Below are positions 1 to 64,000 of a stretch of 64,000 nt of DNA, one piece after another; within the stretch, counting starts at the first letter, position 1; each line of letters opens with the position of its first letter. The DNA is taken from NCBI GenBank assembly GCA_044892525.1, contig CM097885.1, positions 81,840,001-81,904,000 on the forward strand, given 5' to 3'. This DNA comes from Schmidtea polychroa. Lineage: Eukaryota. The notes beneath the pieces are model-generated. The model did not search any database. It saw only the letters and a program-made list of their open reading frames with translations, and had not been told where the DNA came from. The position numbers and the translations under genes are program-made.

Positions 1-655
1 ACAATTATTTTAATTTATTTACCCTGCAATTATAATTCGAATTGTTATTCCCTTATCTGGTGTCTCGGGTCTCACTGCGCATCGGGTTTTCTTCAGTGCT
101 CGGGTTCCCCATGGGCTCGGGCTCCCCATTACAGATTAATTAATTTTAATTAATTTGTTTTTCCTTATTAACTTTTTCTATGATCATCCTATTACATTTT
201 TATTATGCTTTCTAACCTCGTCTAACAATTTGGCATTCAACCATACCCGATACCCCCCCGTTCAATATTGATTTTTAATTTTCATTAAATTTTAATTAAT
301 TTTGTACTTATATTGATTTAACCAATTTTCGTTCTGCTTTCTTGTACCATGTGAAATTTATTTTGTTTTTGCTCTAACCCCAACAAATTTATCCAATTCT
401 CCTTTCTGTTGGTTGTCAACTTGCTCGCGTCTTTTTTTAATTTGTCTTTCTTTAAGCTCCTGATAGATGTCGCTTCATTTTCCTGCTACCTATGAAATGA
501 AAATATAAAATTTAATAGTCTAAAATTTACAAATGATTAGAATACTATAGAAGGGATTTTGCACTAAATAACAATAAATTAATGATTAATATAAATTAAA
601 AATTTATTCATAAACTACAAAAATCCAGGCGCTGATGTAACAAGGATAAATTCTA

Positions 656-745
656 CAGGGCTTTGAACTGGGTCTGAATCGAAAACTGAAAAAAAACGTT
701 ATTTTTTCTGTAACGAAAACTGAAACATAAATGTTCGAAGCCCTG
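656..745. mobile_element. hAT-type MITE
   Basis: TIRs CAGGGCTTTGAAC / GTTCGAAGCCCTG; flanking 8-mers AAATTCTA / TAATTCAA (6/8 match, degenerate TSD). Confidence 0.6.
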
Positions 746-1889
746 TAATTCAATTTTAATGGGTATAATTTAAACACTAGGAATTAATTTTATTTTAATA
801 TTATTTTAACTTACCTGAATATTTATTTAAGGGCACAAAAAATATTTTAGCAATTGGTAATCAAATTGGTAATCTAGGTTACAAATAGCGATTTTGAAGC
901 GAAAAAATATTTTGATCATAATTACAATTTAATTATTAAAATTGGTATCTGTATTTCGATTGAAAAAATTCAAACTGTATTCCTTCTTAAAAAACCAATT
1001 GAACCATTATAAAAAAGTTATCAGATTAAAAAAACTAATTGATATTTTTATTGCTTTTTCGTATATGTTTATATTTTGTTTTTATAAAGAGAACAACATA
1101 TTTATATTAAGCGTTGTTTATCATTTATCATATGCATTTTAAATAAACAAAATATTAAATACCGTATTTAGTTATTAACCTATATTAACTTATAACTTCT
1201 TGTTTCATTAAAACATTTCTCATCATTTTTACAGATCATTATTTAAAAAATAATTTTAAAAAAGTAGCATTGTATGTAATTAAAATTGCACATATGAAAC
1301 CCAAATAATCATTAAAAAATTAGGTTTTTGCGGGGCCTGGGACATCAATTGATCAATGCTTCGGTAGCAGTACCTTAGTAGCATAACCTATTTGGGATTA
1401 TTTTATTTGTTTGAACCCGAGCATGCAAAAATCGAAATTAAAGTATTATTTTAAAAATTCTTAATTTTAACGTAAGGTAAAATTAGGATTCTGAATTTTC
1501 AAAATTTAATTAAAATATAAATTAGACATTTAAAATTTTAACTTAAATTTATTAACACTATCTAAAATGTGATATTATATTATTAACGGTTATTTTCCAA
1601 ATAATATGCCGCATACAGTATTTTGTTGGAAATTATTTGTGTCAGAGTGTTTATTTTGTTCTAAATCATTATATGTTTAGAATGGTAGTTTCGTTATGTA
1701 ATTCCACAATCGAAACACAATTGCTTATCTGTTCTTGAACTACGGTTTCGGTTTTTTTTAATTAAAAATCATCTTTAGTTTAGTTGTTTTTTCAATGATT
1801 TTATCGAACTTTCTTTGTTTTTCTTTTGCTAATTTTCTACTTTGATAAGTACTATTATGGGGGTTTTCAGATATTTTATACCTTTGATT

Positions 1890-2398
1890 GTTATCTTATT
1901 TTGTGTTTTTATGCTCTCGATTGTTATTCTTTATTACCAGTTCGTGGCAAGAAATGTTGTAGAGTCCAGCGGAGTCTCCTGTAAAAACACTGTTTCGGGA
2001 CAGCTGGTGTGTGTGTGTGTAATGTAAAATGCAAAAAAAAGATGATAATAATAATAAGAAGAAGCGGAACAAAAATAAAAAAATGATTAATTGAAACTTT
2101 ATTAATAAACAAAAGCTACTTGGTGTGCCGGGGAATTGACTTCGAATTCACAACAAAAATATCAAAATGATCTAAATCTTCTCTTCGATTTTTATCTTTT
2201 TGAATTTAATATAGCAATAATTTACTACAGTAAATTATCTCTATATAGTTTTTTTTTAAATTTCCTTTCCCCGACACTGCGGGGACGATAACAAAATAAA
2301 AAACGCAGATCCTAATTAGGATATCGTTTGCAATAATTATTTACAATTGGTCACAATTATTCATAACAATCCATTACAACCACTATTTATTTTAGGCC
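1890..2398. mobile_element. LTR-family remnant, same family as solo LTR 45430-45944
   Basis: Shares the core GAGTC(T/A)CC-TGTAAAAA-ACTGT-TCGGGACAG-TGGTGTGTG and the 3' ...ATTACA end with the 45430 solo LTR; boundaries approximate, no TSD found. Confidence 0.45.
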
Positions 2399-3813
2399 CT
2401 TCCATTTAATTTATTTTACCTAAATATTTAAACAATACCTCTGTAAAAAAATATTTAAAATATATAAAAATCGCTTACCATAAAACTATAAAATATTATT
2501 TACTAAAAAAATTATAACAAATTCAACTTGAATTCAAATTTTTAAAAATTTTAACTTCAATAATCTTTTTATTTTACATACAACAAATTTGAAAACCCAT
2601 TAGTAAAAACCGTCAGTAAAACAAAAACAAAGTACTACTATAAATAATATTAATGTATATTAACAGTATTATCTTGTTTAATTCTTATTTTCTATTAGAT
2701 AATTTAATTATAATTATCAATAAATATGTAAATATTTTGAAAAAAAATTACAAAAAAAGTTATATTGCAAGTGCCCTTTTTCGGTTGGTATTCTCAGTAT
2801 TCTCATTAATAATCGAAATATGTGCATATCATTTGGATCATTAATGTTATAAAAAATATTCTAATGACACAAATTTTAAAATAAGTGTATTCATCGATTA
2901 AATCCAATATATCAAATTCGTCTTCAGCCTTTAATATCCATGGTAGGTCACTACAAGAGGTCCGGAGATCGACCTCTGGTGGACAGATGTAAGTAGCCGA
3001 GAAAGCGGCTTCGGTGGCCTGTTTGGCACGCCTGCGTTTGGTCCGTTCAACACTCGAAATTTACTTGAAATTCGAACGTTGAGGAGCCAATGGGACTAGA
3101 GGCTGCTCAAGTCGTGGTTCAATGACGATCGAAATTCAGCTTGTCCTGGCGAACGGGGCTATTCGTGGCGTCGAGCTGGGAGTCGATATAGTGCATCCTG
3201 CACAAGCCAAGCTGGTCGAGATAGCTATGCAATCCGCCAGAGGTTGCATTTTTCGGCTGAAGTTAGCCCCTTGATTCGGTACTAACGTTCCTTAAATGCC
3301 CTCTGATATTTAAATATTAAATGCTAGCAATGCAGTTTCCCTAGAAAACTGTTGCTGTGTGTCGAATACTAATTAAACCTTGCTTAAACTGTTACAACTG
3401 ATTTAATCGATTAACTCGATGACCAATTTCTGTTTAGCAGAATTACCTTATCTGGTAAAGTAACGATGAAAACGCTAATTACATTTTTGTAAAATTATCA
3501 CTTTCGCTAATCATTTGTCGTAGTACAGATTCGACTTCTTTTCGCTGTTTCTCGAAACTAATGATTGACTGTTTAATTCTGTTTCAGTTTTTAAATTAGT
3601 TATGTGCGTTGGTCTGTGATCTACCAATCAATTTTATTGATACAAAATACTGGGTCCTGGTCAGCTAAGATTCTGACCTTATATATGAAATTTTTGCAAA
3701 AATTATTTATGAAAATTACTATTTATATTTTTTAAAATATTTATTTACTACTAATTATATTTTCTATCTATTTATAGCACTTATTTTTATTCCTATTATT
3801 TATATTTATATTA

Positions 3814-3913
3814 CCGTATTTTTCGGACCATAAAGCGCACAGTGTTATAAGGCGCACACATTAAATGACACAAAACTCTGATAAGTCAAACTTTATTTGG
3901 TCCGAAAATACGG
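3814..3913. mobile_element. pogo/Tc1-mariner-type MITE
   Basis: TIRs CCGTATTTTTCGGACCA / TGGTCCGAAAATACGG with TA on both sides. Confidence 0.75.
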
Positions 3914-4369
3914 TATTAATTTATTTATAGTAATTATTTGTTTCTAATTATATTTTTTTATCTATTTACTCTAATTATTCTATACAACGAATATATTTCC
4001 TAATATACTATCTAAGCAAACTCCAAGCGAGCTCAGACCCAACCCTAACATTTCATCTCCTTAACAAGATTTTCGTCCCGAAAATTAAGGGGTATGAAGA
4101 AAACATGCGACACACTAAAAGTAAAATTCAAATAAAACATAAAATATGCATAATACATAATTATATACATGACACACACAGTATATCATAAAAATGCCCA
4201 CTGACTGATGCAAATAATAGTTCATAATCAAAGTTTATACTCACAAATGTTTATTATAAATGTTCCTAAGATTTGTAAAATACTGGATTGAGCTGTAGCC
4301 GAATGGCTAGTATTTTTTCCGCTGAATTCCACGGGCTTTCGGTGCCGATATGCAACCTTAGTTAACGTC

Positions 4370-5203
4370 CTGGTTGTAACTAACTACTAGGTTCTTCCTA
4401 GTGTTAATTTCACGATATATAATCGTGGAAACCATGTAGGTTCCCTCATCGATTTTTACCACATCCGTAGTTGGGTATTGCGAAACAGCCATTTCCTGAA
4501 TAGGCTTGACATCAAATTCTGTGACTCGGTGCTTACAACGCGTTGCCAGTCTTTGCCAATATCTTGGGTCTTCGTTATCCAGTTCCCTCAGTTGGCTTTT
4601 AGCTCTGCCTCGAAACTGGAGTTCTCCTTTTGTTAGAGGTTCTGATTTGATTTGTAAGGCGGCCGTAAGTTCCTCTTGTGGTGGCTGGTTTTCTGGACCG
4701 ATACTTTTGGCATCTATTTCCTGTGACTGTGCTTCATTGGGGCTAGTTCGCCCAGGACATCTGTGACTTCCTCTATCACCTTTGCAGTTGGCTGTTGTTC
4801 TTCTGTCAGAATATGTATTTTAAGGGTGAACTCTTCGTCTTCGTCACTTTCCCACGTAGCGTAATCTTCCTCATCAGCCAATGATACTGATGAAAGTTAG
4901 AATGTCTTCCTCGGTGATTCGTTGTAATTTTGTCGGTGTATGGTTATTCAAGCTTAAGCTCTCCATAGTTCTTTTCTTGCTTCCTCCTGTGACAAAGGGT
5001 TGCTTGGGTGTTGTCTGAATCTGTGATGAAATCACATTTTGTCGATTTCCTTGTATAATGTTGTCTACCCATTGATGCTTAATTTTCAAATAAATCGGCC
5101 TTATGGTCGTAACGTCATCTTCCGTCTTTAGATCTATTTTCTGACCTATTTTCGTTATAGTATTACCTTTTTGAGGTATTCTAGCCGATAATGCTCGTTG
5201 CAT
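4370..5203 (-). pseudogene. Degenerate ORF of unknown function, about 270 codons with frameshifts
   Basis: ORF 4874-5203 continues after frameshifts as ADEEDYATWESDEDEEFTLKIHILTEEQQ...QFRGRAKSQLRELDNEDPRYWQRLATRCKHRVTEFDVKPIQ...VSYNQDVN*; GC-richer than its flanks; no recognisable domain. Confidence 0.45.
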
Positions 5204-5385
5204 TTTTTCAAGTCTTGGTTATCGAGGCACTTTGCTGCCCCTAGATCTCTGATTCCTAAAGCTCGTTGGATTGTGAACTGAATGGTACTTAGCAAATACT
5301 TAAAATGCTAGACCGACAATAATGTGTTTTTGTCGCATAATTTTCGGATCCTATCTGCGCAGTCATATCCATCTTATTAAAGGAA

Positions 5386-5775
5386 TTGGTTGCTTACAAA
5401 GCATTTATGATTGAAAATTTGCAATCCTTAGATAATGAAACTTTTTCAGATCGGATTCATTCTGAAGTGCTAGATGATATCGTTCTACGATTGGAAGTTC
5501 TTGGACTTGTATTTACAGAAATTAATGATGACAGAAAATCCAGTGATAAATCAACAGATGTTGTAAATTTTATCAGCAACGATGAAGATGATCTAAATGA
5601 CATGGCCGATATTATCTGGCAAGCTCTCATCATCGATTTTCCAGGTTTCATTACTGATATAACTTTCAGTTGGTGGCTAAGGTTGTTTAGGAAAAGTATC
5701 AACATTTTTAGCTCCGAGAATATTACACACATAATCGAAGACCTATTTCCAACAATCTTTTCAAAACTATTTTAA
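5386..5775 (+). CDS. Unknown helical protein, possibly death-fold (CARD-like)
   Basis: 129-codon intronless ORF; the segment LDDIVLRLEVLGLVFTE...SSDKSTDVVNFI...IIWQAL loosely resembles CARD helix spacing (by eye only). Confidence 0.35.
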   Translation: MVAYKAFMIENLQSLDNETFSDRIHSEVLDDIVLRLEVLGLVFTEINDDRKSSDKSTDVVNFISNDEDDLNDMADIIWQALIIDFPGFITDITFSWWLRLFRKSINIFSSENITHIIEDLFPTIFSKLF

Positions 5776-5795
5776 AATATTTAAAAAAATTGGAT

Positions 5796-6612
5796 ATGAA
5801 TAGACATCAGCTCACACGAGATGGTAGCGCCGCGCCGGGGCCTAATAATTTCCAGATATTTGTACAAAATTCCGTAATAAATAGAACCCAATCCTTTTTC
5901 GTAAACACAGACATAAAAATTAATTGTCTCTCTCAGTCATACTGTATGTTGACTAATTACAAATGCCATTTTCTTTTTTCGTATAACGGCACCATGCTCT
6001 CAGATAGTCGTACACTAGGTGACTACGGAGTGACACCATACCGCGTCATTCATTGTTTTTTTGCCACTTTATGGCGGTTCCCCAGATTCGGAGAATGACA
6101 TTGGCAGCAACCACAACTCAACAAGGACTAATCGCAAGTCCAATAATCAGCGTTTGACTTATTTATGTCAATATTTTTTGGATGAGAATAACTCTCCCCT
6201 TATTTGGCTGATTGCTACTGAACTAGCACTTGAGGGAATTGAGGTCACCAGTTCGCGAGACAAATACTGTCGCATTTTACCGTTTATTCCTCCAACGATA
6301 CAGTGGCGGAACTTCAAAATTTGGGCCCCCGCGCAATGTAGAATATTTCCACTTAAATTTTTCGGTTAAAGTTTAATACATAGTTATTCACAGCAGCCGC
6401 TATTCAATGAGAGTTTTATGTTTGTAGGCAAATATAACTGCGGGAAAAGTTTCAGAAAATGATTGTAAATATTTTTTTGGTAATAATTTTGGGCCCCCTA
6501 TAGCTGGTGGGCCCCCGCAACGCAGGGTCCTGTCCACTAGTTACGCCACTGCAACGATATTAATTAATGTTGGGCTAGAACGCGTCTCTTTCATTCTAAA
6601 ATTTTCTTAGAA
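5796..6612 (+). pseudogene. Ubiquitin-like domain fused to an unknown C-terminal extension; frameshifted and MITE-interrupted
   Basis: FQIFVQNSVINRTQSF...FSYNGTMLSDSRTLGDYGVTPYRVIHCF aligns with ubiquitin (MQIFVK...[25 protein letters not shown]). Removing one T from the T7 run near 6056-6062 gives HCFLPLYGG and joins ORF 6061-6369. Removing MITE 6301-6551 extends the frame to ...PPTILINVGLERVSFILKFS*. Confidence 0.65.
6301..6551. mobile_element. hAT-type MITE
   Basis: TIRs CAGTGGCGGAAC / GTTACGCCACTG; perfect 8-bp TSD CAACGATA at 6293-6300 and 6552-6559. Confidence 0.9.
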
Positions 6613-7149
6613 CTATTGCATCCGTGTCTGTGTGTATGGCAGCATTGTGAATGTGTGCGTGTCATCAACAAAAAGAAAAATTCCTCCTGTCATAAATAAA
6701 TAAATTGAATTTGGGATTCGAAAATAAATAAAGAAATTACCGACATAAATTAAATTATTAACTAAGTTGGTCTACATAGAAAAATCTAAAATCTGTGAAT
6801 TTCCTGGCTAGTAATTTATCAAACTGCAGCATAATTTCCAACATACTTGCATAGTTATAAAAAATGACAGTAATTGAGCATAGTAGTAGCAGAACACGAC
6901 GATCACAGTAATCCCAGCCGATATTTAACTATGCACACTGACAATCTGAGTGAGTAAATTCCTCGTCCATTATTTACGGCCTACCTAATTTTGCCATCAC
7001 AATAGACAACAGTAGTGAAAATAAATTCGTTCTTCCTTCATTAGATTGCTCCATGACAACGCACACACCAAAAGAAAAATAAATTATATAAGGACGAACT
7101 GCCAATTATTTAAATTAAATTATTTCGACTAAGTCGAAAACGACAAAAC

Positions 7150-7360
7150 AAAAAATTCTTATTATTATTTTTATTATTATTATTATTATTATTATTTATT
7201 ATTTTTATTTATTAATATTATTATTTCTATTATTAATTAATATCATTATTAATATTCTTATTCTTATTTTTTATTATTTAATATTTATTATTAATATTAT
7301 TATTAATATTATTATTTATTTTTATTATTAATTAATATTATTATTAATTATTATTAGGGT
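7150..7360. repeat. (ATT)n-like low-complexity tract
   Basis: Run of ATT/TATT repeats. Confidence 0.8.
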
Positions 7361-7807
7361 TTGTTTAAATTATCTGTTTGTATATATAACTTTTGTATAA
7401 AATTAGATATATTTCTTTAGATATTTATCTCACTGTAAGTGTTATTTTTTCTTAGCATAATTTTGAAATTATAGCTCATATAGTCCTAGCACATTTCTCA
7501 TATTATCACTGGTGAACAAAATCTTCTGCTGTCTTTTTCAAACTTTGAAGCTTCTTAGCATTTAAAATGTAACACAAAAAAACTCATCTAACTAATAGTT
7601 GATAAAATATAGCAAGTCTTAGCTTTCCTGTTAAAGTGAAATTTATTCATTGATGTTAATTTCTTTTAGTCTTAGTTATGTCGAAAGGGCTTTTTGTTTT
7701 TGTCAGCGTTGAAAACTAAAAATAGTTAATCAATATCAAAATAATATCAACTAAATAAACAAACTAAAAATTAAAACTACAACTTTTATTTATAAAAAGT
7801 AAAAACC

Positions 7808-8368
7808 TTGTATGGGATGAGATGTCAAAACGATACAATATGTTTTGAGGATATAGAATTAGAAGATTGTGTGAAATTTATTATATGCGGTCATTCAATC
7901 TGTCGCGAATCTAATTCACAATTGATAATTAATTATAATGAGGACATTATCCTATGCCCATTGGACAGACGGGAAGTCAACCAATTATCCATTCACAATT
8001 GTGATGGCGTCCTTACGACGGTGTCAGTTAATGAGTTAAGGGACGAATTAGAGGAAACTCGTCAACATTTCATGAAATATATATTTGAAAGTCTTCCAAT
8101 TACGAAGAAAACGATCTCCAGTTACAATCGCAACCTAGTATTGCTCTAAACTCATTATAATAATTTGAACCAAATTATCCATAATTCAGTCGGAAATAAT
8201 GAAAAAACCCAGCCAGTTTCCACAAAGATAAAAGAAGAAAATAAAAGATTTGTCGATGAAATCAAATCATTAACAACAGAGGTTATTCCTGAATATAAGA
8301 ATGCTATTAAAATTTATTCGTATGTCGACTACCATTTTGAGAACCTCCGTAGTGAAGTTTTAATATAA
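7808..8368 (+). pseudogene. Degenerate RING-finger (C3HC4) protein with coiled-coil tail
   Basis: DTICFED...IICGHSICRES...ILCPLDRRE is a RING pattern with two Cys ligands lost; followed by helical segments (ORFs 7808-8149 and 8165-8368); no introns needed. Confidence 0.6.
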
Positions 8369-8587
8369 ACTCATCAACCCTTATGAAGCAATTTCGATGC
8401 CATCAGGGAATTTAATGAACTTTACATTTTCAATCTTGTTATTGATAAAAATTCCTCCAAAGCTTCATTCGACCTGCTTTTGAAATTATTTCATATTTCA
8501 TATTTTGCATTTCCTCGTATACATTTCAATATTCCATAACTCTCCAACGGTTGCAGCGATGTCTTTATCGATTTTGACAATCTCATC

Positions 8588-8715
8588 GAATGCCTAATTT
8601 GTAGAAAATCGACAAATGTCGACCTTTCGGTGTGCTCCATTGTGGCAATCATATATTGTGTATTGAATGCTTGGAGAAATGGGCGATTTTTCAGGTCATT
8701 GTCCAATAGATGGTT
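8588..8715 (+). pseudogene. Second RING finger with two frameshifts, not in the ORF track
   Basis: ECLICRKSTNVDLS / LHCGNHILCIECLEKWAIF / SGHCPIDG gives C-x2-C...C-G-N-H-x2-C-x2-C...C-P-x-D across two frameshifts. Confidence 0.6.
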
Positions 8716-8999
8716 TCAACCAATCAAATTCATTGATAAATGTTATCAGCACTCCAACAGCCGGATTGCATAATCAATATATAAAAAAGTTTTGATTTAA
8801 AACAGATCAAGATCTCTCTGCTATCGATCATTCCACATAGTAATGAGCTTATTGAAACATCACTAAGGGCAAATTTAAATCTCATTATAGAAGTTCTAGA
8901 ATGCTAACTTATTGACAAGAGTGCGGCGACTTACGAAGCTCTTCGAAACCGATTTTAAAAAGAAATTCAAATACTTTCTTTGAATTATTACGAAGTTTG

Positions 9000-11900
9000 T
9001 TTCGAAATTATAAAATTTAAATTTACATTTGCTACTTATAAAATTCTAATAATAGAGGTGGCCTTATGTCAGAGATAGAAATCATTCTTTCGTCTATGTG
9101 GTTCCAAACGAACTAATACTTCCACTCCCACCATGAATACTCGAGTACCTCGCTTGTCTATATCTCTACTTTTCATTGTTGTCACTGCTTTCTCTATATA
9201 TTTTTTTGTTTTATTTACGATTTCTACTCTGCTTTTTTATATATGTCCTAATCCAGAATATAAATTAATCTTCCGGTCATATACAATTTCAAAAGGTAAA
9301 ATATTTGTCGAGTTTTGTACTGTAGCATTCAAACTAAATTCAATCTTTGGTAACAATTTGCACCAATTATTTTCTGTTCTAATATCTGTCAATGATGTTG
9401 CCAGCATGGCCCGAACTGTTCTTATTATTCGTTCAGCTAAACCATTTGATTGATGTTGGTATGGTGAACTAAATTCTTGTTTTATGCCAAATCTTTTCAT
9501 CTAATCATGAAACATTGATCCTTCAAAATTTCTTCCTCTAGCTGTAAGAATGCTTTCTGGACTACCAAACCGATATATCCAATTATTCAGAATGACATTC
9601 AAAATCGTTGATTGATCCTGTGTACTTGTTGTTGATAAACTGACCAATTTACTAAAACGATCTATTATCATTATCCTATATTTCTTACTTGCTTTTGTTT
9701 CCATATATGCAATATCCACTACTATCTAAACCGTTCTTCTTTTCTTGGCAATAGGATTTCCTCTGTTCTTCTTTGATCAATCTTTCTACTAGCACAGATC
9801 TTGAATTTATTAATACATTTCGTAATACTCTAATTCATGAATGGCCAAAAGAAAAAATCTTTTATATAACATAAAGTCTTCATAATGCCCGGATGGCATA
9901 ATTCAATATGAAAATAATTTACCAATGTTTTTAGGTACGTGTCAGGTACTACAACTGCAACTTTTCCATCTGTATTAATCATCAATACGTCGTCTTGTAT
10001 CTGTAATATTTTTAAATTCTTGAAAATATTACTACTGATTGTTTCATAAGATATATGAGCCTCATTTCCATTAAGATGTGATATGATTTCTGAAATAATT
10101 CTGTCTTCGTTTTGCTTCTGTTTAATAATTTCCATAATGTTTGAACTTCCTTGTATACTATTTATATACCGAGTTCTACACTTTGTTTCTTTGGCGTCCT
10201 TGTGTTTCATCTGACAATGAGCGCATATCGTATTATTTAAACGAGACATACCATCTACATTTCCATGTTCTTCTTCTGGTATTTTGTTAAATCGGAGGAC
10301 CTCAAGTCGTTATTTCATGTGTTATTACTTTTTTATGACCTAAGTCAAACTGGATGCCATGAAAATGTTGCTAAACTTATATATTGAAGTACCCAACTTC
10401 GAATTCCTATCCAACTTAAGTGTCGATAACGCCAACTCTAGTCGATCAGAATTTGTAAATCTCTTAGTAACCAATGTGGCATCAATATTACTGACTTCTT
10501 TAAGCTCCATGCTAAATATTCTCATGGTGTCTACCCCTCCTATAAAATCTGGCTGAATTTTTCTGATAATAATAACATTCAATTCTGGACATTTGTTGTT
10601 CCATTTTGCAACGATATTTACGCTTCCGAGAGGTTTCTCATCTTCTTTTGAAAATACTCCACTCAACCGTACTCTGCGTTCCATCAATGCTGGACTGCCA
10701 ATCAATCTTCAACATTTTTCACTCATCACACTGATTGAAGCTCCTGAATCCCATAGCATTTCAATATAAAATTCATTTATTTCCATTGCACTCTACTTCC
10801 TATCGTCAATCTTCTTAAACATCACATCCTTCGCTACAACATTTAGTTTTTTATATTCATCTACTGTCTCGATCCTACTTACGAAATGTAAATAACATGG
10901 TCTTCTTGGTTCTTTTCTCTCAACATTATGCATGACTGGTTCTATCAATTCTTCTGATCTATCGTCGTCTTCTTCGAGTATACAATACATTCTTCGTTCC
11001 GGTCTTTGAGTATTACTTCTTTGACCTTCAACGGACACTCAAATCGCATATGATCACTTTGCCCACAACAAAAGCATTCACCATGTCTTAACCTTTCTTC
11101 TGCTGGCTCAGGTAAACCATAACATCTATTATAAACCTTTCTCGCGATATGTTTCATTGAAACTAACGGTGATGGTCCGTAGTTGTCCTTTCATTATATT
11201 GTTCTGCCACAGGTTTCACTTTATCAATTCGTCTTTCATTTCTTTCATTTCTATATTGATAACTTTTTTCTGGTTGACGACTTGAATATATTCTATTATC
11301 AAAAAATGATTTTTGAGTCCACTGCTTCTGGTTATCTTGAGCAACGTTTGCATATGTTGATTTAGCTACTGGCTGAACTTCTTCCAATCGTTCTTTTGCA
11401 TCATAACCTTCTCGTGTCTCATATACCTTTGCTAAATTTCTGATTTCTTCTCTCGTGAGGTTGGCCTTCGTTGATATATTTTCTTTCAAACGTTCGTTCC
11501 GAACTCTGTTGCACAAAACCATTTTAACAATATTCTCTTTTGAAATTATGCAGTCGAAAACCTCGTCAACGAGTTTCTTCACTCGTATCTTGAATGTAAC
11601 GAATCTTTCATCATGATTTTGTTTCACTGATGATAAGTCACAAATTTTATTTTACACATTTATTTCTTTTTTGTAAATGTGTCATTAAACCATTCACGAG
11701 CTTTTTCATTTGTTGTGGAGATGTCTTTAAATTCTTTCCAGAGAATAGATACCTCTTCAGACAATAACAAATCAAAAATACTTACTAAATTTAGATCATT
11801 AAGGATCATCCAATCTTCAATATCCTTGAGACATTTCTCTGCTTCTATCGTGCTTCGGCCCTCGAATCTTCTGATATTAAAATTTAAAACATCTTTTGCC

Positions 11901-12025
11901 TTTTTAGGTAAAGATTCCATAACCATCTTTCTATGCTGCGTTCTTGTCACTACTTGAATCGGCTCGATTTTCTCGGCGTGGTTCCCAGTTACAATTTCTT
12001 CACAAATCATAATAATAAATGACAA
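9000..12025 (-). mobile_element. Ty3/gypsy element A, degenerate: gag, zinc knuckle, protease and integrase; RT and RNaseH deleted
   Basis: gag 11163-12025; knuckle CFCCGQSDHMRFEC (10945-11157); protease LWDSGAS near 10745-10765; sequence jumps from ...FSNIFMASS to the RNaseH C-terminal remnant HGNVDGMSR; integrase HxxxxH, MDIA, TARG (catalytic D mutated), QSNGLAERIIRT (9237-10249). No LTR pair identified. Confidence 0.85.
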
Positions 12026-13180
12026 TTAATAAATGAAGTATATTTAAATTTCTAATCAAACGTGTCCTTTCTATTATTAAAACAACTATAATTAATAAAT
12101 ATTAATTATTGAACATCACTGGGAAGATATAAGTGATAATAATTAGTGGAAAATCGAAAGTCGGGGAATATAAGTGATTAAATAGTGGAACTTTACTTTA
12201 CTTATTTGAGCCCATTGATTACTTTAATTTTAAATTTAGACCCTTAATTTACTTTAATTTTAAAATTTGGACTTATATTACCTATTTATCTTTAATTTAT
12301 CATGCTTTTGTTAGGTTCGATAGGTATGTAGTCGAACTAACACAAAAACGTTTAATCTAACTCCAAGTAAATAATTTATGCGTGTAGGTAATAAATAAGA
12401 AATATGATTTAAAATGTTTATTAACAATAAAAATTACACGATTGTTTATTTTGTACAAATTAATCACGCTGCTCTCTAAAGAAAAGAAAACGGTTATACA
12501 AACCGTCCTGAAGAGTATTACTAAGAATCAAGGCTGGCCCTAAATGCGCCAACAGCCCGATATAGATGAGCGGGAAAAGATAAGGGAGTTTACCAAATTT
12601 TATCGCGATAGAGTCAACCCAGAAATCGGTTAACTCTTTTTCTAATAATATCCGCAACGAAACAACACAAAAGATACGTGCTGACGTTACGTTTTCTTTT
12701 TCCCTTATTTAATTGTTTAATCGACGGAATAATTTTATATAAATTTATATTTATATAAGTAACAACAACAATAAATACTAACTAATTTTAATCTAAATTC
12801 CTTTGAGTAAAAATCCAAAAACCCCAGACGGGTTGCAAAAAAACGAATCCAAATTTTCTTGTTTTATTTTCTTATCAATTACTACAATGAATATCGGAGC
12901 AAAATAAATAATGTCTCGTTATTGAATTTCCAAGCGAATTGAAAAGTCGATCAATAAACTGAAAATTCTGTATACTAATTAAAAACTGGTATTCGTCCAA
13001 TTAAATATCGTTCACAAATTTTTCTCCAATTCTATTTATATCTTCTGCTTCTAATTTTCTGCACTATGATCTTTTCTTTCCGTCCCTGATCAATGAAATT
13101 TTTGTGATATTTATATAAGTTTATTTGTATTAAAGCTATTAATAGTAATTATTAATTACTATTTTTATTATATGTTTATT

Positions 13181-13300
13181 TTTAGTAATTATTTATTACT
13201 TTTTATATTTTAATCCTAATTTTATTTATTTTTAGTAATTATTTACTACTTTTTATATTTTAATCCTAATTTTATTTATTTTTAGTTATTATTTATTACT
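13181..13300. repeat. 50-bp tandem repeat, about 2.4 copies
   Basis: TTTAGTAATTATTTATTACTTTTTATATTTTAATCCTAATTTTATTTATT units start at 13181, 13231 and 13281. Confidence 0.8.
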
Positions 13301-13339
13301 TAAGCCTAAACTTTTGATTCTGATTCCTACCGAACCCCA

Positions 13340-13600
13340 ACACTTTTTTTATTGAGGACCCTTTTTGTATTGAAATTCTCAGGATTCATCGAGAACTCCT
13401 CACTATAATCAAAAATATGCTTTTTTAACGAGAATATGATTTTGTATTGAAAATATCCTGAAACCTTAAATCACCATGCTCTTTTTTATTGATGACCCTT
13501 TTTGTATTGAAATTCTGAGGATCCATCGAGACCCCTTCACTATAGTCAGAGAAATCCTGCTTTTGTTTCTATAGACCCTTTTTTGTATTGAAAATCCCAG
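13340..13600. repeat. Imperfect direct repeats in the putative retroelement leader
   Basis: GACCCTTTTTGTATTGAAA(T)T... occurs three times, with longer shared flanks in two copies. Confidence 0.65.
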
Positions 13601-13697
13601 AAAAAATAAGTGTAGCTCTCTACAGCAGTTACGTAACCAAAAATAAAAATAAAATTAGAGCAGTAACCCCCCTCCCCGGGGGAGGGGGTATTTGATG

Positions 13698-13709
13698 GTC
13701 GTGCTGCCA
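13698..13709 (-). other. Possible primer-binding site of element A
   Basis: Minus strand reads ...CA|TGGCAGCACGAC; TGGCAGC is complementary to tRNA-Leu-type 3' ends ending GCUGCCA; lies upstream of gag; cognate LTR not confirmed. Confidence 0.3.
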
Positions 13710-15045
13710 TGGGCTACTAACTACCTACTAGCCATACACATTTAAATATTTTCAGAATAATAAAAATTTAATTTTTATATTTTGGATTTTACTAAATACT
13801 AAGACTGTAGTTTAGAGTCCAACTGTGCAATTTGTATTACAGTAATTTTACTTACTCGCTTATATTATAGACTCTTATTTAATGTCGTTGGCACTACCAC
13901 ACTATCCGTTTTCTAAATGACACGCCTACTTTTCTTATAAGTTAATGTTATTTATCTTATTAAAGATCCAGTTCACGGCTGTTCACAATCTTATCAATTG
14001 GGCTTTGGTGTATTTGCTTTACCCCTAAGTTACCACTTTCTAATGAATTCATATTCTATTTCTATCCTACTAAATATTTATTGGCGGCGCTATGTGGCTC
14101 TGATTTTTACTAAATTACAGATTAGACATCGGGTTTGACATAATTTTATCAATCTATTATGTTTTTTAACCGTTGTTAATTTAGATCGTTGCCGTTCCAA
14201 AATTTGAGTGTATGGACGTTGTGAAATGGTTACTTCTTTACTGATATTCTAACGAGGTTTTATTTTCTTTTCTGGGTCCCTCTACCGCCGCGTCGACAGG
14301 GACTAAAACGCACCTTCGCCTGCGTGGACAAGTCCAGCAGGTTCGAGATACACCCGCCTTGTAATGTACGCAAGGAGTAGGACTATGGGATCGAGAGTCA
14401 CATTTTATTGGACTCCGACTACGAATAGATGGACACGCGCAGTATCTACGGGCATTTTAATATAATGTTTAACATACACTTGTCTTTATTTGATTAGTTT
14501 TTCTATAGTGATAACCGAAATCCTAGATTAGGGTGGTATATTTGCAATTTTCATCGTGATTAGCCTTCGTTACTGAGGGGAGGTTGTAACCACAACATTG
14601 TCGAAGCTTTTATTTACTTCCCTAATATGTTATTTGTTTAACCTTTACTAAAAATTTATAATATTTAGAATATATTTTTGCTACTATTTATTTTCCTTTT
14701 TCAGGATGTTACTCATTTAATTTAACTCTAGACTTTTTAATGATGTTCACCATCAGAGCAATGGCTGTGCCCCCCACCCTTTTCATGCCGAGTTTGTTTA
14801 TTTATTTGCCAATTTATTTATTAATTTATTCATTTGTTTATTTAATTTATTTATCTTTCAAGGACAAAAAAGAAAAGGGGATGTATTGTAATATCTTACT
14901 TTTTTATTTGTTTTTATTTTTATCTAGTTATTAAAAACTATATAGCGATAATTTACCAAGTAAATTGTCGCTATAGAAAATTGATTAAAAAAATAAAAAG
15001 TCAATATCGTTAAAGAAACAATTTTGTAAAATTATATAATCTCCC

Positions 15046-15190
15046 TCAAACTTACAATCAGCAATTGTTACCAAATAACTAGGAATATACCGATCAAAAT
15101 TACAATCAGCAATCCTTACCAAATAATTAGGAACATTCCGAATCAAACTTACAATTAGCAATCCTTACCAAATAACCAGAACCTACCAGT
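15046..15190. repeat. About 48-bp tandem repeat, 3 copies, inside the LTR
   Basis: TCAAACTTACAATCAGCAAT(C/T)(C/G)TTACCAAATAA... units start at 15046, 15094 and 15143. Confidence 0.8.
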
Positions 15191-15755
15191 AGTAATTATT
15201 AGCCACAGAGCTACGGGTATTAATAGAATCCATAACTAAAACACGTTTATTATAAAAACACCAAAATTATTAAAACAATTTATATCGTTAATTTGTTTGA
15301 GGAGTTTCTAAAAAATAATAATTAATGTACAACTTATACAGTATAAGTAAGGATTTCAGCATACATTCAAACATGCACAACATCATACCATTATTTAAAT
15401 ACAAATTACAAAACGCCTCACATCCCCCGCTTTTTGAAAACCTTTAACCACTCAATATTTCTCGTGACGGAACTTCCTTTTTCCAATTTTATTTCATAAC
15501 TTCATCATGAATCTTTTTAGTAATCACACCTGGACCCATGTATCTGTTATCACCTTTATTCCGAACATTTACTTTGATCAATACGCAACCTCCAATTTGA
15601 AATTCGCGATTTGTCGCCTGATTGATTTTTTCTTCTTCTACAATCTCTGAGAACCATTCACTATAAATCTTTTTCCCAAACACCATTTCAGCTGGAGTCT
15701 TCCTAATAGTTTTTTGAAAAGTTGAATCTTGAAATCCAAATTTTGTTATTATTTG

Positions 15756-17114
15756 TCAATAATCTGGCATCAAACTAATATTTTCTTTTATATTTTCAAT
15801 TTCTTTCGAGTTCTTTTGCCATATATTTTCAATATTATCAGTCATCAGTGTCAACAATCTTGTTTTTAATTTACCCATTTTAGGATTTTCATGAATCATT
15901 TGACATTGAACACAAGTTTCACATTCTTTTCTAGATAAAGCGAAGGCATTATTGTGGTTATCACCTTTTCTGTATTGAATCTCCGTGTCCAGACCACTAA
16001 GATGGTTAATCCAAGTTTGAAATTGTGGGGTAATAGCTTTCTTTGTCTTCATCATAAATGTAAAGGCTTTGTGATCCGTTCTCAAAATAAACTTTTTACC
16101 ATATAGATAATACTTAAAATGACCAGTAAAATAAAATATAGATAGTAATTCCTTTCTTGTTATACAATAACCCAACTCGTGTTTATTCATAGCTCGGGAT
16201 CCATATGCGATTACTCTTTCTTTACTTCCATCTTTTTGAGACAGAACAGCACCAATGCGGTCAAAACTTGCATCTGTATCCAAAATGAATGGCTTAGAAA
16301 AATCTGGGAACTTCAATACAGGTGTAGACGTCAATTTCAGTTTTAAATTTTTAAATGAAGTTTCACACTCATCAGTCCACATAAGCTTCTTTTGTTTACT
16401 TCCACATAACGCTTCTAATACTTTGGAATCTTTGGTGTAATTTTCTATAAATCTGCGATAGTAATTTGCCAAGCCTAAAAATCCTCTCAAACTTTTTACG
16501 CATTTAGGTCTTTCAAAATTTTTAATAGTTTCAATCTTGCTTTCATCCGTACGTATTCCATCTTCACCAATGATATGACCCAAAAATTTTACTTCTTTCC
16601 TTTTGAATTGACATTTTGCTGGACTTATTTTAAGATTTGCTAATTTAATCTTTTGAAAAACCTTTTCAATGGTACTATAATGTTCATTCAATGTCTTTGA
16701 AAATATAAGGATATCATCCAGATATACAATTGTTCCATTCCAATATAATTCTCCAAGAACCAAATTCATAAGTCTTTGAAATGTTGCTGGTGCGGCTGCT
16801 ATTCCAAATGGCATTCTGTTAAAGTAATATTGCTTACTTTTTGTCGAAAATGCTGTTTTCAATTTTGATGCATCATCGAGTTCTACTTGATAATAAGCAT
16901 TGCCTAAATCAATTGTCGAGAAAAACTTTGCTCCGTCAAGAATATCTAATAATTCATCAGTATTTGGAATGGGAAAAATCGGTCTTTCGGCTATATTATT
17001 TAAAGCACGGTAGTCCAAGCATATTCTTAAATCACTACTGTTTTTATTTTTAACACATACTAATGGAGAATTCCAAGGAGATGTACATTCTGATTTAATG
17101 CCATATTTCAACAT
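15756..17114 (-). pseudogene. pol: Gypsy reverse transcriptase and RNaseH, N-terminally broken
   Basis: SPWNSPL, RICLDYRALN, FSTIDLGNAYYQ, RMPFG, VYLDDILIFS, LDTDAS, KELL, TDHK motifs; last RNaseH Asp replaced (NAFALSR). Confidence 0.92.
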
Positions 17115-17142
17115 TTCTTGAATATTTCTTCAATTTTTTCTA

Positions 17143-17658
17143 TTAAATGTATAGGTTGTCGTCTTGACTACCTTTAGTAAGTATTTCATGCTTTAATAGT
17201 TCGGTTTTTCCAACATCCCATTTATGTTTCATAAAAATACCGTCAAACGTGGAAATTAAATTATTTATAATCTTATCTTCACTTATGTGGTTATTAAATG
17301 AATTTTCCATAATTGTATTTATTTCGTCTGTACGGTTTTCTATTTGCAATTGCATTCCAAATCTTTCGAGAAAATCTATACCTCCTATTAACTTTGGGTT
17401 TATATCTTTGGCTACAACGAATTCTACTTTTTTAATATCAGAAATTTTATCAACTTTTACATTTAATAAAGTTTTACCGCAAATTTCAATCGGGCTATCA
17501 TTCGCACATCTTAATTTTAAATTACTTGTAGTCATATTCAAATTTCCAAGTTTTTTAAAAATATTATAATCAATCACACTTATTTTAGCTCCAGTATCTA
17601 ATATGCATACTAATTTTACATTATTAATCATTACGGTAACACTGGGCCTTCCCTGCAT
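17143..17658 (-). pseudogene. Gypsy aspartic protease
   Basis: ILDTGAKISVI and LIGGIDFL motifs. Confidence 0.88.
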
Positions 17659-17866
17659 ACTATTATATCATTCCGTTTATCACGATTAAGAACATTTAGT
17701 TCATTAGAAGTTAGGGGTGGATCTTTAAAAACTTCATCCATACAAAATTTATTAATGTATATATTAATATAATTTCTATAATCAAAAACACCATCACAAC
17801 AGTTATCATTCAAACTATCACAATCATTCAAAATCATACAACCCTTACTCATATCATTAATTACCT

Positions 17867-18891
17867 TTAATTTATTGCTCCGATCGCCTCCTCGTGTGGT
17901 GGAGCATTCCCATTTGGGTACTCAAAATCAGCCTCTGGATCCTCGTCACCGAATGCAGCCACTGATTTATGGAATTTTCGACGTCTGCCTGGAAATAACT
18001 CATGGCACTGATGTTTGAAATGTCCAGATCTTTTACAATGGGCACATTGAATATTGGGGCATTCAGATCTTCTATGACCTTCTTCGTGGCACGCCCAACA
18101 TCGCAAAATTTGATTTGTTCGGACATGATCTCGCGAATGAAATTCCCTGGTATTATAAGGCTTACTTCTATTCATAGGTTTCCATCCATTTGAAATAGCA
18201 TATCGATGTTCTCTGGTAAGATCGCATTTGAATCTTGGATTATGTTGAGGTTCTCTTGTATATTCATCTTTGAATCTGGGATTAGCTTCTCATTCTCGAA
18301 TTGATCTGTTATCATAACTATATCTTGGTAAGCTCTTCTTAACACCATCAGCATAGCGTTGTGTTTTATTCATTGAAGCTACATCAGCATGAAATACATT
18401 AATTTCTTTTGAAACTTGATCGTGTCTCTTTAATCTTTCTTTCATTTCATCAAATGATTTTAAATCTTGCATTTTGAGATCTTTTTTAACTTCTTTATCT
18501 TCAAGCGAATTGAATAGCAAAAATTTCTTTAGTTCTTCATCAAGTTTATGCTTCAAAATATTTTTTGCAAGTTTCTCAATTTTTGAGCAGAATTCTTCGG
18601 CAGCCTCATTTCCTTGACGATGATTTAGCGCTTCGTTGAGATCATCGATAAGACTTCTGTTCTTAGAAAAAGCGTTTTTAATCTTTCTGTATAACGCAGA
18701 GTTTCATTAGTCAACTCATATTTCTTCGTTGAATTGATTGATAGAAAAGCTTTGACGAATTTGCTTCTGTATTCATCGACAATATTTGTCATCTCGAAGA
18801 ATCGTTCCGTTTCTAAGATAAAATCTTCCACGTCTGAATCCATGTCATATGTTTCTGGTGGCTTGATAAAATTTGCAATCGTGGTCGCCAT
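17867..18891 (-). pseudogene. gag: Gypsy gag, frameshifted, with two CCHC knuckles
   Basis: MATTIANFIKPPETY...; CWACHEEGHRRSEC and CAHCKRSGHFKHQC; the ATG is formed by the last base of the LTR plus the TG of the PBS. Confidence 0.85.
18878..18890 (-). other. Primer-binding site, tRNA-Arg-like
   Basis: Plus strand CGTGGTCGCCA abuts the LTR and matches the 3' end (...CGUGGUCGCCA) of metazoan tRNA-Arg(UCG) as I recall it. Confidence 0.7.
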
Positions 18892-19453
18892 ATTAGCCAC
18901 AGAGCTACGGGTATTAATAGAATCCATAACTAAAACACGTTTATTATAAAAACACCAATATTATTAAAACAAATTATATCGTTAATTTGTTTGAGGAGTT
19001 TCTAAAAAATAATAATTAATGTATAAGTAAGGATTTCAACATACAATCAAACATGCACAACATCATACCATTATTTAAATACAAATTACAAAACGCCTCA
19101 CAGTAATCTTGACAAACTAAACTGAATGACTTTCGAAGCCATGAAAAGAAATAATAACAAGGTTGTTTAATTAGTAAATTTTACATTTAATAAAAGTTAT
19201 AATAATTAATTGTATCGTTATACTATATCATTTTTAATTATTCCCTTTTTTCTGGTTGTATAAAGCAATACATACACGCACCCGATTGTCCCGCTACAAT
19301 ATTTTTTTAAACGGTGACTCTTTCGGGCTCTTCAAGTTTCTGATAACATAACATCACTCATTATACGATTATACTAATACTTAAATAATAAGCACATAAT
19401 CACAGGAACCTTCCGAACAATTACCATCATTTATTGACTCAATTTAATGTTTT

Positions 19454-19750
19454 TTAATCTAACTGGATGAGCTTACCTTCATCCTTCGATTCTTCCGACA
19501 CTTCTACCTTCATTCGAAACATCACAAAGTCTGCTTTGTGTTGTAATAATAGGACATCTAGGCGATTCAACCGCTTTCTCAGATAGAATTTTTCTTCCTC
19601 CAAGTCCGTTATCCTACCGTTCATACTTCGGAACTTCCGCTTCAATTCTTGCGTGTTACTTTTGCATTCTTTGCATGATAACTTCGATGCTTCTTGAATT
19701 CTCTGAAATTAAATGGAATTATCCGTTTTGTCTTACTTTCTAATCACAAA
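19454..19750 (-). pseudogene. Small coiled-coil ORF remnant
   Basis: KRKFRSMNGRITDLEEEKFYLRKRLNRLDVLLLQ is heptad-like; lies downstream of the glycoprotein on the same strand. Confidence 0.35.
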
Positions 19751-19849
19751 GCATCAACACCTTGCCTTAAACTAGATCAAACAGAACGTATAACTCATAC
19801 TATGATACTCATAAAATCATGCAATTTGTCGATATAACGTAAATAAATA

Positions 19850-19853
<4 letters not shown>

Positions 19854-19908
<55 letters not shown>
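19854..19908. repeat. (TA)n microsatellite
   Basis: Perfect TA run following AATCGA. Confidence 0.95.
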
Positions 19909-19914
<6 letters not shown>

Positions 19915-20114
19915 TTATTTATAGCATGCAGATCACAAATCTATAGTCTTGCTTCATGATAGGAATATCGTGGTAGTGATAGTGATAGTTATGAAAGAGA
20001 AAAAAAAGGACGAGGAAACCTGTTACCAAAATGTAAATGAGGTATTCACATATTTTCGATTTCGATTAAGTCGCGTATCTCTTTTATTTGTCCTTCTATA
20101 GGAATTTGATTTTA

Positions 20115-21990
20115 CTATTTTGACATGTTTTGTCTCAACAACCATTGGTATTTAAAAGTTTGTTTTAACTTTCGTGCTGCAAACACATCTTTATCGTAAT
20201 TAAGTTCCACTAATGATGTAGTAGTGTCAAATAAATTGATGATTTCTATTTGGTCAGTAATCTGGCATCTACAACTCCATACAATATTTGTTAGGGTAGA
20301 ATATATATCGATTTTTTCCATCACCTGGATTTGGCTTACCGCGTATGGTAATTCAATCTTTTTCACGCCCGCATTTGTTAATAACATCAGCATTTTTGTC
20401 ACATATAATTTTTTGTTGATGTAGCTGACTGGTTTATTATTAATATCACTACTATAAATTTTTCCCAGATCTTTTTCAGTGTATTATGCGTCGCTTCCTT
20501 GTTATGATCTGGAGTTAACAGATACTGGTAATTTACCTTCCCACTTCCGCTTGGGAGGATTGTATCTACCATTTCCATTATTAGTCTTTCTTTTTTTGAC
20601 GGAAATAACAAATTTCTACGAGCTTCCTCAATGTCTTCACACGAGTAAATTCCACTTTGCGACAACTTTTCCAATGATGTAAAATTCACCAAATATTATA
20701 GTTCTGTCAATACAAAATTTTTCGGTGTCTATTTCTCGACGGTCCGGCAACGCAATCCATGATGCTGGTGTTAATCTGTATAGTGTTGCCAACAATCTAT
20801 TGCATTGTAGGACTTTCACAGGCTTCATAAATCGCAGCTTTCCATTTATATTGACGGGTAATTTGTTGGTGCATTGGTTGTCCTTTGTTAGTTTGACTGG
20901 TATAGCTTTACATTTGTAGCTATATAGTGCTTCACCGATGATTCTGCCAAACACCCCATTCTCTTTAATCAATATTGGTGCCACCAAATTGAGATTGGTT
21001 ATAGCCATTGTCACCCGATTTCTGAGTATTTCCTTATTGAGATTGCTATCGTTTGTAATAATTTCTCGGTATACATTTTCAACGGTATTTTGACCAAAAT
21101 GAAACAGATCATCTATCTTATTATTGAAGTAATTTGTCAATTTTAGATCTCGCGAATGTGTATTGAGCCTCTGTGATCAACTTCTGGGATACATATATCT
21201 CTTTACAGTTCGTCTCATAGACACTTTTTTCTAGTGTATTTTCTCAGAAATCGCATCCCATCTTCCACCTATGTTGACATTGACACTGTTGAAGTGTTCA
21301 TCCGTAAATGGGTGACTCTGGTCGCTGTACTCGTTGCTGGATCCATTCTTACCTTCTCAGACTTTTCCCGGATCTGCCCTCCCGTAATTTTTTTGAAACT
21401 CATTGACTTCAATTGCACTAAATTGCACCTTTTCGTATCGACTTCGTACACTAAGATTGATTCCACTGTCTGACAGCTATATTGTTTCATGTTGCAGAAC
21501 GGGTGTGTCCTTATCATCATCAAATGATCCATCGAATTCTCTTAGTTCCGACATGTACTTTTCCACCAGAACGGCTTAGTCAATTATCGCCTCGTGGTTC
21601 TCCTTGGCAATCGCCATTCTACTTTATAATCCCTCTCACAGTCGCCGACTCACGAATTTTGTGGTTTAATTTTGCTTGTAATTTGATATCTGCATTGATT
21701 TTTTCAACCCTAACCATTTGGAAAGGCCGCCATACAATTTTCTGGAATTATCTCTATCGATCTAGATATCGATTGCATTTTCATCATAGATGAGTGGCTC
21801 CATTTACCGCAATAAAATACAAAAGTGGTTCGTTTGACTGTACACTCCCTCACCTTTGATACAAACATAGATTCTTGATACACGTGATATTTTACTGGAT
21901 TTGTCACTTTGAACTTTACTGGGTATGCATCTGAACACTCTGCTACGTCCACTAACGAATATAATTAAATATTAATTTAAGTATTAATTT
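20115..21990 (-). pseudogene. Endogenous chuvirus-like envelope glycoprotein, decayed and near full length
   Basis: Collinear motifs typical of chuviral G: ECTVKRTTFVFYCGKWSHSS; NGDCQG; VENVYREIITNDSNLNKEILRN...GVFGRIIGEALYSYKCKAIPVKL...QCTNKLPV; QCNRLLATLYRL; SGIYSCEDIEEARRNLLFPSKK; IWEKF followed by a hydrophobic stretch. Several frameshifts and stops; no introns evident. Confidence 0.75.
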
Positions 21991-22324
21991 AGTTGAATGT
22001 TGATGAACGGTTTAAGTTTTTTGATATAAAGAGTCTCCGCGGTTAATCTTTTCAATGAATATTAGATTTTAAAATTAAAAATAGGAAATATTATTTGGGT
22101 AATTAAAATAAAATATAATTAAATCAATAAATTTATTATGAAATACGAAATAAATTTATTTTTCCCCAACAATAATTAATAAATGTAATAATGATCAAAT
22201 TCACTTGAAAAAGGCAGTGCCGAAAATTCGTGAGTATATTATTACTGATTATATATTATATTACTGATTTATAGTCTTCAAATTCTCTTTTTAATAAAGA
22301 TATTTAAACAACGACATTTAAACA

Positions 22325-22350
22325 AAGACAATGACTCATAGATGACTCAT
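22325..22350. promoter_or_regulatory. AP-1-like TGACTCA repeat array, left part
   Basis: ACAAAGACAATGACTCAT unit; TGACTCA at 22332 and 22343. Confidence 0.45.
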
Positions 22351-22384
22351 CGTTTAAATGGGAGTTACTCTTTTAAAAAGAGTA

Positions 22385-25248
22385 TATCTTCTTCGACAAT
22401 TATTTCACAATTTTCCTCTTCAAGTAGTGTATTCGCACGTTTAGCAAATGAATTTGACTTTTTTTTACATTACTAAAATCACGTGAAAATTTTTTTAAAG
22501 AATTTAATGTGGAAGTTACCATGTTATAAGCTGTTTAATAATTTAAATTGCTGGTTTGTAAATATTTAGATAACGGTCCAATATATTGAAAAATTTTTAA
22601 ATAAATATGCGCTGTAAGTATAACTTTAAATTTCAATAAAGACTCCATTAGTGTTGATGCAGTGTGTCTAATTTGAGCATTGAAAGATACATTAGACACA
22701 AAATAATTCAAAGTTATCAATAAGTCTACATATAATGAGGTTTCTTTGTTATCATAATGCCCAAAATTTTTTTAAGTGCTGTTTCTTTTGCTGATCATCT
22801 TGTTTCACCTATAACGTTAAGTCTCTGATACCTTATTTTTACACTGGTGTTTGATAAGATTCTCTTAGAAATACGGCACACGAGTTGAGTAATTGAAAGA
22901 GAGAAGTACCTTCAATTACCGAACTAGTAGCATCTGTGACAACTAAATTCAATACGTGGGCATAACACCAAACGTGAATTTGACCAGGCGATTCTTTACT
23001 TAACCAACTGGTGAAGCCATTATACTGTCCACGCATGTTTGCTGCTCCGTCTGTCGAATTACCGATACAATTTTTAATATTTAATCCACTGTTTTTAATA
23101 AAAGTACTAATTAAATTGCACATGTCTTTCCCTGTATACGATTTGCAATTTAAAACAGCTACTACACGTTCATAAATATTTCCCTTTACATATCGGACAA
23201 CAATTGAGCACTGATCCTTTTGTGTTATGTCCTGTGTGGTGTCGATTTGCAAAGGAAAAATACCTGCTTCCTGTATATCTAACAAAATGCTATCTTGAAT
23301 TAATTTTCCACTGGCCAAAATTACCTGGTTAATAGTAGATTTTGAAATTAATGAAATAAAACTGCCTCTACCTTTAGTTCCCGCAGATGTTTCATTATTT
23401 TTCTTCTTTTCTTTGATGACTCTTGATAAATGTAATTTTAACACAGCGTCATATTTAGAGAGTAGCAATATTATTTCTAAAAAATTACCATGGTCTTCTT
23501 GATTATTTTCAAGTGAAAGTGAAGAAACAGATTCAGATCGGTGAGCGCGAAAAGCTAATCCTCTTTTTCCAATTAATTTTACAACATCTATAATTCTTTC
23601 CAATACTTGTTTTCGTTCAATAATATTTTTCTGACGTATGCTTCCTTCATTTGTGAACATTAAATTATAAATATCTTTGCCTTTAGATTTGAGCATATGA
23701 CAATTTACACAATTTTCATGAGCCAAACACATGTTACAAAATTGAGCATTTTTTTCCAAACTATATGATAGCCAACGCCTATTTACTTTATCTTCTCTAT
23801 AAAATATTAAATTTGGTTTAAAAGGTAAATTAGTAATGTCATCAATGGTTGGTTGGCATGGATATTTTTTAAAAAACTCTTCATAATTTTGATTTCCTGG
23901 CCTTATGAAATAATTATCTGATAAGAAATTAAACATTTTGTTTGTTGGTGTTATCATTTCATTATTGGCCTGGGTGGAAGTTGAAACTGAAGTTATTTCT
24001 TCGAGAATTGATGTTTCAACTTTATCTGCGCCAATGGGACACATAATAGTATCATCATTCCTCGAAACTGATGAACTTAAATCCAAATCCTTATTCAAAT
24101 TTTCAATATCAAATGCATTGATCTTAGAAGTTAAAGCAAACATATCACTTAATTTAAGAGTATTTTTAGCAGCTTCTTGCATGATTTTTGTCGCTTTTCT
24201 CTCTCTTTTTGAGCGCCTCCTTTAAATTTTCTTTTTTCCATTTTTTCTAAATAATAAACGTAAATAATTTAACAATATAATACAATAAGTATTTATTTAA
24301 CCCATTAACGCCTAAACAAAAATTAATCGATAATTTATTCTTAAAGTTTGCATTGATAGTATACGCTTTAAGAAAATAAGATTTATAAAAAATGTATGAA
24401 AAGAACAATAAATCATCTTACATATATATAGTTTATAAAATAATAATAATAATATTATATAATTAAAAAAAAAGAACACTTCCAGTTGGATGCAGTATAA
24501 GTTAACAATTTTGTTTAATAATAATAACACCGGTGGTCCTAAAGACATAAACAAGCAGCGCGATAGTAACTCCGTATTTAATTTCAAAACATTAAATCTT
24601 ATCTAACAAACAGACCGTCAAATAAGGAACTAAATTTAAAACAAATTTGGACCATTGATTCATTACTGTGTTTATATTAACAAGATAAAACGTGATAAAT
24701 ATTATAGTCTTCCAATATTGTTGAATTTTTTTTTCTTATCGTCCTCAAATGAATATGGCCGGCGTTAATGGGTTAATAACAGACATAAGACTTAGCCATC
24801 GTTCAGTGGATATTTTATGTTTTTTAAAATCCTATTTTATATTTTATGTAACATGAAGTTGTTTCATCTTTGTTTATAGATTATTGTTGGTTTTTGGAGT
24901 CTGTTATTATTTTATGTACAAATGTATGTACTTGTTATGTATGTATTTTTGATTTAAATGAAATAAAAAGATAAAATGCATTTTGAATGATAAACCAAGT
25001 TACATATTTAACAAATTTGGAACCGATCTCATTGAATTTGTATGAATTTGTATTAGAATAATTGATTCGTTATACGGCTTTTAGCTTTGCGGCCAAGTTT
25101 CGTAGAACGTATCTGGGCCGTAAAGCGAGGTATGGATGTATTGTATATTGTTTCATTTATTTATTTTTTTTAATAAGAAGAAATAATTTAATAGTTTACA
25201 TATCGCCGGCCTCGCGGCCTCTAATTCGACCGGCCCAGTCCGCCACTG
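22385..25248 (-). mobile_element. hAT transposon (ZMYM1/DUF4371-like transposase), 3'-truncated
   Basis: ORF 22839-24182 with GLAFRAH, HGNFLEIILLLSKYD, QIDTTQDITQKDQCSIVVRYV, STDGAANMRG, HVWCYAHVLNLVV; remnant 22535-22720; one TIR CAGTGGCGGACTGGGCC ending at 25248; other end lost. Confidence 0.88.
24301..24772. mobile_element. piggyBac-type MITE nested in the hAT 5' region
   Basis: Perfect 12-bp TIRs CCCATTAACGCC / GGCGTTAATGGG flanked by TTAA on both sides. Confidence 0.88.
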
Positions 25249-25269
25249 TTCTTTTTGCACAATCCTCTA

Positions 25270-25410
25270 CTGTATGACTCATCGTTTACTCATCCTTTTA
25301 AGAGTAATGCTTCATTTAATTTTAGAACAAAGACAATGACTCATTACACGACTCATCATCTATTTTTAGAACAAAGACAATGACTCATAAAAACAAGACT
25401 CCACTAGAAC
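25270..25410. promoter_or_regulatory. AP-1-like TGACTCA repeat array, right part
   Basis: AGAACAAAGACAATGACTCAT repeats; TGACTCA at 25275, 25337 and 25381, CGACTCA at 25349. Confidence 0.45.
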
Positions 25411-26482
25411 AAAGATATTATTATTAAAATTATTATTATTATTTTCAATGTAATATTATTACTATTATTATTATTGTGAGGTGTTTTCAGCTGAGAATTA
25501 AATATTTCGATGATTTATTAAAATAATTTTAAATGATAAATAATTGACTGTTTAAAATAACTTTGATTTTTTACGTTTAACAGTATCGTGTGGACATATC
25601 ATTGTGAAATATCAGTGCAAATAGAAGTTAGCAATCTAATGAATCCCTTCAAACCATTTGTCGCAGTTGAATTGCGAGCAAAAGTATATGTAGCTTGACA
25701 ATTAACAACAAATTATAAATATCCTTGGACCATTAAACAAAATACGTATCAAACGAATGCTACTCAAAACATTTATAACATTATACAAATTAACATTTGG
25801 ACAAAAGAGTAGAGAAATTTTGTTGAAATTGAACCGATGATAAATGGAATTTATGTGTATTGGAGAGCAGAAGAACAACAAAAAGTCAGAATTGTCTTCC
25901 AAACCATACTGTTGAGACAATAAATAAAAGAAAATCTTTTGTTAATTACAAATATTTACTAGTAAATCTCACTTACGGTCTTTCAATACATTATTACGAG
26001 AAACTTATTTATGATAATGGGACGTATATGAATAATCAATTGTCTGAAGTTCAAAGTCATTACGAAACAGTACACTTGACAAATGAAACTAACCGAGTTC
26101 AAATAAAATAATTGTGTCACGCCGACCAGGCGCCAGACACAGGGTAAATGTTTTTGTAAATAATAAAATTCAGGTGTAGTAGACGAATACCAACAAAGAG
26201 CAAAGTTTAGTACTCCGAACTTAGAAACTAAACCAAAACCAAGCAAGTTTGTAATAAAATTTCAATATTGCAAATGAAAAACCAATCCGGATTGATGGCA
26301 AATCACATTCATTTAAAATACACATATTCATTTTCCTTATACTCAACTCTTTGGAGAAATAACAATTGATCATAATCTAACATTTCCCGTAAAACTCTTA
26401 TGGAAAAAAAACGAACGCCCTTCATTAAACTGTAAATAAAATTCATCTAGTAACAATTATGTTGAATAACTCTTCATATGCG

Positions 26483-26900
26483 TCATTGTGGCAATACCAA
26501 GCAGTATACTACCTCTTTGGCTATCCCTGCTAAGGTTTTCATTTGAACCTTTCGAAGCATTTCGGGATTTAGCTGTTCCTTTGATGGGGGTTTCACTTGA
26601 TCTTTTCTAGGACGACCTCGTCCATCTTTCTTTGATTTCACCGAAGGTTTTAATGGCTCCGGATTTTTTATTGCTTGTGACGTGGTTGCTCCCACGTTTG
26701 TTTCCTCTGGATTCAGTTTGACTTATTCCGAGAAGTAATCCTCATCCACCTATCTTATTTCCTCGATTTCCTCGACTATTGCGTCTACTGTGTCTGGTAA
26801 ATGTAGTAATAACCATTGGGACTCTGGTGGTGCAACTGGTATAATCATTAGCGTCGTTGTTTCGATCGGTAGACAACCCACATTTACCAGGTATTAATCA
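26483..26900 (-). pseudogene. Degenerate ORF with AT-hook
   Basis: KKDGRGRPRKDQ AT-hook core in ORF 26483-26695; the upstream frame continues with stops. Confidence 0.5.
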
Positions 26901-27607
26901 TCATCCACTTGTCGTCCGTTGCTTGCTCGGTAGCATTTAAGGAAAAGTTTATTTTAACTGATTTACAACATTATAGGCCAATTAAGGCATAAGGGGAGAA
27001 TTTCTCAACCCTTCATAATAAAAAGACATAACATTCATAGGGCGCCGAGTCTAGAACTCAAGCGTCAAACGTGTTTTAACAAATGTTCCATAGCCAACTA
27101 TGGATATCAATGATGTACATCATTGGATTGTCGATTGAACATGGGGAGGGCTGGTTTAAGAACTCATTTGAACACATTGAACACTTTCCATTTGGCTGAT
27201 CCCACTGAATATCGATGTATCATTGCATGTGAATGAGTCGGCAACTCAAAGGATTCGGCTGTCCGGTTTGAGAGCTATGGACCGGTGTCAGTTTAGACCC
27301 AGTTACCTTATTTGAGCTTCGGCCGTTTTTGCAGAGGCTGAGAATCCTAAACAGCTCTGGTTCTAACATAAGACGGCGGGATATAGAGAAACCATGTGCC
27401 GGAAGATCGAACCGCTGACGAAAGCAGGCACGACAGTTGGATAGTGTACAGGAGATCCTCCACATAGAACAAAATGATCTGTTCTGATCTTCAGGAGAGT
27501 GCCAAATCCGAGTTCGTGGGCCGTTTTCTAATTGAGAAGTGTAGGACCATAGGTATAGCTGTGGTAACAGGCATATTGTTTATAAACACATCAGCAGGCA
27601 GATTTGA

Positions 27608-27727
27608 ATGTGAGTGCTCTGGATATCTTGATGTGAATGCTTTAGATATTCGTATGTGAATGCTTTGGATAACTGGATGTGAATGCTTTGGATATCTGGA
27701 TGTGAATGCTTTGGAGATTTTGGATGC
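27608..27727. repeat. 23-bp tandem repeat, about 5 copies
   Basis: ATGTGAATGC recurs at 27631, 27654, 27677 and 27700. Confidence 0.85.
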
Positions 27728-28112
27728 ATGATCGGGAGTGTCTCTAGAAATGTACTCTTCTGGATAGGTATAATATGGTGTAGAGATATGAAATCAGACA
27801 GTAGAACATATAAGTTATAAGTTTCTAGAAATGGATGTTAAATATTGTACAATGCTACTCAAAATGAAAAATAGTGCAAAGCAAATCGGCCGATAAGCTG
27901 CGTTTAAAATTTCTTTTCTTTTGATGCAATTTTTTCCATTGATGCAATTTAAAACTCTGCCAAAAAAGATGTCTTTACTTTAATAATACAATTGTATGCC
28001 ATTGGTAATAGTACTTTTCCGAGCATTCGAATATCAGTTATATTTTGCCTTGTCTCTCAGACTGACTTCGAATATCTTTCCCATTTTTCCTCATCAGCGC
28101 CTCAATATGCGT

Positions 28113-28760
28113 CTAATATAGGCTTGTTTCCTTTACAAAAGGCATGATGAGTGGAATTATCACTTCCAACATTTCCACCGGTATTCTTAATACTATAATC
28201 CAGTCTAATATTTCCTTTATTGTTTCTCCATCTCGTGGAGACGTTTGTAATTCTAACCCTAGTCGCTGGGTTAGTTGTTGGGATTCCTCCAACTGCTCAA
28301 TTTCTATTTGTGTGATCAACAATACACTGTCTTGACCTACTACTGCTACGGGTGTCTGTGCCCGCTTGGCAATGAGTTTTGTTACCCTGCCATTTTGCAT
28401 AGGCGTTTTGCTTGCTACCAGTTTTACTCCATAAAAGTATAAATCATATCTTTGATGTTTTATACCTTTCAATGTTTCTACTAGTTTATCAACCCGACAC
28501 CTCACATTTATGTCAAGGTTGTACTCCTTTTCCTGCGGGAGTTTGATAATGAGTTGGGCATCTTGTAGATCCCATTCATGTTTCAAAGCTTGTCCAAATT
28601 TCTTTAGGATTATCTGCGTATCTTTGTAATATTTTGAATCATCTTCGTCTTGTGATATCAGTTTTACTACTGTATCAATGTCACTATTTTTGATTTCTGG
28701 TTTTGCCATTTTCTCTAATTGTCGAACCAGCTTCTCATATTTAGAATCAACCAGTTTCAT
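28113..28760 (-). CDS. 215-aa intronless ORF of unknown function
   Basis: Uninterrupted ATG-to-stop ORF within retroelement-like DNA; no recognised motif. Confidence 0.55.
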   Translation of the reverse strand: MKLVDSKYEKLVRQLEKMAKPEIKNSDIDTVVKLISQDEDDSKYYKDTQIILKKFGQALKHEWDLQDAQLIIKLPQEKEYNLDINVRCRVDKLVETLKGIKHQRYDLYFYGVKLVASKTPMQNGRVTKLIAKRAQTPVAVVGQDSVLLITQIEIEQLEESQQLTQRLGLELQTSPRDGETIKEILDWIIVLRIPVEMLEVIIPLIMPFVKETSLY

Positions 28761-28859
28761 ACATTTGATTCGGGTATCTGACCCTTCTTCGACCTTTGTC
28801 TTGTTTGACGAACTTACTTCGGACTTGCTCAGTTAAGGTGTGCGAAGTCCGATAGTAAA

Positions 28860-29330
28860 ACCCTAAAAAACAACACAATCTTTAAATAAACTTCAACAAG
28901 TACATTTACTTCCAGTGTGAAGTTTGCTTTATTGAACATTTAATATCTAGAAATGAAATTCCACCACCTTTGAATAGATGAATTCCATATTCAACTTCCC
29001 GCTTCCTAAAACAGCTTCACAATTGAGAAGTTTTTAAAGAACAGTTTATTATTGTCATCGCTCCATACCGAGTTTCAGATATTTTATCACCTCTATCACC
29101 TCATAAATTTGGGCCAACTTAAAACGGTTTTTATCATTTTTGACGACTTGAGCGACAGCAAACCTCATTCAAACTTAGAGAAAATTCCTGTCGATAGTAT
29201 TACAACCGAATTAAACAACAAGCTTTCCTAAAATCTATTCAACGAGTCGAAAGAAATTGCGCGTATTTTAACCACATTTTACACATCTGATAAAAACACC
29301 TTTCAAATCCACATCAAGCCATAACATTAT
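28860..29330 (+). pseudogene. Degenerate gypsy RT C-terminus/thumb remnant, not in the ORF track
   Basis: YFQCEVCFIEHLISRNEIPPPLNR / NSIFNFPLPKTASQLRSF*RTVYYCHRSIPSF / NLFNESKEIARILTTF matches the RT thumb consensus EVxFLGHxISxxGI...FPxPxTxxQLRSFLG. Confidence 0.6.
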
Positions 29331-30687
29331 GACAACCTTCTCTTTAGGGACAACAGGCAGCAGCGATCCACTAACAATGTAGCACATTGCGACAATATTC
29401 GGGTTCACCAAATTTGTGATACTTTTAAACCTCCACGACTTCCTCGAGTCTGCTCTGATGAGGATTAAGTCACCTTATGTCAAAATTTACAGCTGGATAT
29501 TTTTCATTTCAGCACTATATATTATTTACTCTTCTCTCCGAATTCATCCCAAATTTTATAATCCTACACGATTTCAGGCGTTTAAATAAATTCTTTTCGT
29601 CTTTTACACATGTGAGTTTCTATGTCAACAATAACTTCAAATATTAACTTCCATAACCACCTTTTCATTTACTTCCAATTAATTTTCTTAAAACTATCGG
29701 AGTATTGAAAAGGTTTAGTACCGAATTTTAGGTGTAGTGATAACAACATGGGCCAGAAAAAGCTTCCTTTAAAAGTTATATCCGATAAAGTTTGATTAAT
29801 ACAAATTACTATTATAAAAATACTGAAAATAGTTTAGTTAAATATTCGTAAAGTAATTTATTGCTTAGGTAGAACCCATAGGTAAAATTTAGGTCGAATT
29901 CAAGGGTTACAAAGGCTTGCACCACAATCAGATCATTTAAAAGAAAAAGAAAACATCAAATAAACACAATAATGAATACAACAATTAATAAAAAAAAATT
30001 TAATAAAATTAATAGAATCCGCAAAATGTTTGTAAATATTAAAATTAATTTAAAAAAAATTTTAAATCGCCGATTAGAGAAAACGGTCAAAAACCAACAA
30101 GGCAACCAAAATGGCGATAGATAAACAAAATAGAAAAGAAAGACAAATGTTAATTAACTTTAACATAAAAAATCAAAATAATACAACAAAGACTAATTAA
30201 AAAAGAAAAAGATAAAAAAATGGTTAAAAAGTTTTTTAATGCGGGAGAGAACCAAATATAATTGGTTAACAAACACACACACACACACGCACACACAAAT
30301 AATAGAAAAACAGCGGAATACTGACAAATCGATGCTGTATACCTTTTCATATACTTTTATACCTGTTGTATACTTTTATTACAAACAATTAGTAAATAAT
30401 CTGTAATTCGTATATATATATACCATTTTTATCTCATTTTATCTTATCGAGATACCCCATTAATTGCAAATATGAGAACCGGTCAGAAGTTCGAGCTCCA
30501 GTAGTTGAAATAATAATTAAAACGTAGTAATTAATCAAAATAATTATTCCACCAAGTGTACTCCATATTTATGCTGTTTCGGCACGAGTTAAATTTAATA
30601 AAATTCGAAAAATAACAGACAAGACCACTCGTTGGGGAATTTCAATGCGATAACTCTTGCTTAATACCCCGTCTAAATACACCTTAT

Positions 30688-30900
30688 TGTAATTTTTATT
30701 TGTTTTAGTCTCTGTGAAGAATCTGCAGAACCCTTTAAAAATTGTGACGAGACAGCCGGGGCGCTTGTATGTATGCTAACAAATAATACACAGTAACTAT
30801 AATAATATTCACAATTTTTGTTTAACCATAAAAAATACTTTATTGTCCTATCTGTAAATCTCCGGTCATAGAACGGTACTTTTGGATTTGAATTGTAATC
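30688..30900. mobile_element. LTR-family remnant
   Basis: TGAAGAATCTGCAGAACCC...TGTGACGAGACAGCCGGGGCGCTTGTATGT resembles the family core; boundaries approximate. Confidence 0.4.
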
Positions 30901-31171
30901 AAGTTACTGTTAGTTTTCGGAGGATATATAAAGGTTTATATATAAACCAAAATAAAGGTTTTATTGAAATATTTCATCCCTAATTTATATTTGATAATCT
31001 ATAATTTATTTGAGGAAGGGGTCAAATGCCTCCTTAGCTACGTCTCTAGGATATGGACACGTAATCTAGTTCGTGTTAGGCGATATATCTCTGATATTGA
31101 GATGGGGCCTGAGGAAAAATATTTGTTAAGCGAGTTTTCATGGTAACGGGTTTTACTATATTCATCTAATG

Positions 31172-31465
31172 CAGGGCTTCTTAAACTTTTTTTCATTCAC
31201 GACCCCATTTATGATTGTAAACTTTTTTGCGACCCCTTATAATTTAAAATAAAGATATATAAATTTTTTGTGAAGATTTATTAATTAGGTAATAATATAA
31301 ATACATATGAAAAAATTGACGTTTCAGTTTATTATATTGGTCACTGCGGGCAAATTCCCATTTGCCCAATGAGTAGGAAAACATACGACAATTATGAAAT
31401 TTTATGTATTTAGATATTTTATATAAAAATTTTGCGACCCCAATATTTCGCTAGGCGACCCCATT
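31172..31465. mobile_element. hAT-type MITE remnant upstream of TRAF
   Basis: CAGGGCTTCTTAAACT left end and repeated GCGACCCC subterminal motifs; right TIR not found. Confidence 0.5.
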
Positions 31466-31739
31466 CTAATGGAATTTATTTCATTAATTTAAAATAACAG
31501 GAATAATTTTTTAAAAATTTTTAACCTCACATATTTGTTTAAATGAAACAATAAAAAATCAAAAAACGAATTTCTATCAATGAATTATATCAGAAAAATC
31601 AATAAAATTCTAAAAAATATTTCACACACAGACAAGTGTCACTAAAGCACAATTGAAAGATGATAGCAACAGAGCACTTCATATGTCATTTCTATTTTTT
31701 TATTTGAAATTTTAACTTTTATTAAATTGTTTTATCGCA

Positions 31740-32907
31740 ATGGAAACTTACGAGAAAATTTGGGATCTTCTAGACAAATATTCATTTAAAATAGATCCGC
31801 AAATAGCGATATTTGTCACTTGTTGCATCTGTGAAAACTTACTCCTGGGTGCCTCACAGGGGCCCTGTGGCTGTATGTATTGTATAGATTGCATTGAGAA
31901 ATGCCTCGAAGACGGACCGAAAAGTTGTCCCGGAGACACTAAAGAATGTGGACAAAAGTCCTTAACGATGGAGAGTATTATTAAAATAGATAACAGTGCA
32001 AACCGGCGCATATCAAAATTGCAAGTGAAATGTCCAATTGGATTCTGTAATTTCCAAGGGGAAATGAATGAAATGGTAGAGCATGTGCCGAATTGTGAAA
32101 AAAAACAGGTTATTGTAATAACGATTAAAACAATAAATGTTTTTGTTGATTTAGTCACAAATGATGGAATTAAACAAAGAAATCGGGGATATGAAAATTA
32201 AATATAATGAACTTTTGATGATGATAAAATCAACAGAAGAACAAACCGAGAGGCAGCATTCCCAATTGAAACAATACATGGAAGATAATATGAAAAAGTT
32301 AAGACAAGAAATCAACAAGTATAAAGACTATGATGAAAGAAGAGATGTAATAATGTTTTGTTGAGGAATTGAAAATATATAAAAATAAATGTTCTAGAGA
32401 AAAATTATGGAGCTCGAACGACAAATCCGAGAATTACAAGATCGGCCAGTAATTGAGAGACTAATAGCTCCACCAGTAAAAGAAATTTCTATTAAACATG
32501 TTTGGGATATTGAAAAGATTTCTCGGATTAAGAAAAAAGGTGCTGTCGTTTGGAGTGAATTATTTTATTCGATTAATCAAGAATATCTCATGAGGCTTTG
32601 GCTCCATCCGAATGGATCTGCGGTTGGCACCGCACATCACATAAGCATTGAGTTTTGTATATGTGACGATGCGGATAATCCCCTTTTGAAATGGCCCATC
32701 AAATGCAATATCAGCGTTGTCTTGAAAAGCAAAGATTTTCCAGATAAAACCGAAAAATCTCTGTCAAGAAATTGTTTAATCTCGAAAGCATTATTTCCTC
32801 AGTTCAGCTCGGAATATTTTCATTTCATATATTCTGACCCCGATGTCGCTGCTCTTTTACAAACGAAAACTCTTACAGTAGAATGTGAAGCTGAAATCGG
32901 TCATTGA
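31740..32907 (+). CDS. traf: TRAF-family protein (RING-like, TRAF zinc finger, coiled coil, MATH); 3 exons, 356 aa
   Basis: Exons 31740-32108, 32155-32346 and 32398-32907 join in frame through GT-AG introns of 46 and 51 bp. Motifs CCIC...PCGCMYCIDC...CP; LQVKCP..C...HVPNC; MATH HVWDIE...SELFY...YLMRLWLHPNG...HISI...LKWP. Confidence 0.9.
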
Positions 32908-33265
32908 CATTTTCTGAAATTGTATTTGACAATAAATTTTTAAGAGTATCTAGATTTAAATTTCCCATAACTCATATGCTCAGCATATCAATTACCGTTG
33001 TACATAGGTCCGTAATTTTGATTGACATTGGCATAGTTATGAATTGCAATACATCCAACTCTTTCTACTCTTTCTAGTTGGATAAAAAGTGAAAAGTTCG
33101 AATACTTATTCCAGGAGTCAAGATAAATGGAGCCAACATCCAACTCTTTCTATATATTTCTATATATAGTATTTATTAATAAACTTGACTATTATGAATC
33201 AGTAAAGATATTTTGGCAATCACTTGAAAAGTGTCAGTGCCGAAAATTCGTGAATATCAAAAAAA

Positions 33266-33269
<4 letters not shown>

Positions 33270-33347
<78 letters not shown>

Positions 33348-33448
33348 TGATTCACAGTCAAGCTCTTTAATAAATACAATGTCAATGGAAATGAAATCAA
33401 TAGTGAAGATTGAAAAAAGTTCTTATTATATATATATATATATATATA
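33270..33448. repeat. (TA)n microsatellites
   Basis: TA runs at about 33270-33346 and 33428-33448. Confidence 0.95.
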
Positions 33449-33612
33449 CTTTATGTCACAATTGACTCTTTTTGGCGCTTTTTGAGCATGATCCGAAATT
33501 TTTCTACTATACATGCAGAGTACGCAAAAATGGTAAAAAATTAACAAATAATATAAAAATATTTATTATGACAACAATATCCTATCGAAATATTGAAATC
33601 TTTATGAGAGTT

Positions 33613-35262
33613 CTATCCAGTTATGAAGTAGTGGTTAAGAACATCATCTGAAATATAAAAGAAAATTTTTAAATTCATACAAAGTTTTGTTATTTAGTTA
33701 ATTGTTATTTATTTTAAACTATTCTTGAAAAAATCAACGTACATGCGTCGAATCTCTCGTCTCGATCCTCCTCAAGCATGCCATCAAGAAGGTCATGCAA
33801 ATCGGTTGATACGTCGTAATCACTGAAGGAAAGTTACATGAAAGCATTTCATATATATATTATTTTAATTTACTCAAGTTTGTTTATATTTTTTGTAATC
33901 ATAAAACAGACTGTGCGTCCCAAACTCCAAACATCAGAATTGAAATTAGCTTCACCATAATCATATATTTCTGGGGCCTAGATAATTTTGATTATTCCAA
34001 TATAGACGAATAATAATTTAACAAAATACAGTATAAACTGGTGATGCTTGGATGCTCATTCTATCGGTGCCTTCAATCATCTTTGATATACCNNNNNNNN
34101 NNNNNNNNNNNNNNNNNNNNNNNNNNNNNNNNNNNNNNNNNNNNNNNNNNNNNNNNNNNNNNNNNNNNNNNNNNNNNNNNNNNNNNNNNNNNNNNNNNNN
34201 NNNNNNNNNNNNNNNNNNNNNNNNNNNNNNNNNNNNNNNNNNNNNNNNNNNNNNNNNNNNNNNNNNNNNNNNNNNNNNNNNNNNNNNNNNNNNNNNNNNN
34301 NNNNNNNNNNNNNNNNNNNNNNNNNNTAATGGTGGAAAGAGACTTACTCAGTATCAATTTAACAGATTTTCATACAAAAAGCATTTGAAAAAGGCAGTAC
34401 TTAGAGTTTGTGTTACATTGTAATTAATTGTAATTAAAATTAATATAATCTAAAAAATAAAAGATTCAAGGTCAACAAAAAAAGAATTTTACAGAAATAA
34501 AAACCGAAATTGCAAATTTCAAACTCTCAACCAATCAGAATTCAGCAAATATTTGTAATAAACTACTTACATATTTTATAAACCAATTTCCTCGATTTGT
34601 GCGTATAAAGGATATTTGCAGGTTTGATATCTCTGTGCAAGATGTCGAGACTGTGAATGTATCGCAATCCATTGGCTGGAATCCTTTTCATTCAATAATA
34701 TTACAAAAACAACAGTAACTAACCAGTTTGTCGAATAAAATTCCTAATTTCAGGCTCGGAAAATTCTCTGCCTAAATAAAATTAAACAATTGACTTTTTA
34801 ATAAATTTGTTTCCATACCGATATTTTGAATCCGGCTTTCCATATCTCCCTCGCAAAGCTCCATAATTACATGTACATGTCCATAAATTGGCTGTAAACA
34901 AGGAAATTCAAATCTCATATTCATGAAAAAAGAAAATTTTTTATTGAATAAATATTACTTACAAAATAATCCAATAGACGTACAATATTTCTGCAATTCA
35001 ATCCCTGAATCATATATAATTCACAATAATAAAACAAGAATATCTCTTACCACAAGATTTTCGATTTCTCTTCTTTGATATTGAGACAAATGATAGTTGT
35101 AAATAACTTTCACAGCAACTTCTGTTCCATCCTGAAATTTTTTTAAATTTTCATATTTCTCAAGGATCATACTTCGACATTCACACCCTGGTAGACGGTT
35201 CCAAATCCTCCTTTTCCAAGAAAATTTTTTTTTTTAAAAAAGTATTTTCCGATATTAGTCAT
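33613..35262 (-). CDS. Ser/Thr protein kinase, ULK/Atg1-like, kinase domain only; 10 exons, one exon start in the N-gap
   Basis: Exons 35262-35173, 35131-35051, 35004-34963, 34891-34819, 34771-34724, 34675 to about 34571, gap to 34030, 33977-33874, 33822-33743, 33647-33613; GT-AG introns mostly 41-52 bp with consistent phases. Motifs LGKGGFGTVYQG, VAVK, REIENL, IMELCEG, LHRDIKPANIL, VYKI, GISK, APE, DVWSLG, ERFDAYDVLNH; the DF of DFG falls in the gap. Confidence 0.88.
34093..34326. other. Assembly gap
   Basis: Run of N. Confidence 1.
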
Positions 35263-35585
35263 TGATTTCTAATAAACAATTAATGACTTTTTTTGTTCAA
35301 TAATTGATATAAATGCATAAAATGGAATTCCAAATTAAACTTAGGATTTGATTGGTTGCGTCACTGGCGCGTGTTACTATTTATAGATTTTTAGAAATTC
35401 TTGGAAAACCAGACTACATTGTTTATTAATATTTTGCTGAACTTTTTATTAATTTTTTTTATTAATAATAATTTTTTTATTAATAACATCGTAAAATATT
35501 GCAATTGCATGCAAAACATTAATATAACAAAATACATATAAACAAATGTTGGGGTTTATTTTTTAATTGTTTTTTTAATTAAATT

Positions 35586-36900
35586 TTAAAGATTTTTTTC
35601 GGCCTCATCTAGAATACTGTAGCATTTTATAGCCTTTGCTAGATTTATAATCTCTTCCAACACGCGGTCAGAAATGAGATTTATCAATTCATTTTGACTT
35701 TCAGGTTCAGGATAATGGGCAACAGTCTCATCATTCTGAATGCATCGTAAATGTTCTGCCATTATGGGATCGAAACTTGTAAGTAATTGCACTTAACCAA
35801 GAAAATTTCTATGAACGTAGAGCCCATAGGAATTCCCACAAAAGGCAATATTCCTCTCTGCTAAAAACTTTACAACTGCTATGATGCGTTCTAACTAAGG
35901 CTGTCAACGGTTACCCGGTTTTACGGTTAACCGACCGTCGGATCTTACCCGGGTATCTAAATCAGAAATTGATTACCCGTTCGTTGCGTTTATAATAAAA
36001 ATTCGAAATAAAAAACATTTTATTTAAAACAGTGAAAATAGTAGCCAAAATGGCAAAAATCAGCAATTATCCAAAGAAACAAAGTTTATTAGATTAGTGC
36101 ATCAGTTGTTGGCTACTGCCGTTCTACGCTATACACGCTGATCGCTTGATGTTATCTACGTCTTCTTGCAATAATAAAGTACATTATGTTACAGGTTAGT
36201 ACTTTTTCATATCAAGATTGTGGCGTGAACGGGTATTTGATTACCCGCCTGTCGAGCGGATTGGTAACCAAGCGCACGTTTTCCAACTTTTTGCCAACCT
36301 TAGTTCTAACACGGCACGGTAATGAGCTCTGTAATTTTCCACTAGAGCTAGCGTCTGCCTGTCAAGAGTCGAACAGGTTTTAAGGCGTAATTCAAGCTCC
36401 TTCCAGTTCCTGATGCGCTGCTTGTGGTCCATTGACTTCTCATGCTACTCCAAGAACTTACTCAAGTATTTCCTATTGCAGAAACCTTGATTCATTAGTT
36501 TCATTTTCATCTTACCAAACAACTTACAGTAGAAACGATATACGGCATCCTGCGGTTTGGAATACACAAGCCACGTTCGTATTATCGTTTCTTCATTTGG
36601 CAGCGACTTAGAATAGAAGTCCGGATTGAATCTGCAGTTTTCTTTTGATGTGGGTTCGTTTTTGTAAATTTGTAATGTTTTACCTGTACAGCTTCAAGTT
36701 TCACAAAGTAAATACGCAAAGCATCTGATATATTTTCTGGACAAGATATAGGGTCAGTATCGGGAGCAGTAAATTCTAGTGGCACGGCTTGTGATCCTTG
36801 GGGTATATTTTCAGCCGTGGGTATAGCTTGCTCACAACAATCAAAGACACCATCTGAGCCATGCGCATTCTTTTTTGTTTTGGAAAACGTAGTGACTACC
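35586..36900 (-). mobile_element. Degenerate hAT (ZMYM1-like) transposase remnant
   Basis: WKELELRLK, RAVLE|RIIAVVKFLAERNIAF, NFLG...LLTSFDPIMAEHL, QNELINLI, YSILDE fragments. Confidence 0.75.
35896..36302. mobile_element. hAT-type MITE inserted in the hAT transposase
   Basis: TIRs TAAGGCTGTCAA / TTGCCAACCTTA; perfect 8-bp TSD GTTCTAAC at 35888-35895 and 36303-36310. Confidence 0.88.
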
Positions 36901-37345
36901 TGTTGCAGGGTTTCTTTGCATCCACTTACTTCTTGTTGCGTGCTACTTCCGTCAGTATCACGGTTTCCTTGAGTGTTATCTGTGGCCGGTTATTATTATT
37001 AACATGTGTTATTATCGTGAGAGAATTATGTATTTGTATTGAATAAATATGATATCAAAATAAAAGTCTGTCATTTTGATTATATTCTTTTACTTTCTAT
37101 TTAATTTTGAAAAGCCGTTTTATGCTTATCATTAGATATTTTTCTGAATGAAAATTTATTAATTTACTTTTTAATTTATTTTGGTGTATTTTATTTATAA
37201 TATTATTTTAAAATTAAAAACTTTGGAAATTCAAATCATGTTAGATGTTCAGGAAGATTTGGACAATGATTATTTTTTATTCTAGGGTACGCGTAGGGTA
37301 GACATGATGTGCCAGTGTGATATACATTATTTTGCCCTCCAAAAT

Positions 37346-37434
37346 TAGGGTTGTCAGGTGAAACCTTAAAGATACCGGACAAATAGTTGAGTTAACGGAC
37401 TGTCCGGTTCTAAACCGGATACCTGGCAACCCTA
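37346..37434. mobile_element. 89-bp hAT-type MITE
   Basis: TIRs TAGGGTTGTCAGGT / ACCTGGCAACCCTA; perfect 8-bp TSD TCCAAAAT. Confidence 0.9.
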
Positions 37435-38964
37435 TCCAAAATATAAATTTTCAATATATCCTTGTCATTGAAATAAAATAAATATTTTTAGTCATTTTTA
37501 TTGCCGAATCAATTTGTCTTATTATAAGATATTTTCAGTCTTTAGTTATTGTAAAATATAAAATTGGATAATTTTTATATGAAAATGATTTTAGCGCATG
37601 CACAGAAACAAAAGGAACCGATAATACCAACAAAAATATTTTAATTTCGCCAAAAAAGCCCATATAAGATCGACGCAACTAATTTTTGGGCTGCGGTTTT
37701 AAAAAAATAAATAAGCATCCCTTCAACGAGGGGGCAGGAAGGTGCATGACCCAGTCTTAATTCTTCTATGATTACTTATTTTAGATATTTATGTATCAAT
37801 AATATTTATTATTTTGGATAGCCTTTGACCTTTTTGTAAATGAATCTTTTGCATAAATGAAGAAATCATAACAGCATCTCCACAGTATCGTTTTTGCTAC
37901 TCGAAAAATAATTTATCCAATATTTTCTACAGTAACAATACAACTGAGCATTGTGTAATTTATACAAGATGTTTGGAAATTTATTAAAATTAATTAATAT
38001 TTAAATTAAGACGTATAAGAAGTCGCCAGGATAAAAAAATGTTTGAATAATCTTTCAGATAGTACTTCGCATCATTATACTCTTGTCCAAATATAAAGGT
38101 GGCAAACATATCTATCAGTTACCAATTAAATCAATTACCGTGAAAAATAATTTCGAGTGAACGCACAGCACAAAATGGACTTCCAGTTAATTATTTGTCA
38201 ATTGAAATCTGAAACAAATGTTGAAATTTTTCATTTCAAATACTTTTTTTTCTGGATTGACATAAGATTCACTTATCATATTGTGCATAGCATTAATTAT
38301 GAAATATAAAAATTAAGATGGTGACAAACGTCCACCAGAGCTACTAATATAAATGAAGATGTTGAAATTGTAACATATGTGGCTTGTATAATGAATACTT
38401 TAATTTGGGTCTTCGTGAAATGGTAGTATTGCTAGTTGATATGACATTTCTGAGTTTTTATCATAATTTGTATTTTGCTCTTAAATTAAATTTGACATTG
38501 AATGATAAAAATAAGAATAATTTCATCATGAATAAAATTAGGCGTGGATTTAAATGATTTCATTTCTCATTATTTAATTTTCACATAACCTTTGAATTTA
38601 TTACTTGATATATTTAAACACTTGAATATTAAAATTATTTATTATTCTAAAACCCTAATTTATATGATTTGAATTTGAATTTTCCTCATAAATATTAAAT
38701 ATTAATTAAGTTAAAGATTTTGAATATTCATCTAACTTTTATTTTATGTAGATTTAAAAAGCATTTCATATTATCCTTCTTGGATTTCGATATGAACAAT
38801 AAAAATTCGTTTTTTAAAATAATATCTTAAAATTTTCATGTCTTTGTTTATATACTCTTTTAAAAAGACATCTTTCATATTTGTTTTATTTAATATATTA
38901 TGTTAGCAAAAGTATAAAGATTTTTCATAAACATTTAAGCTTAAGATTTATTTCTAAATAACAG

Positions 38965-39213
38965 ATGGATAATAGTAGTAAAGCATATTATAATAATGAG
39001 AACATCAGAGTATGTATTTTATATCACAATTAAACTAATCACTGCATTCATTTTTAGCCTATGCAAAGAAACTTACAAAACCTTAATTCTTGCTCAACGT
39101 CAGATCAATCATGGCCATTGGAAACTTTTATAAATCCAACTCCATTTTCACAATTGACTAACAAAATTGCAATGAATAGCCAGACACAAATATCAAATGT
39201 TCAGAATATAAAG
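38965..39213 (+). CDS. Two putative exons of an unidentified host gene
   Basis: 38965-39009 and 39058-39213 join in frame through a 48-bp GTATGT...TTTTAG intron; next donor is AAG|GTATGT; no recognisable domain. Confidence 0.4.
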
Positions 39214-39878
39214 GTATGTTCTTATTATTAAAATTGGGAATCATAATCTCTGCGCACCTTTCACTATAGTAAGGATTAAGTTACGTAAAATTTTATTGTG
39301 CAATGTCAACATAAGATAATATGTGTGTTTAATTATGAGAAATTATATAATTAAATGGGAGTTAAATATTATTTTAATTATATATTAAATATTTCGCATA
39401 ATAAATAATTGAAATATCTTTTATTATGCTTCCATATTTTGAATAAAGACATCCAACTCGTGATAAACAAAGAAAAAAACAAAGAATTTACATTTAGTAG
39501 CAGCCAATTAAATTATGTTTCTATTTATAGAAAAAAGTAAAATTTTGGCTTTTAATATTGCAATGATATTTTAAATGGAATTAAAATTTCATATTTAACT
39601 ATTTGTCTTTTGATATATTTATATTTATTAAGTTATTTGATTATTTTAAATCTCTCGAATAGTTTTTTGTCTAACTGCTTTTTGATTGGCTGAAATGTTT
39701 ATTGCTATAAATGAAAATATAGATTCTTTAAAGCTGTCAATTTATATGAATTATTTTAGAAAATATTTAATGCAAATTTTATATATATTGCTATTTAATT
39801 TATTTTGGCTTTCTGTTAAGTTGGATATTTGTTGTTTCGAGAAATACACAAACTTCATTTTTACAGTATTGATATATA

Positions 39879-40094
39879 CCGTATTTTAGCGCATATAACG
39901 CGCACGTTATACGCATTTTTACAAACCGCGCACCCCCCATGCGCGGTATCTGTGGGTGCGCGCTTTATGATTTATATTTTACACGTGGCGGCATTGCCAG
40001 TGGAAATATTTTTATGATGTGAAAGTAACCCTACCATCGGTTTTATTGTTTATTGTAATCAGATACCGTGCGCGTTATATGCGCTAAAATACGG
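39879..40094. mobile_element. pogo/Tigger-type MITE
   Basis: Perfect 28-bp TIRs CCGTATTTTAGCGCATATAACGCGCACG with TA flanks. Confidence 0.9.
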
Positions 40095-41585
40095 TAGTCT
40101 AAATTCTTTAACATATTCTCTACGATTCCAGTCACCAATTGCTTGAATATTGTCATCAGAATAAGCAATAATTGACAATCTTTCACCGATTCCAGAGCCC
40201 GGTGAATGTCTTTAGGTCTTTCTAAGCTTTGAAACCACTCAGAATATCTTTTCATCAATCCTATTGTGTGAACCGCCTGTTTGTTTCATATCATGAGAGG
40301 GTAATATTTTTGGGCTGAATATCATTTACCTGGTTCTCTGAAACGTGTCAAAAACAATCTTCGATGGAAAAGGATCGATTTCAGTACATTATTTTCAGGC
40401 ACTTTTCTTTTCAACTCTTGATTTTCCCCCGTTTAACTCTCTGTCCAGCCCATTTTTTCTTCTTAAGCTTTCTATCAAGTCATATAATACACCCTCGCCT
40501 TCCTGACACTCATTGAACGAATAAGAATACGTAACCTCCATGATTATAATGATCGACATCATTGTTATCATTAACGCATTAAATTGGGCAACATAACTCT
40601 TTTTGAGTACCCGCCTGTCTTTTTCATTTCTTAAATTCTTCTAACTGTTTAATTACTCTTCATCATTCGGATAAGAATTCTTGCATTCTTCCAATGTAAG
40701 AAAAACTTTTTAAACGTTGTTTCCCCTACCTCATGCATGGTTATCCTTGTGCGCATAGAAATAAACTCTCAATACATTATGGATTTAGAGTAATTTGCAA
40801 TCAATGAACTTTATTCTCCGCTCCCACCAAATAATATTTAACTGCTTTGTTATCATACTGTGAACGATGAAAAAGCTTGCTATGAGTTATTGCATAATTA
40901 CGCCACGCCAAAAATGACCATTTTGGACCCAATCACCAACCCTGTCAATGTTTGGTCACATTTCTGTTGATCCACTGACCTACAGTCACCGTAGTGACGT
41001 CATTTTATAGTTCACGAAATGACGGTAGCCTAGTGGTACCATACGATCCTCTAGACTGCTTAGGAGCTTGCTGTAGCAGCAATAATTGTTAGTCATCGTT
41101 GTCTAGTCAAAGTACCAGCGTCACTGTAGCATAGTAGCAGAGGAAGATTGTCGCAATAATAATTCTTGTGGTCCATAAAATACAACTAGCGTGACGTCAC
41201 ATTCAGCTCAACTCATCCACCCACCCACGTCACGTTTTCAAGGAATACGAGCGTGACGTAATTAATTATGCAATGACTCCCTACGATTTCAATGAAAAAA
41301 ATTCAAGAACATTAAGCATGCTTTAAATATTAATTTAGAATACTTATAAGGTTAAAAATTCCTTAGACTAGAATAGAAATAATAAAGTTAATGGCACGAA
41401 ATTCTTTATTATCAACAAGATAGATATGTAGGATTTATTTATGAACACAACTTCCATTAACATCGTGCACTATCATTGATTTTTGTCCCTTCTCTGCAAG
41501 AAATTTCGGATCTATTTACCCCTATTTTTTAAAAAAATAATTAAAAATTATAAATAAATAAAAAATAGTATTAAAATAAAGAATA

Positions 41586-42400
41586 TTATCGAATTAAATT
41601 TATTAAATGATCAAAGTCTCTGTTCACAAGATTATCATTCCACGTATAATTATTTAAATGCTGTTCCAGTGGATACATGCTAAAACTCATCATTCTTCGT
41701 ATTTGTGGTTTGAGTTTATTCCACAATGATTCGATTGTCTGAGTATTAACTCCCTTAACAGGGTTTACAAATTTTATGCTGTGGTTTACTGTTTGATGTC
41801 CATATTCTTCATTCGATAATTGATTGTAATCTCGCCATTCATCACTCCAAATCCTAGAATCAGGACGACAAACACTTATTATAATAGAAAGCAATACACT
41901 TGCTGATCTGTTTTCCACCTAACATACGTAATATATTTTGCAGGCATGAAAGATTTATCGGCTACACTAAACACCCTTCCTTTCGAAAGTGAAAACCGAC
42001 ATCTTTGGTACTTTTGTTTATACTTAAACATTGATTCTTCGATTTGACACACGATGCCATTGCCGCAAAGTCTTTTGGGATTCTCTGTAAAATATGAGTG
42101 TACTTTATCCGCCAAAGTAGTATGCACTTTTAAGATAGTTGTTTTTGAGACGTTGTAATCTCTTTCAGTGGTGAAAAGTAGTGTTTCGAATAACCATTTA
42201 TATCACACTATAAGCAGTACCGCCAGGACTGAATTAAAATCTTCAAAAAACGATACTTTTCTTATGAGCACATACTAGTTCTTATTATTACAACCAGATT
42301 TATAACACCATCCCGATGTCTTTTGTACTTCACGCTTTTTAGAATAGTCATACATTCTTCACAGTGTACGATGTTTCTTAAGATTCCTCTAAACCTGTAG
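41586..42400 (-). mobile_element. Merlin/ISXO2 (IS1595-like) transposase pseudogene
   Basis: GNGIVCQIEESMF, IWSDEWRDY, HQTVNHS..FV.P..GVNTQTIESLWNKLK motifs; frameshifted. Confidence 0.85.
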
Positions 42401-42849
42401 AATTCAACTACTGCTGAAAGTATGATCATTTTAAGCATTTAATTGATTTCCGACAATGATGACAAATACCGCTAATTTCCTTAGTAACTTCATCTTCAAT
42501 TTTTGTCGCATAATCCCAAATCATGCCTGAGAAAATAAATTAAATAAGAATGCTACACAAAGTAACAACTTAATTCTCAATTACTTACTTGCTTAATCTA
42601 GTATTTTATGCATAAATTAAATATAAATAGCTATCACAAATATTTTTCGATCAGAACAAAATCAAAACATTGAAAAACTCAAATTTATCAAAAATATCAG
42701 TCAAATCAAATTCCATTATATTTCAAATTTGTAATTTATGTAACTAATTACATATTTTTACTTCTGATTTTCCATAATGGGCAAAAAACGGAAAACGGCA
42801 TCCAAAAACGGACGTTTTCCCGTTTTCGTTAACGGTTTCAGAAACCCTA

Positions 42850-43780
42850 GCCAAAGTAGTATGCACTTTTAAGATAGTTGTTTTTGAGACGTTGTAATCT
42901 CATTCAGTGGTGAAAAGTGGTGTTTCGAATAACCATTTATAGCATACTATAAGCAGTACCGCCAGGTCTGAATTAAAATCTTCAAAAACGATCCTTTTCT
43001 TATGATTCTAGTTCTTATTATTACAACCAGATTTATAACACCATCCCGATGTCTTTTGTACTTCACGCTTTTTAGAATAGTCATTCACTCAGCGGCGGAA
43101 TTAAGAATGTGCAGCCCCTAGGCACTTTATAATAATTTTAGTGTAATTTATTTAAATAAAAAGAACATTGTATTATTTAATGATTTTAATTTATTTATAT
43201 TTTCTTTCTAATTTTTTGATTTACAGATGTATTAATTATCTCTTCAAACTCAATTTTCTCTAAAACATCGTGTTCGATGTGCATAATCGAAATGTCATTT
43301 AATTCTGTTTCTTTCATTTGTGAACGAAGATAGCTTTTTATTCTTTTTAAACAAGAAAAGGATCTTTCAGGAGAACAATTTGTTACTGCTAGTGACAGAT
43401 AAATTCTGAAGATGATTTCCAAATTTCGAAAAACATATTTTTTATAAATAAAAAATTGTACTGATTTGGAGATGCTTCTTTCATATTCAGATATATCACT
43501 TTTCTGTAAAAGCTGTTTAAAATGAATAATTGACATTATATAAACATTTTCTATACATTCATTTTTAAAATATTCAATCCTAGAGAAACGAAAAATTATT
43601 TTTTTAAAAATTTGAATTTTATTTATCGGTTACATGCTAATTTTTTGCAACCCTAGGCATGTGCCTATTTGTAAATCCAGGCTGCATACATTCCTTTAAT
43701 CCTGCAGAATTCAACTGCTGCTGATGTTGTGTCATTCAATAGAGATAAAAGTTCATTAGAAAAATCGACTGGCATTTTTT
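42850..43780 (-). repeat. Duplicate of the Merlin 5' segment, interrupted by a hAT
   Basis: 42850-43089 is nearly identical to about 42111-42350 and resumes after 43684. Confidence 0.75.
43090..43684 (-). mobile_element. Non-autonomous hAT carrying the C-terminal dimerization domain
   Basis: ORF 43195-43536 LAVTNCSPERSFSCLKRIKSYLRSQM; ends CAGCGGCGGAAT / AATCCAGGCTG; flanks CATTCACT / CATACATT (6/8 match). Confidence 0.75.
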
Positions 43781-44276
43781 GAAATTTATATTTTATTTAA
43801 AATTAAATAAATATTTTTAATGAGTAGATCCGAAATTTCTCTTAATTTTCCTTCAAATCATGCTTTAATGCAAATATTTTACCTTTCAAATCTTTCTTCA
43901 GATGATTGAACAACTAAAACTCACTATGTGCAAGATCTGGGTTGTATAGTGAATGGCCCAACTGCACAAACTCACATTTTGCTACTTTTTTCTTTGTTCG
44001 ATAAGAGACATGAATTGCGTCGTATGACTCTGACTTTATTGATCAATGTGATGTAGTATTCTGAGTTGATGTTGCTGTTGGAAAAATGTACCTTCACGGG
44101 CCATTAACTTTCAAATATACACTCAACATCTGATGTGACATCTCCCAGATAATACCCCATATATAGGATTCTAGTCTATATTCACCAGAAAGCTTGGTTA
44201 AATGCGATCCAATAGGAAAAGATTATTTTCACAGGCAACTTTTCAACTATCCATCATCTCTGTCATTAAATACTAT

Positions 44277-44712
44277 TGTGATGTGATAGTTATGTTAGTG
44301 GTTGATTGTTGCGGGAGAGTTTGTAGAGCCTAGCAGAGTCACCTTTAGAATCTGTGTTTGGACTGCTGGGTGTATGTGTGTTCAAATTGTGTGCGGTGAG
44401 TGTAAATTTTATGTTTTATTATTAACTATAAAAATAATTATTAATTTAATAAATAATTATTAAATAATTAGAAATTAAATAATTATTACTTTATTATAAA
44501 TCACAAAAAATAAAAATCTTTAAATTGGGATGTTCATCAATTTCCATAGTTTTTTATCCTTTCTTAGTAACCTCTATAATCTTTTCAATTTTTCGATTTT
44601 ATTTTTAATTTTTTAATAATAATAATAAACATGCAACAATAAATTTATTTTCTTAAAAGTAAAAATAAGAATCACGCACAACAAAAATACCATGGAACGA
44701 ACCTGCTACACA
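44277..44712. mobile_element. LTR-family remnant
   Basis: GTTTGTAGAGCCTAGCAGAGTCACC...GGACTGCTGGGTGTATGTGTG family core; boundaries approximate. Confidence 0.4.
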
Positions 44713-45179
44713 ATTTCCTGATTCATGAGCTGCATTACTCAATGATCTGCTAAGTTTCTGATCATTGATCTATTAGTTTATTTCCTAGATAAAAATAACT
44801 ATTTTGAATTATTTTTATTTTAATTGTAACTTCATGGTTCATAGTGAGATGTGAGTATATCAGGTATAAGTTAACTACCCCTAAAAATAACTGGTCAATG
44901 TAATTCAACAGCTACCATGGCAAAAGTTATGCACTCAAATAAGATGAAATAAAATAGGGCATATAAAAAAATTTAGTAGATCATTTGACTTGATTTAAAT
45001 TTATACATTTCAGGAAATATGAATGTAGATTTGAAGATTTACTAATTTATTTTTCAAATACGTTTTTAATTTTTGGCATTTTTCACAACATTTAACATTT
45101 TCGTTAATTTCTTTAGTTTGCAGTTTCATTCCCCTAATTCACAGGATTTTTAAAAACTTCCTTTAATATCGACCTGTAT

Positions 45180-45320
45180 AACTTCTGTTATTTCGAACTT
45201 CTTTCGTTGAATTCGCAAATCACTTCCATTATTTTAAAATTTCCCTTGTATTCTTCAATAAGATCTTTCTTCATTCATGATTTCCTGGGGGTTTAATAAA
45301 ATTCGCCATCGTGATCATCA
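45180..45320 (-). pseudogene. gag N-terminal remnant related to element B
   Basis: MANFIKPPG versus element B MATTIANFIKPPE. Confidence 0.4.
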
Positions 45321-45429
45321 TCTATAATTATATCAATTATTAACAGCTAGGTTGTAATATTTGTTCAATAAGTTCTCGTTTTTTTGCATCTATTTTACGT
45401 GAGATTTATTTCAAATGTTAAATAATGCA

Positions 45430-45944
45430 TGTTATGTATGATCTTATTTATAGTAGATAGAGATTATGATTGCTGGTTTAGAAATTTGTTGAACCCACCC
45501 AAGTCACCTGTAAAAAATACTGTCTCGGGACAGTTGGGGTGCTTGTGTATAATAATAAAAATGATAAAAATAACTATTTAATAAAATTACAAATTTTATT
45601 AACTAATACTTTGTAAAATTGTCCGGAAGCAAAGATTTAGGCCGTTATTTGTAATGGAATAATAACTATATTTTATAGGATGATTTACAGAGAATAACTT
45701 CGGATGATTTCGTTTCGTCTCACACTTTTGAATAATCACTTTGTTTCTTAATATTTAGTTTGAATTCCAATTTTAACTTCAGTTTTGTGTAGCTACTTAA
45801 CAATTCTTTTACTTATCGACTTTTATTTTTCAATTTTACTATAGCGTACTATATAGTTTTTTTTTATTTTCTTTTACGCAGTAACAAAACTAGCAATCTA
45901 CTATAAATCCTAATTACAAATAAAAAATATAACACTACACTACA
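45430..45944. mobile_element. Solo LTR, 515 bp
   Basis: Starts TGTTATG, ends CTACA; perfect 5-bp TSD ATGCA at 45425-45429 and 45945-45949. Confidence 0.85.
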
Positions 45945-46190
45945 ATGCATAAATAATGAATTCAACATATATCAATAATCAATAATATAAATTCATACAA
46001 TCATTTATTGAATTATTAATTAATTATAATCAAATTTGGAAATAGTCGATAAATGCTGAAGAATTACTTCATAATCCCAATAAGTACGCATTTTAACAGT
46101 AATAATTTTGCTCACAAATATTTTATCCACGGAGCATTGAAAAATCCATATAAATAAAAAACCTTAACCACGAGCAATAATATATTTAAC

Positions 46191-46457
46191 CAGAAACCCA
46201 AAACGAAGCTGGACAAAGAAAATAGTCCTCCTCCTCATTGTTATCGCGCAATTTGTCCAAAATGCCTGTCAATAAATTGGGCATTGATCAGACCAGTTCA
46301 TCAGAATGAGTCGCCGAAAAAGTTGATTTGTCGAAATTGTGAAGCAGATTTCTGTGAAAAATGTCGATGCAGTCCGTTTCATCGACGCACTGAATCTTGT
46401 CCGTCTAGATTTGACCGTGTTAGTTTCAGTGGGAAATTACTCAAAAAGATGCGATAA
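46191..46457 (+). CDS. IBR-like zinc finger (RBR E3 ligase-type) exon or fragment, not in the ORF track
   Basis: Open frame ICPKC...LICRNCEADFCEKCRCSPFHRRTESC gives C-x2-C...C-x2-C-x4-C-x2-C-x5-H-x5-C; preceded by a possible AG acceptor. Confidence 0.55.
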   Translation, partial: QKPKTKLDKENSPPPHCYRAICPKCLSINWALIRPVHQNESPKKLICRNCEADFCEKCRCSPFHRRTESCPSRFDRVSFSGKLLKKMR

Positions 46458-46827
46458 AGTTGATTTGCTCACTCGTTCCGAACATGCTTGCTTGCTGCTT
46501 CCTCGATTTTATATGGTTGTTGTTGATTATTTTTGTTAATATCGATGTTATATTGTCTTTGAGATAATATATTTTGTTAGATTTTTCTCTTCTTAATTAT
46601 TCGCAATTTATATATTAAAATGGAAATTAACATTTTGTGTAATATGAAGTTTTTTATCTGCAGTTGTAATAAAAATAAATGAAATTTTAAAAGAAAACCA
46701 AAAACAAATCAAAAGTGAAGAAAATAATTTAAAATCATTTAATTATACAAATTTCATAATTTAATAATAATAATATTTTAGGAATCGATTTATTTATTAA
46801 TAATATATTTAATATAGAATCTATTAA

Positions 46828-46930
46828 TTAATAATACTAAATCTTTCTATATATTTCCTAATGATTTAAAAATCTATATTATAGATTTTTAAATCACTAG
46901 GAAATATATAGAAAGATCTAGTATTATTAA
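46828..46930. repeat. 103-bp near-perfect foldback palindrome
   Basis: Arms of about 51 bp with only two mismatches. Confidence 0.9.
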
Positions 46931-49319
46931 CTGTCTTATGATGAGTACTTATGCAAAATTGTTGTTACAATTTTTCTTGGCAATTATTATCAAAAATTAC
47001 AACCATCTTATGATAGTACTTACATTGGTCATTCAAGAACATTCATACTTTCTTGTTTTTTTCTGATAGAAAATACCCATTATTGTTTCATATCAGGCGT
47101 CTAATTAATGTGTTGAGTTCTTGTTTTCCTAGATAATTGCCGAAATTTTTCTAATACGACTTCGATAATTCCACCTCTAAATAAGTTTGAGCCATCTGAG
47201 TATTCGGAGTTTTTTAAATGATAATGAAAAGCTTTAAAAATTAGCCCATACTGACAAAACAGCTATTTTATCGGGTCACCGCAGGTTGGTTTAAAAAATC
47301 CAAAATAACAATTGGGAAATATAGAAATTTGTATTTTACATCGAACTTTAGAAAGTCTCAATTTGGAATCTTTGTTTAAAAAGAATTTAAAATTTAAATC
47401 AATACCGATCGTGTATGATGAGACGAACATGAATATAGTAATATAAAATTGATTAGGGGTCCCCAGACAAAATCATTAAAGGAATACAAACTAACTAATT
47501 AATTAAATGTAAAAATATTAATAAAATCTTTCACCCGACGCACTTTAAGAACCACAGGACCAAATTTCACATTTTGTTGGGTTTTACTAATTCAATTCGG
47601 TAACCTCTACCTCCACGTGTCCCTTTAATGGTAAATAACAAAGCAATACAGATGATATTGTACTCCAAACAGAATAATTTAACAAAGTTTGAAATTTGGT
47701 GTTGAGGATCTGTAAATAAATATCATATATTCACCTTATACTTGATCTTTTCAAGGAGTTCCTTTTGCCTACTCTCAAATTTCCTCTTAAAATCCCTATC
47801 TGGGGCTAAATGCCAATTTCTTCCTGGCACTTTCTGAAAATTCCATTGTTACCATGTTATTCCTCATTACTTGTTCTCCCCATGACCAATTTTCCAGATT
47901 TAATTCGAATATTCAAATCTTTATCCATATTTCACAATTCTCATTTTTATGCTTTTCTCCTATAACCTTCTCAAATCTTTGTTCTCTTTTTATTTTTTTG
48001 CACTATCGATTCTCTCCTTGGTCAGATTTGCACCTCTCCTTCATTTAATTATAAATATAATTTGATTTTGATTATTTTATTACCTCAACAATTTGATTTA
48101 GTTATTTTGGAAGAAAATTTTAGTTTTATAGAAACTAGTATGACCTGTTGTATGAGATAAAACTTTGCATGTTTTATGAATGAATCGAATGCACTCTACA
48201 TGAATTGTGAAAGTTTTTGCAATTTAAAATTGTGTGGCACATGTTCCTTCAGTAATAATTGTCGTAATAATGCATTATGGAAAATTATTGCGTAAGTAGT
48301 TATCAAAAAGATGGATCATATTATAGGTCTACGGTATTCTATTGTAAAAAAGGAAATATTAAATGTAAAACTGGCCAACTCGGTAAGTGAGGTACGTCAA
48401 GGGTTTTTTGTAATAATATCAACACACAATTCCAACCTCTGACAAATGGTAATAGTGGATTTTATTTATTTTGAAACTGTCAATTTATATATTTTTATTA
48501 TAACCTTCTGCTTTTTGGGTCATTTTAGCTGAAAAATTATTATTTATAATTTTGTTGGGGTTGTCGGTGAAATGTGAAATTAACAATTACTGATTTGAGT
48601 CCAAGTGTGTCTTACAGTATCAACAAGAATGGCAATTTCTCTATATTATTAATGTTTATTACCTATCACAATTACAATCGATTTGATTTCCGCCATTAAA
48701 ATTACACAAAAGATTAACCAATAAGACAGAGTGATTAATAGTTCAATTAATAACTTGCAAACTTCTTCTTTAATTAACTTCCTCGATAAACTTGTGTCAA
48801 TCAATGGGTTCCTTTAGTTTCTGTTTCCTTTCGACTTCTGTAATACTTTCTCCAAAATGTTCAACTATTTTCTTCTATCTCGTTTTCTCGTAGGTTTTCT
48901 CCTCTGATTTCTTCAGTTGTGTCTCTACCTTTAATAGGCTGTTATTTAGTGTTACCTAGAGATGGTTCCAATTTCGTTTTATTTTCTACAACCTTCGTTA
49001 TTTAAGTTAATGTATTCAAGAAAATAGGTGATTATTATTGCAGAACCAAAGATACATTTTATAACAATATTCGGAGTCGTATTCAATGAAATGTACTGTG
49101 AAGCAAAATCTCCAAAACGCCAAATACACTTAGTACAAAGATGTGGAATTCGATCATCCAATAGAAATGGAAACATCGATTCTGCTCAAATCTACTCGAT
49201 TTGCTTGTGAAAAGATTGATGAAACTAATAATGATGAATATATCTTACCTAGATTGTGAATGTAAAACTTTAAATTTTATTAATTTTGAAACTTTCCATT
49301 TGAAGATTGAATCCGAATG

Positions 49320-50530
49320 AACGAAATTTTTTTCGAATATTTAGAATAAAACACATAAAATCATTGTATTCACATGTGAAACGGAGAAAAAATCATCGCT
49401 TGCTTTCTTGGATCTGTTAATACAACGCAAAGAGAAGCACTATGAGACAGAGATTTATAGAAAACCAACTGATACTGGTCTCTATACTTCTTCCGAAAGT
49501 TTTTGTGAATTCAAGTATAAAAGAAATATGGTGAAGGGGTTGATTTATCGTGCATGGTCTTTGTCTTCTACTTTTAAAAATTCAGTAAGTGTTGACATAT
49601 TGGTTGAATTGTTAATGAAGAACTGTTATTAAAAATCCTTTTTAGTAATTATGGTGGAAGAGACTGTTGACAAATTTATTAAAAATCCTAAGGATCCATG
49701 TTTGAGAAAATCAGGGTGTGATTTTGTTGAGGTATGTGAGTCTGATGAGTTAAATAAATTAAATAGTGTGCGCAAGGATAATGAGCCTAAATTTGTGTTA
49801 GTATTGCCGTACTCAGAAGGTTTTAGGGATTATAAAGTGAAGATGAGAAAGCAGTTAGGGAATTTAAACTATAGGATAGTGTCAACTTCATGGAAACTAC
49901 GCAATATGTTTATTAGTAAGTCAAAAACTCCGGTTGAATTGTGTTCCGATCTCGTTTATCAGTTTACATGTAATGGGTGTAATGCCACATACATTGGAGA
50001 GACTTCCCGTCATCTTTGTAATCGAGCTCGAGAATATTGTAGACCGAAGGCTTTGACCCATATTAGTGAGCACAATAAGGGCTGTAAGATTAAAATAGGT
50101 ATGTCTGATTTTAAAATTTTATTAAAAAATTTCGATAATTATTGGGAACGATAATTATTGATAATTATTGATTTGTGAGGCGTTATTGATAAAGTCATTG
50201 AATCCGAAAATTAATCTGCAGAATGCAGTGAATACTTGTATTTTAAATGTTTTTAAATAAGTTTTTAAATAGGTTTTTTATATTGTATGTATAGATTGTT
50301 GTATTAAATTAAATAATTAATAAAAAATTTTTAAATTATTAAATTAAATTTTAAATGTTAAAGTTTTTAAAAAAATAAAATCTCTTTTTATAAAATGAAA
50401 AAAAATTTTATTTAAATTTATTTAAAATCCTTAATTTAATGAGTTATTATATCCCACTTGATGATGACAGGAAAACTGTCGAAATTAATCGTGAAAAGAA
50501 TGTTTGATTGGCGTTATCTTATAATTAAAT
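49320..50530 (+). mobile_element. 5'-truncated Penelope-like retroelement (RT C-terminus, GIY-YIG endonuclease, 3' pseudo-LTR)
   Basis: FLDLLI, YRKPTDTGLY, VYQFTCNGCNATYIGETSRHLCNR motifs in ORFs 49408-49632 and 49651-50154, followed by an AT-rich tail with a hammerhead motif. Confidence 0.88.
50455..50493 (+). ncRNA. Minimal type I hammerhead ribozyme (C3U variant) in the Penelope pLTR
   Basis: CAC-TTGATGA-T-GACAG-GAAAA-CTGTC-GAAA-TTAA-TC-GTG: stem I CAC/GTG, stem II GACAG/CTGTC, palindromic mini stem III TTAA, UC cleavage site. Confidence 0.65.
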
Positions 50531-52145
50531 CATTGCCATGTATGTTTAACTATTTATTTAGAATCAAAGAACATAAATATCAGAAATTAGAGACAAATTT
50601 GCAAAACAATTAATAATATAATGTAGTTCGTTTCTTTATTAAAGGAATTTAAAAATATTCTTTACACGACATAAAAAGTGGAAGTCAAAAATAATTGAAT
50701 TGTTGCGAAAAACATTTGAATGGTATCAACAATCAGCAATTTTTAGGACATCTTACAACAAAAATGGTTTGATTTGCGAGGAAAATTACTAGTTTTATTA
50801 TTTTAATGGTATTTTGTGTTATTAAAGAACAACTTCTTTGTTCTTTTTTTATCTTGAATTTCTTTCATTTCTACGAAAGAATGGTAATGCCAAACTATTT
50901 ACACCAGGATTTATAGAAAATTTCACAATGGTATTTGGTATATTACATTGTCGTACTGAATCATTTTTCTCTATTAAAATTGTATTCATCAAAGCCTTGA
51001 AATTCCAATTGGCATCGATGCATAACCTCAAAAGTACAAATTGATATGTTGTTGGGTTATTATTTATTAAAGTCAGCACTTTGACTTTGATTCCTCGTGC
51101 TCTTTATCTCATTTGATCAAATAAATCTCAACACAGGGTAATTTTTTTGAAACTCAATCAATTTTTTACAATATTGTTAATCACACTTTGAATCTGCACC
51201 TTTTGACGATAACCTCAATATAATAACCCCAATAAGAAACATCTTTATTTATCTATATTAACTTTTCACCTGCTTATTTGATTGTGACTGAGTAAGAATA
51301 ACAGCCACCATAAAATGACCAGTGGGTCACGGAGTGACCCAAAGCATCATTTCATGTTACCCATTTCGAAATTGTAAATTAGTCTCTAAATCAATAAATA
51401 TATTTTTTATTTACAACAATCGTATATAAAATTGAAATTTTTCCTCGCAATTGTTTTTGTTGCACATGGCTCGTGTTTCCGGCATAGCTCAAATCGCCAT
51501 TCTGGTCGTAGAAAGAAATGAGATAATAACGTTGTGTCGAGTCAGATTATTTTAACTATTTTATTTAAAGCGGTCTTACATAGGGTTGCCTACCCATAGA
51601 TCGGGTTAAATCATTTGAGTTAGTATTATTTGATCAAGAGCACATAGAGTCAGATTAGCAGTTTTATTCTACCGAACTATATAAAATAAGTCAACAATTA
51701 ATTAATTTCAATTAATTCTCTGTAATCATAAAAATTTTCTCATCAATTACTATGCGATAATTATTAAATTTTGTATTGTTGCCGTCCTTTTTGTGAATTT
51801 TGTATATGATAATAACCTTTTTCATTGCAATGATTCAAACACGTTCTTTATTCAATGATAACCGTTCTGTGTAATTTGCCATTTCCACGAGGGGCCCTGG
51901 CTATGCAAATTGACCAAAATTAGCTGAATCTATAAAATTAAAATAGAAAGTTACAAATCATTGAAGTTCTGTCAAATGTGACTTCCTCGAGTAAAATTAA
52001 ATAAGAACTTTGGTATTTTCATTATAACATCAATTAAAAACATAAATAAATCTCAAACTGTCAAGCTCCTTCCTGATATTAACGGTAAAGACATATAATC
52101 TACACAATATAAGATCATTATTAGTATGAAGAATGTGAACAGGGG

Positions 52146-52555
52146 TCAATACAAAAATTGTTCACCTTGTTGGAATCTAGAAATTGTGGAAGATTGCGGT
52201 CTCAACTGACCCAAAAGCCGGGTTTTATGTGAGCATAATAATGGCCGTTTGATAGCCACTGTATTTTCTGTTTTTGAAGTTGGAAAAGTCACAGCTTTGT
52301 TTTGAGGATTTATGAATTTTGATTTATACTCACTTAACTGTAGCACTGGATCAGCTGCCACGGATTCGACATCAATACTATTTTGATTACGGTTTTTCTT
52401 TCTTAACACCTCCATCAAGGAAGAGAAGATTTTTCTTTCTGAAAAGTCGTTGAAATAGGCATTGTCAATAACATTTACGCATACCATATGGATCATTGAG
52501 GTTCATGGATTTCTTGAGGTAGTCACTGATTTGGTAGCTTTGTTGAGTATTAATA
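52146..52555 (-). CDS. Putative exons of an unidentified host gene
   Basis: Open exon 52438 to about 52159 preceded by a 46-bp GTATGC...TTTTCAG intron (52439-52484); no domain recognised. Confidence 0.35.
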
Positions 52556-52859
52556 GCAACTGTGTCATACTAAGTTAAAAAATGTTTATATTAATCCATT
52601 TTTCACATCAAGGGGCATATATTGGTATGACATTTAGTCTTCATATTATATTCATGTTATAAATATTATTTCAACAATTCAGGAGAACATAATATAATAT
52701 GAAATTTTGAGAAAACATTTATGATAACATGCGAATTTATGTTTTACCATAAAATTCCTCACAGTAGCCATTGTTGGATTCTATGCAAAATTTAGCACTT
52801 CAAATCTTAAACTGACTCTTGTTATTATTTCTTATAACTTTAGAGCAGCCTAAAATCCT

Positions 52860-52960
52860 TTTTAAACTGCTTCAATGTCAGGAATGGGTTTTGAATGAAC
52901 AAGAACTTTCAAGACTCCCCAAAGTATCAGTCAAGCAGATTTAGATCAGGAGACTAACAC
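52860..52960 (-). pseudogene. Tc1/mariner transposase C-terminal remnant
   Basis: SPDLNLLD / LWGVLKVLVH across a frameshift resembles SPDLNPxD..WG.LK. Confidence 0.45.
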
Positions 52961-54367
52961 TACTCGACATATTCACAATTTTATAAATTAAAAATTTTTT
53001 GAAGTATTTTCATATTATGAGTTTTTATGAACTTTATCGTCAATTTTATACCTTTGAACTAAAATACTGAACCTACGCCATACGTGTCACTGTAGTAAGA
53101 TGCAAAGTTTCCAGGCCAATTACTAAGAATTAGAGTTTTACCCATTATCAGGTAAATTAAAAATATTTAATAAGAAGTTGTTCTCTTAATTCTCCAATAC
53201 ATTATTTTATAATTCTTTGTAATTTTAATGAAATATCGAAAAAATATTCAAATAATTTTTTTTAAAAATTCGCATGAAATCCAAATATCACATCACATTT
53301 TTTGAATGGGAATTTGGGAATAAATGAAAAATCTCGTTTTAGTTTTTGTTGCATTTTTAACAAAGAATTATGGAGGCAAAGTGAAGTAGTGACGATATTT
53401 AAATTGATATATTGTTTAAATATTCAGATTTGATAATAAATAAATATTTGAAAATAATGTGTTAGTTAAATGACTTATAATGAAAATGTTACTGAAGTAT
53501 TGGTGTAGAACAGAGGTGGGGAACCTGCGGCCTTTTGGCTATTCTAGTGCGGCCTTTTGAGTAATACCGATTTTTGTTTTTGATAAGATTAATGATGAGA
53601 AGAAATTACGGTAAAAACATACTACCTTTTGTTTTAAGTAAAATAATTAAATGATCTTTTTTCCAAAAACTTTCTTTTTCCACTTTTTCAAAATTGGGGC
53701 TATAAAAATTTTAAAAACCCCAAAGTAATTTTTTAACCAGTGTCGTTAAACACGGCCGCTATTTTACTACCTCTTTCTTCTTCTGTACAAGTTTTTTTAA
53801 TGGGGCTTTTATATTTTAAAAATTGAGCCATTTTTTGATATTTGTGAGTCATTTGGGGAATATGCAGCTGTTATTGACTTATTAATTGTGGAATACAATG
53901 AAAGGTTTACCGATTTTGAAAAAAAATGAAACAGCAATGAAATTGGCGTTTCAGCCTCACCTAGTTGAAATCAACGAGGCACCTATAGATCTACAGATGG
54001 AATTAATTGAACTCTCTGTTGATGATATTTTAAAATCATTGTTTAATACTAAAAAGACCCAATTGAAATTTGGAAAACTGCTTTAGAATATCCACGTCTT
54101 CGACAACATGCCAGAAAAATGCTTTCTTGCTTCTCAACAACTTACTGCTGTGAATCATCATTTTCTTATTTAACGCAAATAAAGTCCAAATTACGAACTC
54201 AAATAACTGATCAACATTTAGAAGACCAACTGATACTGCGAACGTCTATGCTTGAACCGAATATTCAAATGCTTTCTAACAAAAAGCAGAAGCAAATAAG
54301 CCATTAAAAGTTGATAAAATGAAACATTAACAAATATTTTTAATGATGTACAATGTATATATGTATT

Positions 54368-54635
54368 CAGGCCCCGCGTGAGGTGGGTACGATGCGTGAT
54401 TTTTACGCAGGCGCCACGGCGGAAAAATACAAAAGGCGGAAAAATTGTACAGAAATAGTTTGCTTATATATTAAGATTTTTATGTTTTTATAATAAATAT
54501 GAATTAAATTAAAAGTAATAAAGTTATATTGTTTTGTTATGTATGCATTTATCGTTTTTTTTACTCTTATTATGGAATGCGAAGGCGGTAATATGCAATT
54601 TTCACACATCATCTGAAACTCTAGTGCCGGTGCTG
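54368..54635. mobile_element. hAT-type MITE, nested
   Basis: Imperfect TIRs CAGGCCCCGCG / GTGCCGGTGCTG; perfect 8-bp TSD TATGTATT. Confidence 0.75.
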
Positions 54636-54707
54636 TATGTATTATGTTTTATGTATGTATAACATTTTTTTAACAATATACAATATAATAAATTAGATTT
54701 GTAAATA

Positions 54708-54934
54708 CCGTATATACTCGTGTATAAGCCGATTCGTATATAAGCCGAAGTGAGTTTTTATAGTCAATTTTTTGTCCAAAATCAAGTACCCGTATATAAG
54801 CCGAGGTAAAAAAAAATAGCTAAAATCTGACGAATTATTTAAATAATCACAAAATCTTGTTTTTGACATGTTAGCTTAATAATTAGCTTAAAAAATTGCC
54901 CAAAATTTCTCGGATTATACACGAGTATATACGG
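54708..54934. mobile_element. pogo-type MITE, nested
   Basis: Perfect 20-bp TIRs CCGTATATACTCGTGTATAA with TA flanks. Confidence 0.9.
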
Positions 54935-55256
54935 TATATATTTTTTTCATAAAAGATTATTTTAAATTGCGTTTTGGCTAATTTATAATGTGAATTAAAA
55001 TAAATAGTTCATAGAGGGGTTAACGTTTTATTTACTGCGGCCTTATGTTAAATCAGATAAGTGAATGTGGCCTTTTGAAATGAAAAGGTTCCCCAGCCCT
55101 GGTGTAGAAGAAAATACTCAAACGTAAATATATTCAGGAACATTATTTTTTTTGTTCACTTTGAATCTGTTTCTGGTTTTTTTAAACATTTCATTTATTT
55201 TCATTAAGAATATAGATCAAAGATTTAAATGAAAAATACAAAAATTATTCTAGATA

Positions 55257-55527
55257 CAGTAACTACTCTCTTATCCGCCATTTTCTGGAATCCGCAAATT
55301 ATTTTTTGCAAAAATCAATATAAATAAGTGTAATTTGGTTTAATAATACAGAGCACAGAAAAAACGAAAATTTAATATGACTTTGGATAACTGGATAATA
55401 AAGAAATGATTTGTTTTCTAGATTTTTTAATAAATTCTATTATTTTTTACTCTAAAATCCATCATTTTTTAGAAACCGCCACCTTCTTTCATAGTCCCGT
55501 TTTTGGTGGATAAGAGAGTAGTTACTA
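55257..55527. mobile_element. Tc1/pogo-type MITE
   Basis: TIRs CAGTAACTACTCTCTTATCCGCCA / TGGTGGATAAGAGAGTAGTTACTA with TA flanks. Confidence 0.85.
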
Positions 55528-55731
55528 TAATTGCCTATATCAGTGACCGGCACATTTTTTAAACAATAAATTATGCTTTAATTATTACGAGCACCGCGAA
55601 GAGAAAAATATTTTAAATATAGTAGATCTTTTCCCCTACACGATACTTTCAATAATTAAAAGTATAATTTATAACATTTTATGGTCAAACTTTATTATAA
55701 TAATTGTTGAAAATTATTTTAATGCTTAATG

Positions 55732-56712
55732 CACCGGTTCCCAAACTGTGGTACGCGAACAGGTGATAGGCGATTCGCCAAAATATTTTCAAATTCTTTA
55801 ACTTAAATATTTTTTTATTTACCGAATTAGTATTTAACTGAAAGTCTTGTAATAAAATAAAATATAATTTTTAATTAACTAATTTAATTCACATAATCAG
55901 ATATTTTCAAAATTTGTTTTGCGTTAGTATTGTTGTATCTACTCTGTTGTGAAGTTCATCATCAATTAAAAAATCTTCAGCCATTTAATACAAACAAAAC
56001 TAAAATAATGGAGAAATGGATAATTTCGAGCTCTTTAAAATGGAAGAAATATGATTCTGAAGATATTGAAGGTGAATTAGGACTTAAAAATCACGATGAT
56101 TTCAATTGCAATGAAAAAAAGAAAAAAAGCTCCTACTACAAAAAGGTACATGAAGACTTTATCACTAGGATTCATTGTGTGCGAAGACCAAACAAATCCT
56201 CAACCACAAACAGCTCATTAAAACCTTTTCTTCTTAGACATCATTTGGAAACTCGACATAGTCATTTAAAAAATAAACCAATTGAATTTTTTCAGAGAAG
56301 GAAATGTGATATGAAAACTGAGGTTAAATCAATGATGTCTGTTACAGGAATTAATGCAAGAGCATTAGAAGCTTCATATCTTGTAAGTTTAAGAATAGCT
56401 CAAACTGGGAAACCTCACACAATTGGCGAAACTTTGATACTCCCAGCAGCTAAAAACATGGTTTCATGTATTCTTGGAGAAAAAGCAGCCAAAAAACTCA
56501 ATCTTATTTCTTTATCTAATAACACAGTCTGTCGACGAATTCAAGAAATGGCAGAACAAGTTAAAGAAACACTTGTGAACAATGTCAAAAAGAGCAAATT
56601 CTTTTCACTTCTTTTAGATGAGAGTACATATGTGGCCAATTTTGCTCAGCTTATGGCTTATATTAGGTGTGAAGTTGTTTTAATGATTAATGTTTTAATT
56701 AAATCAATATAA
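55732..56712 (+). mobile_element. Truncated hAT Buster/ZBED8-like transposon
   Basis: Left end CACCGGTTCCCAAACT; ORF 55930-56712 with LRHHLETRH, ALEASYLVSLRIAQTGKPHTIGETLILPA, LSNNTVCRRI, FSLLLDEST. Confidence 0.85.
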
Positions 56713-58182
56713 AAAATTTTGCAAGAAAATTAAATTTCTTTCCTTACTTGACATGGGCCAAGATTGGTGGCATATCTCTGAATGATTTTTTGAATGGGTG
56801 CTAGTAATATTTAGTAAAATTACTTGTAAATTCTCAAATGCAGTCAAATTGATTAAGTCGCAATATTCAAGTCTCATTGCTCATATAACAAGAGAAAATG
56901 TTGTAGTAAATAAAGTGTTGTGGAAAATCAATAAGAATCTGATTTGTAATCAAAATATATTCATTATTAATCGCAATTCACGTTTTCATGATGCCTTTGA
57001 AGAAATTGAATATAAAGATGGTGAAAGCTGGTTTGTAAATATTTCAACACAGGGATATAAAATGGATTAGAAAGATGTCATATCACCGATTTGGGGATTA
57101 GATAGTGCTCGAATTTCTCTGGGGTTTTAATAAATGTTTAGTTTTTAATGTCTTTTAATATAATTTTTTAATAGCAGAATGGGTTTTCTTAAGTATAGGG
57201 GAATAATTTGTATCTTTTAAAAGTTGCAAATGAGTGTGCATGTAAAAATTGGCTGAAAGAACATTGTTTAAGGTTTAAGATGATGTCATTTTGTAGATAT
57301 TTAAATTCTATCTATATATTGTTTGAGTGAAAATATCTGAAGTTGTGTAAAAAGATGTGTAAATTCAAAAATGGCGTACTAAAATTTCATAATTTTGATT
57401 ACGCCATAATCTCATTTAATAGAGAATTTAATTTCAAGTACATTAATATACAGCGTTCTTATAAAAAATTAAATGATGTAATTAGCGTTTTTAAAATTTT
57501 AAACATTACGTAATTAATGACTAAAATAATAAATTTAAATATTACGTAATTATTGATTAAAAAATTATGGGGGTGGGGAAAAATTTTTTTAAAAAGTAAG
57601 AGGGTGGGGTACCTAAAAATAGGTACCCCTATTCGCCCAAAAAAAAGTCTGTGAGAGTCGAGAATTCCTGTTGGGATGGAGTCCACACATCTATCGACTA
57701 TCTACTAAAAATCCTTTGCGGGCCTGTCAAAATCCCTTCGAGGCCCGTAGGTTATCGTTTAGTTGTTTTACAATTCGTGTTTGTTTAAATTTCCATTCAA
57801 ATATTACTAGAAAATATTATATTTTATTTTAATTAATTTTATGCTCAAAAAACATTCCTAAGTAAATAGAACTTATCAATGACAGCAAATTCTATGAAAG
57901 GAAAATATATTAAAATTTAATCACAGAGGTAAAAAAATATCCTGATAAGAGTACGGATTGAAAGTATTTGCCCCTGCAATTAGTTTTATAAAATAAAAAA
58001 ATTGAAAGAAATTGTCACCAGATTATGCTTTCTGTATCAAGCCATTTTAATTATTAATTAAACCAATTATTATCCCGAATGGGAGCATTCTGTCAAATTC
58101 TTAGATGTCTACACGTGGAAATCAGTCAAAAAGAATATTAACGCTCGAAATTTTTTGACTTTTACTCATTTCGTAAATATTT

Positions 58183-60592
58183 TCACTTTCTATTAAAGCG
58201 AAATTTTGCAAATAAGTTATTAGTATGAAAACTTACGTGCTTATCAGGTCCAACTGCAATTGAAGTCTTTTTTTGAGTTCGTTTAGAAAGTTGATCAGCA
58301 CTCATACATCGATATCGCTGGATCGAATCTCTAGTATAAGGACGGCANNNNNNNNNNNNNNNNNNNNNNNNNNNNNNNNNNNNNNNNNNNNNNNNNNNNN
58401 NNNNNNNNNNNNNNNNNNNNNNNNNNNNNNNNNNNNNNNNNNNNNNNNNNNNNNNNNNNNNNNNNNNNNNNNNNNNNNNNNNNNNNNNNNNNNNNNNNNN
58501 NNNNNNNNNNNNNNNNNNNNNNNNNNNNNNNNNNNNNNNNNNNNNNNNNNNNNNNNNNNNNNNNNNNNNNNNNNTACCTGTTTCAAATTTGGTGTTAAAA
58601 GTAATTTGGTTATTTTGCCTATAGCTGCCAGTATTTGGTCTCACAAAAGGACTAGGGCATCTATGTTCACGAGAGGGCCCGTTTTGAGCTGTTTGAATAC
58701 GATAATTTTGTAGATCGGATTTTTTTGTGAAAAATGGGGTGGGATCCTTCCAAGTCATCCAATGAATATTATCATCTTCTTGCTTCTTTTCAATTTTATT
58801 TTTTATTTCATTTTCTGCATTTGAATTTACTGAAAATAAGATTTTTATTATTATGAATTTTTTGGAGTTGATAAAGTATTTATTTAAACTTATTTAACAT
58901 TTGAGTAAGTTTAATCTATTTAATTGCTAAAAATATTATAGTTAAACAATATTTTAAAATTTTTTGTAAAATATTATTGTAATTTTGTTGTTAATATGGA
59001 ACTTTTAAGTTTAAATTAATAAAATGAATTATTTAACCAATGTTTAAATTAAAAATTAAAAATTCTTTTATTAGAATGTACTCAAAGAAGAAATAATATT
59101 TTGGCCTTTCTGCCTCAGGACTAAAATAGAATAAAAGTGAAAGTACTGAATTCTCCCTAATTATAAATATTTTTTTTGTTCTAGTATTTTGGTATATTCT
59201 TTATGGCATAATTGTGAGATTTAATACTTTTTATCGGGTTTTATTTTTGAGCCTAAACAAAATAATAAAAATTATTGTTTCCTTCTTAATCTGTTGGCGT
59301 TATGCAAAATTGTGTGTAAAGCAATTAAAATATAAAATTTAACACAAAAATTAAATTAAAGCGTGAAAAATTATAAGAAAATTAAAATTTGATAAGTTTC
59401 CGCGGAAAGGGTATGGCAGGTAGCAAATGAAGAGATGAATACAAATATAATAATTTTAAATCGATTGAAGGTTCCTAGTAAATCCCCGACAAGCTAAAAT
59501 AAAATATTTTAATTTTTTTATTTGGCTTCTCGTAGACAAATAATTTAATTTGAGAACAATTGATGAAGATAATATAAAATGAGTAAAATACATATCCGTA
59601 TTCCAATAAAATTTTAAGAGAGAAAGCAGCCAAACGAAAGGCAAAAATTAGAGAAGATGTATTCAGAAAGAAATTTTATTCAAACGCTAAATCACTTTCA
59701 TTCAGCTTGAGGTGGTTTCCGTTTGGAAATACTACCTGGCATTAATATTAGAAGGGAAAATAGGAAACAATTGTGATTTTGTGGTATATATAAAACTTTT
59801 ATATTCAAGTAGGGTTTTATCCAAAGAAACTAAGCTTCCCCTGAATGAAATGCATCAACAATGGAACACATTTAATTACTCATACATTGCCGATGATAAA
59901 TTATTTAGTAAAATATAGTTACTAAAGACAAAAGCTCGTAAAGTTCTGAAATGAAACCATGTATAAAATGGCTGGTTTAACGGGATCAACGATTCTCTTT
60001 CTGTTCTTCGTTCTTGGTCTCTATTTGTGTTTCTTATTTAAATTTAAATTTATCTAATATCATGCATTTGTTAAAATTTATGTTCTTAACTATTTCAAAA
60101 AATTTCAGATAAGGAAAATAATTGTTAAATCTTTCTTTTGTTTATATGCATCAGTTAGGCAAATTGAGTTTCTGCAGCACTTCCGATTGTTTAATAAATA
60201 AATTTTAATACCAATTTTTTGTTAAGAAAATCAAATTAATAACAATATTAATAATAATAATAATAATACCTTCTCTATCGATAGCAGATGTTGAAATATT
60301 CAATCTAATATTGCCTGGCGATTCCCGATGGTGATTTTCCGGAGCGCAATGCTTGCAATCTTTTTCAAGTTTGATATCTATGGATGCCACAGGGATCTTG
60401 TTGTTTTGTAAGTAACTGTGAACGCTGCTGTTGATAATTTCTTTCAATTCTTCTCGAATCATCGTTTTGAATTGAGGCTACCAAAAGACAATAGATCAAA
60501 TCAATGAATATTTTCCAACTTACATCGCTTTTCAAATTGTTAACTGACCTCGTGCCGTTTCTTCGAAAAGAATTCGTCATTTGGCGATTCAT
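58183..60592 (-). CDS. Putative multi-exon host gene of unknown function
   Basis: Exon 60592-60524 joins exon 60477 to about 60270 in frame through a 46-bp GTAAG...TAG intron; further open segments flank the gap at 58348-58574; middle exons unresolved. Confidence 0.4.
58348..58574. other. Assembly gap
   Basis: Run of N. Confidence 1.
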
Positions 60593-63288
60593 CGAAAATC
60601 CGAAAACAAATATTATGAAATATTATAACAGTAAATACTGAAAAGCAATTTGTATCGTTACCATGTCAACATTATCATCAATATAAAGTCTATTTGTGAT
60701 TGGCTAATTTGAATCCACTGATACAATTGCAATCACAGCATTTCAAATGGGTGTATGTGTGCGTGCGTGTTTGTGTGCATAGGTGTATATGTGTGTATAA
60801 TTGATGCTTTATTATGTTTCAGAGACATTATGGCATAAATATGGCATTTTTCTACTAATGAGTATAATTATGTTTTGAATTATTTAATTACCTCGTTGAA
60901 CATGAGTAATAAGTGGGGGCCACTGTGAGTTTGTCTGCCAATTATCTGGTATACTACAAATTTTACAATTTTGTAAATAAAAATTCTTTCAATTTGTGAT
61001 AAAATAGCCAAATTATAAATTTGCTTTTTAGAAACCATTTTTGTATCGAACGAAAGGATAGAATAAATCTTGAATCTAATTTCTTATTATTAAAGTATTC
61101 TAAAATAATTTCAACTACATAAAAATTAAATTTAACATTTAAATGATTTCGGATAGTGGGAGGGGGGTCAAGAGGAGCGTAGTAGCTTACTTCATCTTTA
61201 TTTTTTTAAATAAAACTTACAATAAAGATTTTTCTTTATATTTAACCTCTATAGGGCCTTGACCACATATTTAGACGTTTGATTAAAATCTTATAGTAAA
61301 AATTTTTCCATTCGCGGAACTGTTCCAAAAATAATTGTTAAATCTTTACTAAATTTTCTAACCAGAAAATAAATTCCAATTTTCATAAGATAAATTTTTT
61401 TGTTATTACTGAAATTAAAAATTCATCCCTGAAAATATCTTCTGAAAATTCGAGTTAAATATAAAAAAAAATATTGATCGGTAGTGTAGTAAAAAGAAAG
61501 AAAGAAATAAAATTGAAAAGAAATCATTGGTGAATGAGATAACAGATTTCCACAAAAGATTGTGTTGGGGTTATCCATATGGTAAAAGTCAGAATAGTCG
61601 AATATGGAAGTCAAAAAAAAAAGTCGACAGATAGTGAAAAATTAGTCGACTGCAAACCCAAACAAATAACCGACATCCAACAAATCCCTAAAAAATCGTC
61701 GACAATTTAATTCAAATTATTTTGTGGAAAAAGTTAACTAATAAAAGTTAGTTATTATAAATTTTCCGTACGGTCGGGGGGTGCGGGTGTTGAATGTAAG
61801 TATACCCATGTGACCTATACCCTTAGACGCTGTACCCCTAGAGGGACAAAACTTCCTGTCGGATAGTCTAATACTATATATGGTAAGACTTTTTTATCTC
61901 CGCAACTATATATTTTTTCTTAAATTTTTCAACGGTATCTAAGTATAAAAGTGACGGACTACTTCTCTGCAAAGTTTCAATTTAAAATTCCATCGGGAGC
62001 ACATAGGAAAAACTATTTTTTTAGGATTTAATATTGTCGGCTATTTTTTTGTACTACATCTTCGACGATTTTTTCGGGTTTCAACATTGGCAACGATTGG
62101 CTGTCGTAAAAATATATTATTTTTATGTAACTGGTGAATTATGAGTTTTTTTCGCGTCTGTGTGCGTTTCTTTGCTTTGACATTGGATTTAATGTGTGTG
62201 CGCACACAGACGCAGACAATTGTCGAGTTTTTATGGAAGTTTTGGATTTATCAGTTTTTCAAATTTTTTTGGATTTTATGTCAAGTTGTTTAAATATGGT
62301 AGATTTTCTGTAAATTTTGAAAATAAAGATTTTAAAATTCGTTAATGATTAATTTCGAAATGGAAAAAGTAGTTTGGAATATCACTGTTTGAATGGATGA
62401 ATGTTCATACAACTCTTTGGACATTACTAGACAAATTTAAATACATATGAAATGAAAAATATTATTTTTTATTATAATATTTTAAAATAGCCTTTAATGA
62501 TATTAATGACGATTTTTTTTATAATTAATATTTATTTAATTTCTAAATTTTATATATTTTATTTTATTTTTATTAATTTCGACGCCATGTTGGAAATCGT
62601 CATTTTCTAGAATATTCGAAATTCTTTTAATTCAAAATATTTTTCTATTTAATTTTTGTCATTTTTAATGTATAATTAATATTTATTTAAGTCTAAATTT
62701 TTATATTTGATTTATTTTTTATTAATTTTGATATCATGTTGAAGCTGTCCAAATCTAGCTCGAAAAATTCTTCCGCCATATTTTTTTTAAAATGTAAATA
62801 ATGATTTTTTATTCATTGCAACTCCACATCAAAAGTTTATATGCATATTATATTATATGTTGTATTTGTGATTTAAATTAATTTTTTCTTCCAGTTTCTA
62901 TTTCTATAGTAAATGCTTCTATTTATTCAAACATTAAATTTTTACACATAAGTTCGTGTGTTTGGATAATATAACTTTATTGATTTTTTTATATTATAGA
63001 AATTTTAATTCACCACAAACGGATGTTTGATAGAGAAAAATGACTGTGTCCTGTAAATCTAATTTTGCTACTTTATTTTTATTTTTTACTATTTCACTTC
63101 GCGTAGCTTCCAACTGTAAAATTTATGATGAAAATCCTATTTTAAATAAAATATTATCAGGCGTAATAAAACATTTGAATACATTTATTTGTTATAAACT
63201 CAGTAATTTTATGGATTTAAATTTTACCCATTTACTTCACCCTTATTTTAAAAAAATGCCTAATTCCTTAATGCATTCCCATTTACTG

Positions 63289-63879
63289 TTAAACATACAT
63301 CATGGAAGACTCATCCATTTCATCTTCTGAATCACTCAAAACTGTGCTCTCTCCTTCACACTCCTCATTTGTCTCGATATTGTAATTTGTGTGGTTTCTT
63401 GAGCATTTTATGGGATGCGTTACTGAATTTGAATTATCAACCTCATAAGGATTTACGAAATTCATTTTAGGACGTTTCATGTGACCAGGTCTTGTATATG
63501 TCCTACACTGGGGCCGAACGGATACTTGGTCGTAATTAGACATGTTAACTGACATTGGCCTTGATGCTACACTACGATTCACGGGTTTAAACGATGTTCC
63601 GGCCTTATGGGTACTATGAAGAGCGCTGTCATTCCGATAACTTGGAGTTCTGCAAAACTGCTTCTGACTACTCTCACGAATGTATGACAGGGTTTTTAAT
63701 ATTCCCGATTTCATTTGTTCAATTAACTGATTATTTAATCGCAATTGACCGCGAATTTCTCGCATGTTTTTGTTAATAGCCCGAGCAGTAGAATTCCACA
63801 ATTCTTCAATAGAAGCTGGAGGTTTCGAGCCCATTTCATCAGGCATTGGGTTTTCTGGAACTTTTTCTTGGTTTTTCAT
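63289..63879 (-). CDS. 196-aa ORF of unknown function (coiled-coil N-terminus, acidic tail)
   Basis: Long ATG-initiated ORF in otherwise stop-rich AT DNA. Confidence 0.55.
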   Translation of the reverse strand: MKNQEKVPENPMPDEMGSKPPASIEELWNSTARAINKNMREIRGQLRLNNQLIEQMKSGILKTLSYIRESSQKQFCRTPSYRNDSALHSTHKAGTSFKPVNRSVASRPMSVNMSNYDQVSVRPQCRTYTRPGHMKRPKMNFVNPYEVDNSNSVTHPIKCSRNHTNYNIETNEECEGESTVLSDSEDEMDESSMMYV

Positions 63880-64000
63880 TCTTGTATCTAACTATTTTTT
63901 TGAATTTCAAATACTATTGATTGTATTATTTAATTATTACTTATTTACTGATCCAATTAATAACTTTTAATTATATATTTTTCATCTTACAATATAATTC

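What the first reader, a model, noticed from the sequence alone, without database searches (positions are those of the whole stretch)
5386..8760. Intronless ubiquitin/apoptosis-type cargo cluster (Ubl fusion, two RINGs, possible death fold) abutting a gypsy integrase
Seen: four same-strand reading frames needing no introns, ending within a few hundred bp of the end of element A's integrase, whereas host genes in this window are chopped by 41-52 bp introns. Lack of introns suggests passage through RNA, i.e. retroelement cargo. Established, as I recall it: Schmidtea has giant (about 30 kb) gypsy elements (Burro) reported to carry extra host-like domains. Inference: this is the accessory region of a giant retroelement encoding a ubiquitin-ligase/anti-apoptotic toolkit, analogous to viral IAP/E3 immune modulators. 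It could belong to element A (antisense cargo) or to a plus-strand element whose PPT and 3' LTR lie at 14866-19404.
Basis: partly seen in the sequence, partly recalled or inferred. Interest (0 to 1): 0.78.

Follow-up and report, generated by a model that had tools for sequence, protein, structure and literature searches.

The report
Retrotransposon rebuilding LTRs from host mRNAs
The "cargo cluster" is two unrelated wrecks side by side: a broken host double-RING gene, and a scrap of an 8-kb jumping gene whose terminal repeats are built from copied host messenger RNAs starting with the host's spliced leader; the host-derived front end of its coat protein is likely cut off at a ubiquitin-like spacer.

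Summary
The frames exist but are not one cargo unit, and no giant element is involved. Window 7838-9082 is a broken copy of a 533-aa intronless double-RING gene; all 9 family loci lie at C1 78-84 Mb without shared gag or LTRs. Window 5371-6300 is a decayed piece of ORF1 of a young 7.7-8.6 kb gypsy family. No death fold was found.

That family is the real finding. Its LTR is 8 nt, then a spliced-leader (SL) copy (30-42 of 42 nt), then host mRNA, a poly(A)-signal-like motif and a swappable host 5' cassette. The cassette ATG is in frame through the primer site into Gag in 27 of 27 copies. Two LTR types join SL exactly at the host gene's acceptor AG, and host introns are gone. A ubiquitin-like domain ending in GG precedes Gag, as in 24 of 24 distant relatives.

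Inferred: template switches using SL as common homology, and deubiquitinase release of Gag. The scan had already noted host-mosaic/ubiquitin/Gag LTRs in this genome (BEL/Pao) and SL in dinoflagellate copia LTRs. My six literature searches found no direct report.

The parts
5371..5756 (+). It starts about 40 nt behind where the primer-binding site lies in related copies; LTR and primer site are lost here. Donor gene not found.
   Evidence: 12 genome matches at 80-92%; lies just behind the primer site in L116, L117, L119, L120, L123; map to L135/L132; no Pfam hit
5763..5849 (+). Spacer before the Ubl. About 640 nt present in L121/L122 (a piece of a host BTB-kelch gene) are missing at 5757-5763.
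   Evidence: host donor candidate L219 in a 585-aa frame, 88.6% nt
5850..6078 (+). Ubiquitin-like domain ending in Gly-Gly (codons 6073-6078); broken by a frameshift near 6056
   Evidence: Pfam; young copy aligns end to end with ubiquitin including GG; dN/dS 0.34 against a young copy; positions
6079..6300 (+). Linker and start of the Gag capsid domain (from 6160, DUF7041-like); the gag match stops a few bases after the MITE
   Evidence: 80% nt to 40 scored copies; full ORF1 in L015-L020; DUF7041 E 1.7e-5; dN/dS 0.04
6301..6551 (.). Small DNA-transposon-type insertion with short terminal inverted repeats and an 8-bp target duplication (6293-6300, 6552-6559); 'hAT-like' is recalled from the 8-bp duplication
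   Evidence: sequence
6560..7837 (.). Unrelated filler: AT microsatellite (about 7150-7390) and a 100-nt piece (7732-7835) of another dispersed repeat
7838..9082 (+). Broken copy of an intronless 533-aa double-RING host gene. It lacks the first 8 codons and about the last 95, and has 8 frameshifting indels and 3 in-register stops.
9237..12025 (-). Element A: decayed, unrelated gypsy (gag to integrase) that cuts the RING gene's 3' end; neighbour only

Best explanation
The window holds a broken host double-RING gene next to a decayed piece of an 8-kb gypsy retrotransposon whose LTRs consist of copied host mRNAs beginning with the spliced leader; these are likely swapped in by reverse-transcriptase template switches, and a ubiquitin-like spacer is predicted to let host deubiquitinases cut the host-derived front end off Gag. 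SHOWN: (1) the LTR is 8 nt, an SL copy, a host mRNA body with stop and 3' UTR, an A/T-rich motif with a poly(A)-signal-like core, a host 5' cassette with ATG and a short constant end; (2) the cassette ATG reads through the LTR end and primer site into ORF1 (host mosaic, Ubl-GG, Gag), with pol overlapping in another frame; (3) the pieces come from spliced and trans-spliced host mRNAs. INFERRED: (a) the first strand transfer sometimes lands on the 3' end of a co-packaged host mRNA; the enzyme copies it up to its SL and returns to the element's RNA at the SL copy beside the polypurine tract, replacing the front of the LTR; (b) 5' cassettes enter by a microhomology switch (ISOC-like) or by splicing of host exons onto the LTR end (ENGase-like and MANSC cassettes end exactly at exon donors); (c) only in-frame cassettes spread; (d) cleavage after GG makes Gag indifferent to what lies in front; (e) the A/T-rich 3' UTR may act as promoter. 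The RING gene lies beside it by chance.
For: Anatomy: 12 of 19 fetched stretches held a full element of 7,692-8,586 nt, with an exact 5-bp target duplication in 11 of 12 and 0-6 LTR mismatches; order PR-RT-RH-IN. SL: 7 SL RNA genes found, control 0, with GT donor and an Sm-site-like run (Sm motif recalled). Young LTR nt 9-50 match 32 of 42; in 2.2 million scanned positions every score of 28 or more was at an LTR start, best elsewhere 27. 31 distinct closer SL starts score 30-42 of 42; 7 of the 31 are solo LTRs with exact 5-bp duplications, and 2 are 3' LTRs behind the family's polypurine tract, one with 80-86% pol. About 12 different sequences follow the SL. Both donors located show SL joined exactly at the host acceptor AG. 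One contig of presumed-RNA run X1 matches the host gene (7 differences in 867 nt) and carries SL at that acceptor. Donors: lipin-like 97% with 8-nt microhomology; ENGase and MANSC exons 1-2 with 48- and 47-nt introns removed; ISOC 93-97%. Frame: 27 of 27 recognised ATGs (5 cassette types, 30 loci read) are in frame and 24 are open. Ubl: GG kept in 32 of 33 contexts, dN/dS 0.11-0.39. 24 of 24 distant relatives with the clade's double Cys-His tail and 60 or more residues upstream have hydrophobic-x-GG before the capsid; 7 of them also carry the primer-site peptide. Relatives carry histone H2A, 5'-nucleotidase, cohesin SA or CNOT1 pieces in front. Ubiquitin as a host-cleaved processing signal is established in pestiviruses (PMC8310069, passages). 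RING: 10 of 10 protein matches lie at C1 78.1-84.1 Mb; 5 of 8 paralogs have one 520-533 aa frame.
Against: No start or end of the element's RNA was measured; only contigs were served, none on record as RNA, so U3/R/U5 limits are inferred. The currently spreading subfamilies have a drifted SL copy (31-33 of 42) and most near-exact SL starts are old: 22 of 31 showed neither an exact duplication within 1.5 kb nor a polypurine tract. SL-based exchange may therefore be rare or finished. Only 2 of about 12 SL-led bodies were traced to a host acceptor; a third search was saturated by copies. Run X8 (kind unknown) also shows the SL loose end, as expected from LTR copies. The young Ubl has lost ubiquitin's basic tail residues (LPLSGG against LRLRGG), so cleavage by a deubiquitinase is untested. 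An internal Met lies about 35 codons behind the primer site, so the host ATG is not strictly needed. The 27 copies are only 5 independent captures, 3 with a verified donor (chance 1 in 27 to 1 in 243), and some loci are duplicates. Donors of the MSKIND and MFPFSK cassettes and of window 5371-5756 were not found. Expression of the RING gene was not tested.
Confidence: 0.68

Rival explanations
1. SL serves as the R repeat: the element's RNA starts at, or is trans-spliced to, an SL, and the first strand transfer uses SL homology in every cycle. U3 would then be only 8 nt and the promoter internal or borrowed.
For: The SL copy starts exactly at SL position 1 after a fixed 8 nt in all subfamilies seen. 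The first SL hairpin is kept or improved in the young copy. Earlier scan notes propose this for dinoflagellate copia elements (unchecked).
Against: Routine use of true SL would reset the copy to the host sequence, yet young copies share the same 31-33 of 42 version. L056 has a poly(A) run joined at the junction motif, which fits a short repeat there. No SL-joined element contig appeared among the loose ends shown (165 rows not shown).
Confidence: 0.17
2. The SL copy and host pieces are passive scars of sloppy reverse transcription. The Ubl is a tolerated passenger or a degradation/localisation tag, and Gag is released by the element's own protease.
For: Microhomology capture is common in LTR elements (PMC5131818, passages). 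Relict SLs mark retroposed mRNAs in dinoflagellates (PMC6050394, passages). The Ubl body diverges faster than the capsid.
Against: GG is kept in 24 of 24 distant relatives while the rest of the Ubl decays, and two relatives carry near-canonical ubiquitin at the same place. All cassettes are in frame. SL recurs with about 12 different bodies at one fixed position.
Confidence: 0.12
3. One reading: one accessory region of a giant Burro-type element encoding a ubiquitin-ligase/anti-apoptotic toolkit.
For: Burro elements carry BIR, BCL2-like, MATH and Ubi2/SUMO-like domains (PMC6431247, passages). The RING gene has no intron in its coding part, so a remote retroposed origin is not excluded.
Against: Element size 7.7-8.6 kb. 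The RING family is confined to 6 Mb of one chromosome, without the element's gag or LTRs. No death, BIR or BCL2 domain.
Confidence: 0.03

Closest known systems
LTR-mediated retrocopies (Tan et al. 2016, PMC5131818, passages read; includes maize Bs1 and yeast Ty chimeras)
   Same: Spliced host mRNA pieces joined to an LTR element, microhomology at some junctions, mosaics of several genes, further rounds of copying.
   Different: There the capture replaces internal ORFs and gives non-autonomous copies. Here it sits inside both LTRs and at the front of ORF1, gag-pol stays intact, the host ATG is in frame with Gag, and the LTR starts with SL joined at host acceptors.
Burro / GYPSM1 giant gypsy elements of planarians (review PMC6431247, passages read; the primary paper was not held)
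   Same: Gypsy, planarian-type host, ubiquitin-like domain in a Gag-containing ORF, host-like domains.
   Different: Over 30 kb with one ~4,900-aa ORF that begins with Gag and has Ubi2 between MATH and BCL2, plus env. Here 8 kb, Ubl in front of Gag, no BIR, BCL2 or env, and captures inside the LTR.
Ubiquitin insertions of cytopathogenic pestiviruses (PMC8310069, PMC13517609, passages read)
   Same: A captured ubiquitin unit in a polyprotein directly before a viral protein; host hydrolases cut after GG to give the authentic N-terminus.
   Different: Those are sporadic insertions of near-intact ubiquitin in an RNA virus. Here it is a fixed, diverged, clade-wide feature of a retrotransposon, and cleavage is only predicted.
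Relict spliced leaders of dinoflagellate retrogenes (PMC6050394, passages read)
   Same: A DNA copy of SL joined to a host mRNA proves passage through trans-spliced RNA.
   Different: Those are retrogenes. Here the SL-mRNA copy forms the LTR of a mobile element, behind a fixed 8-nt terminus, and is amplified with it.
ta-TRIM of taeniid tapeworms (PMC4558846, passages read)
   Same: Flatworm LTR element interacting with SL trans-splicing acceptors.
   Different: There a solo LTR splices in cis to a host acceptor as an alternative promoter; the passages read report no SL or host mRNA inside the LTR.

Membership tests
Ty3/Gypsy LTR retrotransposon | Paired LTRs TG...CA with short target duplication | tested here: met
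   12 of 19 stretches held full elements; exact 5-bp duplication in 11 of 12
Ty3/Gypsy LTR retrotransposon | Domain order PR-RT-RH-IN | tested here: met
   Pfam on L027 pol
Ty3/Gypsy LTR retrotransposon | Primer-binding site and polypurine tract | tested here: met
   TGG-starting site right behind the 5' LTR and purine tract before the 3' LTR. The priming tRNA (Leu) is recalled, not matched to a tRNA gene here.
Burro/GYPSM1 | Length over 30 kb | tested here: not met
   7,692-8,586 nt
Burro/GYPSM1 | One ~4,900-aa ORF, Gag first, with MATH, BIR, BCL2, ankyrin, env | tested here: not met
   ORF1 about 930-1,030 aa with Gag last; separate pol; none of these domains
LTR-mediated retrocopy | Host introns removed | tested here: met
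   ENGase, MANSC and Rab-like donors
LTR-mediated retrocopy | Microhomology at switch points | tested here: inconclusive
   Present at the lipin 5' and ISOC 3' junctions; the ENGase and MANSC 3' junctions fall on exon donors instead
LTR-mediated retrocopy | Capture replaces internal ORFs, element non-autonomous | tested here: not met
   Open ORF1 through Gag in several copies and an open pol in one
Ubiquitin-fold processing signal | Ubiquitin fold ending in GG directly before the released protein | tested here: met
Ubiquitin-fold processing signal | Cleavage after GG by a host protease | not testable with these tools
   Needs N-terminal mapping or an in vitro assay
Death-fold domain (5371-5756) | Six-helix death/CARD/DED profile or fold | tested here: inconclusive
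   No Pfam hit; low-confidence model, no PDB match
RING E3 ligase (7838-9082 family) | RING zinc-finger profile | tested here: met
   PF13639 E 1e-8, two stretches in L004; weak TRIM32/TRIM23 RING matches
IAP-type E3 | BIR domain with C-terminal RING | tested here: not met
   No BIR in L004

The most novel reading that the evidence does not exclude
A clade of animal gypsy elements has given up a fixed LTR. It keeps only short termini and uses the host's spliced leader as a universal recombination handle to refill its LTR with whole host mRNAs. It borrows start codons and signal peptides from host 5' ends, and relies on a ubiquitin-GG cut to free Gag from whatever was captured. This would be a standing, SL-driven mRNA-capture cycle that amplifies and shuffles host exons across the genome, and the clade may be confined to hosts that trans-splice.
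Probability: 0.4. Interest if true: 0.9.

Novelty: new variant of a known kind. Interest (0 to 1): 0.74.

Why it matters
LTRs are normally conserved promoter and terminator cassettes. Here almost the whole LTR is replaceable host mRNA while the element stays young and mobile. If the mechanism holds, SL trans-splicing has a side effect: it gives every trans-spliced mRNA a shared 42-nt homology that a retroelement can use, linking RNA processing to exon shuffling and gene-fragment amplification (one cassette has at least 40 copies at 99-100%). Host-gene pieces inside a piRNA-targeted element class (PMC8532177, passages) could also draw silencing onto the donor genes, and they will mislead annotation and RNAi design in planarians. 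The conserved Ubl-GG is a directly testable case of a retrotransposon using host deubiquitinases for Gag maturation. The cluster as first described does not matter: it is a chance neighbourhood.

Tried and rejected
Giant-element cargo: rejected by size, copy distribution and flanks. The translated comparison was cut to its first 30 rows; it showed only weak integrase hits in 2 of 8 RING regions.

Homologue searches with the RING protein and with Ubl-Gag found nothing within the default length range; this is no evidence of absence, and the profile-free library search later found the clade. The atlas look-ups could not be run. Both structure models were too poor to use (pLDDT 49 and 33).

A deletion in L052/L069/L070, first read as a lost intron, is flanked by a 7-nt repeat and is better read as a template slip. 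The 49-nt GT-AG loss in L057 is not a host intron. No element copy was found in the ENGase intron behind the captured exons, so gene-trap capture is unproven.

No RNA holder was on record, so expression of the element is open. Two metagenome scans gave 0 and 2 loci, both ending before an LTR, so SL starts in other hosts could not be checked. Stretches placed from four earlier scan notes on other host-mosaic LTR families (5 stretches, positions approximate) showed no SL match of 25 of 42 or better.

Literature searches (listings and abstract starts) gave no report of SL-led LTRs or Ubl-GG-Gag in a flatworm gypsy. Repbase, subscription journals, the primary Burro paper and supplements were not seen, and the family may be deposited there.
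Full report
1. Observation. The four plus-strand open stretches exist, but they are fragments of two broken sequences. Window 7780-8800 has 31 matches; all long ones lie on C1 at 78.1-84.1 Mb at 82-90% identity, and the rest match only a 50-nt repeat end. Five of 8 paralogs hold a single 520-533 aa frame with two RINGs. A protein search gave 10 matches from 47 candidates, all in the same 6 Mb. Paralogs share a core of 1.6-1.9 kb, up to 3.8 kb among the youngest, and no gag or LTR of the Ubl element. The window copy has 8 frameshifting indels and 3 stops and is cut at 9082 by element A. It is a pseudogene of a locally duplicated, probably lineage-specific host family; no outside homologue was found and its expression was not tested.

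Window 5763-6300 behaves differently: 136 candidates on all chromosomes, 40 scored, about 80% identity. In those copies the Ubl is in frame with a DUF7041-like capsid and a Cys-His tail, followed by an overlapping protease frame. Window 5371-5756 lies just behind the primer site in older copies of the same family. No death-fold evidence was found.

2. The element. Of 19 fetched 10-kb stretches, 12 held a whole element of 7,692-8,586 nt; 11 of the 12 had an exact 5-bp duplication, and LTR pairs differed by 0-6 substitutions, so insertion is recent. Pol order is PR-RT-RH-IN. An exact LTR/primer-site pattern gave 33 sites, control 0, of which 30 were read. Their LTRs are 783-1,365 nt and differ in blocks.

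3. The 3' block of the LTR is a host 5' end. Five cassette types were seen. ENGase-like: host exons 1-2 from about 66 nt before the ATG, 48-nt intron removed, ending at the exon-2 donor. MANSC with a predicted signal peptide: single host locus among 22 matches, 47-nt intron removed, ending at an exon donor. ISOC-like: exon 1, 93-97%, ending in microhomology. Two further types have no donor found. In 27 of 30 loci a cassette ATG was recognised; all 27 are in frame with ORF1 and 24 are open to the LTR end; 3 loci lost the ATG by deletion. These are 5 independent events, not 27. An older copy carries a sixth cassette in the same frame up to the LTR end.

4. The front block is a host mRNA led by SL. 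In L066/L067 the block is the 3' coding part and UTR of a single-copy lipin-like gene (97%, 8-nt microhomology; the gene name is recalled from its motifs). LTR nt 9-50 match the 42-nt SL exon of the genome's 7 SL RNA genes at 32 of 42. Among 2.2 million positions of fetched, partly redundant DNA, all scores of 28 or more were LTR starts. Two pattern searches found 18 and 15 closer starts, controls 0: 31 distinct places scoring 30-42 of 42, 7 of them solo LTRs with exact duplications and 2 of them 3' LTRs behind the family's purine tract. About 12 different sequences follow the SL. For both bodies traced, SL is joined exactly where the host gene has its acceptor AG: L184 against L188, and L177 against a Rab-like gene whose exons are spread over 23 kb. 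A third search was saturated. One contig of run X1 (RNA by guess) matches host L188 and ends in SL at that acceptor; X2 showed nothing, X7 an internal piece, and X8 (kind unknown) also showed SL. The LTR body in L135, whose ORF1 module is the window's, belongs to one of the SL-led groups. SL trans-splicing is documented in planarians (PMC10899757, passages).

5. ORF1 and the Ubl. The stretch between primer site and Ubl is also a mosaic. Contigs of the presumed-RNA runs match two of its segments and run on into other sequence, and an older subfamily carries a BTB-kelch piece. The Ubl aligns with ubiquitin to its last two glycines. GG is kept in 32 of 33 contexts, some of which may be the same locus; dN/dS is 0.11-0.39 for the Ubl and 0.04-0.20 for the capsid over six pairwise comparisons. 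A library search gave 2,796 hits, best 150 listed; 127 aligned to the capsid. Of 35 with the double Cys-His tail, 24 have 60 or more residues upstream, and all 24 have hydrophobic-x-GG there; of 24 comparable others, 10 do, mostly the best scoring. Their front ends include histone H2A, 5'-nucleotidase, cohesin SA and CNOT1 pieces, and 12 of these 48 contain a translation of the primer site. Their hosts are unnamed. The layout is therefore old and not limited to this genome's family.

6. Mechanism. Shown: anatomy, RNA origin of the pieces, SL junctions, frame, GG conservation. Inferred: the first strand transfer lands on a host mRNA, and copying returns to the element at the SL copy; 5' cassettes enter by microhomology or splicing; in-frame ones are selected; host deubiquitinases cut after GG, as for pestivirus ubiquitin insertions (PMC8310069, PMC13517609, passages). 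A/T-rich, T-biased DNA marks planarian stem-cell promoters (PMC10558129, passages), which could explain how a 3' UTR serves as promoter; that step is speculative. Against: no RNA ends were measured; the young SL copy has drifted; only 2 bodies were traced; the Ubl tail lacks the basic residues; an internal Met exists.

7. Comparison and novelty. It is a gypsy by all tests run, and not Burro (PMC6431247, passages). It works like LTR-mediated retroposition (PMC5131818, passages) but differs in position, autonomy, frame and SL use. Searches found no direct report; Repbase, the primary Burro paper and supplements were not seen. Earlier scan notes describe host mosaics with a ubiquitin spacer before Gag in other LTR families of this genome and SL copies in dinoflagellate and Perkinsus elements. 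These are unchecked leads; I saw no SL in stretches placed from the four same-genome notes. No note matched this family by sequence.

8. Verdict. The cluster as proposed is not real. The Ubl fragment leads to a real and unusual element. New variant of a known kind; interest 0.74; confidence in the full mechanism 0.68, in the anatomy about 0.95.

Noticed in passing
window 20115-21964 (-): Broken frames matching a viral fusion glycoprotein family (Pfam PF24664, E 3e-17 and 2e-7): an env-like gene of another element or an endogenous viral piece.
   Followed up: no
window 15197-19102 (-): A 3.9-kb gypsy with paired 212-226 nt LTRs (92%) and a purine tract at about 15423-15432, inserted into other LTR-like sequence starting near 14880.
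   Followed up: partly
L060/L048 and L063 cassettes vs hosts L096, L147: Two of three verified 5' cassettes end exactly at a host exon donor and join the same LTR position in the same phase, which suggests splicing rather than template switching; no acceptor AG was found at that position in any copy.
   Followed up: partly
L056 and L057 LTRs: L056 has a run of about 24 A at the junction between front block and cassette; L057 lost 49 nt from a GT in the junction motif to an AG in the cassette's leader.
   Followed up: partly
L152 (C1 26.94-26.95 Mb): The two LTRs of one element differ by a 152-nt tandem duplication, with only 3 substitutions.
   Followed up: no
G000:C309:12622-29918: Five LTR/primer-site junctions spaced 1.7-6.9 kb on one small contig: a tandem array or an assembly artefact.
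   Followed up: no
L023:3051-3052 flank: Contigs of three runs show a similar flank beside the LTR start, and the same repeat occurs elsewhere; possibly a preferred target repeat.
   Followed up: no
L100/L013 (C1 226.5 Mb): Older copy with a 337-nt LTR and a Trp/Ser/Asn-rich ORF1 segment that continues the host transcript seen; it resembles GW182 (recalled, untested).
   Followed up: partly
L121:835-1170: ORF1 piece resembling the ARM region of TRIP12/UFD4 (recalled; no Pfam hit).
   Followed up: no
G000:C1 81.63 Mb (L168): The ISOC-like donor gene lies about 200 kb before the window; probably coincidence.
   Followed up: no
window 4301-5273 (-): Decayed repeat with one other match on C2 at 72-77%; it stands where the element's LTR would be.
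   Followed up: no

Follow-up and report, generated by a model that had tools for sequence, protein, structure and literature searches.

The window analysed here (the whole stretch of 64,000 nucleotides of Schmidtea polychroa, contig CM097885.1, positions 81,840,001 to 81,904,000) very probably contains a dead, internally deleted fragment of a Ty3/gypsy element close to Smed_errantivirus_2. In unbroken copies of this element, a class III fusogen is encoded between gag and pol and is accompanied, behind the integrase, by a predicted membrane protein with three FN3 domains, which is likely to act in attachment or membrane targeting. The env and its element family are already published, and the main claim of the first-pass annotation, i.e., a chuvirus-like glycoprotein serving as env of a flatworm LTR element, was right in kind. 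The new part is the second membrane protein, which is apparently undescribed and which, from its modelled structure, is a candidate attachment partner of the gB-type fusogen. If this is true, a conserved surface protein made in the same frame would be a direct candidate for the entry partner of gB-type proteins, and a retroelement whose single polyprotein places a surface protein on either side of Pol would be building its particle in an unusual manner. With this second membrane protein, the question of how gB-type elements enter cells becomes testable, and planarians are amenable to RNAi.

Transcripts of Burro, a giant planarian element, increase after knockdown of smedwi-2 (reported in the part of PMC8532177 used here). 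The env of Burro, in frame between gag and pol and with matches to mononegavirus fusion glycoproteins, has been described (PMC6431247), as have GAG-ENV-POL gB-type elements in Platyhelminthes, including Smed_errantivirus_1-6 listed for S. mediterranea (text and supplements of PMC13524379); thus, contrary to what the first-pass annotation was aware of, such an env has been described in planarians. The text and seven supplements of PMC13524379 make no mention of fibronectin or FN3, PDZ, Burro or Bcl (its figure labels and GitHub models may differ). In PMC6431247, the section on Burro is silent on any membrane protein behind the integrase, although Grohme et al. 2018 or Repbase may do so, and a literature search returned, by title or abstract, no fibronectin domain in LTR elements.

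The remnant in the window

Five open reading frames on the minus strand, 21710-21964, 21269-21541, 20637-21176, 20399-20695 and 20115-20483, lie exactly where they had been annotated, and all of the motifs quoted from them are present in the window; an in-frame stop at about 21610 stands before the NGDCQG motif. Three of the five fragments match the Pfam profile PF24664 (Monjiviricetes_fusion) in collinear order (E 2.4e-7, 3.3e-17 and 5.3e-11), which is far beyond chance and bears out the identification of a chuvirus-like G. The fifth fragment, 20115-20483, has no Pfam match; in the family polyprotein, it aligns with residues 2956-3082, which lie behind the integrase. The proposal of one collinear G of about 600 codons therefore holds for 21963-20454 (about 500 codons), whereas the fifth fragment is the start of a post-integrase protein. 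At 20434..20453 (minus strand), the alignment jumps from element nucleotide 6118 to nucleotide 10202: an internal deletion of about 4.1 kb, which took the env anchor, protease, RT, RNase H and integrase, has joined two different proteins, and the reading as a single G is rejected. Among the 39 other best genomic matches, none aligns as one piece past query base 1510, none crosses the deletion junction and none is closer than 83% to the window copy.

The decayed gB/chuvirus-type env ectodomain occupies 20454..21963 on the minus strand, corresponds to about residues 1067-1595 of the family polyprotein and is 81.4% identical to element nucleotides 4534-6118 of a natural copy. Its aligned codons contain 10 indels (7 of them frame-shifting) and 6 in-frame stops. 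It is followed, on the same strand, by a remnant of the post-integrase protein at 20055..20433 comprising the signal-like segment and the first FN3-like domain (residues 2956-3082; 80.7% nucleotide identity to element nucleotides 10202-10580, a profile match, 2 in-frame stops), which contains the fifth fragment. A second deletion, of about 0.6 kb, precedes a piece of the C-terminal transmembrane helix of that protein at 20012..20050 (89.7% over 39 nucleotides to element nucleotides 11199-11237). The decayed cytoplasmic tail and the end of the polyprotein frame lie at 19900..19991 (73.9% to element nucleotides 11296-11374) and the start of the element's 3′ non-coding region at 19441..19837 (73.8% to element nucleotides 11380-11775), after which no 3′ LTR was found. 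Gag and pol are thus entirely missing from the window copy, as are both LTRs, the signal segment and transmembrane anchor of env and the greater part of the tail protein; judging from its sequence, this copy is a dead, decayed, 81%-identical remnant that can make none of these proteins. Compared with the young family, the dN of its G is 0.075 against a dS of 0.56, so that the copy appears to derive from an older subfamily on which purifying selection acted before the copy decayed.

The nearest long upstream frame (22839-24221, minus strand, 460 codons) sits where the gag of the element would have been. It matches DUF4371 in Pfam, which we take to be a domain of hAT-type DNA transposases, and is probably such a transposase; the neighbours are thus not all LTR-element DNA, as had been supposed. 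The reported absence of nucleoprotein and L-polymerase remnants was upheld, there being no N or L domain among the 39 frames of the window. On the plus strand, a sister family has left an independent remnant of its gene for the post-integrase FN3-like protein at 25573..26512 (83-85% nucleotide identity to copies of that family; profile E 3e-64; 40% amino acid identity to the first, 3334-codon family).

The 3′ side of the env remnant abuts another, small gypsy element, about 3.9 kb long (15197-19102, minus strand), with terminal repeats of about 220 bp that are 92% alike; it has a gag knuckle, protease, RT (41% identical to that of the env family) and RNase H, and an integrase frame was not found in it. 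Fragments resembling ubiquitin, RING and MATH domains (5712-6098, 7796-8149, 31716-32907 and 27978-28814) probably also derive from elements that carried cargo: 31800-32724 is similar to the TRAF-like ORF of a Burro-type giant, and 27978-28814 is weakly like the ubiquitin-like region of the env family (E 0.002). A near-perfect hairpin with 51-bp arms and a 1-nucleotide loop lies at 46828-46930.

Unbroken relatives and their env

The genome searched comprises 781 Mb in four large chromosomes. A 127-residue fragment of the window, used as query, gave 1952 first-look candidates, of which 150 were scored; the 149 besides the window are 79-83% identical to the fragment, and 7 of the 150 sit in frames of exactly 3334 codons. 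Stretches of 40 kb were taken around five of these: the 3334-codon frame was present in all five, and the LTR pairs of four were 99.5-100% identical (two whole pairs, and two lying partly inside the 40-kb stretch). The family has spread recently. One copy measures 17,349 bp and has 1050-bp LTRs, a polypurine tract and a primer site. The LTRs of the relatives have TG...CA ends, the primer site is complementary to tRNA-Trp(CCA) genes in the same genome, and 4-bp target duplications flank four copies from three families, other copies having irregular ends; the window remnant has lost its LTRs, primer site, polypurine tract and target duplication. Four sequencing runs (of RNA by guess, one probably of DNA) gave contigs about 97% identical, three of which cover the 10-kb stretch in one piece, and no joints were listed; these contigs speak neither for transcription nor against splicing.

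No stop or frameshift separates gag, env, pol and the tail protein in the 3334-codon frame, in which gag is followed by a ubiquitin-like domain, a Bcl-2-like domain, env, protease, RT, RNase H and integrase. Pfam recognizes Retrotrans_gag, CCHC knuckles, PF24664 (E 5.9e-93 in a natural copy), aspartic protease, RT, RNase H, H2C2 and rve; the ubiquitin and Bcl-2 matches are weak (E 0.0014 and 0.025, respectively), and both recur in two other families. The gypsy-type families are PF03732, PF13975, PF00078, PF17917, PF17919, PF17921 and PF00665, and no BEL/Pao family was found in the polyprotein at E 0.1. Pao-type Pfam families include Peptidase_A17 and DUF1759. Judged by these families, the element is Ty3/gypsy, not BEL/Pao, and the parallel that had been drawn with captures of BEL/Pao type does not apply. 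Hydrophobic segments lie at residues 962-980 (within the Bcl-2-like domain), 1030-1048, 1593-1622, 2958-2976 and 3288-3317; signals and anchors were assigned among them from hydropathy and the structure model rather than by a dedicated predictor. The layout is that of an env-carrying Ty3/gypsy element: the order of pol is protease, RT, RNase H and integrase by Pfam, and a gB-type ectodomain lies between a signal segment and a transmembrane helix in a GAG-ENV-POL arrangement.

Intact copies between gag-pol and a 3′ LTR had been proposed as a check of the captured-env reading: intact copies do lie in LTR elements, but their env is in frame between gag and pol. The preference for a captured env over a plain insertion was sound, as all 28 loci around G (27 distinct places) continue into element sequence downstream and 27 of the 28 do so upstream; these were best-scoring copies only, a choice that favours young, complete elements.

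The structure model of G (pLDDT 64) has its best BFVD matches among the G proteins of chu-like viruses (E 6e-34, identity 17-21%) and, among solved structures compared by VIA, matches herpes gB with a Z of 8.8 (rmsd 7.8-8.9 over 363-371 residues); class III fusogens or parts of them make up nine of the ten top VIA rows. The comparison with viral glycoproteins called for in the first-pass annotation thus came out positive, and G is a chuvirus-like class III glycoprotein serving as the env of a flatworm LTR element. Recent capture from a chuvirus is not supported, because identity to chuviral G is only about 17-21% and the gB-type env is argued to be ancient in these elements in the part of PMC13524379 used here, which also states that gB-type env ectodomains may be flanked by two transmembrane domains; topologies other than the one proposed below thus exist. 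Homologue searches with G returned no named chuviral sequences, and a scan of viral contigs with the G alignment found no relative. Between families, G is 69-78% identical (pN 0.11-0.17), conserved about as strongly as gag, and the cysteines that it shares with distant relatives are kept.

Several observations on these families stand apart. A metagenomic G relative, P0004 (41%), opens with residues that can be aligned by eye with the last part of the Bcl-2-like domain; from this sequence, the in-frame order Bcl-2-env seems to exist outside this genome. In two sister families, the polyprotein is followed by a further ORF of about 500 codons (L060:5450-6967 and L070:5334-6821), with an RNase_T exonuclease domain in one (E 3e-5) and no clear family in the other; no such ORF is present in the 5-kb 3′ region of the 3334-codon family. 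A copy of the 3346-codon family with identical LTRs lies inside a 369-bp tandem array (L093-L095, G000 C4, about 5.50 Mb), the unit of which looks like a tRNA gene. The genes of tRNA-Trp(CCA), the primer tRNA of these elements, form a 284-bp tandem array on G000 C4 from about 55.02 Mb (L140-L142); their pattern has 821 matches in the genome, and nearly all of the 100 listed are in this array.

The membrane protein behind the integrase

Behind the integrase, and in frame with it, is a module of 385 residues. This tail module is present in each of the five families encountered (four with frames of 3334, 3329, 3346 and 3437 codons, respectively, and one seen only as broken copies), with 34-48% identity between families, and both of its hydrophobic segments are kept. 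In this protein, a signal-like segment is followed by three predicted FN3-like domains and a transmembrane helix, and the end is mostly E-T-x-V/L. AlphaFold, given 14 sequences, modelled three beta-sandwiches and a C-terminal helix with a pLDDT of 69 (range of five models, 49-69). The best Foldseek matches were FN3 arrays of CD45 and fibronectin (E about 2e-9, the global TM-score being low, 0.18-0.24), VIA gave a Z of 9.5, only slightly above the 7-8 common for beta-sandwiches, and the ESM Atlas gave fn3 at 0.93, with 169 of 256 features shared. Pfam fn3 matched 0 of 14 members at E 1, and a sequence search of the PDB gave no informative match. Thus, by modelling, the tail protein is predicted to carry three tandem beta-sandwiches of FN3 type.

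Full-length copies of four of the five families carry E-T-x-V/L directly before the stop: ETRL, ETTV (once ESTV), ETFV and ETWV. The one copy examined of the 3346-codon family ends without this motif, and several broken copies end before reaching it. We take E-T-x-V/L to be a class I PDZ-binding motif (C-terminal S/T-x-V/L/I), and the end of the tail protein is accordingly described here as a putative PDZ-type motif. The last 400 residues of the polyprotein contain 4-12 N-glycosylation sequons. An exhaustive protein search found one relative outside the genome, P0012 (E 4e-10, 21%), which has the same layout and ends in STLV; a word-indexed search of proteins returned no match to the tail protein, and two metagenome scans gave no confirmed relative.

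In three comparisons between families, the pN of the tail protein was 0.29-0.42, with pS saturated at about 0.8, whereas the pN of RT was 0.04-0.09. The sequences therefore indicate that the tail protein of these five families is under purifying selection, yet diverges fast.

A polyprotein of Burro type in the same genome ends in a signal-like segment, a possible single FN3, a helix and S-R-I (L115:5149-6195, G000 C1, about 270-271 kb), and this C-terminal stretch has at least 150 genomic matches. Against the profile of the tail protein it gave no alignment (probability 0.1) and no hmmsearch match, and its Atlas value was only 0.77; its likeness to the tail protein is therefore no more than a lead.

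Proposed mechanism, alternatives and known systems

The polyprotein would thread the membrane of the ER twice. The signal segment (about 1030-1048) would send env into the lumen, and the anchor (about 1593-1622) would return the chain to the cytosol, where protease, RT and integrase would form a loop; the second signal (about 2958-2976) would then send the FN3 ectodomain out, and the last helix (about 3288-3317) would leave a short cytosolic tail ending in the PDZ-type motif. Cleavage by signal peptidase and by the protease of the element would free equal amounts of the parts at a single membrane, from which enveloped particles would bud. Membrane fusion would fall to the gB-type protein, and the FN3 protein would either attach to the target cell or direct budding to sites of cell contact. 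Herpes gB requires gD, gH and gL, and the entry mechanism of gB-errantiviruses is named as unknown (PMC13524379, in the part used here). We put forward, tentatively, that these elements are endogenous viruses with a two-protein envelope, i.e., a gB-type fusogen and a separate attachment protein of FN3 repeats whose tail binds PDZ domains. Both would be processed from a single Gag-Env-Pol-Env2 polyprotein with four passages through the ER membrane; in the tail protein, the gB-type fusogen would have the entry partner that its herpesvirus counterpart needs, and the arrangement may be general to the Burro clade. A complex prediction for G and the FN3 region, run without alignments, scored 0.00, which counts neither for nor against their partnership.

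The main rival is that, in the same element, the tail protein manipulates the host from the cell surface (as a receptor decoy, or a modulator of adhesion or signalling) and has no part in entry. This is a real possibility, though one to which we would not give even chances: the polyprotein already has Bcl-2-like and ubiquitin-like cargo, a Burro-type giant carries a TRAF-like ORF and ankyrin repeats, the divergence of the FN3 region keeps pace with that of this cargo (pN 0.29-0.42, compared with 0.11-0.17 for G), and FN3 arrays are typical of receptor ectodomains. Chuviruses, moreover, use a single G as far as is known. However, the tail protein is encoded in frame with Gag, env and Pol, would be made in the same amount as these and would arrive at the same membrane; a receptor-binding protein may diverge fast too, and the two roles are compatible. 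It is rather unlikely that the element moves inside the cell only, with env and the tail protein serving mainly to anchor Gag and Pol on the ER for assembly. The proposed topology would indeed tether Pol at both ends, no evidence of particles was found here or in the parts of the cited papers that were used, and transmission is described as unproven outside Drosophila in the part of PMC13524379 used here; but the whole G ectodomain is conserved about like gag and its cysteines are kept, which a mere anchor would not need.

Very improbable, by comparison, is that the sequence in the window is simply a piece of an endogenous chuvirus, or that its G was acquired recently by a BEL/Pao element in the way known from mosquitoes. 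The best structural matches of G are indeed glycoproteins of chu-like viruses, and the window copy has no adjoining LTR, gag or pol. However, it has 81% DNA identity to the env of a gypsy element and runs on into the post-integrase and 3′ sequences of that same element, and identity to viral G is low. A plain chuvirus insertion was rejected, since each of the 28 loci runs into element DNA on at least one side and the frames of the window hold no N or L; a BEL/Pao host was rejected on the Pfam families of the polyprotein. The preferred reading of the window thus remains a deleted fragment of an env-carrying Ty3/gypsy element.

Among known elements, Smed_errantivirus_2 and its siblings 1-6 share with this family the Ty3/gypsy type, the HSV/gB-type env, the order GAG-ENV-POL and intact copies in the hundreds (215 for Smed_errantivirus_2; PMC13524379, in the part used here). 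The env stretch listed for Smed_errantivirus_2 in the supplement differs from P0001 of the young family at 5 of about 251 residues, by eye (about 98% identity), whereas the window copy is an older, 81%-identical relative; the table in that paper gives no LTR or tRNA for the Smed_errantivirus elements, whereas here the LTRs and the tRNA-Trp site are clear. Anakin, of mosquitoes, is likewise an LTR element with a Jingchuvirales-like G as env (PMC7642597, PMC10084718 and PMC12440569, in the parts used here), but it is BEL/Pao, another retrotransposon superfamily; in the planarian family, gag and pol flank an in-frame env, and behind the integrase comes a second membrane protein. Burro/GYPSM1 resembles this family in its huge single polyprotein, with gag, three CCHC knuckles, ubiquitin-like and Bcl-2-like domains and an env in frame between Bcl-2 and protease (PMC6431247), and a Burro-type copy in the same genome has homologous G (33-37%) and pol (44%). 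Burro exceeds 30 kb and has 4873 codons, whereas this family has 17 kb, 1-kb LTRs and 3334 codons (the comparison being with the description in PMC6431247). The ankyrin, BIR or MATH cargo of Burro has no Pfam match in the 3334-codon polyprotein, which thus differs from Burro in both length and cargo.

Paramyxovirus F with H or G is a two-component entry system. Herpesvirus gB with gD, gH and gL likewise pairs a fusogen with separate surface proteins (PMC13524379, in the part used here), and the planarian family would do the same if the tail protein is on particles. The parallel with both is drawn from design alone, not from homology between the tail protein and their attachment proteins.
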